A stretch of DNA of 62,927 nt, counting the filler, from Octopus bimaculoides (taxonomy: Eukaryota), in the NCBI RefSeq assembly GCF_001194135.2. It is 4 parts of 4 records of this genome, joined end to end, with 100 filler letters (N's around TTAATTAATTAA, not from the genome) between each part and the next. Parts side by side here need not be neighbours in the genome. Positions count along the whole stretch, not along the records: positions 20,183 to 35,511 come from NC_069001.1; 3 more parts are not named here. One strand, 5' to 3'. The position numbers were made by a program, and so were the translations under genes. The notes under the pieces are model-generated. The model made no database searches. It worked only from the letters and a program-made list of their open reading frames with translations, and was not told the DNA's origin. Shown here in pieces: positions 1 through 62,927 of this stretch (position 1 is its first letter; the number at the start of each line of letters is the position of its first letter).

Positions 1-60
1 TTGCGATGTTTATTTTTCATCGTTGTCCCCACTTTTGTTTTTTTTCTGCTTTGTTTTCGC

Positions 61-137
61 CCCCCTCGAAAAGAAAAAAACTCTACATTTGTATTTTGTC
101 CCCTCTGTGTTGAGCCCTGTGTGGCTAATAAAGAAAC
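61..137 (+). mobile_element. 3' end of a retroposon-like repeat followed by a (TATC)n tail; second copy at 52433-52507
   Basis: ctctacatt(t)gtattt(t)gtccc...gttgagccctgtgtg(g/a)ctaataaa(a)gaaac occurs here and at 52433-52507, both directly followed by (TATC)n. Confidence 0.6.
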
Positions 138-152
138 CTATCTATCTATCTA

Positions 153-186
<34 letters not shown>

Positions 187-923
187 CGCCTGTCTGTCTC
201 TCTTTTTATTTATCTATCTAGCTGTCAAGTTAGATATCTTTATACCAAAATGTGGCACAGGAGAACAAAAAAGACAAATATCACACGGAAAGCTGCAAAA
301 GAAAAACAAACCCAGAAACGACATGGACACACACATCCTTCATAAGTTATCGACCAAGAATTATCACAATTTTGACGCCATATCGATGATATTGTTTAAT
401 TTGATGGTGTCAGTAGCAAAAAGCAGCAAAAGTGTAATGAGCAAACATGAAGGACAAAATATGACAAGTACGAAAAAAAAAAAAAGAACACAAGTTCTCC
501 AGACCAAATGTTAAAAAGGACGAGTTATGAAACAAACGAGAAAATATATAACACGAAAAGTAAGGACAGTAACGAAAACAAAAACATATTAAACACCTCA
601 TATTTGTATACACGGAAAGCCTTTCTGCAATACGACAGACTTAAGACAAGACGTGCGAAAGTAAGGCTAACTGGAAAGAATGTGATTCTTTCGGGCTTGG
701 AAAAATATGCATAACAAAACAAGATAAACGGAGGTAAATAGTTGAAAACTTCTGACGAGAGAGTTCATTCCGTTTCTTTAACGACTCAACACCTTGGTTA
801 GTTCTGCTAGTAGTTCTTTCATTTACAATGGTTCGTAGTTTAATTGTCAGGAAATATAGCGCATGTAGATTTTTAAGTATCTTAGTCTAGGTTCCTATTC
901 TTCTTAGCAATGGTTCTATAGAG

Positions 924-1168
924 CAGGAGTCCCCAACCACCGGACTGAAACCAATCCCGTTCCATGGATCATTTGGTACCGGGGTGCACGGAAAGAATAA
1001 ACCTTTAAATTTATTTTATTTAATTGATTATCGCAGTCTACAGGTTGTTTTTGCATTATATATGTATTATATATGTATCATGTATTTAATATATATGTTT
1101 CGTTAAGCACGTGATCTCCCGATCTGTGGAAAAATTGTCCGTAGTGCCAAAAACTTTGTGGACCGCTG
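924..1168 (+). mobile_element. Non-autonomous hAT (Charlie/MER1-like) MITE
   Basis: Termini caggagtccccaac...tttgtggaccgctg; subterminal gtggaaaattgtc and gtgccaaaaa as in MER1-type elements; 8-bp flanks ctatagag (916-923) and ctataaaa (1169-1176), 6/8 identical. Confidence 0.7.
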
Positions 1169-2711
1169 CTATAAAAAATAGAGAACCAGCAGTGACCTGC
1201 GAAATAGTCCTCCCTGCCGTCCAATACTCTCGCTTTATAAATTTGAGCCTTAATATCTTGAAGCAGCTTCGAACCTATTTCTCTGTTGGAAAAGTGAATA
1301 TCTTAATTCCAAATAATTTTTCGAAACCGAGTCTTATTAATAAGCAGCCATTGGTGTTGAAGATTTCATTTCGATTCTGTATGTGCTCTGAATTACATTT
1401 GACCTCTGCTAGTCTCGCACAACTTGTGCAACTGAGATGTTTTTGTATAAAAATCTTATATGTTGAATTTCATTTCTTATGTTGGCAGATTGATGTAAAA
1501 AGTTTCTTTTCCTTTTTTAAATCACAATCGGCCTGCAAATGCACTTTGTAGAAAGCCGTAATGTTATAAGATGGTGGCCAATGTAACCAGAAGATATACC
1601 ATGGAATCTGTTCATGACACATTTTTTAATGCTATTCATATGTTCTTTTTTACTTTCTTTTCAGGACCAGTACAAAGGTGTAACCATTTATGAATGCTAA
1701 AGTTCGTAAAAGACTAACTGAACTTTACTGAAAGCAGCAATCACAACGTCTTAATTGTATAGTTAATATGCAATGAACGATAAGGACTTCTAAGGACAGT
1801 TTGTATCGTTTTAGTTAAGCATGGTACACAAACATTCCAACAGATATAATTTCTTAAAAGTTTCGGATTCTTGTTTTAGTGTATTACGTCGCATGTGAGA
1901 AATGCTTATTGACAGTTAGGGAGTTGGTCTGTCAAAGTGATATCAAGTGAATGTGGCAAAATCAATTACAGCATCCAAGAAACCCTTCATCTACGATTGC
2001 CTACATGCAACAAGATGGAGATTTATGATAGTTATTTTTACCTCTTATCTGTGGTTAAATGAATCCTGGTTTGAAGTACTACACCACATTCGTGCAGGGT
2101 GTTTAAAGTGAGAGTAGATAGTGAAAAAGCATCCGACACTCCTAGCGAGGAGTCAAGATACATTACAACAATGGAATGTGTTCACTACCACTTGCAACTT
2201 ATGAAAGGTGACCAACAGATACATTCATGAATCACATGACCTGAAAGTTGTTGGTTTCTGAAACTGAAGCCGAACTTAAACGACAAACTCATTTACACTT
2301 TGAATCATCTGAAGACACTTTTTCATACTCAACAAACCAACGATTTTTTGCTTTCAAACCAATGAAGTAAACTTTGGAAGATATTTAGTTCAAAATTCCT
2401 TAGGCCCCATCAATTTTCTAATACTTTGGTCAAACCACTCCATTTCAGTACATCGACAGGGTTCCGTACGATGCATATTTTGACAGAAATAATTTACCTT
2501 AGTACTTATATATATCATACATTTGTGTCTTACCTGATACTCATAAACACGCACAGCTACGTAAATGAATCTCTTTGAAATAATCTTTATTATATAGGCA
2601 CCTTCTACAAGCAACCTAAACACCCTTTCTTTGTTATGCATAACATAGACGAGTTAATAAGTCTTATACTTCTCAGTTCGCCACTTTTCTTTCCATTATA
2701 GTAAAACTTAC

Positions 2712-2775
2712 CATGTAGATTCCTTGATACATTTTCCACACATACTGCACACATAAACATGCTTTTTTTGCGGTT
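2712..2775 (-). CDS. Candidate 64-nt coding exon with CxxC (zinc-finger-like) peptide PQKKHVYVCSMCGKCIKEST
   Basis: Minus-strand acceptor attttactttgattctgtgtAG and donor ATG|GTAAGT; all three frames open; one reads YVCSMCGK. No confirmed partner exon. Confidence 0.35.
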
Positions 2776-3570
2776 CTACACAGAATCAAAGTAAAATATT
2801 AACTTCTACTAAATTTAAGTGAATTCTCTTTGCACCATCTCTTTAATAAATTATATTCGCATGTGCTCTGAGTCGCAAAGACTATCAAGAAGCCCATACG
2901 GAAACTTGTTATTGAGTAAAGCAAAAATCATATTACTGTCCATATTCTTATTTATTGTAAATTATCGTCCCTGACTCAAGTGGTGTGGGAATTAACGCCC
3001 CTACATATAACTCATGTAGCCAATGAAATAGCAGATCCCGACGAATTCTTGAAGGAAGAGACGAATTTGATTACAAAACAAACCTGTCTGATTAATCGAA
3101 GCTTGATGTAATAGCAAATGACATCAATTAACTGAATATAATTATACCCTAAAGCAGACATGGGCAACTTTTTCTGGAAGCAGGTCGCATGAGATATAAA
3201 TCATCATCAGATGGGTTGCACCACTAAAAAATTTAAGGTAATATTTCGTTACCTGTGCCATTCATAAACACCCACGTATCGTAATTTTCCCATGACTGCT
3301 CTACGGTAGGTATTGACTATTTTAATCTTATTCGTTATAAAAAAATGGTGTATATGTAAGTAAGTGTATGTACATGTATGAGTAGATAGATAGACAGGCA
3401 AACAAACAGACAGACAGACAAACAACTACGTATTCACATTTTGCACACACGAACAAACAGCACAGGTCTTTAATTAAGTCGCGTATGCTAATTAAGTTTT
3501 ATTTAACGAAATATAAAGCCACCTGTGTGCAGTAGACGCTTATTATCATTATTATTATTATGATGACAGA

Positions 3571-4002
3571 AGACGGTGAGCTGACAAAATTGTTAGCACG
3601 CTGGGCGAAATGCTTAGCGGTATTTCGTTCTTTATGTAACCACTCAACTTCGGGGGTCGAGTGAGCATTCCGCCTCATTATATCATCTTTTTCATGATTC
3701 ATTCGTTTCTTTTAATTTTGCTTCTTTCTTTATGCCTCCTTATTATAATTTTAGTTCCCCGATATTGTGTTTGTACCGTCTATGTTGGCCCCTGGTGGTG
3801 GGTAATAAAGAAATCGCGGTATTTCGTCCCTCTTTACGTTCTGAGTTCAAATTCCACCGAGGTCGATTTTACCTTTCATCCTTTCGAGGTGGATAAAATA
3901 AGTACCAGTTTGAACATTGAAGTCGATGTAATCGACTCATTCCCGTCCCCAAAATTGCTGCACATGTGGCAAAATTTGAAACCATTATTATTATTATTAT
4001 TA

Positions 4003-4070
<68 letters not shown>

Positions 4071-4560
4071 GTTATTATTATTATTATTGTTGTTATTATA
4101 GGAGACGGCGAGGTGGAAGAATCGTTAGCATTCCGGGCAAAATGCTTAGTGGCATTTAGACCGCCTTTACGTCATAAGCTCAAATTCTGCCGAGATCGAC
4201 TTTGCCTTTCATCCTTTCGAGATCGATGAAATAAGTACCAGTTACGCACTGGGGTCAATATGATCGACTAGTCCCCTCCACCACTAATTCCAGGCCTTGT
4301 GCCTATAGAAGAAAGGATTATTATTATTATTATTATTATTATAGGAGACGGCGAAGTGACAGAATCGTTAGCACGCCGGGCAAACTACTTAGCTGCGTTT
4401 CGTCCGTCTTTACGTTCTGTATTCAAATTCCGCCGGGGTCGACTTTGCCTTACATCCTTTCGGGGTCGATGAAATAAGTACCAGTTTCGCACTGGAATCG
4501 ATGTAATCGACTAGCCACCTTCCTTAAACGTTTCAGGCCTTGTGCCTTTAGTAGAAATTA
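3571..4560 (+). mobile_element. Head-to-tail cluster of tRNA-derived SINE family B copies (about 3571-3814, 3816-3985, 4101-4318, 4344-4560)
   Basis: Repeated ggagacggcgag(c/g)tg(g/a)cagaatcgttagca head, B-box-like gttcaaattcc, body gtcgactttgcctttcatcctttcggggtcgataaaataagtaccag; copies separated by (ATT)n. Confidence 0.85.
3983..4100. repeat. (ATT)n microsatellite (SINE tail)
   Basis: Long ATT run; explains the poly-L and poly-I ORFs. Confidence 0.95.
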
Positions 4561-5391
4561 TTATCATCATAGGAAATATTACTAATGGTTAGTGCCAAAT
4601 ATTTCTAAAATTAGTTTCTTGAAACGGAATCGATTGCAAGTCAACAAATAAAGAGTTTACTCGGTCACTTGATGTGTTAGAAATAACAGCCAAATTTCCC
4701 TCCTGTCACATTCTAGTGTCTTAAATAAGTAGAAGATACGCGTGTTATGTAACCGAGTCCTGGACTTATCCCTGAAAAGATGGTGTGGCCACGGCTAGAA
4801 TGTCTTTGATGTCATATTTCTGAGCCTTCAGAACTGACCTTCGACAAAATAACAACGACAATGACGAAGCCAACAAAGCAACAACAATATTGTCTTGGTT
4901 TGCGAAAAAACTTTTGCCTTTGTATTTCCTGTTTAGGTACACATAATGAAACATTTAATACAATACAAAATGATTTAATGAATGTATGATTAAATTAAAA
5001 CAGATTTATATTTGGCCACAATTCGATTTACTTTTTGCTATTATCTACATTTTTTATTATTATTCTAAACTATCAAATAGAAGTGAACAAAAATATGAAT
5101 AATTTAATAAAGGAATAATTAAATGAAACGAAATTTATAATCTGTACATATTGGCAAATCTCACACGTAGGGGTTCAATTAAAAATATTTTATTATATGC
5201 ATACCAACATTTACACGCATACGTAAACATAGATAAACGTACATTTATACATTTATGTATGTAGTGCTATGAATACTGACTAATACCTACACAAACTTAA
5301 ACACAAACACACACACACACATATACACGCGCACTCTCACACATACACATACACACACACACGAACACACACACACGAACACACACACACG

Positions 5392-5425
<34 letters not shown>

Positions 5426-6254
5426 AACACATTTATGTATGTACGTATGAAACACAAATGCACTCACTAATATATAGTATACAAATTATCTTTATGTGTA
5501 TTTCTTTATGGAATTTGTGTAATATTTTAAGAAACTTCACGCACATATAGACATACATTTATATACATAAATCTATCTACATAAATGCATATATAATGCA
5601 CGTGTTGTAAATACATACATACATACATACATACATATACATATAGATTCTTACATACATGCACACAATCTGAACAAACTGTTGTCTTTTCATTACACTA
5701 AAATCCAAAAATCCTATAGCATCAATAGCAATATTCTTCGGATTGTGACAGGGAACAAAACTTCACGATAGAAAAACTCCAGAAAGCGCTTTTATTGTCG
5801 GCCACTAGTACAAAAGAAAAAAAAAAGAAAAAAAAATTAAGAAAAAGATTATCGGCATGAAAGTTCTCAAAAGGGTTAGATTTATACAAATCATGCCAAC
5901 GTTAGCAAATACAATTGTTGTACCAAAGAACAAACCTTCTTTGATGATGAAGAACCTCTGGTTAACCGTACACCAAAATTTAATAATTAGATTAGGTTTT
6001 AGGATTAAGAATACAATTGACAAAAAAATATTTGTATTTCAAAAGCAGAACAATGGGGAAAAAAAGAGGGTCGAGAGAGAATGTAAAAAAAACAACAAAA
6101 AAAAAACAAAGCACTTAAGGTACAGCAGATTTTCTCTACAGTTTATATTTTCTCAATTGGAGTAAAACAAATGCGCCATGTAGTTTAAGCCTAAGGTGAG
6201 AGACAAGGTCACAGAAACACTGGGAGCTACTGTTGAAGTGTGTATTGTATCGAG

Positions 6255-6470
6255 TCGTAGGACGCACAGGGCCGGTTATCCGGTTTCCATGGCATATCAG
6301 TTACCAAGATCACAACATTTCTCTGAACATGAGGCCAATCCAAAGCAGGGTTGTTCATTTATAGCTGAGTGGACAGGAGTAACATAAAATGAAGTATTTT
6401 GCTGAAAAACACAATGCACCGCCCGGTTTTGGAGTCAAGACCAAGATTTGGCGATCTTGAGTGTAGCTTC
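6255..6470 (-). mobile_element. Degenerate tRNA-derived SINE family D (CORE-like body)
   Basis: agctgagtggacaggagtaacataaaatgaagtattttgctgaaaaacacaatgc matches 43063-43115. Confidence 0.7.
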
Positions 6471-6892
6471 TTTGGATTCATGATCGCTTTAGAGCGTCAG
6501 AGTTTGTAGGTTATGTTTTTGCAATCCAAGAGCAGGTGGTAGCTACAAAATACCCGTTGAACAAAAATATAGTAAAACACTAAACCCTCGAAGTGCGATC
6601 GTAAATGTCTTTTATGTCACGTATTTGTGGAAGATAACATTCACGATTGGCAGCTTCATTAAAGATAACGTTCATGGTTTGCAGCTCCATTAAAGAATTA
6701 CTTTCCGATGCAGCATCATGTTATTGCTAAAGAAATGTGCAGTGTACAAGAAAGACCACTCTGGGACAAATATAAAAGGTATTTTTGATATTGAATATAT
6801 ACATATACGTACATATATACATACACACACACACATACTTTTCAACACAAGGAATATTGGTGAAATATTCTTATCAAAATACTTAGGCAACT

Positions 6893-7279
6893 ATTGTTGT
6901 TGTTGGCACTCCGTCGCTTACGACGTCGAGGGTTCCAGTTGATCCAATCAACGGAACAGCCTGCTCGTGAAATTAACGTGCAAGTGGCTGAGCACTCCAC
7001 AGACACGTGTACCCTTAACGTAGTTCTCGGGGATATTCAGCGTGACAGTGTGACAAGGCTGACCCTTTGAATTACAGGTACAACAGAAACAGGAAGTAAG
7101 AGTGAGAGGAAGTTGTGGTGGAAGAGTACAACAGCGTTCACCACCATCCCCTGGTGGAGCCTCGTGGAGCTTTAGGTGTTTTCGCTCAATAAACACTCAC
7201 AACGCGCGGTCTGGGAATCGAAACCGCGATCTTATGACCGCGAGTCCGCTGCCCTAACCACTGGGTCATTGCACCTCCA
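6893..7279 (-). mobile_element. Full-length tRNA-derived SINE family C
   Basis: Reverse complement of 29776-30148; A box tgacccagtgg, B box gtttcgattcc, (CAA)n tail. Confidence 0.9.
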
Positions 7280-7632
7280 CTAGGCAACTATAGCGGACTT
7301 GATATCGCTTTAGGGGGTGGGGAAATTTATTGTAAAAATCAATGGGCAGAATAATAAATATGGACAAGCACTTTGAAGTCAACAGCTTCTCTATACAGAT
7401 TATAAATTTACTTTTGTACTCATAATCACTTGTATATTGGGTTATGACGCTGTATAAGTAGAAATCAGAGAAAGCTTTCTGGTTTTCAGACAAAGTGACC
7501 AGTGACAAAGTGACAAAGTGACTTTGTAAATCTAATCGATAAAAATATGTTATGACTCTTCTAAAGTTTAAAATAATTTTTTACCGCAAACGTTACATAT
7601 ATTCCTTCAGTGAATATTTGTTTCTTTGTTAT

Positions 7633-7809
7633 TGTTGTGTCGACGCCCCCAGGCGAAGAAGTAGGATCTCCCAAGACATATAAATAGAGGTAGTCTGGCC
7701 GTGGTAGGAGTGTTGAGTAGCTGTTGAGTAGCAGTCTAGTAGCAGTTGTGTAGCGGTTGAGTAGAGATCATCCGAAGGTGCTAGATAGCAGTAGCGTTGA
7801 GACATAACA
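7633..7809. mobile_element. 177-bp solo LTR (TRIM-like) with 5-bp TSD
   Basis: TG...CA termini; 9-bp terminal inverted repeat tgttgtgtc/gacataaca (8/9); exact GTTAT at 7628-7632 and 7810-7814; TATA-like catataaata at about 7677. Confidence 0.75.
7712..7766. repeat. 11-bp minisatellite x5 (gttgagtagcN) inside the solo LTR
   Basis: gttgagtagct gttgagtagca gtctagtagca gttgtgtagcg gttgagtagag. Confidence 0.85.
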
Positions 7810-7881
7810 GTTATCAACCCATATTTTAATAGGAAGAATTCAATGAATTTAAGAGGGAGTGAAAAAGAGAGAGAGAGAGAG

Positions 7882-7926
<45 letters not shown>

Positions 7927-8289
7927 TAGACAGAGACAGGCAGACTGACAGACAGACACAATATAAAGCATGCATACAAACAGCTGTAAATATATGAATA
8001 GGTACATAGTTTCCTGTCATTGAAAGCCCACAGAGATCTGCTAAACAATCTTCACAAACGGAGTGGTTGTCTTCTTTGCTATAAATATTTCAAAGAGAAT
8101 ATTCTGTGCTTCTGTTTACTTCGGCACTAAATCCACTGCCGTTTCTTTTATGAAAATGCGCATATTTGCTTGTGTTTGTTGCAAGACTATACACTATTGC
8201 AACCCATAATGTCTTCTCGAACGATTTAAAGTTCTATACTTGATATATTTACAATGCAGAGGAACAGCTGAATTTAATAACAATATTCT

Positions 8290-8720
8290 CTTCTAATATA
8301 AAGATGGAATTTGGCACCCTAAAAATGTCCATATTTGTCGATTAAACGCTGGAAAACCGTTTTCCATATCTAAAAAGTTTGCGTCAATGGCCTTTCGATC
8401 TATTCTGTTCCATCCAACGTTATTATAATTTACTACGTGTTTATAAAAATATATCATAAAATGATGATGTAAACAAAGATAAAGTGGCCTTAAAAATATG
8501 GCATTCGGAGCTTCCCCCTTACAACGTGACAGTATCCCACAACACATTTGCAATAGCCGTTCTGAGATGAATGACTAATCTATACAAGGAAATCCACTCT
8601 GCAGGTATTAAAATCTGCAAAATCCTGAAGCAGTAATATTGACTGTCTCTTTCTCGGGAAAAAAGAGGGTGGAAGATGTTTAAAATCAGTGCTGATGGCG
8701 TATGCGTGTAGAACGATATC
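8290..8720 (-). pseudogene. Decayed CR1/L2-like LINE reverse transcriptase fragment
   Basis: Minus-strand peptides IFHPLF.RET, LIPAEW and RKAIDANFLDMENGF resemble the P.EWK and D.I(Y/F)LDF.KAFD RT motifs; stops and frameshifts present. Confidence 0.5.
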
Positions 8721-9282
8721 CAACAGACAGCATTTCTTAAACTACGGTAACAAAAGTAAATATGTGAGCTCATAAGCGACGAGAACAAATTTCTACGAAT
8801 TAACAGTGAACTCTTTATAAAATATTCACTTTTCAATTAGTACCATGTGATCCAGAATTTCTGGACTATTAATAGGCCAACAGCAGATCGGGATATCAAG
8901 CACTTTGCATATCACAAGCAGTTATTCAAGAGTGTGTTTCCTGTAAACATGGGAATAATACTAAATGTAGTTTTTGTTGGACTCGTGACACATGTACATC
9001 ACATTTTGAAGTTTATGCCTTTACAATCCAAGAACAAGAACATTTACGTTATAGCTCATAAACAAAAGAGATAGTGAAACAATTAAACCACTATTGTGCA
9101 ACCAAAAATATCGATTATCTTACATTTCTGAGGAAGAGATAGAGCATGCGATCAGCAGTTGTACTAAAATATCATCAACCTCACGTTGTAACAGTAACGT
9201 TGTTATTACTAAAACAATATGCAATGCCATCCATTCAATAAATATTGCTATTGAATAGATAACTATCAACACAAACAATAAT

Positions 9283-9357
9283 GAGATTCGAAGTGAGAAC
9301 GTAAAGGCGGACGGAATGCTGCTAAGCATTCTGCTCGACGTGCTAACGATTCAGTTG
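9283..9357 (-). mobile_element. SINE family B 5' fragment
   Basis: Reverse complement gaatcgttagcacgtcgagcagaatgcttagcagcattccgtccgcctttacgttct. Confidence 0.7.
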
Positions 9358-10220
9358 GCTTACAACCTGCAGGAATCGAATTATAATGACGGGAACAAGG
9401 AAAGCTTATGTCAAAAAGGAAAAAAAGATATAGTGTTTAGTCTTAACACGATAAAAACGATAGAAACCTGTAGACTGATGCAAAATAAGGGAGCAGCCTG
9501 TCTCTATTTGCAATATATATTCAATCTAAAAATTTTACATAAGCTAGGTTAGCGACAACTCCTCTTCTACGTATAATATCTGTTCATAAAATTATTAAAG
9601 TTAACATGTAATGTAAACATTTTAATAACCGTCGCTAGATAATGCAATCTTTATGATTTGTTCGCCATCCATAGTTTGGTGTAATCTGTACAGTCTGGAC
9701 GAGCATCACAAGTTGGATGTTTGAATTTTATTATCTCTTTGTCATTGTTGATTAAAATATATGGTATACAATGCGTCTCTAGTGCATTAGTTAATCATTT
9801 AATAGACAGAACTCAAGGCTACCGTACGATATATTTACAGACACCTGGATACACAAACACGTATATGCACACTCTCATGCGTTTAATTTTCAATAAGTGT
9901 ATGTTTGCATATTTGTATGCATACGTCAGCATGTATACACCTGTATATTGTATAAATTTCGATGAGAAGATATATTAAAATGCTTTAAGACAGACACAAT
10001 TAATCGTAACTACGAAACTCATTATGGAAATTATGTGAATTTTGAAAAAAAACTTACTTTCTGGTTAACTAGTTCACATCGTAAAAAATCCATAGTGCAA
10101 CATAATTAAATATTTAAACTGATTTATTCAAATAACCTTTGCGCATATGTTTTACATGTTAGACGTATACGTTCATACAATACATTTGATATCTAAATAA
10201 CTGAAGAAACTTAAAGCCTG

Positions 10221-10222
10221 TA

Positions 10223-10300
<78 letters not shown>
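10221..10300. repeat. (TG)n microsatellite
   Basis: Direct inspection; many similar (CA/TG)n and (TA)n tracts across the window. Confidence 0.95.
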
Positions 10301-10301
<1 letters not shown>

Positions 10302-10799
10302 GTGCAGATTTGTATGTTTTGCTTTATGTACGTATTCTCATGCATATAGTTGTATATCTAAACATGCTAATATATATTTAAATGGTAAACTTCTAGAAAA
10401 AGAAGTTTTTTTTATAAAAAGAAATTTGTTTCTGTAGCAACGGCAACAATAACAAAATAGCATAAGACAAATAACAAGCAAAAAAAAAAGAAAAGAGAAG
10501 CAACTCAATCATAACTGAATAGCTAACACTTAACTTTAAGTTTCTTCCTATTTCTAGGCGAGAGGGAGAGAGAGAGAAAGAGAGGATGACAAAAAAAGAA
10601 AAGAAAAGAGAGGAGGAAGAGGAAGCGGAGTGAAAAAGGGCGAGGGACTACGAGAAACTATGAGCGAACATGGAGGAGAGAGAGGGAAAGAGTGAGATAG
10701 AGGGGAAAGAGTGAGAGAGGGAAAGAGTGAGAGAGAGGACGACATCGAGTTGGCTGTCCTTGACAGGAATGGACAGCAGCCAAAACCATTATGAATAGA

Positions 10800-10821
10800 G
10801 GTAGCAGCAGCAGCAGCAGCG

Positions 10822-10882
<61 letters not shown>

Positions 10883-10895
10883 AAGTAGTAGTAGT
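10800..10895. repeat. (CAG)n(TAG)n microsatellite
   Basis: Direct inspection. Confidence 0.95.
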
Positions 10896-11249
10896 TGCTG
10901 TTGTAGTTATTGTTGCTGTTTTTGTTGTTGCTTAGTCCCAACTTGGCCCCGATCATCAGACCTATGATTGAAAGTATTTAACTAGTTCTGCTAAGACATA
11001 CAACTGCCTAACGAAAAATTACCTTGAATTTTCTTGGTAGTGCCCTCGCCTGATGGTGAACCATGTCTCGTGCAGCCCGCTTCTCAAAAAACATTGCCTA
11101 TGCATGGCTTGGAGACCCTTGTGATAGATGTAGTCTGTGTTGTTGTTGTTCAGATGGAATCAAGCTTGTCAAGTCTACTGGCCATCAAATATATGGACGG
11201 ATTAATTGGAATGTAAGGTACTCAACAGCTGTCAATTCTGTAAAATCTT

Positions 11250-12125
11250 GCGCCAGATATGCAGATGATACTTAATACCATCTCGCAAGGAGGCTGTGAA
11301 AATATACAGCATGTTCAACACTATCGAGGAAGCATAACGCCTGGAAGTGTTTGTACATTACAACTTATTTTTGCCTTTCAGAGCAAAGATGGCCTACATT
11401 AGAAATGAGAGCTATAGGATACGCAGTAGATGAGGCGAGACAGGAAGCAAAAACACCAACAGCATACAATTCCGAAAAGTCCTGCTGTAGAATGACTACT
11501 CATACACTTTAACTAATCGCCAGGACATCACCAGACCAACTAACAAAACCCACACATGTGCTTTCTGAACTTCCACAGTTTAACGAAAAATAAAATAAAA
11601 GAAAACTACTGCAATTTGTCGTAAAATCCATCAAGAGGGATTGAATATATGACTGACACACTCCGGATCTTCCCTGAGGAGGAAGATATTATGTACATTA
11701 CTCAACTGCCCAATCAAAGATGAAAATATATGTTTGCGATCCTACGTGGTGTATTAAACCACGTGTAGCAAATGCAAGCAATTCTACATCGGAAATACCA
11801 TCAGACAAGTTCACATACGGGTCAAAGAACACTTCTCTGCTAATGCTTCTTCTGTCAAAAAATCACCTATAGAAATGTTGCATCCAAGACATTCAAGTTT
11901 GTATTGAAAGAAACATTGGGTGCTTCAGAATATAGGAAGCGATTTAATTAACAAGTACAGCCTCCAAATTAATGACAAAAGTGAATTGTATGTAATTGAT
12001 TGGATACTAAGGTAACACAAAACACCCATTCATATACACACTACAGAGCAGAGGCATAAACCGACAACACTTTTTCTACGTAAATTTCCTGAAGAAGGGG
12101 TTCCAACCCTGAAATGTTGAAATGC
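11250..12125 (+). mobile_element. Penelope-like retroelement remnant: RT traces, GIY-YIG endonuclease and start of pLTR
   Basis: 11692-11860 in one frame: CTLLNCPIKDENICLRSYVVY*TTCSKCKQFYIGNTIRQVHIRVKEHF; then EAI.INKYSLQIND at about 11935-11980; upstream RYADDT at about 11255-11272. Confidence 0.85.
12084..12123 (+). ncRNA. Minimal type I hammerhead ribozyme motif (CpG-decayed) in Penelope pLTR
   Basis: atttc CTGAAGA aggg-gttccaa-ccct GAAA tgtt gaaat: stem I atttc/gaaat, stem II aggg/ccct; GAAATGTT probably derived from GAAACGTT. Confidence 0.7.
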
Positions 12126-12193
12126 CAGGTAATAAGTGGCCTCACATTTAAGCAGAAGTTTAAACAGTAATAAACGGCCTCACGTTTAAACAG

Positions 12194-12595
12194 AGTGGCT
12201 GTGTGGTAAGTAGCTTGCTTACCGACCACATGGTTCCAGATTCATTCCCACTGCGTGGTACCTTGGGCAAGTGTCTTCTACTATAGCCTCGGGCCAACCA
12301 ATGCCTTGTGAGTGGATTTGGTAGACGGAAACTGAAGGAAGTCCGTCATATATATGTATTTATATATATGTATGTGTGTGTATATGTTTGTGTGTCTATG
12401 TTTGTCCCCCCACCATCGCTTGACAATCGATGGTGGTGTGTTTGCGTCCCCGTAACTTAGCAGTTCGGCAAAAGAAAACGATAGAATAAGTACTAGGCTT
12501 ACAAAGAATAAGTCCTGGGGTCGATTTGCTCGACTAAAGGCAGTGCTCCAGCATGGCCACAATCAAATGACTGAAACAAGTAAAAGAGTAGAAAG
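12194..12595 (+). mobile_element. tRNA-derived SINE family A (CORE-like), near full length, with 28-bp TSD
   Basis: A box tggctgtgtgg; ccttgggcaagtgtcttctactatagcc core; tail aaatgactgaaacaagtaaaagag; flanks 12166-12193 and 12596-12623 match 26/28. Confidence 0.92.
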
Positions 12596-14113
12596 AGTAA
12601 TAAACGGCCTCACATTTAAATAGAAGTTTAAACAGAAGTACTTGATTATTTAAACGAACCTCCACGCTTCTCTCACACCCGTTGTTTTGACAGAGAAACT
12701 GAAGCGTTTGCCACCCTAATTTGTCTGTATCAATTAGTTTCTTTACTAGTAGTATCTCTTACCTGACACCAGTTTTATAATTACTGCTGACGTCCATCTT
12801 ACCGTCATATCTTAGCCTTTACCACTTAGTTTAGTTAGATCAAAGGTTAGCTCAAGAACTACTGTTTGGAGATGAGAGTAGAAACAGTCTTAGAACTGTC
12901 TTGCTGGGCTGAAACAACTGGAGACGTTTACACCTACGGTGACTGTATTCAAGGAAAGGTGGAAGCAAGCGGTTTTGAGAAAAGTCATTTTAGAGAGGTG
13001 AAGTAAATGCGATGGTGTCGACAGAAATACCATATGAATCAGATTGGGGGAGTAGAAGCACATAAGAGTACTCGACGAATTACATACTTAAAGATAGAGC
13101 AATCTGATATTTGTTAAAATCCTGCAGCAAATGTTATAAAAAGGCGGTCCCAATTCCACAGACTGGAAAATTTATATAGAGTATATTCAATGATAGTATC
13201 TCATTTTTATGATAGACATCATTTATCCATTGAACACTGAGATTTGATGTTCTACATCACTCGTCAGTAATCTGCCGCACCTGAAAATTTCGACCACATC
13301 CGGCAACAGAATTCCTGAGTAGAATAGCTTGACTGTTAGATCCATGCATTTCCTAATGACGGAATCTAAATGTCGTCGCTTGATACACAAGAGATGGGAA
13401 TCATGTCTCCCTCAAATTATCAGTACTGTCTTAAAGCATGGACATACTGAGCAGTTGTCCAGGAGTCCCATAGGTCTAAGGGGCCTATTCTGAACTATGT
13501 ATGTTGTGGTTTGCTGTCAATTAGTAAATACCATAAGGTCCAGTGTACTGATTTGTCCAGAGGTCTATAATGCTACTAAGGCTGACCTGAAAATGATAAC
13601 CCTTTAGTAACAAATTTCACGAGTTAAATAACATACTTAAGGATAGAGCAATCTGATCTTTGTTTGCAAGCAAATAACAGCTATGAACGCTTGACATATT
13701 TCGAACGATTAGGTCTAGTCAGTATAAACCAAGTCGTAGATCATTGGAAAGATTTACACACATAGAAAACGATTAAGGATATCAGGTTAATATAATTTGA
13801 TTAATTAAAATAACAAAATGAGCCACGGGAAATTACTCATTCAGGAAATTAATTCCCCTTTCTTTGAGAATCGATAACAATTAGAGTAAGAATTTCGTTT
13901 TCTTTCTTCGTCTGAGACGTAAATTTCAATTAATTATGAATTCTTTACATGCAGCATTCAGTACATCACCCTTTAATTTAATTATTGAAATTCAAGCCAA
14001 TGGGCCACTCGAGTTATCTCACTTAGCTCATTTCATTTTTAACTATGTGAGTCATACCGATAAATTATTTGTAATTCTTTTAATATATGATCTGCAGCTT
14101 TAGTTAGACTTTA

Positions 14114-14157
14114 CTGTACTGATGAAGTCAAACAGACTGAAACACATCCAAAGCTGC
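14114..14157 (+). ncRNA. Decayed minimal hammerhead motif
   Basis: CTGATGA agtc-aaaca-gact GAAA cacatc (probably from GAAACGCGTC by two CpG transitions); stem I degraded. Confidence 0.5.
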
Positions 14158-14767
14158 CACTTCTCTTCAAAGATCAAACAGTCCATTCCTAAGCATATAA
14201 ATAAATTTCCTTAATTTTCATTTCTTAAAATTATCTTCCATTTTTGTTTGGTAGTCATTAATAATTAACAACCATTTTTTTTTCCATCTCAAAATAAGAG
14301 GGAAATTTCATTTAAGAGTTTGCTGGCAACATTTTATATACAGCTTTTAACTTTATTAACAATTCAACAGATTACTTTTCCTGAAGTTCGGTTGTTTCGG
14401 CAATCCTCTGCGACACATTATGGTCAATGTATCAAGAAGTTAATAAAATTTTGTGACACTCTGCAGGCTGGTATACTTTACTGCATACATTATACTTTAC
14501 TGCATACATTATACTTTACTCATGATGCGATGATGAGTACGAGTCACAAGAGTTTCTATGCATTCAGCGTCTCAACTAGTTTCTTATAAGCGTCTACTAA
14601 AAACGTAAAGGTAACTTGCATATATACATGAATATGTATACGAGACCGCGAAAATATGTTTACATGCATATGCGCACATACATATATACATGATTACATA
14701 CATACAATACACAAGCACACACGGGCACACGCACACACAAACATACACATATATACATACATAAATA

Positions 14768-14828
<61 letters not shown>

Positions 14829-14979
14829 CACACACACAAACACATACACTCGTGATTAATAACTGAAATCAAAGTATATGAAACGGAATCAAAAGACACG
14901 GTGACTTAACATGAATAAATATGTAATTAAATAGAGCATAAATAATCGCAAAAGTAATTGCTCCTTTTTATATATCAAA

Positions 14980-15016
<37 letters not shown>

Positions 15017-15067
15017 GTGTGTATGCGTGTGTGAGTGTTTGTGTATGTGTGTGTGAGAGTATGTGAC

Positions 15068-15101
<34 letters not shown>

Positions 15102-15499
15102 AGTGTGTTTTTGCATGTATGCATATATTTACATTTGAAAGAATGTACGCCATTAAATAACTATAGTGGATAGTTAAGGATCTAAGAAACATTCTGTCCG
15201 ACTGTAATTGTAAAATTTAATTAAAAGAAAGCATAACAAAGTCTGATTTGACGGTTAGGGACTTGAGTTAGAGTAGAGAATAGAATGTCTTACGGTATAA
15301 GCTCTTATTTTGAGTTCGAAACTGACTTAGGTGTCCTTTGATTTTTAATTTTTCGAAATGGATAAATCAAAAACCTATCCAAGACAGTGGATTTGTGGAA
15401 GTTTTATCGCAAAGAATAAATTAATTTATGTTACGTTTCCACTCTAGGTTCTAAATTCAAATTCATCCTAGCTTCGATAGCAAAGACTATATATTCGAT

Positions 15500-15660
15500 C
15501 ATGGATCTTTTCACTTCGTCAAGCTACTGAGAATGCTAGTAAGTAAAAAAAAAAAAAATCATGAATTGTATGTGGTCTTTATAGATCTGGCTAAAGCGTT
15601 CGATGCTACCAACAAAATCTCTCTCCGAATAATTCTCAAAAATATTTAATATAACTAGAA
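15500..15660 (+). pseudogene. RTE-like LINE reverse transcriptase fragment
   Basis: 15566-15607 = LYVVFIDLAKAFDA. Confidence 0.75.
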
Positions 15661-16319
15661 AGTTTTAAATCATGATTTTATTTTATACCGGATTGAAAGC
15701 ATGTGTTTTATCAGGCGGGCACAAAACCGGAGAGCCCCGTGGCCTCACTTCCTTCTGCCCTTTTCTTTTCAGTCATCCTGCACCATGCTTATGACAATCT
15801 CGATTAAGGTGTATAATTGCAATTCCATACCATTGATGTCCTCTTCAGTTGCCAGCGCTTTATAGATCTTCGTGTGGTTAGTTTCGCTGAACTTGTGCCC
15901 CATGAAATGAGACAGCGCATTAACCTGGTACACAAGAATGATTATACGTTTCGCCTTGGTATATAGTCTGAACGAAGCAACTTTACGATAACTTATGTCG
16001 AATTTCTGAAATGCATCATTCGTCAAACGAGTCTCTTCTCCAAACAAGTCTAAAGGAAGAAGAAAATACTTTAACACTTGGCTATGTTATGAAAGAACAA
16101 AATAAGGATACTGAATAGCAGCAAAAATTGTGTATGCAAAATTAATGGCAGTTAATTAATTTCTCATGGACAACTCTACCCAAATGTGAGTTTCGATTAC
16201 TAATTGTAGAAGATTCAAATAAATTATTCTGCTAATACTACCGAGTAAAAGATTAATAGTAGTGAGAATACTATGACTATCAGTATTCTTTATAAATTAA
16301 ATATATAATGACTAATTAA

Positions 16320-16507
16320 GTCATTTCAGTCAATGGACTGCGACCATATTGAGACACAGCCTTAAAGGATTTCAGCCGAAGAAATCGACTCTAGTATTTA
16401 TTGTAAAGCCTGGCACTTATTCTATCATTGTCTTTTTCCGAATCGCTAATTACGGGGACGTAAACAAAGCACCACTTCTTTTCAAGCGGTGGTGTATGGG
16501 ACAAACA

Positions 16508-16510
<3 letters not shown>
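16320..16510 (-). mobile_element. SINE family A 3' half
   Basis: Reverse complement of the tail (gtcatttcagtcaatggactgcgaccat...acggggacgtaaac). Confidence 0.75.
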
Positions 16511-16557
<47 letters not shown>

Positions 16558-16817
16558 CAGGAAGTTAATCATATAGTCTGTCATAAAGTTTCGCATCCAT
16601 AAAGCGCTCAGCCTTATAGACGACTCGTCAGACTCCAATGATCGCGGACATATAAACTTCTCTTCAAACTGGAGATAGAAAGTCGTTACAGTCAGTTAGT
16701 TTGCAAACAAAAGAATATTCCCTTGTCTGAGTCTTAAACGGAACGGGTTATCTCTCTTAGATCTGTCCGGTTAGCAAACTTTTATGGTCCTGATCAACGA
16801 ATGGGGAAACTCCGCCC

Positions 16818-17300
16818 TTATGTTGGTCCCAGTCCGCAAGTATTTTTTATCATTATAATCAAGGAACAGGGAATCCCACGCAGCAGGTGGCGTTTAAGAT
16901 GTGGACAAGAGCAATAGATCTCGTTTCTGGAGTTTAAAAAGATTCTCAAGTTGATCGAGTCTTTAAGTATCCTTGCTCTCTCCACTAAGCTTGCATTGTC
17001 CGCTCCCGTTTATAAAGGACCCCGGATGCTCTATGAGCTTTCTTTTAATTTCGCATAGAGTTCCTTCATCCTAAAGGTGCCACAAGTGACTGGCCAGAAA
17101 TGTCACTTAACGTCTTTCTGGATTCTTAAAAGAGGACCTATGGTTGTGCAGGTGTCGCTTAAAGTAAGTTCCGGCCGAACCGATGTATCTCCGAACTTGA
17201 GTGCTGGTTGTGCTATCGCCTCTGCCCAGTAGTTCTTCAACTCTGAAGATGTTGTTGCTCTCACTTTTGAATGGAATCTATTCGTTTCTTTCTTTACTGC
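16818..17300 (-). mobile_element. Second Penelope-like GIY-YIG endonuclease remnant (different subtype)
   Basis: Minus strand: RRYIGSAGTYFKRHLHNHRSSFKNPERR*VTFLASHLWHL*DEGTLCEIKRKLIEHPGSFINGSGQCKL, then after a frameshift ERARILKDSINLRIFLNSRNEIYCSCPHLKRHLL. Confidence 0.85.
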
Positions 17301-17794
17301 TCAGCAGATATTGTCAGATTGATACAATGTGACACTCAAAAGCTGTTTCATCTGACTTTATGTCTGTATCTCTATCACTTCGTCTCACATGGATCCTATC
17401 GGTGTCACTGTCAATGTGGAAATTACCAGTGGTGGTCAGCGCCTTTCTGGTTTTCATGTACAGGCTCCGTATTCTGTCGAGTGTCCAATTCAGTATCTCA
17501 AATGTTAGGACTAGCACTGACACTGCAAAAACATTGTGAGGTATAGTCTTCTTAAACGCATACAGCTCTGAGTTCTATATTTTCCGGAGTTTACGGAAAC
17601 ATTCGTTTGTTATTCTAGCTTTAGTCACAGCACCAACGTACGTAACATTCTCATCGATTCCGAGATAAATGTAGTTTTCAACATTAGAGATAGGGGAGAG
17701 AGAACCCATTGATGTATATGTTCTCTGTTTAGTCGGCAATCTTTCTTCGGTTGACTATCAAGTTTGAGCATTTATGCATGTATGTAATATATAT

Positions 17795-17844
<50 letters not shown>

Positions 17845-18009
17845 GCGTCTATGTATGTATGTATATATGTATGTATGTGAGTGTGTGTTTATGTGTGTAT
17901 GTGATGTATGTATGTATGGATGGATGTATTCATGTGCGTACGTACATACGTATGTATGTATGCATGCATGTATGTATGAATAAATATACATGTGTACATA
18001 TATATATAT

Positions 18010-18160
18010 CATCATCATCATCATCGTTTAACGTCCGCTTTCCATGCTAGCATGGGTTGGACGATTTGACTGAGGCCTGGTGAAACTGGATGGCAACACC
18101 AGGCTCCAATCTAATTTGGCAGAGTTTCTACAGCTGGATGTCCTTCCTAACGCCAACCAC
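18010..18160 (-). mobile_element. 3' part of a SINE-like element with (GAT)n tail
   Basis: Reverse complement gttggcgttaggaaggacatccagctgtagaaac...cgtccaacccatgctagcatggaaagcggacgttaaacgatgatgatg; resemblance to a Deu/Nin-type domain is from memory. Confidence 0.7.
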
Positions 18161-18211
18161 ATACACATATATATCCAAGTATATATATACATATATACAC
18201 ATATACATACT

Positions 18212-18272
<61 letters not shown>

Positions 18273-19639
18273 TCATAGCTTAAATGCGAGAAACAGCAGA
18301 GTGTTGAACTAAATTTCCCTATTATACTATTGAGTTTCTTATTTCAGGTTCAGAGATTAAATACTTCAAGAGATGATAATACTAGCTCTATTACCGGTTA
18401 TATACTGATTCGCTCAACTATACTCTTCCATTTATAAGAGTTGCTTGTAAAGAGTAAACATTTATAGCTAAATTTCATTGAATAAATTATCTTCAACATA
18501 TTTTACTGTTTAGCATATTCGTGCGCGCCTCATTTCTCTCAATAACGTTTTTTAATACCCAGCAAGGTCTGTATTTTTTTTTACTTACTTTAAACTACGC
18601 AGGATAAAGATAGTGGAAAACAGGTGCAAACTACTAGTTTTTAATCTAACATATTCTCCAGCACACATGTTGAATCTTTCATACAAAAATTTAAAACCAA
18701 TAATTGATCTATTTTATGTTATGTTTCAATTTATAAGTAACAACGCTGTTACTTTCAGGGTTCCAAAGGGCTAATTACTGGTCCACTACATTTCTTATGT
18801 ACTGTTATAAATTGGCATATGTAAACATGGAGACATACACTACTAAATGCACCGAATAAATATGAATATATTCATAAACACCCAGTTTCTGAAAAAGAAA
18901 CATGTGTGAAAAATTAGCTGCTAAAAATATTAGCAGCCAACTGCGTTTTCTAATACTGTGAAATATAGCTACAAGAAGAGTATTAACTGGTAATTATGAA
19001 GTTTATATTAGATATTGTAATCTCAAAGGATAATTTTGTATTTGAACTTACAATAAAGAAATGAGTTAAATAGACCCGAAGTGCAAATATATGGCGGAAG
19101 TAACTAGTTATTAAATATCTCTACTGTAACAAGAAAAATAGCGTGTATAAAAATATCAAACAATTGTTGTTGCTATCAGCCAGTTCAGTTCTGACGTATT
19201 CAGAGACCTATTTATTATATGGTAATTTTATTCTTGCGAAGACACGTGACCTAGTGCTGCACTGCGACCGGCGGAGCGAGGAAGCGCATTGTGACCAGCG
19301 CGTATAGGAACATATGATACTCTGATCGATGCAGTGATACAGTAAATGTTATTCTTGGAATAGACATTCACCCAAGATTATTTTTGCCGAACCTTGCTCA
19401 CAATTAAAACAGATACTTAATTCAACCGTGCACCAGGCAACCTTATCGAAGTGTTGGTGTTTTCAGTTCCACATGGCCTCTATGTGTCTATAAAACGTAG
19501 CCTTTAAGGTCCAAAACTACTTTGCGGAAGGTAGAAACCACGGGTTTACATCGCTATACGAAGCTGTAGTATTCTAAACATGGTTCATATTTTGTTGTTT
19601 CTCTGTTGTAAAGTCGACTACGTAGAACTCCACTCTAAT

Positions 19640-19960
19640 TGCTCTTAGCGCTGTTGAGTAATGAACTATATAAGAATTAAAGGATCTTTTTTAAAACGGG
19701 GGCCACATTTTTCATTAACGAAACACTTTGAAACTTGGAACACTGGTAGAATGTGTCATATAAAACATCTTTTTCTCTTAGTCTTCTTTAAAAAAAAAGA
19801 AATCCCTAAGTTATTCCATGTTAAAGTTGTCGTATTTCTGTAATTTCAACCAATCACTGACGTCCATTCAGCCGATATACATTAAGTGCCGACTACATAA
19901 ACAAACGATTCTGAAACAATTCTATCGGTGATAGGGTTAGGGTTAGGGTAAAACAGCAAA
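19640..19960. mobile_element. Probable non-autonomous repeat with a short internal TTAGGG tract
   Basis: gaaacactttgaaacttggaacactgg...caaccaatcactgacgtcc...tagggttagggttaggg (about 19932-19948); family assignment uncertain. Confidence 0.4.
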
Positions 19961-20253
19961 TTTAAAAAGAAAAAAGCAAATAAAACGAAGAAAAAAAAAG
20001 AAAATGAAAAAAGCAAATTTAAAATGAAAAAAGCAAATAAAACGAAGCTATGGCTTAATCAGCCAAAGGAGTAAATATAAACNNNNNNNNNNNNNNNNNN
20101 NNNNNNNNNNNNNNNNNNNNNNNNNNTTAATTAATTAANNNNNNNNNNNNNNNNNNNNNNNNNNNNNNNNNNNNNNNNNNNNTATATATATATATATATA
20201 TATAGATATATATATGTATATATATATATATATATATATAGATATATATATGT

Positions 20254-20284
<31 letters not shown>

Positions 20285-20756
20285 CATATATATATATATA
20301 TGTATATATATACATATATATATGTATATATACACATATATATATATATACACATATATATATATATATACACACACACATATATATATATAGATAGATA
20401 GATATAGATATTGCCGCTATAGCTATATGTGAATGTATGGAGAAAGGGAAAAGAGTGTTTGCAATGTTTTGTGCGTGGGCGAATGTGTATACGGAGTTAA
20501 TGACGGCCAGATAGCTCGATTCTATCTATGAATATCCTGTGCACTCAACAGTATTAAAACATAAGTAAAGACAGTTTTTCTAAGTAGAGATTTTACCATA
20601 TGTACCAACTACGTTACTAACAACTATATTGCCGTGCTCCCATTTAAGTCAATATGTAGAAATATATATATACGCGTGTGCCTACATGTATGTACATACA
20701 AACATTTATATGCATACGCGTACTCACACACACACACACACACATACACACACACA

Positions 20757-20826
<70 letters not shown>

Positions 20827-21614
20827 CGCACACACCTCCAAACACACGCGCACATATACACATGCATATATATTTCTATATATATATGGGAGTAGTGAAA
20901 CATACGCGTTCGTCTCCGCACAACGGATTGCGTCCGATTGGTTAATCATATATTTTCCAATAATTCGCAATGGCTTTTAATGGTTACTTTTTCATACGAT
21001 ATTGATGGCTAAATAACTACGTTCAGACACTATTACAATGAGAAACTAAAACACAGACGTGTTCGCACACCGATACTCACACAAACGTGAATGGAGTTTC
21101 ACACAAATATACATACATATATAAATATTTGTTTTGGTTAGCTTTTACCATTGGAGACTTAATAAATGTTTCTTTCTCAGGACCTTGTAATATATAAATT
21201 CAAGACTAAATATTTCACATCTATTTATGCCCCTACTTAACAAATTGTATACAACATCATATCAATTAATCTCCCCAAGCGTGCCTCGTGTCTCTCACAC
21301 GGAAAGATCTTATATTCATATTTGCAAGAGACAGTGTGACGCACACGCCGACGTTTGGTGAAAGAGAGAGAATATTATAAATCTGAACGTTCACGGAGAT
21401 AGTGATAATAATAAAATTGATGAGGTTAATTAATAATATATGTCCTGCAGATTTGAACCTGAAAATCCAATCGGGTTTCTGTTTCGCCTTTCGAAAACAC
21501 CTGCTCGTATCAGCCAATATGTTTTTCAACACATTCGTTAACGTTGGGAGATTTATAGTTTCTGGTGTTTCGATCTTGCTGTGTCACTGTTACTTCTGGA
21601 TCACATTTTACATG

Positions 21615-21815
21615 ATAATTACCTCCACCAAGAAAGAAGGTTATGTTTTCATTGGCGTTGGTTTGTCCGTCGGTCTGTCAGTGTGCAAAATAACTCAAAA
21701 AGTTGTGAACGATATTTAATGAAACTTGCAGAAAAAGTTGGTAATGGCACATGAAATACATGACGAAATTCTGGTGGTGATCCGGGAATTTCTATGGATT
21801 CTTGAAGGATTTTTC
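21615..21815 (+). mobile_element. Helentron/HINE-like non-autonomous element; second 5' fragment at 22278-22325
   Basis: attacctccaccaag...aaggttatgttttcattggcgttggtttgtccgtcggtctgtc...aactcaaaaagttgtgaacgatatttaatgaaactt; head repeated as ttttacccccgccaaggaggttattttttt at 22278. Confidence 0.65.
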
Positions 21816-22849
21816 ATTTGTTATATTTACTTTACATGAAGTATTACAATGTTACGTTCTTTGATTATCTCCCTTGAAAACACATCGTTTCCACGTAACC
21901 TTTGATGGTGTTGCCGTTTAGAGACAGTGTTGATGATGACGATGGTCGGAATAAGTATGGGAGGAGCATAAAATAGTATCGGTGGTTATAATGGCGGCAG
22001 GAGCGATGTGATGTGTGATGCTGAGGTGATGGTGGTAATAGTGGTGTTGATGTTAGTGTTAGTTGTGTGATGGTGGCATTGCAGTGCTTATACTGGTTGT
22101 GGTGGTGAAAGTGAGTGTCAAGTTAACCGTCATGGTAACATTGATGGCGGTGTATGTGATTGAAGTGGAAGCAATGGCGATGCTGCTGATGAGGCTAGTG
22201 ATTGTGAACTGCTTCAGATGATACCTGTTTTTAAAGGGTTCTCTTTTTCTTAAAATCATATGGCTGTGTTATTTGTTTTTACCCCCGCCAAGGAGGTTAT
22301 TTTTTTGCCGGCGTTGGTTTGGGAAATTGGGCGATTTTCAGCATGCGTGTATATGGGTGGAAATGAGCTGCTTGATGGAGGTAATAATAGCTAAATGGGT
22401 CATAAATCATGCATAGTTTTTGACATCATCATATGAATACCCAAGTGTAGAGAAATTTTCTCTGAAGTCGAATATAAAAAGATCTATGAGGGTTTATATG
22501 GCGTGCGTAAAGCTGAATTCCGCTAATATTTCATTTGTTTAGAGTTGACAATACATGAAGTTACACACAAAAGGACATCTTCCAAATCCTGTTTACTGAC
22601 TGGGTAAAAATAATCAAACTTTAAACTTCTATAACATTTTAAAAAAAATCAATAATAAATCTCTGAGTGAGGTATAAACAGTAGCTGCACGACATCGTGA
22701 AGTATATTTGCCACCTAAATGTAGCTGACCCTTAAGGGATGATGATACTGTTGCTTGTAGCCCCAGCTGTGCCCTATCAGTATTTGCAAAGGGAAAAGTA
22801 TATGTATACTTGCATTGAGAATCATTTCCCATCTCCAACCTGTTGTTGT

Positions 22850-22894
22850 CACACGCTGATGACGGGTCAATACCCAGAAACTCGAGTCCGTGTG
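22850..22894 (+). ncRNA. Type I hammerhead ribozyme, copy 1 (predicted cleavage after GUC 22888)
   Basis: cacacg CTGATGA cgggt-caat-accca GAAAC tcga GTC cgtgtg; stem I 6 bp perfect, extended by 22828-22842/22903-22917; palindromic ACTCGAGT stem III. Confidence 0.85.
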
Positions 22895-23207
22895 TATCAT
22901 GTCAGGTTGGAGATGAGATTTATGACTTTCCTTTGCAAATACTGATAGGGCACAGATAGTGTGTCAATAGCCAGCTGGAGGAGATGTCTTCCTGGGGCTA
23001 CAAGCTAGAGTAGCATCAACCCTTAAGGGTTAACCACATTTAGGTGGAAAATATACTTCACGATGTGGTGCAGCTACTGTTTATACCTCGCTTAGAGATG
23101 TATTATTGCTTGTTTTCACTTTTTCGAAATCATTGACTTTTCATCACTGGTAAAAGTATATATATATTTGCACTGAGAATCATTCCCCAGCGCCAACCGG
23201 TGGTTGT

Positions 23208-23252
23208 CACACACTGATGATGGGTCAATACCCAGAAACTCGGGTCCGTGTG
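23208..23252 (+). ncRNA. Type I hammerhead ribozyme, copy 2 (predicted cleavage after GUC 23246)
   Basis: cacaca CTGATGA tgggt-caat-accca GAAAC tcgg GTC cgtgtg; perfect 5-bp stem II; A-C mismatch at the base of stem I. Confidence 0.8.
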
Positions 23253-24550
23253 TATCACGTCAGGCTGGAGATGGGAACGATGACTTCCATTTGCAAATAC
23301 TGATAGGGCACAGTTATTGTGTCAATAGCCAGCTGGAGGAGATGCCATCTTGGGGCTACAAGCTACAGTAGCATCAACCCATAAGGGTTGACCCGCATTC
23401 AGGTGGCAAATATACTTCACGATTTAAAAAAAAAAAAATTCTGAAAAAAGTGAAGTAGCCCTTGAGATTCCGCGTAAGATTATATCAATAGACCAAATGT
23501 TAAAATTTCCACTGGTGCAGCCAAATAGAAAGGTCCCTTGGTTGCTGGTCAAAATCTCTGTCTTACAAATGGTTTTGTAGCTGGATGCGCTGAAAGTATG
23601 TAGGTGTCCATGTATAAATGTGTGTGTACGTGTGTGTGTGTGTGTGCCTCTGTGTGTATCTGTGTGTGTGTGCATGAAGCGTTTTTGAGTATGTATATAA
23701 GACCCCTATTTTGTTAAACGAACTCATGAATATGATCCACCCGATGTCCCTGGATACTACGGATTGTACTGTAATGATGCGAAGAATACGGACTATGATC
23801 CTAAGAAATATGTGATATGTGGAAACGCGCGTAGTGATTCCTTAAAATATGACTTCCATCTATAGATTATTAATATTACTTTATAGGTACGTATATATGT
23901 CTGTATGTGTGAATGTATGTGTAAGCATGTATGCATACATATATGTACGTATGTATGTACAATTCGCTAATTATCTCGCAAACAAAATATAGAAATTGGA
24001 AGTTTTACAATATAGACGGCAATATTACTACGACTGCAGGTATTGTTGCCGCTGCTGCTGCAGCTGATGATGTTGACGACGACGATGATGATGATGATGT
24101 TGGTGGTGGTGAAGTTGTTGGTTTATTTTAGAGACCACACTGCTAATATAAGCTAATATACGCTCTGATATATTTGAACAATGCAACAACACGTGTTGCT
24201 TTCCCTGTTCTCAGATTCAAAAACAATATATACCAACGGTATTGTCTTTCATGAAGAAAGAGATTTCAGCGACAAACAAGTCCAGATGGTAAACAAGCTT
24301 GTGAACAAGAGAATAGAGAGATACCATGTGTGCTTATCGCTTGGTTTGTATTAAAACATCTAGAGAAAGAGAAAGGCAGGAAGGTAAAGATGTAATTGTT
24401 ACGAGCGGGAACGAGTGATTGCAGAGATGTGTGTGTTTGTGTGTGTGCGCCTGTGTGTTTGTGTGTGATATATAAAAGTGCCTGTGTGTGTGACACAAAT
24501 ATCAACATATATGTATGTGCGTTTGTGTCTATCTATAGGCAGACACACAG

Positions 24551-24593
<43 letters not shown>

Positions 24594-25153
24594 NNNNNNN
24601 NNNNNNNNNNNNNNNNNNNNNNNNNNNNNNNNNNNNNNNNNNNNNNNNNNNNNNNNNNNNNNNNNNNNNNNNNNNNNNNNNNNNNNNNNNNNNNNNNNNN
24701 NNNNNNNNNNNNNNNNNNNNNNNNNNNNNNNNNNNNNNNNNNNNNNNNNNNNNNNNNNNNNNNNNNNNNNNNNNNNNNNNNNNNNNNNNNNNNNNNNNNN
24801 NNNNNNNNNNNNNNNNNNNNNNNNNNNNNNNNNNNNNNNNNNNNNNNNNNNNNNNNNNNNNNNNNNNNNNNNNNNNNNNNNNNNNNNNNNNNNNNNNNNN
24901 NNNNNNNNNNNNNNNNNNNNNNNNNNNNNNNNNNNNNNNNNNNNNNNNNNNNNNNNNNNNNNNNNNNNNNNNNNNNNNNNNNNNNNNNNNNNNNNNNNNN
25001 NNNNNNNNNNNNNNNNNNNNNNNNNNNNNNNNNNNNNNNNNNNNNNNNNNNNNNNNNNNNNNNNNNNNNNNNNNNNNNNNNNNNNNNNNNNNNNNNNNNN
25101 NNNNNNNNNNNNNNNNNNNNNNNNNNNNNNNNNNNNNNNNNNNNNNNNNNNNN

Positions 25154-25198
<45 letters not shown>

Positions 25199-25619
25199 AT
25201 GTAAGCTGATAGATATTTATTTATTCTCATATGTATATACCCCTCTATCATTATTTGCTTTTACGCTTGCTAAAGACAATTTAACATTAAACTGATACGT
25301 TCGTCAATAAATTTGTAGATTACAAATTTAATATTCATAACAAAAATTTTGTTGATAGTCACTTCGAAATATTGGGCAGCAAAGCCTTCGTCGGACTGCG
25401 ATGCATTGCAGTTAGTCTTCCTTTTATATAGTCTCTGCTGCACTGAAATCTTCTTTTCGTGTGTGGCTTTACGTGGGGTGGTGGTTAGGTTTTTATGATT
25501 GACTATTATGGAGGAGCACTTGGAGGAATTATGATTGATTAAATTTGGGGTTGTGTTATTGTTTAGAATGTAATCATGGATGTAGGAGTTTGTAAACAAG
25601 CCTTGCTCTTTGACACTTT

Positions 25620-26040
25620 CGTTTGCTTCAGTCACTCTACTGCGGCCATGCTCTGGCATGCCTTAAAACGTTTTTAGTCGAAGAATTAGACCCCAAGACT
25701 TGTTATTTGAAAGCCTAATAAGTATTCTATCGGTCTCTTTTTCTGAACCGCTAAGTACACCAACATCGGTTGTCAATCGATGGTGGTGGTGATGGGGGAG
25801 ACAAACACAGACACAAAGACACACAAACATAAATGCACACACACACACACACACACAAACACACATGTATATATATATTTACGACGGGCTTCTTCCAGTT
25901 TCTGTCTAGCAAATCCGCTCACAAGTCTTCAATCGGCCCGACGCTTTTGTAGAAGTACACTTGCAAAATGTGCCGCACAGTGGGACTGAATCCGGAACCA
26001 TGTGGTTGGGAAGCAAGCTTCTTACCACACAGCCATGCTT
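25620..26040 (-). mobile_element. SINE family A, full length, diverged
   Basis: Reverse complement of 41275-41670 including tggctgtgtggtaagaagcttgcttcccaaccacatggttccgg. Confidence 0.85.
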
Positions 26041-26193
26041 TCCCCTGCATGTGTTTCGTTCTTTGTTAGGTCAGAAGATTGTCTTCTGCCACAATCTTGG
26101 ACGGATCAATGTCTCGTTAACAAATTTAATGGATGAAAGCTGTATGAAAGCCCGACAAAAATATAAACACACAAACACACACACACACACACA

Positions 26194-26241
<48 letters not shown>

Positions 26242-26249
26242 ATTTTGCG

Positions 26250-26430
26250 TTTGCTTTTGATCCACCACCATTGTTGGTTTATTTACGTCCCCCGAAATTA
26301 ACCAGCTAATTAAATAGGCCGTTGGGATAAGCAGCAATAAGTAGTTAGAGCTTCGTTGAATATTTTAGTAGAATACCCTTCAAGGCAATATCACAGCATG
26401 GTTGTAGTCCAATGACTGAAGCAAGTATGA
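26250..26430 (+). mobile_element. SINE family A 3' half, highly diverged
   Basis: gtttatttacgtcccc...cagcatggttgtagtccaatgactgaagcaagta. Confidence 0.55.
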
Positions 26431-27761
26431 AATAAAATGCATACCACTTCATAGAAATCAAAACCAATCAATGGTTATGTGTTGTCTAAGGAGAGTGATT
26501 CTAACAATATTATTAACACACGTACTGGTCGATTCAACTTCTTTATTATTATTACTTTCGTTAAATACCCGATTAACTAATCGATTACGAACTTAATTTG
26601 ACAATCAAAAACTAATGAGTTACTATTTAACCAAATTAAAGGAATACTAGATTAGTTAGTTGGATATTTAACCAATTCGCTAATAATAAAAGGGAGGATT
26701 TGAGCCAGTGCGTGTGTTAATAACATTGACATAATGACTATCCCAAAATACAACAGAATTTGTTTCAAGACGCGAATTCACATAAGGAACCTTGCAATCC
26801 GGATACAGAAACGGAATCAACCAATAAACACTCTTTCCCAAAATCTCTCTCATACAATAAATAAGTGTCTTTGCACTTGTTCCTCTGTGTGAGCATCGAG
26901 CTTAGAACATGATTATTTTCGTACAAAAATATAGTAACGTGATACAAGGAAATCATTTAAAAAAATGATAGTTTAAAAAAAAAAAAGAAAATAATGATGT
27001 ATTGATACGTTGTTTTTCATTTCTGAATAAGGAAAATATATGATATTTTCGGAATAGATATTTGATATCATTATATTTTTTTAATAGGATTTTTTTATAA
27101 AATTCTACATTTAATTTTGTATAAATAGCTTTACAACCGGCCAGAAAAAAACCAAAACAAAACAATATTATTGTTTACATTCCAATAGTTGTTTATTCGA
27201 TATTGGAACCACACACACATACCATCCCCACACACATATTTACAGAGAGAGAGATGGTATATATATATATATATATATATACATACATACAGAGAGATTG
27301 AGATAGCTCACACACACACACACACATAGATATATATCATATTCATATATACATTTTCCTGTATGTATTTATGTAAGTATATAGAGAGCCATTATTTACT
27401 TTTTGATGCATTTATTTATCGAATCTTATCTACATTTTTTTAGTAATTAATTCTTCTGTTGTGTTATGATTGATATTCATCTTTCGGTGAATGTTTTCGA
27501 GTGGTTGATAATAACGTTATATTATATATTGAAGCACTCAGATGAGAGGAACTTCAGAAGAAAGTAGTCATTAATTAATTATTAATTAAAATATTGAGAT
27601 TGTTGAGACAACTATTATTTAACCTATTGGAATTTTACATTTATAACGTGCAAACGTATCACATTAGCAGCAATTAAACTTGTAAATACACATGCAAACA
27701 CACACATATATATGTATGTATGTAGATATGTATGTGTGTATGTAATGTATGTACGTATGTA

Positions 27762-27815
<54 letters not shown>

Positions 27816-29244
27816 TATATANNNNNNNNNNTCAGATGAGAGGAACTTCAGAAGAAAGTAGTCATTAATTAATTATTAATTAAAATATTGAGATTGTTGA
27901 GACAACTATTATTTAACCTATTGGAATTTTACATTTATAACGTGCAAACGTATCACATTAGCAGCAATTAAACTTGTAAATACACATGCAAACACACACA
28001 TATATATGTATGTATGTATGCATGTAGGTTTATAAGCAAAATCTTCATTAACTAGAAGCTTCCAAACAACTGTTACCATAACAAGAATTAGAATCCCAAT
28101 GAATGACAGTCAGGCATTATTTTTATATGGTCTGTTAAAGACAGAATTTATCCTGAAGGAACTATGAAGCTGAGGACAGCATGGAATGGTTTAATCCTAC
28201 AAGTCCCTAAATATCAATGAAAGACAAATTAAGACAAATCGAACACAAGGTGCAAAAGCCTCGCAGGTACAACATACTTGAATGTTTTACAGGTATCTTC
28301 ATTCGCCTAACAAACATCATTATGATATCGACACCTTTTCATTATCATTCAATCCAGCGTTGTCAACAGTGTAAAACAGAAATGCTGTCTGAGAAGTGAT
28401 AAATAAGGAGAAGCCAAACAATTGCGCAGTATATCCAGTATGTTTACTTGTGTGTATTGTTACACATACAGACATGAAATCTCAAACGTAGCTACGCAAC
28501 ACAACAGTTAAAAATGAGATATAGAAAGCGGAGAAATATCATTACATCGTTCATTACCACACCATGAAGTATAGAAATTTAAAATCATAAAATATTGAAG
28601 CGAAATGGAAGGCAAAATATATTGGACAGAATTAATGTAAAGTGTAGCCGAAAATACAGCTTGCAAATACATATAATGGAAAATAATAACTTAAGTATAA
28701 TCAATCTAGAATTGTAAACGTTTACATTAGCCAGAGTACATAAACACATAGGTACTGCGACCGAACAACCTATATTGGATATTTAAAACTAAAAGACATG
28801 AGGCAAACGCACTAAATATAAACTAATGGAATAATATATCAGTTTTAAAATCAGGCTTAAATTATATCAAAACAGCACGATATGGGAATAAACCAATGTA
28901 GACCAATATCTCGTAAACATAAACCTTAATTCAATATGATATCAATAAACGACTATATTCATTTAAAACATATGAATCATATAAAATTTACTACAACACA
29001 AACCGAAACGAAAATACACGCCGACATACTTAAAATATTAAAAAGGAACTGAATTAAATGTAAACGAAGCGAATAACATGTCACTTTAACTATCAATAAC
29101 CTACCAAATAGTATTACATCAACGTAGACCTATTTAATGTAAACTTTAATTATAGAGAATATATTTAAACTGATATTTACAACTAATAAATTGCATGGGA
29201 TATAATATTGCCTACACAGCTAAATCAATGAAGCATAACAGAAC

Positions 29245-29279
<35 letters not shown>

Positions 29280-29775
29280 TTGCTATTACGGAAAAGTGTC
29301 GCATGTCCAAATTTGGCTAAATGCATTTTCTTTTCAAGGATAAACTTGAAGGATAAACTTCTACTTCGGAATTCCAATTCTCACTGCTCCGAAAACAAAA
29401 CGGGGGTTTTCATATGAGATACAGGAGTATGCCTGTCTTTATATGATAATATTCGAAAAGCTGGAGTATTGAGAAACTGATGTTCTGGATAACAGAATTT
29501 TTCTAACCAACATGTCGGCGTTTTAGGCACGAAAGAAGGACAATACTAAAGAGGTAGTGGAAATTTTGACGTCGACTGATTAAAAGCAGTAAGGATACGG
29601 GTGGAATTCGATGAACCAGGTATCAGTTCAAGAAATGAGAGGCAATTTTGGTTGAGTCTGAAACAACACAGGTGACGGTTTTGTACCCTTGTGAGGCATT
29701 TCTATATTCATATGTTGTAGATATATTATATGAATCAACAAATACATGTATATGTGTGTATATATGTATATATGT

Positions 29776-30148
29776 GGAGGCGCAATGGCACAGTGGTTAG
29801 GGCAGAGGACTCGCCGTTTCGATTCCCAGACCGGGCGTTGTGAGTGTTTATTGAGCGAAAACACCTAAAGCTCCACGAGGCTCCGGCAGGGGATGGTGAC
29901 GATCTCTGCTGTACTCTTCCACCACAACTTTCTCTCACTCTTACTTCCTGTTTCTGTTGTGCCTGTAATTCAAAGGGTCAGCCTTGTCACACTGTGTCAC
30001 GCTGAATATCCCCGAGAACTACGTTAAGGGTACACGTGTCTGTGGAGTCCTCAGCCACTTGCACGTTAATTTCATGAGCAGGCTGTTCCGTTGATCGGAT
30101 CAACTGGAACCCTCGACGTCGTAAGCGACGGAGTGTCAACAACAACAA
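29776..30148 (+). mobile_element. SINE family C
   Basis: ggaggcgcaatggcacagtggttagggcag head, gtttcgattcc B box, caacaacaac tail; small deletion relative to 6893-7279. Confidence 0.92.
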
Positions 30149-30254
30149 TATGTATATATATTTTTGTGTAGGCATACTCACGTACACATATGATTTCATG
30201 TTTAGGCATACATAAGAACTGCAATTTCGGGGTAGGGATAAGATGATTAGATCC

Positions 30255-30395
30255 ACCCTAGTGCTCAGCTGACACTTATTTTACCGCCTTCAAAACGCAA
30301 CAGCGTCCTCAACGGAATTAGAACGCAAAACGAATAGACGGACGAAATGCGTTAGGCTTTTTACGCAGCTTGCTAACGATTCTTCCAGCTCTTTC
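30255..30395 (-). mobile_element. SINE family B, diverged 5' part
   Basis: Reverse complement gagctggaagaatcgttagcaagctgcg...atttcgtccgtc. Confidence 0.6.
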
Positions 30396-30880
30396 CCTTA
30401 GACACATATACACATTGTAATCTTGTTCATACTTAATTCCTTTTTGTGAATCGAAATTCGGATATGAATCACTCAGCCTTTAAAGCCATTTATAACTCGT
30501 TTATTACATTGTATGAAAGGGTTCTTAAGGCAGTAATATAGAAACAACTACTATTATTATTATTATTATTAAAAATAATGATATAATATAAGAAAGCAAG
30601 CAAGGACACTAATAAGTGTTTTTTTTTACTACTCGAATACCTTATTGACTACTGAAGTCGTCCTCTTCCACACCTTCCCCAGCTTCCCAGATTGTCTTAT
30701 AATGTGGTTTTTCTTGATATTTCGACCGGTTCCTCTAAGGAAATGATTTCTTTCAATGCTGATTCTTATTGGAAATATACGGTACTATATCACCTACCAA
30801 GCAAATCTTCATTGTAACCATCGCCATGACACACACGCACACACACATGTATGTGTGTATTATCTATATAACTATCTACC

Positions 30881-30942
<62 letters not shown>

Positions 30943-31654
30943 NNNNNNNNNNNNNNNNNNNNNNNNNNNNNNNNNNNNNNNNNNNNNNNNNNNNNNNNNN
31001 NNNNNNNNNNNNNNNNNNNNNNNNNNNNNNNNNNNNNNNNNNNNNNNNNNNNNNNNNNNNNNNNNNNNNNNNNNNNNNNNNNNNNNNNNNNNNNNNNATA
31101 TATATATTTGCTAGTCTCAAGATAAGGTAAGAATCATTGATCGACTATTGTTCTTGGCATTGGAATTGTTATCGGTATTGCATTCATAGCTCTTTGATCT
31201 CAGCATCAATAAGCGTGTGCCTGTTTGTCTGCGCACATATACGCGCGCACACAAACACTCACAGGCATAAGTGTGTGTGCGTGCGTGCTTACGTGTTTGT
31301 GTGTATGCATGATAGTATATATTTATAATAACGACACACGCACACACACACACACATATGTGTGTGTGTGTGTGTGTGTGCACCACAAATCACTTGATGT
31401 TCGCCAACAATTTTGCACGCATGTACGAACACACTCTATTATGAACAGTATTACCACTATCATCTTCAGATGAAAATTGTGCCGTATGTTCATTCACGAA
31501 GACTCACAGAATATGTTCAAACTCATATATATTTGAGATACATATATTGCACTAACACAAGACTGCACTCACACGTATACACAGAAAATCACACACACAC
31601 GTACAGGTAAACATACATACAAACACACAAAAATATATGTATAAATAGACGCAA

Positions 31655-31895
31655 GCGTGGTTTGCTTCCATACCGCATGATTCCGAGTGGAACCTTGGGC
31701 AAGTGTCTTCTACTATAGCCTCGTGTCAACCATTGGTGTGTGTATGTCCCCGTAACTTAGCGGTTCTGCAAAAACGGCCGATAGAATTGATAAATACTAG
31801 GGTTACAAAGAATATGCTCTGGAGTCGATTTGTCCGACTAAAGGCCGTGCTTCAGTATGGCTGCACTCAAAATAACTGAAACAAATAATAAAGAA
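31655..31895 (+). mobile_element. SINE family A with internal deletion
   Basis: ccttgggcaagtgtcttctactatagcctcg joined to cccgtaacttagcggttc...aactgaaacaa. Confidence 0.8.
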
Positions 31896-32206
31896 CACAC
31901 ACACACATATATATATATATGTATGTGTAGAATCAGAATAAACAGCAGGATATCACGTAGTAATGCAGTACGACCGTTGATGACCTGCTGCTTATTTTGA
32001 TTTTATTCACCTTACTTCGAACCGCGGAGCCGCGTGAAGCTAAGGAGTTCCGCTCATAAACACACACGTCGGCCGGTCTGAGATGCTAGCTCACGATCCC
32101 TAGGCAGCTTTCTTTTTATTTGTATCGTGAAAAAAAATGGAAACATTTGGAATCATTACTACAAAACATATCAATTTATAGGCTAATCGTTTTATTCATT
32201 TATATT

Positions 32207-32285
32207 ATGGACATCTGTGCATCTTTATTACACCACATGTGTGAGGAGATGTTCTGCTTCGAACACTTAGCTCAAGATAGTTTTG
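32207..32285 (+). CDS. Candidate first coding exon MDICASLLHHMCEEMFCFEHLAQDSF(G)
   Basis: ATG about 110 nt downstream of a CpG-rich patch (32020-32100); ends at TTG|GTGAGG donor (phase 1). No homology recognised. Confidence 0.25.
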
Positions 32286-33827
32286 GTGAGGCACCGTCCT
32301 GAAAAATAACGATATTTGTTGTGTGTTTGTAAGTTTGTTTTTTGTTTCTTTTGGTGGTGAGAAATTTAAAGGTTCGCCGGCCCATTGCTGTCTGCATCTG
32401 ATTTAAAAACGAAGAGATAACCTCCAGAGCAGCTGGAGTACAGAGAACGAGAGAGAAAGCGACTTGGAGAAAATAGAGATATGAGGAACTGGCAGGGAGG
32501 GAGATGGAGAGCAGAAACCCTGAGACAAACGGACGGAAAGAAAAGAAGTGAGAAAGAAAGAGAAAGACAGAGAGACAGAGAACGAGCGAGGGAGAAAGAT
32601 AGAGAGACAGACAGACAGACAGAAGAAAGCTGGAGACAAGTCAAGAAATTTTACCGCGGTATGATGTGAACTTAAACCGTGAGTGCCGGAACGAATGCTG
32701 ACCCTGGACGGATTTTGCCAATTCAATTGTTTTTTTTTTATTCCTCTATTTCATTTTCCTGAGAGATAAAAGACACAGTTCACTCATACACATATACACA
32801 CTAAGTTAAGTAAGAGAAACAATGGACAATCAAAGCGCTTTATATATAAACTCGTTATTATGAGTCGGAAATAGCATTGTGACTAAAACATGGCAACGTG
32901 TGGTAAAATACGATAAATGATAGGGGTCCATGAACTAAGACACGTACGATTTGTTATTTATAAAGTAAGGACCGACACATACACTGCGGTTCCATATAGC
33001 AACGGAATACTGCATATAGTGAAAAAACAATCGTTTGTGATTAATCCCCGGCTAATCGCTACACTTCATTAGATAATTTCATTATTAGAGGTATCCGAAT
33101 TTATCATTCGCAGTCGTTCCGGCTAGTGTGATGAATGCATATGATAACGAAATATAACGAAATAAGAGTGAAATCAGTATAACATTCAAAACCTACTGCT
33201 AACCCCATCACATTTGTAACGTTTGACTATTTGTCAGTTTTAGCAAATTCAAAAGCGATATTTCACATTCATTCTCTGTCGTAGCCGATGTATTTTACGC
33301 TAAGCTAACAATCATAGCGAATGACATCTGTTTGCTAAGCCGGATATTAAATATGCTTGATGAGAATCTTGCAAACTATGATTAATTTTTTCTCGTACAC
33401 AAATGACTGGCAAACTTCATTGCGTTTCGTTCACAATAGACCGATTGTTCAGACTACTAATTAATACATACATACAAACACACAAGAATGCACGCATACA
33501 CATAAGTATATTTAATATATATATATATATATATATANNNNNNNNNNNNNNNNNNNNNNNNNNNNNNNNNNNNNNNNNNNNNNNNNNNNNNNNNNNNNNN
33601 NNNNNNNNNNNNNNNNNNNNNNNNNNNNNNNNNNNNNNNNNNNNNNNNNNNNNNNNNNNNNNNNNNNNNNNNNNNNNNNNNNNNNNNNNNNNNNNNNNNN
33701 NNNNNNNNNNNNNNNNNNNNNNNNNNNNNNNNNNNNNNNNNNNNNNNNNNNNNNNNNNNNNNNNNNNNNNNNNNNNNNNNNNNNNNNNNNNNNNNNNNNN
33801 NNNNNNNNNNNNNNNNNNNNNNNNNNN

Positions 33828-33870
<43 letters not shown>

Positions 33871-33887
33871 CACACACAGAGAATGAT

Positions 33888-33921
<34 letters not shown>

Positions 33922-35611
33922 ACCGAGTGAGTGAGAGAAGGAAAGAAAGGAACGAAGGAAGAAAGCAAGGAAGGAAGAAAGAAATAAAGAAAGAATCTGT
34001 TCGACAGAAGGATGGTGGTAAAGATATCAAAGATAGATATTTGCCTATGTTTCTTGTAAAATCATGCCAGTTCACTCGATAACATTTCTCCACTCACGTC
34101 CGTGCATATGAATTCTGTTGAATGTGTATATATCTACCGAAACTTACACATTCACATACATTCAAACATGTGTAAATGCCTATGTACTTATCTCTCTCAC
34201 TCCCCTTCTCTTCCCCCACCTCTCTCTCTCCCCTTCTCTTCCCCCACCTCTCTCTGTATGAGTGGGCGATCATGTGTAAAACCCAAAGAACAGAATATAA
34301 CGCTTGATAAAGGAGTTTATACGTTTGTAATTATCATTTAACTTATGGTGTTTGACTACATTCTTACTCTGAAGGAATTTGGGCTGCCATTGATCAGGCT
34401 CTGCAATTGCGAATACTAATGAATTACAACACAAATGCTGAAAATAAAGAAGGCTAATTTTCACTGATTAAAATTACTGGAGATGTAAAGTGTGATAACT
34501 TGTCTAGCATGTTCTCTTATCCAGTGCAGTTACTCCGAGTAGCTCGTATGATCAGCTGTTTAGGACTGATATTCTTAAGAATGCTTTATGAATCTGTGTC
34601 TTTGGTTATATGACTATATGTATACGTTATATTATTCAACACTTGGCACCTACGAACACAACAAATACATTTGTTTCACATGTGAAAACTGATGATAAAT
34701 TTTGGCAAATAATTGTGTTATACTCTAATCATTAGCAAGGTTGACATTCTTAAACCAGTTAAGGACCTTGTTATTTTAAGTTACACGTCTAGTAGAGGCT
34801 TGTGTGTGGTCCTATGAACATAGAAAGCGTTATCTCCTCATACTGGGAGATCTGAAACTTAGCGTTCTAAACCTTTAGAATGAATTGTATGAAACTGTTT
34901 CTTTCAAAATTTAAATGATATGCTACTTTTAAGGTTAGTGATAACGACCTTAAGCAAAGAAAAAGTTCTCAACGTATTAGTAGAGGCAATCTTCTTGTGT
35001 AACAGTAATTGTTCAAATAACAATCGTTCAGTTTTGCTGCGGTAAAATGTTTTGCGATACAAAACTACCGTAACTTTTCGGTTACTCCACTTGATATTGT
35101 CCAATATCCGTTTTGTAGAATAGTTCATTCTGTGTTCTTACATTACAAATGGGTCTATTTCCTGTATTTCTCATTGCTTTTACAGTAAGAGATCTGCTTC
35201 TATTTCGCTTTCATTCAGTTTCATCTACAATTCTTCATAAAATGTAGTTCTTCGCATATCTGTCACTCTCACAGATCTGTTTCTTCCGCGGCACAGAAAC
35301 GCACAAACAAACACACACACACACCCACACACACACACACACACACATGCGCGCAAATGTGTAGACGCGCACATAAATATATACAGGGATGCATTTCATA
35401 TGTTTACATATAGATATATACACGAACATAAATCTTCAGTATATTCTGATATGTAAAAGTGTGTGTATATATATATGTATATATGAATACATAAATATAT
35501 ATGTATATATANNNNNNNNNNNNNNNNNNNNNNNNNNNNNNNNNNNNNNNNNNNNTTAATTAATTAANNNNNNNNNNNNNNNNNNNNNNNNNNNNNNNNN
35601 NNNNNNNNNNN

Positions 35612-35674
<63 letters not shown>

Positions 35675-36341
35675 ATAGTTGTTACTAGGTTTACACGGTA
35701 CATAGTTTGCATGGTTTCACCATTACGGTTTCTGTTTAGCAAGTACTATTCTGGGTGGGGGGTGCAGTTGATTCTCTTCCTTCTGCATTTCCAGAAACAA
35801 CACTTCGTTCCTCGTTTCGTTTGCGTTTTACTTTTTTTTCTTTCTTTCAATTTCTTCTCAGTTTTTTTTTCTTTACTTTTTCATCTTTTTAATTTATTAT
35901 TTTTTTTTTTCCGATAATAAATTATACCACACTCTAAGCTAATGTTTAAATAAGAAATAAATATTTTTATTATCAAATATTTACCAGATTTGTTAACAAA
36001 AGTGTCAAATATCCTGAAATGAAAAAATTAGTACATCTCTGGATAAATTAATGTCTGGAAAAAATATAATATATTGAATAAAGAAAGCTAGAATTCATAG
36101 TAATTCTCCATAAGTTAGGCGTTCATATCCTGAAGTTCATAATTTACTGTCTAGCATGTGAACTTTCAGGATATATCATGCTGCTAACAATATTCAAAGC
36201 CTGCCTTTCAGAGAGACTGGCAGAACACATGTGGATTTCGGGAATGAGGCTGCCGATGACCTTTTTATACTTATCTATGAACCGTCACAATGGACTCTCG
36301 TTTTCCTGAGTTTCCTGCTTTTCTGCTGATTTGTGTGTATA

Positions 36342-36394
<53 letters not shown>

Positions 36395-37212
36395 TGCAGA
36401 ATGGGACAAGAACAGAAAACATCAAGAAAGTTAGGTGATACAAGAATGGGACAAAACATTCAGATAAACGATACAAAGAAAACACGGACAGGTCATTCGG
36501 AGTTTTCTCTCTTCAGTTGAGATCCAGATTATCTTTGCAATTTCGGCTGGTTATTCTCGATATTGCTCCAATATGGCCAGCCCCAAGGAAAAACTAAGCT
36601 ANNNNNNNNNNNNNNNNNNNNNNNNNNNNNNNNNNNNNNNNNNNNNNNNNNNNNNNNNNNNNNNNNNNNNNNNNNNNNNNNNNNNNNNNNNNNNNNNNNN
36701 NNNNNNNNNNNNNNNNNNNNNNNNNNNNNNNNNNNNNNNNNNNNNNNNNNNNNNNNNNNNNNNNNNNNNNNNNNNNNNNNNNNNNNNNNNNNNNNNNNNN
36801 NNNNNNNNNNNNNNNNNNNNNNNNNNNNNNNNNNNNNNNNNNNNNNNNNNNNNNNNNNNNNNNNNNNNNNNNNNNNNNNNNNNNNNNNNNNNNNNNNNNN
36901 NNNNNNNNNNNNNNNNNNNNNNNNNNNNNNNNNNNNNNNNNNNNNNNNNNNNNNNNNNNNNNNNNNNNNNNNNNNNNNNNNNNNNNNNNNNNNNNNNNNN
37001 NNNNNNNNNNNNNNNNNNNNNNNNNNNNNNNNNNNNNNNNNNNNNNNNNNNNNNNNNNNNNNNNNNNNNNNNNNNNNNNNNNNNNNNNNNNNNNNNNNNN
37101 NNNNNNNNNNNNNNNNNNNNNNNNNNNNNNNNNNNNNNNNNNNNNNNNNNNNNNNNNNNNNNNNNNNNNNNNNNNNNNNNNNNNNNNNNNNNNNNNNNNN
37201 NNNNNNNNNNNN

Positions 37213-37287
<75 letters not shown>

Positions 37288-37959
37288 CTAGCTGATCAAT
37301 TCAAGATCTAAGAGATGAGACATTGTAGGGGTGGTCATATGGGGTTGTTGCTTTTACATATATTATAGGAAGAATAGCATAACTAATTATCTTTGATTTT
37401 CTTTTAAATCTATAACCCGAAAATATTGAACACTTTGTTGATTATCTAAAAAGAAAGTATTGATTTTAGGTGCAATTTTGAAAGCTAAGTACAGACTATT
37501 TAAGAGAGGTGTGATAGATTTATATTATTGTGGAAAGTGTTATGGAAGTAAGCAAAGTTATAAATGTAAAAAGATAGAAAATGTGATATATTATATTTAT
37601 AAAAGATAAATCATATATATATAAATGTATACAAATATATATAGACGTGCATGTATGTATGTATGTATGTATGTATATGTATATACATATATATATGCAT
37701 ACATATATACATATATACATATGCATACATACATACATATACATATATATATAAATGATTATATATACACACATGTATATCTATATATAAATGTATATAT
37801 ACATACACACGTGTGTATATATATATAAATATATACATATATGCACACATACAGACATATATATATATATACATACATACATTCACACATAAATGCATAC
37901 ATATATATATGTGTGTGTGTGTATGTATGTATGCATGTATGTATGTATGTATGTATATT

Positions 37960-38733
37960 AGAGCGACTACATCCATGTCGCTAAACCTTTCAGTCATAGC
38001 GCCATAAAAGCACTGCTTATCTCAAGGAAATATCAACGCATCAACGTCTTCGTTGTGACACAGATGTACAATGCTATCAAGAAAGAAACCTTGAGTTTGC
38101 CTGAAGAAATTGATGAAGATTACGATTAACTGAGAATACTTTACAGCTGATGAAGAGAGATAAATCCCCTGGAAAATACGGTGTAACAACGAAAATGTTG
38201 CACAGGGGTGAGGAGATAAAGAGAATCTTTGTTCCACTTCGCAATCGAATACTTGCTTTATAAGGTGACGGTGAAGATATAAGAAACTACTCCCCCAGTA
38301 ATAAGTAAGTCTATATGGGACAATCAATAACTGTATACTGAGACACGAACGATGAAATTTCACGCAGAATAAGAGGAAGGTGGCAGACGATCGCCTTGAT
38401 GTGCTCAAAGTTCGGATGGACAAGCTACTGCGTTATCTTCAATAACACTGTTCCTATAGAGTTATTCAGCACGCAGTTGAGACATGAGCTACTACGAAGA
38501 AAGATGAACAGCAACTGGGTACATCAAAGAGGGTTGTAGAAAAAAGATCTATTCAAGAAATGTCATTGTGGAAGCATATCGGAAACGAGGTAATTGGAAA
38601 ATGGGTGTGATCGGAGAATACCAAAAACACAAGTTCTGCAGGGAAGGACATGTCACAAGATTAACAGAGAACAGGTAAACTCGAGCAGTTGTCGAATAAT
38701 ATCCAAGAAATCGGAAGAAACCACTAGGAAGAG
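37960..38733 (+). pseudogene. Decayed, internally deleted RTE-clade LINE ORF2
   Basis: MKRDKSPGKYGVTTKML; GD.EDIRNY; C-terminal GHVTRLTENR*TRAVVE*YPRNRKKPLGR. Confidence 0.85.
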
Positions 38734-38734
38734 C

Positions 38735-38774
<40 letters not shown>

Positions 38775-38868
38775 NNNNNNNNNNNNNNNNNNNNNNNNNN
38801 NNNNNNNNNNNNNNNNNNNNNNNNNNNNNNNNNNNNNNNNNNNNNNNNNNNNNNNNNNNNNNNNNNNN

Positions 38869-38915
<47 letters not shown>

Positions 38916-38932
38916 AACATATATACACATAC

Positions 38933-39320
38933 AAGTGTGGTAAGAAGCTTGCTTTCCAACCACATGCGTGGCACCTTGGGCAAGTATCTTCTACTATAGC
39001 CTCGGGCCGACCAAAGCTTTGTGAATGAATTTGGTAGATGGAAACTGAAAGAAGCCCGTCGTATATGTGTGTGTGTGTGTATGTATGTATTTGTGTGTGT
39101 GTGTGTATGTATGTATTTGTGTGTTTGTGTTTGTCCCCACCCCACTATCGCTTGACAACCGATGTTGGTGTGTTTATGTCCCCATAACTCCGGCAAGAGA
39201 GACCGATAGAATAAGTACTAGGCTTACAAAGAATAAGTCCTGGCGTCGAGTTGTTCGACTAAATGGCGGTGCTCCAGTATGGCCGAAGTCAAATGACTGA
39301 AACAAGTAAAAGAATAAAAG
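38933..39320 (+). mobile_element. SINE family A
   Basis: Same head, core and tail as 41275-41670. Confidence 0.9.
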
Positions 39321-39330
39321 AATATATATA

Positions 39331-39458
39331 CAGGGTGTCCACAAAGTCTTGGGTACATGGGGATGAACACATACTTTAAGAAATTATCATTTCTTATATT
39401 TAATTGTTTATGTTATGATTTTATTTACTCCATGCACCCAGACTTTGTGGACACCCTG
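39331..39458. mobile_element. 128-bp Tc1/mariner-type MITE
   Basis: About 30-bp TIR cagggtgtccacaaagtc(t)tgggtacatgg / ccatgcacccagactttgtggacaccctg; TA on both sides. Confidence 0.9.
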
Positions 39459-39683
39459 TATAATAGTATTATAGTATTATTCATTGTATATAGTACAATA
39501 TAATATAATAAATTTATAAAGTAGACTCGTGTATCTCGGCCGTACGTAAATATAGATTTAATTTATATATTCAGGTACCATTACCAAAAAATATATACTA
39601 ATACGCACACGTCTTTTTCTATATAGGCAAATACCTGGATTTGACTTTCCATATAAGTGCCAATACAACCTTATTATAGAGAA

Positions 39684-39780
39684 ACACACAAGCAGATATA
39701 TAGAAAACCTTATACACACACAAGCAGATATATGGAAAACCTTATACACACACAAGCAGATATATGGAAAACCTTATACA
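39684..39780. repeat. 32-bp minisatellite x3
   Basis: acacacaagcagatatat(a/g)gaaaaccttatac repeated three times. Confidence 0.9.
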
Positions 39781-40069
39781 CATACACACACACATGTATA
39801 GAAATGATAAAGACAGACGATAAAAGTAGGCGTGATGCATGTATTCACATGGAAGTTGCGTATACAAATAAATGATGTAATCAAGACTTGTATTCACAGC
39901 GAGTTGGAGTATAAGTTCCGGGTTTATCTGAACACTACCTGGTGACTATCTATAGCACGCTTTGGCAATCAATAACACATTCTTTATGTACCAACGCACA
40001 TAAATACACACATATATGCATACATACATCAATATCCTTACAAACAGAAACACACACACATTTATATGC

Positions 40070-40070
<1 letters not shown>

Positions 40071-40135
<65 letters not shown>

Positions 40136-40171
40136 GTAGGTAGATGGATAGGTAGGTAGATAGATAGATAA

Positions 40172-40227
<56 letters not shown>

Positions 40228-40236
40228 GTAGGTAGA
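40071..40236. repeat. (GATA)n microsatellite
   Basis: Direct inspection. Confidence 0.95.
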
Positions 40237-40664
40237 TACAGGTTTGGTGATGCAAACAGGAAAAGTAGAACTCAAAGCATGAGTATATATNNNNNNNNNN
40301 NNNNNNNNNNNNNNNNNNNNNNNNNNNNNNNNNNNNNNNNNNNNNNNNNNNNNNNNNNNNNNNNNNNNNNNNNNNNNNNNNNNNNNNNNNNNNNNNNNNN
40401 NNNNNNNNNNNNNNNNNNNNNNNNNNNNNNNNNNNNNTATATATATATATAAATGTATGTATATATATTATTTATTTATTTGTACGAATATTTAGAGATT
40501 ACATGTATGCGTGTATGCATTGATGTATAAATGTAAGTATGTATGTATGTATGTATGTATGCGTATGTATATGTATGTGCATGTGTGTGTATATGTATGT
40601 ATATGGATGTAAGTATATGTATATGTGTATCTACGTATATGTATGTGTGTGTGTGTGTGTGTGT

Positions 40665-40701
<37 letters not shown>

Positions 40702-40837
40702 CCTCTCTATCCTTTATATTCCTTCTTTCTTCTTACTCTGTTTCCACCACGCTACTCTCCTTCCCCCTCTCTCTCTCTTTCCACACCTCTCTTTCTCACT
40801 CTCTCTCTTTATATATATCTCTCTACCTTACACTCTA

Positions 40838-40882
<45 letters not shown>

Positions 40883-41274
40883 TATAGTGATCAACTTCTG
40901 TATTATGTCGGACTGCCCATAACAACAGCCAAAGCCAGCCTGCGTTCATATTGTTTTAACGATTGTCTGTGTCACTCAGTAAGATGACGTAACCCGCTTC
41001 TTTATCCGATGCGCTAAATATAAAATACACAACCATCCATCCAGCCGTCCGTCTGTCCATCCATCCAGCCATACATCCATGCATGCATGCATATATGCGT
41101 ACGTACGTACATACATGCAAGCATTATTCATTCATGTATATGTGTGTGTGTGCGTGTGTGCGAGAGAGAGAGAGAGAGAGTGAGAGAGAATATATACATA
41201 AATATATACATATACATATATATAAACATATATAGATACATTTATATATGCAGATATAAACATTTATATAGATA

Positions 41275-41670
41275 GGCGCAGGAGTGGCTGTGTGGTAAGT
41301 AGCTTGCTTACCAACCACATGGTTCCGGGTTCAGTCCCACTGCGTGGCACCTTGGGCAAGTGTCTTCTACTATAGCCTCGGGCCGACCAAAGCCTTGTGA
41401 GTGGATTTGGTAGACGGAAACTGAAAGAAGCCCGTCGTATATATGTATATATGTATGTGTGCTTGTGTCTGTGTTTGTCCCCCCACCATCGCGTGACAAC
41501 CGATGCTGGTGTGTTTACGTCCCCGTAACTTAGCGGCTTGGCAAAAAGAGATCCGATAGAATAAGTACTAGGCTTACAAAAGAATAAGTCCTGCGGTCGA
41601 TTTCTCGACTAAAGGCGGTGCTCCAGCATGGCCGCAGTCAAATGACTGAAACAAGTAAAAGAGTAAAAGA
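41275..41670 (+). mobile_element. SINE family A, full length, apparently young
   Basis: ggcgcaggagtggctgtgtggtaag (A box), ggttcagtccc (B box), core, internal (TG)-rich tract, gagtaaaagag tail. Confidence 0.95.
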
Positions 41671-42485
41671 GAGAGAGTAAGAGATATACATAAATACATA
41701 CAGAGAGAGACAGACAGACAGGCAGGCAGATAGACATATATATGTGTGCGTGCGTGCGTGCGTTCGTGCGTGCATGTGCGTGCACGTGTGTGTGCGTGTG
41801 TGTAAGCACATACATACGTACATTCATGCACCGATTCATATGTACAAACATACATGCATATTTACATGCATTTAACCATAAGTTCTTATAGCGATATAAG
41901 CATAAATATATGTGAACATGCATACATACGTATCTATCTATCTATCTACCTATATGTCTGTGTGTGTCTTTGTTTCGAGACCTTCGAAATTGGTGAGAAG
42001 AGATAAAGTTACCTCCAAACCGGAGTTGCTTGCAACGGAGTGAACTCTGTTAAAGTCAGCCAAGAACCAGGTGGTGGTGTTAAACCGGGCAACTGATTAA
42101 GAATCCCATATAAGAGCTAAGAAGGCAAAGAGCTAGAATAAATACCGTTTGACCCCGTGGTAATTCACTTTTATTTTATCGACCCAAAAGTTTTACAACA
42201 TCTCCGTAATTAACCTGTCTGTTTTCCTATATTTGATGAAGATTTCTATAAGCACCTAGGAATGGATGGAAATATAGCTTATGACAGTACATCTTACAGG
42301 TACCTAAGGATGGATTTCTATAGAGAACTAGGGATAGATGAAAATATAACTTAAGTGACAGGGAAAACAAAACCCAGCATTAAAACAACGTGATCCTTAT
42401 GGCTATCTTTGTACAAGGAATCTTTGCTCCACATTCTTATTTTCATTTCAATGGCGATATCGACCACCTTAAGCTTAAAATCGCA

Positions 42486-42720
42486 TCTTATTTCTTTCTT
42501 GCCCACAAGGGGCTAAACATAGAGGGGACAAACAAGGACAGACAAAGGGATTAAGTCGATTACATCGACCCCAGTGCATAACTGGTACTTAATTTATCGA
42601 CCCCGAAAGGATGAAAGGCAAAGTCGACTTTGGCGGAATTTGAACTCTGAACGTAACGGCAGACAAAATACCGCTAAGCATTTCGTCCGGCGTGCTAACG
42701 ATTCTGCCAGCTCGCTGCCT
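42486..42720 (-). mobile_element. SINE family B, full length
   Basis: Reverse complement ggcagcgagctggcagaatcgttagcacgccggacgaaatgcttagcgg...ccccttgtgggcaagaaagaaataag. Confidence 0.92.
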
Positions 42721-42721
42721 T

Positions 42722-43197
42722 ATTTGCGCCCTTTTAATGCCTAGCCAGGCTCATGGGCCCGGTTTCCNNNNNNNNNNNNNNNNNNNNNNNNNNNNNNNNN
42801 NNNNNNNNNNNNNNNNNNNNNNNNNNNNNNNNNNNNNNNNNNNNNNNNNNNNNNNNNNNNNNNNNNNNNNNNNNNNNNNNNNNNNNNNNNNNNNNNNNNN
42901 NNNNNNNNNNNNNNNNNNNNNNNNNNNNNNNNNNNNNNNNNNNNNNNNNNNNNNNNNNNNNNNNNNNNNNNNNNNNNNNNNNNNNNNNNNNNNNNNNNNN
43001 NNNNNNNNNNNNNNNNNNNNNNNNNNNNNNNNNNNNCATCGCAGCGTTACTCATTTTTGCCAGCTGAGTGGACTGGAGCAACGTGAAATGAAGTGTTTTG
43101 CTCAAGAACACAACGCGTCGCCCGGTCCAGGAATCGAAACCACAATCTTACGATCGTGATGCTGACAACCTAACCACTAGGCCACGCACCTCCACTA
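42722..43197 (-). mobile_element. SINE family D interrupted by an assembly gap
   Basis: Head gtggaggtgcgtggcctagtggttagg, B box ggtttcgattcc, CORE-like gtgttcttgagcaaaacacttcatttcacgttgctccag; 3' end before the gap. Confidence 0.8.
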
Positions 43198-43779
43198 AAA
43201 TCAATCTTAAAATCACATCTACTAACCAACAAGTGCCAAAGAGCATACATGGATCGAGTCTGCCTGCATGAGGCAGAACAGCATCACGGGAGTTGGAATA
43301 GAGCTTCTCAGAATTCTCTTAATAGATGATCAGCGATACAAACCCAGGAAGTCGTCCCTGTGAAACTTTCCACAAATATAAACGAATCCCGATTAAAATT
43401 CCACCCACGAGTAGAAACAAAAAGTAGGAACTGACTTGACCTGGTTTCGAACCTTGTTGGGTTCTCTTCATAAGCCATATACCAACTTCTTTGCCACCCA
43501 GTCAGATATATACCTTATAGTTATATTTAGCCCCTGAATGTATTTGTTTCTGGATATCGGTTGACATGATTTGCATTAATAATGCATCACCTGCCGATTT
43601 AGTCATGCATACAGTTTACCAGACTGACAGACTGACGGACACACAGACAGGCACTTGTTTACATTTGCGCAACCTCACAGCGTTGACTGAAAAAACCTTT
43701 AACCACTTAAATTATCTATACACGCCGTTTAATGTAATAACAATTTTTATGCGTGTATGTATGCATGTATGTATGTATG

Positions 43780-43810
<31 letters not shown>

Positions 43811-44598
43811 NNNNNNNNNNNNNNNNNNNNNNNNNNNNNNNNNNNNNNNNNNNNNNNNNNNNNNNNNNNNNNNNNNNNNNNNNNNNNNNNNNNNNNNNNN
43901 NNNNNNNNNNNNNNNNNNNNNNNNNNNNNNNNNNNNNNNNNNNNNNNNNNNNNNNNNNNNNNNNNNNNNNNNNNNNNNNNNNNNNNNNNNNNNNNNNNNN
44001 NNNNNNNNNNNNNNNNNNNNNNNNNNNNNNNNNNNNNNNNNNNNNNNNNNNNNNNNNNNNNNNNNNNNNNNNNNNNNNNNNNNNNNNNNNNNNNNNNNNN
44101 NNNNNNNNNNNNNNNNNNNNNNNNNNNNNNNNNNNNNNNNNNNNNNNNNNNNNNNNNNNNNNNNNNNNNNNNNNNNNNNNNNNNNNNNNNNNNNNNNNNN
44201 NNNNNNNNNNNNNNNNNNNNNNNNNNNNNNNNNNNNNNNNNNNNNNNNNNNNNNNNNNNNNNNNNNNNNNNNNNNNNNNNNNNNNNNNNNNNNNNNNNNN
44301 NNNNNNNNNNNNNNNNNNNNNNNNNNNNNNNNNNNNNNNNNNNNNNNNNNNNNNNNNNNNNNNNNNNNNNNNNNNNNNNNNNNNNNNNNNNNNNNNNNNN
44401 NNNNNNNNNNNNNNNNNNNNNNNNNNNNNNNNNNNNNNNNNNNNNNNNNNNNNNNNNNNNNNNNNNNNNNNNNNNNNNNNNNNNNNNNNNNNNNNNNNNN
44501 NNNNNNNNNNNNNNNNNNNNNNNNNNNNNNNNNNNNNNNNNNNNNNNNNNNNNNNNNNNNNNNNNNNNNNNNNNNNNNNNNNNNNNNNNNNNNNNNNN

Positions 44599-44633
<35 letters not shown>

Positions 44634-44717
44634 TCAAAAAAACACAAAAAACAATAACAAAAAACAACAAAGTGAGGACGTGATACGGATAGTGTTATTG
44701 GACGCTCGGGAAAGGAA

Positions 44718-44752
<35 letters not shown>

Positions 44753-45344
44753 CATACATACAGAGAGAGAGGGGAGAGAGAGAGAAGTATATAGAGAAAG
44801 AGATGGAGGGAGAGAAGTCGAGAAAATGGAAGACAGGTACAAAAGTATTAGTGAGAATAGAGACAGACTGAGTGATCAGCGAAAGAGACAGAGAGAGAAA
44901 GCAGATACAAATAAACAGGTGTAGAGAGAGAGGGGGGGAGAAGAGTGAGGAGAAATGAGAGAAAAGAGAGAGAGAGAGAGGGGTGGAAGAGAGAGAGAAG
45001 GAGACACGAAAGAGTGATATACTTGTAGCATTAATATGGTGTTTGTTTTGTAGGGGGGGGGGTCGTCTGCTTGTGTGAACAGTTTCATCATGAATAAATA
45101 AAAAGAAATGATGTGTTTGATTTACTGGCAGCATTTATTAAGAATCAGAGGAGAGAGACTGGGAATGGGAGGTAAACATATATATATAAGAAATAGGTAG
45201 AATGGTTAAGGAGTTCGTTTTGCAATCATGATTTCCGGAGTTCGAGCTCATTGAGCGGTACCATTTGCAATCGTCTTCTGTTCACACAAGCAGACGACCT
45301 CCCCACACAAAACAAACACCATCTGCATGAGCTCAAGTCGACCG

Positions 45345-45510
45345 ACTCTATCTTTTACTTCTTTCATTCTTTGCACTTTAGAGTGCTTAGTCGAACAAAT
45401 CGACCCTAGTACTTATTCTTATACATATTCTATCTTTCTCTTTTTTGCTGAACCGTTCAGTCACGGTGACGTGAACAAACTAAACATGGGCGGTCAAGCA
45501 GTAGTGGGGG
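45345..45510 (-). mobile_element. SINE family A 3' half (a diverged 5' head lies on + at about 45195-45277)
   Basis: gtcgaacaaatcgaccctagtacttattc...gctgaaccgttcagtcacggtgacgtgaacaaac. Confidence 0.65.
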
Positions 45511-46468
45511 ATAAATATAACTTTTACACCTAGTTCCTTGGTGGAGAGGGCTTTAACAGGGTTCTCTCTATTGCAAGGATTCCTCTCTTCCACCTGTCAG
45601 TTTTGGTGTCTCTGAAAGAAAATCACAAGCACCGCTCTTCCTCCTTTCACAATCTTATGCAAAACAAATCGAGACTGCATTACACACAATTTCATCATTA
45701 CCCCAAGTACGAAGGTACTGTTTACTCGCTGTTAGCTAACGTATTTCTATGACAGAGTTTTCCATTTCTCATTGCTGTGTATTTTCTTTGTTTTGTTTTT
45801 GTTTTGTTTCGATTTTGTTTAATTTTCTTTTTACATTTATTCCACTTATTGCACCTAAAGGGAGCTTCCACCTAACCGCTCGACTCGCTAGAAATAACAG
45901 TCAGTGCACTACTACTACTACTACATCTTAAAACACTATCCACCATTTTGCAGCGTTCGACATGACAATAAAGTGTGTATTGAAAGGAGAATTGGAAAAC
46001 AAGGATCATGGTCAGTTTTTCTAACACCTACGGTGACTTTTGAGCTCTAAGTGTCTGACATGGTGGGGACGTCAGATAAGGGTGACGACAACGGCAGAGA
46101 TGATGATGATGATGATGATNNNNNNNNNNNNNNNNNNNNNNNNNNNNNNNNNNNNNNNNNNNNNNNNNNNNNNNNNNNNNNNNNNNNNNNNNNNNNNNNN
46201 NNNNNNNNNNNNNNNNNNNNNNNNNNNNNNNNNNNNNNNNNNNNNNNNNNNNNNNNNNNNNNNNNNNNNNNNNNNNNNNNNNNNNNNNNNNNNNNNNNNN
46301 NNNNNNNNNNNNNNNNNNNNNNNNNNNNNNNNNNNNNNNNNNNNNNNNNNNNNNNNNNNNNNNNNNNNNNNNNNNNNNNNNNNNNNNNNNNNNNNNNNNN
46401 NNNNNNNNNNNNNNNNNNNNNNNNNNNNNNNNNNNNNNNNNNNNNNNNNNNNNNNNNNNNNNNNNNNN

Positions 46469-46535
46469 GGACGAGGAAGAGGACAAGGACGAGGAAGAGG
46501 ACAAGGACGAGGAAGAGGACAAGGACGAGGAAGAG
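46469..46535. repeat. 18-bp tandem repeat (ggacgaggaagaggacaa) x3 or more at a gap edge
   Basis: Direct inspection. Confidence 0.85.
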
Positions 46536-47071
46536 GAGGAGGTCGACGACTACGAAAATAATGATGATGATGATGATGATGATCATGATGATCATGGTGA
46601 TTGGGGGAGGTTGTGGAAGATGGTGATTTTCATAACAGAGTTCTTTAATCTTTTCCATTTTTCTTTCCTCAGGTTCCGGAGCTTCTCTGAATGGCCTGAA
46701 CCAAATGGACAAGAAGCATGTAAGTGGAAAGAATCTAGCGACGTTTCTTGTAACAGTTCTGAGTGAGTGAGAATGCGTGTGTGCATGTATGTGTGTGAGG
46801 GAGAGAGAGAGATGGAAAATGCGTGTGTGCACGCGCGCTCGTGTGTGTGTGTGAACGTAGAATGTATGTGCATCCATGTGAGTGATTTTGTGTCTGTGCT
46901 TCCATGCATGTGTGCACGTGCTGTGTCTTCTTGTATAGCCGCAACCTCCTCTTGAATTACCATTTTAACGTTACCACGAAAAGTCATTACCAGTGCCACC
47001 CTGACCGCATGGACAAACATACGCTTAAAGACATACACATATATACAGCACGGACGCATACGCACACATAC

Positions 47072-47110
<39 letters not shown>

Positions 47111-47169
47111 CACATAATTTTTAAAATAGGATAAAATCTTTATAAGGATTTATCAAGCAGTTAGCTTGC

Positions 47170-47400
47170 TCATGAAATTAATGTGCACGTGGCTGAGCAT
47201 TCCACCCTTAATGCAGTTCTCAGGGAGATTCAATGTGACACTTTGAAACACAGATACCACTCAATTTTGCCAGGTGAATGAACTGGAGCAACGTGGACTA
47301 GAGTGTCTTGCTCAAGGACACAACGCGTCGCCGGTAATTGAACTCACGACCTTGCAATCGTGAGTCAAATACCCTCATCATTAAGCCACGCGTCTTCACA
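47170..47400 (-). mobile_element. Mosaic SINE: family D-like head and core with family C-like tail
   Basis: actggagcaacgtg...gtgtcttgctcaaggacacaacgcgtcgcc (as 43075-43120) next to aaattaatgtgcacgtggctgagcattcc...cccttaa...gttctc (as 6968-7030). Confidence 0.7.
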
Positions 47401-47572
47401 TAGCGAATATATAATGTTAACTAAACAACAAATAGGACGAGCCTACTAGAAAAAATAGTTTAATTTCCTCCTTTTGATTGCCCCATATGTTTTACTTTAG
47501 TGATAGAGCTAAAATTTATCCCTTCAGTTACTTCATAGCAGCGTTAATTACAATTCTACAGCAGAATCATAT

Positions 47573-47975
47573 TGTAGTGGCGCGAAATTATGGCCGCCAT
47601 TAAGGAAGTACAATCTACGTATGCACAAGGGACTTGCCTTCCCGGAAGCCCCTCGAGTGCGCATGCGTAGTAAAACCAGTACTTAAAGAGTTTCTTTCGT
47701 TTTCTAAGCCTCTTCAGCATGATGCCTTCGACGTGACAGCTACTTGTTCCTTTGGCATGCATCAACGAAGCTCTTAACCTTCCAATGCCGATTACAAGTT
47801 AACCAGCGGCTGCTAAACTGAATGACACAGGATTTGTAAAACCAAGCATCACCAAAAAATAAAACTTATTTTTATTATGTTGTTAATTGTTCTACTGTTT
47901 CTTAATATATAATTTTGTTGAAAGGTGATAGAGAGAGACTAATGTCTCTATTGCAACTACCAACCTTTTACAATA
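47573..47975 (+). promoter_or_regulatory. Promoter-like cassette, copy 1 (E2F, YY1, ETS and NRF1-like motifs)
   Basis: tggcgcgaaa, gccgccatt, ccggaag, tgcgcatgcgta clustered in about 110 bp; paralogous to 48203-48660. Confidence 0.5.
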
Positions 47976-48202
47976 TTTAATGTTTCTTATTTATTTCGTA
48001 GATAACAAGAAAAATTAAAATCTGATTACATACATATATTTTAATCTAACTGCACGTCACCAGCGTGATGTTGAATTTAAGACTGTAAGTATCGGGACAG
48101 ATACAATTTTCTCACATTGAACAATTTAGCTTCAGATGTCATAACTGGAATACCCTTGTTCATAGATTTGCTCAGTCAGGGTTAGCCAAGGGCTATTAAA
48201 AC

Positions 48203-48660
48203 TGTAGTGGCGCGAAATTATAGCCGCCATTGAGGAAGTACTATTCTGCGCATGCGTAGGGGACTTCACCACCGGAAGCCCCTCGAGTTGCGCATGCGTA
48301 GTAAAACTCGTACTTAAATCAGTTAGTTTCATTTTCTCAGCGAGTTGAGCCTGAGACCTTCGACGTGACAACACCTCGCTCCTCCACGAAGCACTTCTTC
48401 ACCACGATGCCTTCGATGGTGATAGCTACTTGCTTCTCTGGCAGGCATCAAGGAAGCCCTTAACCTTCCATTACCAAATTACAACTTAATCAGCGGCTGC
48501 TAAGCTGAATGACAGGAATTGTGAAACCAAGCATCATCAAAAAAAAAAAAAAACTTATTTTTATTATGTTGTAAAATTGTTCTAATGTCTCTTCATATAT
48601 AATGCTGTTGAAAGGTGATAGAGAGAGACGTCTCTATGACAACTATCAAATTTTTACAAA
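48203..48660 (+). promoter_or_regulatory. Promoter-like cassette, copy 2
   Basis: Same motifs with two tgcgcatgcgta sites; about 630 bp downstream of copy 1. Confidence 0.5.
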
Positions 48661-48961
48661 ACAATCCTTTTTATTCACTACTATTTTTAAAAATAAAAAA
48701 CAGGAAGCCGAAGAATTAGAAGACCAACTTCATTTGGAAAAACGTAAAGTGAAGACCAGCAGTGAGAGAGAGATGAATCCAGAAGTGACAACCACAATGG
48801 AAGTGACGACTGCGATGGACCTACCGCTGACGACAGAGCTTAACGAAGAAAACATCCTGGAGACACTTGGCGTTAACGGATTCGTCCATTTGGTTTCTTC
48901 CGTTTTTGAGCATCATCCGCAAGTGTTGAAGGAATTCCTGTCCCGTAAGTCTGCCAAGTAG
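48602..48961 (+). CDS. Hypothetical protein ORF or exon (EAEELEDQLHLEKRKVK...LNEENILETLGVNGFVHLVSSVFEHHPQVLKEFL)
   Basis: 119-codon non-repetitive ORF with protein-like composition; GTAAGT donor at 48945; AATAAA at 49081. Confidence 0.45.
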   Translation: MLLKGDRERRLYDNYQIFTKQSFLFTTIFKNKKQEAEELEDQLHLEKRKVKTSSEREMNPEVTTTMEVTTAMDLPLTTELNEENILETLGVNGFVHLVSSVFEHHPQVLKEFLSRKSAK

Positions 48962-49139
48962 CTACTCCACCACATATATATATATATACATACATATATC
49001 ACGTAGGTAAAGTAAATGTTAGAGGTAATACTTGATAATTGTAAGCACCTGTGTATGCCAGATCGTGGCCGGGGTGAAGGAATAAATTGGAAATGTAAAA
49101 ATAAAAACAAAACACAAAAGATTCTGCGGTACACGTGTT

Positions 49140-49285
49140 TCAAGCTTTATAGTTGTTGCATCATTATTGGTATATAATTGATAGTGTAAAGCTATCTTCA
49201 GCCGGGAAAGAATACATTTGCGGCTGAAGATAGCTTTATACTATCAATTATATACCAATAATGATGCAACAACTATAAAGCTTGA
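49140..49285. repeat. 65-bp near-perfect inverted repeat with a 16-nt loop, abutting a gap
   Basis: 49140-49204 versus 49221-49285: 64/65 complementary, the exception being a G-T pair. Confidence 0.9.
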
Positions 49286-49669
49286 NNNNNNNNNNNNNNN
49301 NNNNNNNNNNNNNNNNNNNNNNNNNNNNNNNNNNNNNNNNNNNNNNNNNNNNNNNNNNNNNNNNNNNNNNNNNNNNNNNNNNNNNNNNNNNNNNNNNNNN
49401 NNNNNNNNNNNNNNNNNNNNNNNNNNNNNNNNNNNNNNNNNNNNNNNNNNNNNNNNNNNNNNNNNNNNNNNNNNNNNNNNNNNNNNNNNNNNNNNNNNNN
49501 NNNNNNNNNNNNNNNNNNNNNNNNNNNNNNNNNNNNNNNNNNNNNNNNNNNNNNNNNNNNNNNNNNNNNNNNNNNNNNNNNNNNNNNNNNNNNNNNNNNN
49601 NNNNNNNNNNNNNNNNCTGAAATGTGAAATTTACGTGAGATTGTTTTTCTACTACTAGAAAAATACTTA

Positions 49670-49890
49670 ATGCGGCGAGCTGGCAGAGACGTTAGCATGC
49701 CGGGCGAAACGCTTATGGGTATTTCATCTGTCTTTGTGTTCTGAGTTCAAATTCCGCCGAGGTCGACTTTGCCTGTCATCCTTTCGGTGTCGATAAATTA
49801 AGTACCAGTTGCGTACTGGGGTTCGATCTAATTGACTGCCTCCCTCCCCAAAAATTTCGGGCCTTGTGCCTAGAGTAGAAAAGAATATTA
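49670..49890 (+). mobile_element. SINE family B
   Basis: gcggcgagctggcagagacgttagcatgccgggcgaaa...gagttcaaattccgccgaggtcgactttgcc. Confidence 0.9.
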
Positions 49891-50193
49891 GAAAAAAAAC
49901 TTGTACATATGTAGAATTAAAAATGGAGTGCGCACACACACATGTGTGTGCGTATGTTTGTGCGAGTGAGTGCTCCTGATTTTGCGCGAGTACCTTGCAT
50001 TGAGTATATATTTTATGAGCAAGAGGAATTTGTTAAACCAACACCACCTTCATTATCGCCAAAAATAAAAATAATAAAATTTATTTGGTAGCTTTGTGCT
50101 AATGTTTGAAAATTTTCATCACTACCAACATCATTATCTCATCGTTAATGTTTTTGTTGTTGTTTACATTTTTTTTTTCATTTTGGTTTCTAG

Positions 50194-50537
50194 GGAAGAG
50201 CAATCTTCTAGTAAAACATTCTTCAATGAATGGAAGACCCACTCACCACCACATCAGACCACATCTACCCGAAACTGCAAATTCTGGCAGTTATCTGCCT
50301 GCCCACTACAAGAAGTCCAACTTATTGAACCACGGTGTAAGTAGTTTAAAACCTCCATCGTGGTCAGTGCGGTTTCCGAAGTCAGTGACCAGTGTTTTAT
50401 TATTTTTTTCCTTCTTGCTGGGTCAGGAGAAACACGTAGTATCCGTGGGCTTCGTAAACCCTCTGAAACCGGCGAGATTGATGTCGTTAATGTTCTTGTT
50501 GAACTGTTACAAATCCCCACGTGCAGAAAACACTTAA
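50194..50537 (+). CDS. Candidate exons 50194-50336 and 50427-50537 (90-nt intron)
   Basis: Acceptors ttttggtttctAG and ccttcttgctgggtcAG; donor GTAAGT at 50337; phases compatible with the 48944 donor; no recognisable domain. Confidence 0.3.
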
Positions 50538-51375
50538 ACAAGGAGAGAGTTATAGAGGGTGGGCGTTCTGAGAGGAATAACTGTTCGTGAGGGTTAGTGA
50601 GACACCTGGGGTCGGTTACAACACGAATAACGAAAAAAAAAAGGAAGTCGGAAATGTCAAAGTGGACGTGGCATGAGCCCATCAGCTTCGAGGAGTAGAA
50701 GCTATTATAATACTAGTAGAAAAAGCAGAAAGAGAGAACCACGCACCTGAAGGCCAGAGACTGGAGTGTCTATTGGTCTTGTTCTTGTTTTTGCTTTTGT
50801 TATTGTCAGCTCAGGTCAGCCCTTTTCAAGTAGACTAATATTCAGAATCATTTCAGCCATGACTATCACGTCAAATTAGTTTTGAAACATAGTCTATCTA
50901 ATTACCCATATTCATTAGTGAGTTCGGGATATTTCAGTGTTGGTGTCTTAATTAGTATTGTAGTGGATGACGTCGAGTTCTTCTTTGAAGTAAATCAGCA
51001 GAAACTTTAACATATGCTGACCAGCTGAAATAAGTTCGGATTTTTGGTTCAAGATAAACAGTCGTGCGGAATATGTGGAGCTTCTCTGTGTGACAGAAGC
51101 TACAACACATCTATTTCTAAATGCTTGCGTTCTCTTTATTCTCTCTCACAATCTTTAATTCTTACAAACGTTTAGATAGTTATGTGATGTTTTCAAAATA
51201 CCTGAATCAAAACGAGCTACAAGCCTTTTTTTTTAAAGACTTTTATTCATCCTCGTAGAGCAGTTTAAGGTTTCGCTTTTATCATTAAATATTCAACCAG
51301 ATTTCTCTTGTACTGAAGAATTTTTGTTGTCTAAAACACGACAATAAAATAATAGAACTAAACTATTTGTTTCAG

Positions 51376-51433
51376 CCTCTTCGAAGACACTACAACCCAA
51401 CAGAAAAAAGACACCAAAACCATATCTACCAAG
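51376..51433 (+). CDS. Candidate 58-nt exon
   Basis: Acceptor ctatttgtttcAG, donor AAG|GTGAGT; all three frames open. Confidence 0.4.
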
Positions 51434-51885
51434 GTGAGTCAGCGCCATTTTTCCTTTCTTTTTGTTGATATCACCGTTGATGTTTTGAAAGCATATATAT
51501 ATAGTTCAGGTTGTAAAGCACACAAATTGTCAGCCGAAAGACCTGAAACAACCCACAGACTTTTGGTTCCAGACGTAGAATATCCTTCACCATATTGAGA
51601 AACTTTCTAGATATATTTGGTTATTCATGTTGTTGTTTTTATTATTGTTGTTAGTTTGTTTTTTTTTAATTTCTAGATTGTTTAAAATCCTTCGATCTTA
51701 TGTCATTATTCTAAAAATAGTTGTAGTCAAGCGAGTAGTTGCCTTGGTGTAGGTGGCTTTTGAATGCTTTCTCTTTCAAGTTTATATAGCAGGATGCGAT
51801 GTTTTAATGAACAGGCATTCGATGCATTCATTGATTTTACACAAACACACACACACACACACACATATATATAAAGTATGAAATA

Positions 51886-51934
<49 letters not shown>

Positions 51935-52432
51935 NNNNNNNNNNNNNNNNNNNNNNNNNNNNNNNNNNNNNNNNNNNNTTAATTAATTAANNNNNNNNNN
52001 NNNNNNNNNNNNNNNNNNNNNNNNNNNNNNNNNNAGTAGAAAGGGAAGTCTTGGCTAGTGAATGCTTCAAAAAAAGATGGGTGAATGTAGCAAGGATGGC
52101 ACATGTGAACGACGGAGCCATCTTGAGCATAACCCTATGAACAAGAAAAAAAAAACAAAACAAAAAGGCAAAAGAGAGACACTTACTGATATAGTTTCTG
52201 CAATGAGAATATTGACCAAGGTTACCGTGGTCTTTTCTGTAGGATTTTCCTTCCACGGCTAAACCTAAACTGTCCTCCCCTCTTTTACACGAGAACATTA
52301 CTGTGTGATACACGATCCCTATTGATCGGCCTTTCCTTTTTTTAATTTTTTATTTTCGATCCCTTTTGATCGAACTCCCCCTTTTCCCCTTCCTACGATC
52401 CCTTTTGATCGACACCACCACCTTTTTTTTTT

Positions 52433-52508
52433 CCCCTCCCCAAAAGAAAAGCTCTACATTGTATTTGTCCCATCTTCGTTGAGCCCTGTGTGACTAATAA
52501 AAGAAACG

Positions 52509-52560
<52 letters not shown>
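52433..52560 (+). mobile_element. Retroposon-like 3' end plus (TATC)n tail (partner of 61-137)
   Basis: Shared sequence with 61-137; upstream gatcccttttgatcg repeats at about 52313-52411. Confidence 0.6.
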
Positions 52561-52562
<2 letters not shown>

Positions 52563-52887
52563 CATATGTCTGTCTGTATTCTTACATATATCTACATACA
52601 TACACATACACATACACCTCCAATACATATATAAATAAAGCAACGCACGGATACAACTTAAGGATAACACACAGCTTTTAGTCTACTCCCCATATTCTGC
52701 TTGTTTTGAATGTACCCCTATGTAATTCAGTCACCGTTACAAGCAACAATGACATTCTCAGTTGGGATTCAATTATCTAAATATTCCCTATCATCTGAGA
52801 ATATCTTTTCACGAATGTAGATTTCGACCCTCCCTAAGTGCTCTTTTATGTTATAAAAAACCCTAGCGTTCTTGTCTTTCTGTACAG

Positions 52888-52896
52888 AGAATTATG
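52888..52896 (+). CDS. Candidate 9-nt frame-preserving microexon AGAATTATG
   Basis: ttcttgtctttctgtacAG|agaattatg|GTAAGT; no stop inside any frame. Confidence 0.45.
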
Positions 52897-55775
52897 GTAA
52901 GTATAGAACCTAATTTTGAAGCTGTACTCGCCGCTACATTATTTGATTTGGTGGCTTTTTTTCTCGTTCCACCATATCATGGGATGTGCTACGTTTTTTA
53001 CTTGTTTCTCGCCACCCTATAGTAAAATGAAGGGCTGATACCACCGGTAGGGAGCTTCCTATCATCTGCTCTCGAAACTGAGAATGAAGTAGTTTTTTGT
53101 CCGTTGTCGGAAAAGAAACACAGTCCTCTTGGTTTTATAAGATTTTTGGTATATATTCGTAGTATTTGACTGATCTTTTACTTATTTTTTTTTCTCAGAA
53201 TTTAACGTGGTTGTTGTAACTATAGTATCATTTTATAATATAAGTACATTCTATGTATAAGTACTAAGACACTTTATACCGTTTGATATACTCGATGTAG
53301 CATACTTTTCTCTTTCCTTTCTTTCATTTCTGCTACACTGGCTGGAGGTTATCCTTCAAAGACCAGTAGCACCACATGCATAGATGCTACGCCTTCTGAT
53401 TTTAACAATCAGTTTCATGTTCCTTTTCCATAAACTCCTTTCTAGGAAATGCACTCAGCTAAAGTTGTGTCGTTTTCGATTATTACGGAGTCGGTGGGAT
53501 TTCACTGGACGTGAAAATCGTTTATAATTCTTTATTCACTTAAGTCCTGCTGAATGCATGCTTACTTCAGCTCCGCCTATTTGCAAATGTCCACGACTGT
53601 GACCTGCGTATTTCGTCATTAATATATGAGAATGTGCAGTGTGTTATGTATCAGAGGTCGGACTTTTTATTGTGTGACTAGATTCTTGGACTAAGAATCG
53701 CGATATAGTTTTCTGAATTTACCCTGAAAAATACAGATATCTCTCGGAACGTTCACTCTAGCGGGTTCAACCTCTTTTTTTTTTAAGCGTAGAAGAACAT
53801 CGTTCATATTTAGCAATACATAGATACACTTCTGTCCTCATTGCTCAGTCCACTTTCTATTGCACAGCAACAAGACACAGTCTCATGTACTACAGCCCTA
53901 CTGTTGTTTTTGCTTTCCTTTTCGACCAGACCCATGCCCAAACATTCTTTATATTTGGTCATTCAAGCAACATCACGCTACAGAGATTAACAAAGACATT
54001 ATCTACATCTATTAAAGCTAGATAGTTTCTATCCTTTTCTCCAGTTTCTTTTTATTGAGTTCTTTATCTTGGAGGCATGATAGGTATTATCTCCATACAT
54101 GCTAGCTTTTCACATGACTACTCCTGTACAAAAAGCGATTTTCAAAAAAGAATCACTTATTGTTTAGGGAACCCAAAATGAAAAATATATCTGATAAACG
54201 TTATTTTTTCGCACTGGGATAGACACGGTTCGTCGTTAAAATTTCTATAGGAAATCATTTTCATTGAGAAAACGCTTGCAAAATGGTCTGCACTGGATTA
54301 CATAGTCAAGCGCATTAAAATTTTTAAAAAATAACTTTTAAACAGGCAAGAGTTTAACTCGATTAAATTGACAACAGTTCACATATTCTTTTTCATTCAA
54401 CGCAGGTGGATGAAAGACAAATTATCTCGAATAGGGTTTCTACTCTGGGTGTAAACGTACATAATTAAATATCACGAGGCATTTATTACATTAAAATTTT
54501 TTTCATTCTTTTGACAGGATATTCTAATCTTCACATTTCGTTTATTCTTAAAACATAAATCAACAACTATATGTACATTATAGTAAAACAGGAAAAACCT
54601 TTTGAATACAATATCGTATTTCGTAAAAGAAAAACATACATTTTTACTGTTTTAACAACCATATTATCATATTACCTCATTATATGGAATAAAAGTTTGT
54701 ATTTTGTTTTGTCGTTTTTATAAATCAATATTCCATTATCTTACATCAAAAGGCTACATTAGTTATATTTAACATAATTATGTTTCTCTAAGCCACTTTC
54801 AGTGTTTCAACATAGTCCTCATTTCTATTAGCAATGAACCGCTATATTCCCAAAATGGATATTAAGTTTGTGCTCTACCCGTTCAAGATTTCAATTGTTA
54901 GAACTTCCAATTCATGTATTATGTTTGCTTATTTCCTTCATGCTTTTCCTGATTTGTTTTGTTTTACTTTACTTGTTAAGAAAGAAACTCTCGGGGAGTT
55001 GTATCTACAATGTAATTTCGATTCTCATTTAAAACATACATTTCAATTAAACCGGTAACACTTTCAGAAAAAGCAGTTAACTTCCCCCCCCCCTCTCTCT
55101 CTCATACAAAAATGGCGCTTGGTACGAACTCACTTAAAAAAGAAAAGATATTTACTATGAGTAATAGATAGTTGATTTGAAAAGATCGTACGTTTAAATC
55201 ATTTATCGAGTTCACATTGCCCCAAGGGAATCAACTGTTCCACGATTAATACACTACGTTTTAAATATCCTAATTTATCTGGCTTTGAAATAGTTGCCTG
55301 AGGGATTCTACTTAAGTAATGATGTAGTATAATTGATAAAGGTTACGTTACTAAAGTAGGCAGTTTAGATCTTTGCATGTCGGATGTTTACCTCTCATCA
55401 ACTGATGACTATCAACAACATTGAAATCAGAACAAAATGTGAATTACTGCAAAGTTTCCAAATAATATCAGTAAATAAAGAGAAAAATAAGATAATCTAA
55501 ATTTTACTTAGGGTATGTAAGGTTTGATCTGGTTGGAATTGCAGCAAATCTTCCACAAATAACACTGTAAACCAAAATAAAAAAATCAATGCATTATATG
55601 ATGTGGCTCTATACACGCTTAGAAAAGACGGAACAGTCATAACTAGGATGCCTCTGATTATAGTTCTGCTCAAGAGTGGGTGAATTAACGTTAAAGAAAC
55701 AAAACAAAATGAAAACTTCAGCAGTAGATAGTGCATTATGCGGGTCGACGATATTTTACGATTTCAAATACGAGC

Positions 55776-55831
<56 letters not shown>

Positions 55832-55871
55832 GTCTATCTATGTGTCTGTCTGTCTGTTTGACTGTCCATCC

Positions 55872-55935
<64 letters not shown>

Positions 55936-55995
55936 GACTATCTATGTGTCTGTCTGTCAGTTTGACTGTTTATCTATCTATCTATCTATCTATAT
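55776..55995. repeat. (TATC)n/(TGTC)n compound microsatellite
   Basis: Direct inspection. Confidence 0.95.
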
Positions 55996-56131
55996 TTGTA
56001 TAGACTTATAGTGGCGTACGTGCCATTTGTGCTCACCTTATAATAGGCATATACCAAAATTTGGTACGACTCTCTTACTCTGTCTTTTAGTCCTTCTCAT
56101 ACTTTCTTCCTATTTTCTTTTACTCGCACTC

Positions 56132-56178
<47 letters not shown>

Positions 56179-56851
56179 TTTCTTGGCCCTCTCTTTAACT
56201 CTCACTTTTCCTCCTAGTTTATCTCCCCTGTACCTTTCCTTTGGCTCTGATTTGCTTACTAATCCTTCACTCCCACTCCCCCTACCCCTCTCCCATCCTT
56301 CTACGTGACCGGCGTACGGCCGGTCATGATCATTCTTTCTTGGCCTCACTCCGACCGTTCACACTTCTTATGTCTATTTGTGTTCCCGCTTTTAGGCTTT
56401 CACTTCATACGCCCCAGCGCAACTTGATCTCTTCTCAGTCGAAAGACTCCTGTTGCTATATTCTTGATGTTTGTATTTGTAATTGTGTACCATGTTCTTC
56501 GTCTTTTGTCATTGTTGCCGTACACATTCGCTAGCGTTCCTACTAAAAAATCTAATGCTCTTCACTTAGTAGACTAAATGGGCGACAACCAGATCGAAGT
56601 GTCTCGAGTGTAACTGCCCGAAACAGTAAGGACTTCTGGTAACTTGACTGAGGAAAGGAGGCCACGAATGACCCGTCTTTTTTTGCCTGTCCTTCTAATT
56701 TATTTCTCCTGTCCGCCTTTGTATTGCCTATCTATCCCAACGCTATTGCGTTATTGTTACTTATATATATATATATATATATATATAGTCATGTAAATGT
56801 AGAATGTTGGAATGAGATCCCAACACTGCAGTAGTGGATAAATAATTTCTT

Positions 56852-57028
56852 TATTTGTGAATTAAGGCTACCATCGGTTTCATGTTGAGAAGAGTAGGAA
56901 AATACCCAAGGTTTTCCAAAATAGAGGCCAACACCTTCCTTCATGTGATCGGCTTGAAAAATGAAGATACTTGGATATTCTCCTACTCTTCTTAACATGA
57001 AGCCAATGGTAGCCTTAATTCACAAATA
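56852..57028. mobile_element. 177-bp foldback or MITE with 59-bp inverted arms
   Basis: 56852-56910 versus 56970-57028 are reverse complements with a few mismatches; both ends carry TA. Confidence 0.75.
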
Positions 57029-58156
57029 TTATTCACAAATAGTATTCGATATAGCACTTTACTGATACTACTGCATTGTATTGGTGACATATATTAATTC
57101 AACCTACATTGACAGGTATATGATTCAACGGTCAACTATGTATTGTGTCTTGCCATATAATTATTTACGTATCTGTAAATGCTTTTCGGTAAAGCATGAG
57201 TGTTACCACTGCTCATAAGATTTAAAAAAAAAACTCTGTTTATTTTCTCATTTAAAAATAAGCACTATTAATGTATTTAATCATACTGAATGACAGACAT
57301 TCAATTAACTTATCAGCTAAATAGATATTTTTTGTATAAATTCTAAATTAAAATCTTCAACAAAATCTTTTTTTATTATTTTTTATCCTTGTGTCTTGAT
57401 ATTTCAGAATATCTTTTGTTTACTGCCAATACACTTGAAAGATATAATTATTAAATGGCATACGTACCGAAATCTTGAATAAAAATTATTATTGAAGCAC
57501 TAGTCAATAATAGACTCACAGGAAACACCACACTAACACCACACCACCACTACCATAGCTACCACCACCACCACCATCAGCCCCCCCCCCACAACCAACA
57601 CCGCCATCACCACCAAAAAGATCCTGATCATGATCATCATGCATTCAACATGAACTTTACCAAATTTTCTCATGATTACTTTTAGCATATCCTATGGTTT
57701 CATTTTATTGAGTAGTATAACATATAGGTACTGAATGTATCTAAAATATTTGACGGAATCTAACTTTGTTAAATCCAGCTGAACTTGGATCTATGGTGAC
57801 ATGGTAATTTAATAATCGATATAATTCGATAGAGATCCTTGAAAAGTTTGGCTCTCATTCGGCAGTTTAATCTAAAAGAATTACTTTTCATTCACACAAA
57901 AATAAACTAGTGAAACTAAAATTATACTTTATAATATGCATATGTGTCCAAAGAATATGGACATCTGTAGCAGAGAGGAAATGTCTCCAAGTAGGTCTTG
58001 AGCACTCTCTTGAACACATCACATCCACCTACATATAAACAAACACACACACACACACACACACGCGTACATGCATGCATGCACCCCCACACAAACATCC
58101 CCATGTATATGTATGTATGTATATATATATAAATATATCAACACATGTATGTATAC

Positions 58157-58237
<81 letters not shown>
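58157..58237. repeat. (TA)n microsatellite
   Basis: Direct inspection. Confidence 0.95.
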
Positions 58238-58241
<4 letters not shown>

Positions 58242-58264
58242 TATACATATATAAATACGCATAC

Positions 58265-58295
<31 letters not shown>

Positions 58296-58551
58296 CATAC
58301 ATGCATATAAGTACATTCATACATACACACACATCCACACCTCACCACACACACACGCACACACACACCCAAACATACAAACACAAACATATATATATAT
58401 GCACATAGAAACAAAGCTGAGTTGAAAATTTATTGGTGTATCTAAAATTCACACATATATATATATAAACTAAATATATGCGCGTACATTCGAAAGTCTG
58501 TAAGCCGAAGTACGATTCTCTCGTTAACAAACTCACTTAGCCATAACTCAC

Positions 58552-58649
58552 TTTGCCAATGCATTTTCATTGAATTTGGTGGAGAGAAACCGTGCGCAAT
58601 CCCGTCGTATACGCACGCGTGTGTGTGCATGTATATCTATGCACGCCAT
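58552..58649 (-). CDS. Candidate minus-strand first exon MACIDIHAHTRVRIRRDCARFLSTKFNENALA
   Basis: aaaATGGCG context in a CpG-rich patch; two GTGAGT donors (plus-strand actcac at 58546 and 58531). Confidence 0.2.
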
Positions 58650-59349
58650 TTTCTTTAACTCATCCCCCGCTTAACATTGCAATGATGGTTTGTTCGTGTC
58701 CTCGAAAGCTAGCAGTTCGGCATAAATATCCCGCTAGAATATGTATTACGCTTCTGAAAAACATATGTAATGGGGTCGAATTGTTAGACTAAACCATTTG
58801 AGGATGCTGCAATCCAATAACTGAAACAGGTAATACATCAAAGAAAAACATCTTCCCTTAACTGTTTTGCAATTTTCATACACAAGGAATCTGGAATGAA
58901 ATTTGGTAGACGGCATTTCACTTCTAATGTGTTGGTCAAATTGAGAATTGATTGGAAGCCATTTGCTTCACCACTCTTACATCCAGATCTGCATTCCTGC
59001 GAAGCAAACGTTTGAATTATAGGACTATGCTTGTTTAATCCCCAGATATAGAAACACAAGATAGCTTCAAAATTATACACAACAAAAAGAGAAGCTGATT
59101 ATAAAATTATTCCCTTAAAAATATGCAGGAATAAATATGATGCTTTCAACATTGAACAGTCTGTAATCTTCAGTTAGCATTTACTATGAGAATAGTATGG
59201 AGAAATGACCCAAAGAGTGCAATAATTACTTTTAGAATTGAAATTTCTTGCTTAGATGCAGACATAGATTCGAGTCAGATACCATAGTAACAATGATAGG
59301 AGGGGGAAAAAAGGCATGCGAGCTGGCTAAAGGAAGAAGGAAAGAATGA

Positions 59350-59464
<115 letters not shown>

Positions 59465-60287
59465 GGAGGGAGAAATAGAGAAAACAATTATGTGGAGAGT
59501 AAAGGAAATATGAAACATGCCAGGGTGAAGAACATGTTTATACATGCGTTGATGTATGTCAACAATGACAAACAGCTTAAAGCGCAAAAGAAATGTCCGA
59601 TGGTGCAAGTAGGGAAAAGCTTGCTCGCAAGGGAGAATAAATCTGTCATGTTCAATTCTGCAATGATGTTTCAGCAAGGAGAAGTGATTAATATTTTATA
59701 GAAACGCACATACACCACGCATATGTGTGTATAGATATATACATACATATATACATATATACATACATACATAGATATATATTTATAAATGTTCTATATT
59801 ATACACAACCTTGGTCTTTTATCTCATTACGAAAACTAAATCGTTATATATATATATATNNNNNNNNNNNNNNNNNNNNNNNNNNNNNNNNNNNNNNNNN
59901 NNNNNNNNNNNNNNNNNNNNNNNNNNNNNNNNNNNNNNNNNNNNNNNNNNNNNNNNNNNNNNNNNNNNNNNNNNNNNNNNNNNNNNNNNNNNNNNNNNNN
60001 NNNNNNNNNNNNNNNNNNNNNNNNNNNNNNNNNNNNNNNNNNNNNNNNNNNNNNNNNNNNNNNNNNNNNNNNNNNNNNNNNNNNNNNNNNNNNNNNNNNN
60101 NNNNNNNNNNNNNNNNNNNNNNNNNNNNNNNNNNNNNNNNNNNNNNNNNNNNNNNNNNNNNNNNNNNNNNNNNNNNNNNNNNNNNNNNNNNNNNNNNNNN
60201 NNNNNNNNNNNNNNNNNNNNNNNNNNNNNNNNNNNNNNNNNNNNNNNNNNNNNNNNNNNNNNNNNNNNNNNNNNNNNNNNNNNNNAT

Positions 60288-60321
<34 letters not shown>

Positions 60322-60438
60322 GCATATATATATATGATCTATAAATGGCAATTACTGTCATTCTGTCTCTGTTACTATCTCACTACCTAAATCAGCGAAC
60401 CAATCTTGACGAAACTTAGCATACATGTTAGACTAACA

Positions 60439-60621
60439 TTCAGTTCCAGAAATTCTGAGTCGGAAACTACAGTCTGGAAGACTGTAGAGCTCGATGAGGA
60501 TGTTCTGTAAACCATCGTGGAGCAAAATCCCATGGTAACTCCTGAGGAACTAGCAGAGAAGCTTGGATTTGGTCATTCAGCCATTCATCGACACCTGCGT
60601 ACCATTGGAGATGTCAACAAA
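60439..60621 (+). pseudogene. Mariner transposase fragment (HTH region)
   Basis: SGR.VELDEDVL*TIVEQNPMVTPEELAEKLGFGHSAIHRHLRTIGDVNK matches the mariner GRP..D...L...VE.NP..T..ELA..L.......HL..IG pattern. Confidence 0.85.
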
Positions 60622-61935
60622 TATTGTGCATACAGTGAATGTTTGCTCTTCTTTGCTGTCACGTCTCACGAATGAATTCGAAATTTAGCAGAGAATAAAT
60701 ATTGCAAAAGTTATTAAATTACTATACAATACACTTGCTGTTCTCGTGTTCAAAAAAATGAAACATAAGGAAAAATGAAAGTAAAGTATTGAGTATCTTT
60801 GATAGATAAAAATTAATTAAATACAAAACATGAAAGAAACATATTTGAAAGCGAGGTCATGTAGAGTACATTAGCTGAAAGGGAAAGAAAATATAAATTA
60901 TGAAACAAAGCCATGAAGTAATAATTACAAAAAGGTCACAAAGAACATTGCTAAAGGGTTAGAACCAACAAGATATACTTGATCAATTGTAAATGTGAGA
61001 GGAAGGAAAAAAACACTTCCTTTCCTGTACTTGCAAAAACGCTAAGACACCGATGTTTATAATTTCTCCTGAATATTTTCGTAATCGCAGCATCGTACAT
61101 AATGAATATAGCCAATTAAATGGAAAGCATTTACTATATTGATAATTTGTAGATTAGTACCATCGATCAATCCATCCATCTATCCATCCATTAATCTATC
61201 CATCCATTCATCCATCCATCCATCCGTCCATCTTGATTCGCTATTCCTGGAAGGATAGTGTGGGTAATATCCTCTAGGTGTCACCTTCACAGGGTCCTAT
61301 CAGAAGTAACCGTCATTACACTCTCCGCATGGATTTCCAAAGGTCACGTTTGAGATTATAGATACTATACAACCATCTCATTATTCTGGATTTACACCTA
61401 GGCTTCCAACTGGTTTTGCCGAGTTGAAGGATCCGTTTTACGATTGTATCCTGCAACATTCTAAACACATATGTAATATTGGATCTCTAACATCTGTATG
61501 CCTAGAAATAGCGACTCATTTTAAATTTGTGCCTGTGTTAAAAATCGGTACCATTACGAAAGGAAGAATTGTCAGAACAGCCTGACACATCGTATCGGTC
61601 TGTTCAGTTTAGACCAAATCAGAATAAACATTTTGACATGTATGCCACAACCAACGATAAAGACACAGTTATATAAATTTATCTAACGCTGTACTGAGCG
61701 AAGTCACAAAACGCTAGGCTGTGCAAAGCTAAAGCGGTCGAAGCATCAAATAGAGGGAGCAAAGTATATCTTTTTTTAACGGAACCACATTCGTAGTGAA
61801 CAGAACTTACTCTAAAAATAGCTGCGTAATTACCAGATACTTCCAAACAAGGCGCGAGCAAACGCACACACACACACACACGCACACACACACACACACA
61901 CACTCTGTCTCTCTCTCTCCCACTCTCTCTCACAC

Positions 61936-61969
<34 letters not shown>

Positions 61970-62342
61970 ATGCATATATATATGTATATTTGATGAAAAA
62001 CAGTTCTACCTTTCGCACGCCCACTAACAATCAGCAAAAGAATAGCATCAGATAAAGCAGCTTGACCATGGAAGAGACAACTAGAAAATAAAATAGGGAA
62101 GGATATTTGTTACATACACTTTGCCATCTCCGTTCAACATGATGTAGCTTAGAAATGTAAGATTCGAGAGGAATAGTTTCGTACTCAGTAGTTCTGGCTA
62201 ATTAAGAAGAATCGATTAAATATGTAAACCGAAATGAGACCCAGATGCATAGTGCTAAACTATTTGAAACGCATGTGAGCCAAATAATTCTTTGACATCT
62301 TTATTCTTTATTTCTTTCTCTCTCATTCTCTGTATGTATGCA

Positions 62343-62412
<70 letters not shown>

Positions 62413-62602
62413 TGTATGTATATATATGTGTGTTTGTGCGTGTGTGTCTCTCTCTCTCTCTCTCTATCTATATATATATATACATACATATATATATACA
62501 TATANNNNNNNNNNNNNNNNNNNNNNNNNNNNNNNNNNNNNNNNNNNNNNNNNNNNNNNNNNNNNNNNNNNNNNNNNNNNNNNNNNNNNNNNATATATAT
62601 AT

Positions 62603-62927
62603 GCTGGCCCTGATGGTTTCCCAGCAATCCTCCTTAAATCGTGTAAGCATGCCCTGGCAAAACCCCTCCAGATCCTCTTCCAGAGCTTTCTCGCAAACGG
62701 AAGACTGCCAAGCAAGCTGAAGGAGGGAATAATATGCCCAATCCATAGAGGGGGAAGCAGAGCAGATGCCAAAAACTATAGCCCTTTCTCTCTGACTTCA
62801 CACATCAGCAAAGTCATGGAAAGGATAATCAGAGGAAAACTAATCGCATTCCTTGAAGAAAATAAATTGCTGAGTGATACCCAACACGGCTTTCGACCAG
62901 GTAGGAGCTGCCTGAACCAGCTCTTAC
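62603..62927 (+). mobile_element. CR1-clade LINE ORF2 (RT N-terminal part), stop-free, running off the window
   Basis: AGPDGFPAILLKSCKHALAKPLQILFQSFLANGRLPSKLKEGIICPIHRGGSRADAKNYSPFSLTSHISKVMERIIRGKLIAFLEENKLLSDTQHGFRPGRSCLNQLL. Confidence 0.93.

Follow-up and report, generated by a model that had tools for sequence, protein, structure and literature searches.

A probable non-LTR retrozyme insertion with two type I hammerhead motifs in the genome of Octopus bimaculoides

Positions 22649-23423 of the window probably go back to a single, old retrotransposition event that inserted a metazoan non-LTR retrozyme, a hammerhead-bearing, non-coding element with a unit of 358 nt. The window is the whole stretch of O. 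bimaculoides DNA (62,927 nucleotides from assembly GCF_001194135.2, four parts joined by filler), and the piece with the insertion comes from NC_069001.1. With a divergence of ~11%, this copy is old and probably inactive. The locus is a further example of a known retrozyme class, not a new class. Metazoan non-LTR retrozymes were described in 2020, a mollusc included (Cervera & de la Pena 2020, NAR, PMC7229834), and the searchable literature returned no cephalopod example. A previous reading of the DNA (the sequence-only reading) had proposed a non-coding, non-autonomous hammerhead retroelement, plausibly moved by Penelope-like enzymes, and this proposal is supported by the architecture, the match to a model of retrozyme hammerheads, the target-site duplication and the layout of the insertion.

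The find is a lineage-specific addition to the small mobile elements that spread via self-cleaving, circularised RNAs. Its value is modest and anatomical, namely one locus with the whole Penelope-like insertion signature on a 358-nt non-coding unit, and it opens no new question. It supports a Penelope origin of animal retrozymes, as non-autonomous derivatives, for which a 2026 preprint argues. We consider it possible, but doubtful, that the octopus harbours an undescribed, still active family of 358-nt retrozymes that yields abundant circular RNAs, and that loci of this kind are evidence of Penelope-type insertion. If this were true, such loci would be direct genomic evidence that retrozymes are inserted by Penelope-like two-strand priming. 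A family that is abundant and expressed would also be a source of small circular RNAs, and as such relevant for annotating the host genome.

Layout and edges of the insertion

The 358-nt element occupies a single locus within the 15-kb piece. Two direct units, 88.4-88.7% identical over 274-275 nt, start 358 nt apart and together make up a direct tandem of 1.77 units (Table 1). The tandem described in the sequence-only reading is real and its spacing is confirmed. The ends of the units had been placed exactly, whereas both starts were 3 nt short, the repeat beginning at 22791 and 23149.

Table 1. Positions of the insertion, its repeat units and the predicted ribozyme features along the window
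Feature	Position	Strand	Details
Left target-site duplication copy	22638-22648	.	TTTAAAAAAAA; same 11-mer at 23423-23433
Inverted 5'-truncated partial copy	22649-22795	-	Corresponds to unit 22927-23108/23116, without the 36 nt 22956-22991
Direct unit 1	22791-23148	+	One full 358-nt period; GC 41.6%
Hammerhead 1 with extended helix I	22826-22918	+	Catalytic domain 22850-22894; predicted cut after C22888
Copy 1 core	CUGAUGA 22856-22862; helix II 22863-22876; GAAA 22877-22880; GUC 22886-22888	+	Helix III C-UCGA-G
Predicted RNA monomer	22889-23246	+	358 nt, if both hammerheads cut
Tail-like segment	23065-23116	+	3' side of unit 1 and outer end of inverted copy; missing from 3' end of unit 2 (three-way alignment)
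Direct unit 2	23149-23423	+	88.7% identity to unit 1; ends at the unit position of 23064
Hammerhead 2 catalytic domain	23208-23252	+	Predicted cut after C23246
Right target-site duplication copy	23423-23438	.	TTTAAAAAAAA plus 5 extra A

An inverted copy directly adjoins the tandem. It matches unit 1 at 90.3% identity and unit 2 at 88.2%, and forms two inverted-repeat arms, one of 125 nt at 89% (22642-22766/22992-23116) and one of 29 nt at 97% (22767-22795/22927-22955). The junction shows microhomology, as GGGAA (22791-22795) is common to unit 1 and the inverted copy, and since the copy runs into the A-run, its outer boundary can be placed only within 22642-22650. Divergence is about the same in all three copies (88-90% identity, with 3, 6 and 6 private changes in the three-way alignment), which fits a single insertion event. 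The inverted partial copy (22642/22649-22795) was absent from the sequence-only reading.

The inverted copy extends 44-52 nt past the 3' end of the direct copy and its end overlaps the A-run. The segment concerned terminates in a T-rich tract that is complementary to the A-run of the target, and it resembles the 'tail' of Penelope elements, described as 30-40 bp long.

Both edges of the insertion carry the 11-bp TTTAAAAAAAA, a low-complexity sequence that leaves the exact length of the target-site duplication uncertain. Among control window pairs only 22 of 1721 share an 11-mer. A-runs of at least 8 occur only four times in the 14.3-kb piece, two of them at the insertion's two edges. That the element ends in an A-run, as had been noted before, is correct for the run itself (23426-23438), but not for its reading as a poly(A) tail. 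Because TTTAAAAAAAA is also found at the left edge, the terminal run is mainly target-site duplication, with no clear poly(A) tail. The run is longer on the right (13 A) than on the left (8 A), and the five additional A may reflect a short remnant of a poly(A) tail, slippage or an error of the assembly.

These edges also bear on what inserted the element. In an unlikely alternative, the locus would be a hammerhead retroposon of the SINE type. A LINE would have inserted its polyadenylated transcript through L1-type target-primed reverse transcription, and the inversion would be due to twin priming. The longer right A-run speaks for a LINE driver, as does AATATA, located 11-16 nt upstream of the 3' end in both units. 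The target TTTT/AAAAAAAA, which we take to resemble an L1 endonuclease site, was counted on the same side. Furthermore, the outer end of the inverted copy lies in the T-rich tract of the unit (23109-23130) and could anneal to an A-run overhang, as twin priming needs. However, the five extra A are within the homopolymer error of a draft assembly, and neither a tRNA, 5S nor 7SL head was found (tRNA search; Rfam at E<=10). The A-box and B-box matches have 2 mismatches and stand in the wrong order, so the head with pol III boxes that defines a SINE is missing. Retrozymes and Penelope elements, unlike SINEs, normally insert as tandems longer than one unit, as is the case here, and the literature ties type I hammerhead repeats phylogenetically to the Penelope pseudo-LTRs.

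The hammerhead motif and its folding

CUGAUGA, helix II, GAAA, helix III and GUC are present in both units. All core nucleotides expected of a type I hammerhead (CUGANGA, GAAA, A15.1-U16.1 and a non-G at 17) are intact in both copies, as CUGAUGA, GAAA, A-U and C17. The complete core claimed for each unit was thus recovered, and the predicted cuts, which would release the 358-nt monomer, fall at the same positions as proposed before.

Copy 1 has the three-helix type I geometry with an open helix I. By the descriptor, its helix I is 6 bp long (CACACG at 22850-22855 pairing with CGUGUG at 22889-22894), helix II 4 bp, and helix III 2 bp with a 4-nt UCGA loop. Canonical metazoan type I hammerheads have a helix I of ~6 bp, a helix II of ~4 bp and a helix III of 1-2 bp with a palindromic loop of 2-4 nt (PMC4209133). 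Internal loop 1 (22843-22849/22895-22902) separates the catalytic domain from a distal helix (22826-22842/22903-22918). One helix-closing pair is mismatched in each copy, C10.1.A11.1 in copy 1 (22863/22876) and A2.1.C1.1 in copy 2 (23213/23247), and the distal helix I of hammerhead 2 (23185-23200/23261-23277) has four uncompensated mismatches.

The hammerhead motif is not due to chance, because the descriptor expects only 0.003 matches per 14.3 kb (300 dinucleotide shuffles, both strands) and a covariance model, R1, matches exactly the two sites. Copy 1 matches the descriptor; copy 2 fails its strict form because of the A2.1.C1.1 mismatch. R1 was built from 4 seeds only, published retrozyme hammerheads of coral, mussel and axolotl that cleave in vitro (Suppl. 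Table 2, PMC7229834). Over their full length, copy 1 scored 24.3 bits (E 2.6e-5) and copy 2 24.2 bits (E 2.8e-5), E-values that are rough due to a short calibration. The next-best match reached 9.2 bits, ~15 bits below the two sites.

At the gathering threshold, Rfam returned nothing in the 15-kb piece. A scan of 1.1 kb at E<=10 yielded no hammerhead, only chance matches to snoRNA, CRISPR and folP models. The Rfam Hammerhead_1 model (RF00163), which the sequence-only reading had suggested as a check, scored 13.3 bits on a 76-nt slice and did not reach its gathering score of 34 bits; the alignment covers the core and helix III and skips helix II. No compensatory changes were found between the two copies, and the differences within helices are disruptive only (the A.C at 2.1-1.1 and the distal mismatches). 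If the change at 22863/23221 went in the direction of CpG decay, the 10.1-11.1 pair would ancestrally have been a C.A mismatch, which counts against the preferred reading.

The silence of the curated model and the lack of covariation evidence from the two copies are what a hammerhead-like motif would show if it had arisen by chance in an ordinary local duplication or satellite and had never been active as a ribozyme. We regard this explanation as hardly tenable. The descriptor rate and the 15-bit distance in R1 argue against it, as do the helix III palindrome and the 6/4/2-bp geometry, both as in validated ribozymes, and retrotransposition rather than local duplication is evident from the target-site duplication and the inverted copy. 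As for the conservation of the core in both copies, we considered it as a sign of selection and rejected it, as at 11.6% divergence the probability of no change in 14 positions is ~0.18.

The 101-nt domain of copy 1 folds at -41.5 kcal/mol with a z of -6.0, and the 102-nt domain of copy 2 has a z of -0.17. Helix III and its loop form an 8-nt palindrome, ACUCGAGU, with counterparts in mussel (ACGCGCGU), axolotl (ACACGUGU) and coral (ACAGUACUGU). When two copy-1 domains are cofolded, the minimum-energy structure is exactly the double hammerhead (-32.9 kcal/mol), whereas the hammerhead fold of a single motif (-8.2) loses to an inactive alternative (-14.0). Thermodynamically, the dimeric double hammerhead would therefore be the stable active form. 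A 'highly self-paired circle' was dropped as evidence, since the fold of the circular monomer (-94.9 kcal/mol, z -1.4) is not exceptional, and its sequence is a chimera of two decayed copies.

Coding capacity, the Penelope link and a proposed life cycle

The 358-nt unit has a GC content of 42% and no ORF longer than 69 aa, and no Pfam domain was found in the stop-free segments of 21042-26133, which flank and span the element. The element is non-coding, as had been stated from the sequence. Published retrozymes consist of tandem repeats of 150-450 bp, each unit with a type I hammerhead. They do not code for proteins, lack an LTR, PBS and PPT, have a GC content below 50% and, where target-site duplications are present, these are longer than 4 bp. 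Here, the 358-nt unit is repeated 1.77 times and carries two hammerheads, at 41.6% GC and between 11-bp duplications. Exact-pattern scans with the hammerhead domain and with the best conserved 24-mer gave no hits in metagenome contigs, viral contigs and prokaryotic genomes, and a 584-aa concatenate of the element's open frames had no matches among 5.8 billion proteins.

In another alternative, there would be no independent family, and the locus would be what is left of a single autonomous Penelope-like element, namely its pseudo-LTR or an internally deleted copy that lost its ORF. Type I hammerheads occur in Penelope pseudo-LTRs, Penelope insertions are truncated at the 5' end, partly tandem and often accompanied by an inverted copy, and only one locus is present within the 15-kb piece. 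Nevertheless, this explanation is very improbable. The spacing of the two hammerheads is 358 nt and the unit sequence runs on unbroken from one to the other, which indicates that the template already had a 358-nt period, and not the ~3 kb of an autonomous element. In addition, the pseudo-LTR hammerheads are described as 'minimal', with no helix III, a helix II of 7-8 bp and a helix I of 4-5 bp, whereas the hammerhead here is of the canonical retrozyme type, with a helix III present, a helix II of 4 bp and a helix I of 6 bp. An autonomous Penelope-like element has an ORF with reverse transcriptase and GIY-YIG domains, and Pfam found no remnant of either in the flanks (21042-26133).

The preferred reading, a retrozyme insertion, still leads to Penelope as the plausible driver, by another route than first suggested. 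Penelope remnants 6-11 kb upstream had been put forward as evidence for the link; they lie outside this piece, in unrelated DNA, and therefore are no evidence for it. Instead, the link plausibly rests on the insertion architecture. Penelope-like insertions are known to be 5'-truncated and partially tandem, often with an adjacent inverted copy, and this locus combines a partial tandem with an adjacent inverted 5'-truncated copy. When purified, a Penelope-like protein cuts both strands of the DNA and extends them, and it initiates reverse transcription at two sites inside the RNA.

From these features we infer the following life cycle. The tandem locus would be transcribed, and the type I hammerheads would cut the transcript after GUC. 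Most likely they would do so as a dimeric double hammerhead of two neighbouring units, because helix III has only 2 bp and a palindromic loop. The 358-nt product would have a 5'-OH and a 2',3'-cyclic phosphate, with helix I keeping the ends together, and could be sealed into a circle by a host tRNA ligase of the RtcB type. A reverse transcriptase supplied in trans, most likely by a Penelope-like element, would then use the circle or a multimer as template and copy more than a single unit length. Priming of the synthesis by both cut DNA strands would produce an inverted 5'-truncated copy followed by the 1.77-unit partial tandem, between target-site duplications.

Comparison with known systems

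The Sm-alpha SINE-like repeats of Schistosoma are, like the octopus element, non-coding, dispersed or tandem repeats a few hundred nucleotides long with a type I hammerhead. Whereas Sm-alpha contains pol III promoter boxes, no convincing boxes were found in the element here.

The hammerheads of newt and axolotl satellite-2 (HHR_Amex1/2) share the weak helix III of 1-2 bp and the palindromic loop, and likewise tolerate a mismatch at the helix II base (U.U in Amex2). In newt, axolotl and mussel the dimer is a double hammerhead, as it is here by the predicted fold. A difference from newt and axolotl is that, for invertebrate retrozyme hammerheads with 2 bp and a tetraloop, cleavage of the monomer has been reported as well.

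Penelope/Poseidon and Neptune elements have a similar insertion structure, with a partial tandem and an inverted 5'-truncated copy on the 5' side, and they also have a hammerhead near the repeat and a target-site duplication. An additional terminal segment, restricted to one of the ends, may be a further common trait. In contrast to Penelope-like elements, the octopus locus has no RT/GIY-YIG ORF, its unit is 358 nt instead of ~3 kb, its hammerhead is canonical instead of minimal, and its tail-like segment measures 44-52 nt instead of 30-40 bp.

Mg353 from the mussel Mytilus galloprovincialis differs in having no sequence similarity beyond the catalytic core, and in a helix II closed by G-C, which is U-A or C.A in the octopus. 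Moreover, the octopus locus has only 1.77 units, is ~11% decayed and adjoins an inverted copy. Both elements consist of short, AT-rich tandem units without an ORF (353 nt in the mussel and 358 nt in the octopus), and each unit contains a single canonical type I hammerhead, in which a 6-bp helix I is followed by an internal loop and helix II has 4 bp. Both share the order GAAAC, palindrome, GUC (ACGCGCGU in the mussel, ACUCGAGU here), and both are flanked by target-site duplications longer than 4 bp.

The hammerhead motifs and the 358-nt repeat

Within the piece of the window that holds the element (positions 20183-35511, from NC_069001.1), a non-coding unit is found as two direct repeats, 22791-23064 (copy 1) and 23149-23423 (copy 2). 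Their starts are 358 nt apart, and over 274-275 nt, including one 1-nt indel, they share 88.4-88.7% identity; a third direct copy is absent from the piece. By eye, the motif of copy 1 reads CACACG / CUGAUGA / C-GGGU-CAAU-ACCC-A / GAAA / C-UCGA-G / UC^ / CGUGUG and, judged from its sequence, is a type I hammerhead. The predicted cut sites, after C22888 and C23246, are those proposed earlier, and cleavage at both would release 358 nt.

Features of the hammerhead of copy 1 and of the inverted copy
Feature	Position	Strand	Remarks
Helix I, copy 1	22850-22855 with 22889-22894	+	open, 6 bp
Helix II, copy 1		+	closed, 4 bp plus 10.1-11.1 position
Helix III, copy 1		+	very short: A15.1-U16.1 and C-G, UCGA cap
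Internal loop beyond helix I, copy 1	22843-22849 / 22895-22902	+	
Distal helix past internal loop, copy 1	22826-22842 / 22903-22918	+	16-17 bp, inverted-repeat match
Inverted partial copy of unit	22642/22649-22795	-	directly upstream of tandem, missed by the sequence-only reading

Our own descriptor demands CUGANGA, a helix II hairpin, GAAA, an A-U-closed helix III hairpin, H17 and at least five contiguous helix I pairs. Its sole match over the piece was copy 1, with 0.003 matches expected by chance per 14.3 kb on both strands (300 dinucleotide-preserving shuffles). Copy 2 fails solely through an A.C at pair 2.1-1.1, adjoining the cut site; there, the G of a CpG (position 23213) has changed to A. 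In Rfam, no hammerhead was called in the piece at the gathering threshold, and a search of 1.1 kb at E<=10 matched none either. For a 76-nt slice, Hammerhead_1 scored 13.3 bits, its gathering score being 34; that alignment covers the core and helix III but leaves out helix II.

Given the narrow Rfam seed, an independent covariance model was made from the hammerhead domains of coral Amil224, mussel Mg353 and axolotl Ax353 and Ax330 (Supplementary Table 2 of Cervera and de la Pena 2020, PMC7229834), retrozymes whose constructs were cleaved in vitro in that study. The four domains were aligned, the textbook structure was imposed and the whole piece was searched with filters off. Two sites matched at full length, 22850-22894 (24.3 bits, E 2.6e-5) and 23208-23252 (24.2 bits, E 2.8e-5), both E values being roughly calibrated; the next best match reached 9.2 bits. 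These scores indicate that the motif is real and of the retrozyme type, and a chance origin is excluded. The tandem hammerheads noticed by the sequence-only reading are confirmed.

Insertion layout and edges

In reverse complement, the inverted copy corresponds to 22927-23116 minus the 36 nt at 22956-22991; its two arms measure 125 nt (89% identity) and 29 nt (97%). Its inner end meets the start of the direct unit via a 5-nt overlap, GGGAA (22791-22795), and its outer end lies 44-52 nt past the unit position where copy 2 ends (equivalent to 23064). All three copies are similarly diverged (88.2-90.3% identity; 3, 6 and 6 private changes in 102 shared columns), which fits one insertion followed by a decay of roughly 5-6% per copy. 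The present copy is old and probably dead. An RNA transcribed through the locus (22642-23116) would pair with itself through the inverted copy, giving a hairpin of ~150 bp that has hammerhead 1 at the apex (-280 kcal/mol, z -26) and might give rise to double-stranded RNA and small RNAs.

The sequence TTTAAAAAAAA at 22638-22648 is repeated at 23423-23433. These copies are two of the four runs of at least eight A in the piece, and 22 of 1721 control window pairs had an 11-mer in common. With TTTAAAAAAAA at both edges, the A-run previously read as a tail is therefore mainly target-site duplication. Five additional A distinguish the right copy from the left; they may be what is left of a short poly(A), or result from slippage or an error in the draft assembly. 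An alternative route, in which a LINE drives a poly(A)-dependent insertion by twin priming, would be in line with these extra A, with AATATA 11-16 nt ahead of the 3' end, and with the unit's T-rich tract, complementary to the A-run, where the inverted copy has its outer end; judged from this one locus, it is the less likely route. The layout as a whole (duplication, inverted 5'-truncated copy, partial tandem, one-end-only extra segment, duplication) matches that reported for Penelope-like elements (Craig et al. 2021). An explanation comes from work on a purified Penelope-like protein, which cleaved and extended both DNA strands and initiated reverse transcription at two positions inside the RNA (Frangieh et al. 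2024). Penelope machinery is thus the most likely mover of the element.

The surrounding piece is rich in microsatellites (35.7% GC, 1015 N), and no convincing gene was seen in it (the Pfam scan covered the open segments flanking the element). Assembly gaps at 24594-25153, 30943-31097 and 33538-33827 each have TA/CA/GA microsatellite borders. Most of the largest direct or inverted repeats are N-run artefacts, and others are microsatellite matches. A 208-nt direct repeat (27538-27745 and 27832-28039; 96% identity, 294-nt spacing) around a 10-N gap (27822-27831) most likely reflects an artefact of scaffolding or of overlapping haplotypes rather than biology; the retrozyme model found no hammerhead in it (27538-28039).

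Predicted folding of the hammerheads

Neither copy is perfect, though both retain every core nucleotide. At 11.6% divergence, 14 unchanged core positions carry no significance (p about 0.18). At the base of helix II, copy 1 has C10.1.A11.1 and copy 2 has U-A, and the distal helix I of copy 2 has four uncompensated mismatches (23190, 23192, 23199, 23265). In keeping with these mismatches, the domain of copy 2 folds like shuffles (z -0.17), whereas the 101-nt domain of copy 1 is strongly folded (-41.5 kcal/mol, z -6.0). No compensatory changes were seen between the two copies, so this comparison gives no evidence of covariation. Four T-to-G differences of copy 2 from copy 1 cluster within 13 nt (23190, 23192, 23199, 23202), affecting loop 1 and the 5' side of distal helix I, an unusual pattern of transversions.

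From A15.1 through U16.1, the sequence ACUCGAGU is an 8-nt palindrome, kept in copy 2 via G.U pairs. For copy 1 alone, the hammerhead fold (-8.2 kcal/mol) is beaten by an inactive alternative (-14.0 kcal/mol). For two copy-1 domains, the minimum-energy structure is exactly the double hammerhead (-32.9 vs 2 x -14.0 kcal/mol). Thermodynamically, this suggests rather than proves that the ribozymes may act as dimers. Monomer cleavage has also been reported, for invertebrate hammerheads with 2 bp plus a tetraloop. The predicted circle, a chimera of two decayed copies, is not unusual in structure (z -1.4).

Identity and known relatives

The unit (42% GC) has no ORF above 69 aa, no Pfam domains were found in the open segments flanking it, and tRNA, Rfam and pol III box searches revealed no tRNA or other small-RNA head. 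Helix II with loop 2 (GGGTCAATACC; 22864-22874 and 23222-23232) differs by 2 mismatches from a pol III B box (GGTTCGANNCC). We judge this likeness a coincidence; the sole A-box-like match lies downstream of it, not upstream.

The 358-nt spacing and the unbroken sequence between the ribozymes imply that the template already had a 358-nt period; such a template would have been an RNA in multimeric or circular form rather than an element of 3 kb. The hammerhead is of the canonical retrozyme type, whereas those of Penelope pseudo-LTRs are minimal: they lack helix III, and their helix II is longer and their helix I shorter. This period and ribozyme type make it unlikely that the locus is a one-off remnant left by an autonomous Penelope element. 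Taken together, layout, short non-coding unit, hammerhead type and period suggest that the element is best described, on sequence grounds, as a non-autonomous retroelement that carries hammerheads and belongs with the metazoan non-LTR retrozymes. The earlier interpretation, a non-autonomous hammerhead retroelement probably mobilised by Penelope-like reverse transcriptases, is supported in its core. The Penelope remnants it invoked 6-11 kb upstream lie outside the piece, in unrelated DNA, and carry no evidential weight.

Validated retrozymes are likewise palindromic at helix III (mussel ACGCGCGU, axolotl ACACGUGU and ACAUGU, coral ACAGUACUGU). Exactly such geometry defines canonical metazoan type I hammerheads in the literature, where the short palindromic helix III explains why a second hammerhead copy is needed or beneficial (PMC4209133). 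Penelope elements are reported to be abundant in coleoids, and a 2026 preprint argues, for vertebrates, that retrozymes originated from them. In the literature searched, we found no description of such a cephalopod retrozyme. In 2020, tandem repeats of 150-450 bp with type I hammerheads were reported as retrozymes from a coral, a mussel and an axolotl, and further ones were predicted in many invertebrate phyla (PMC7229834). The class of element is therefore already described, and the present locus adds a new example.
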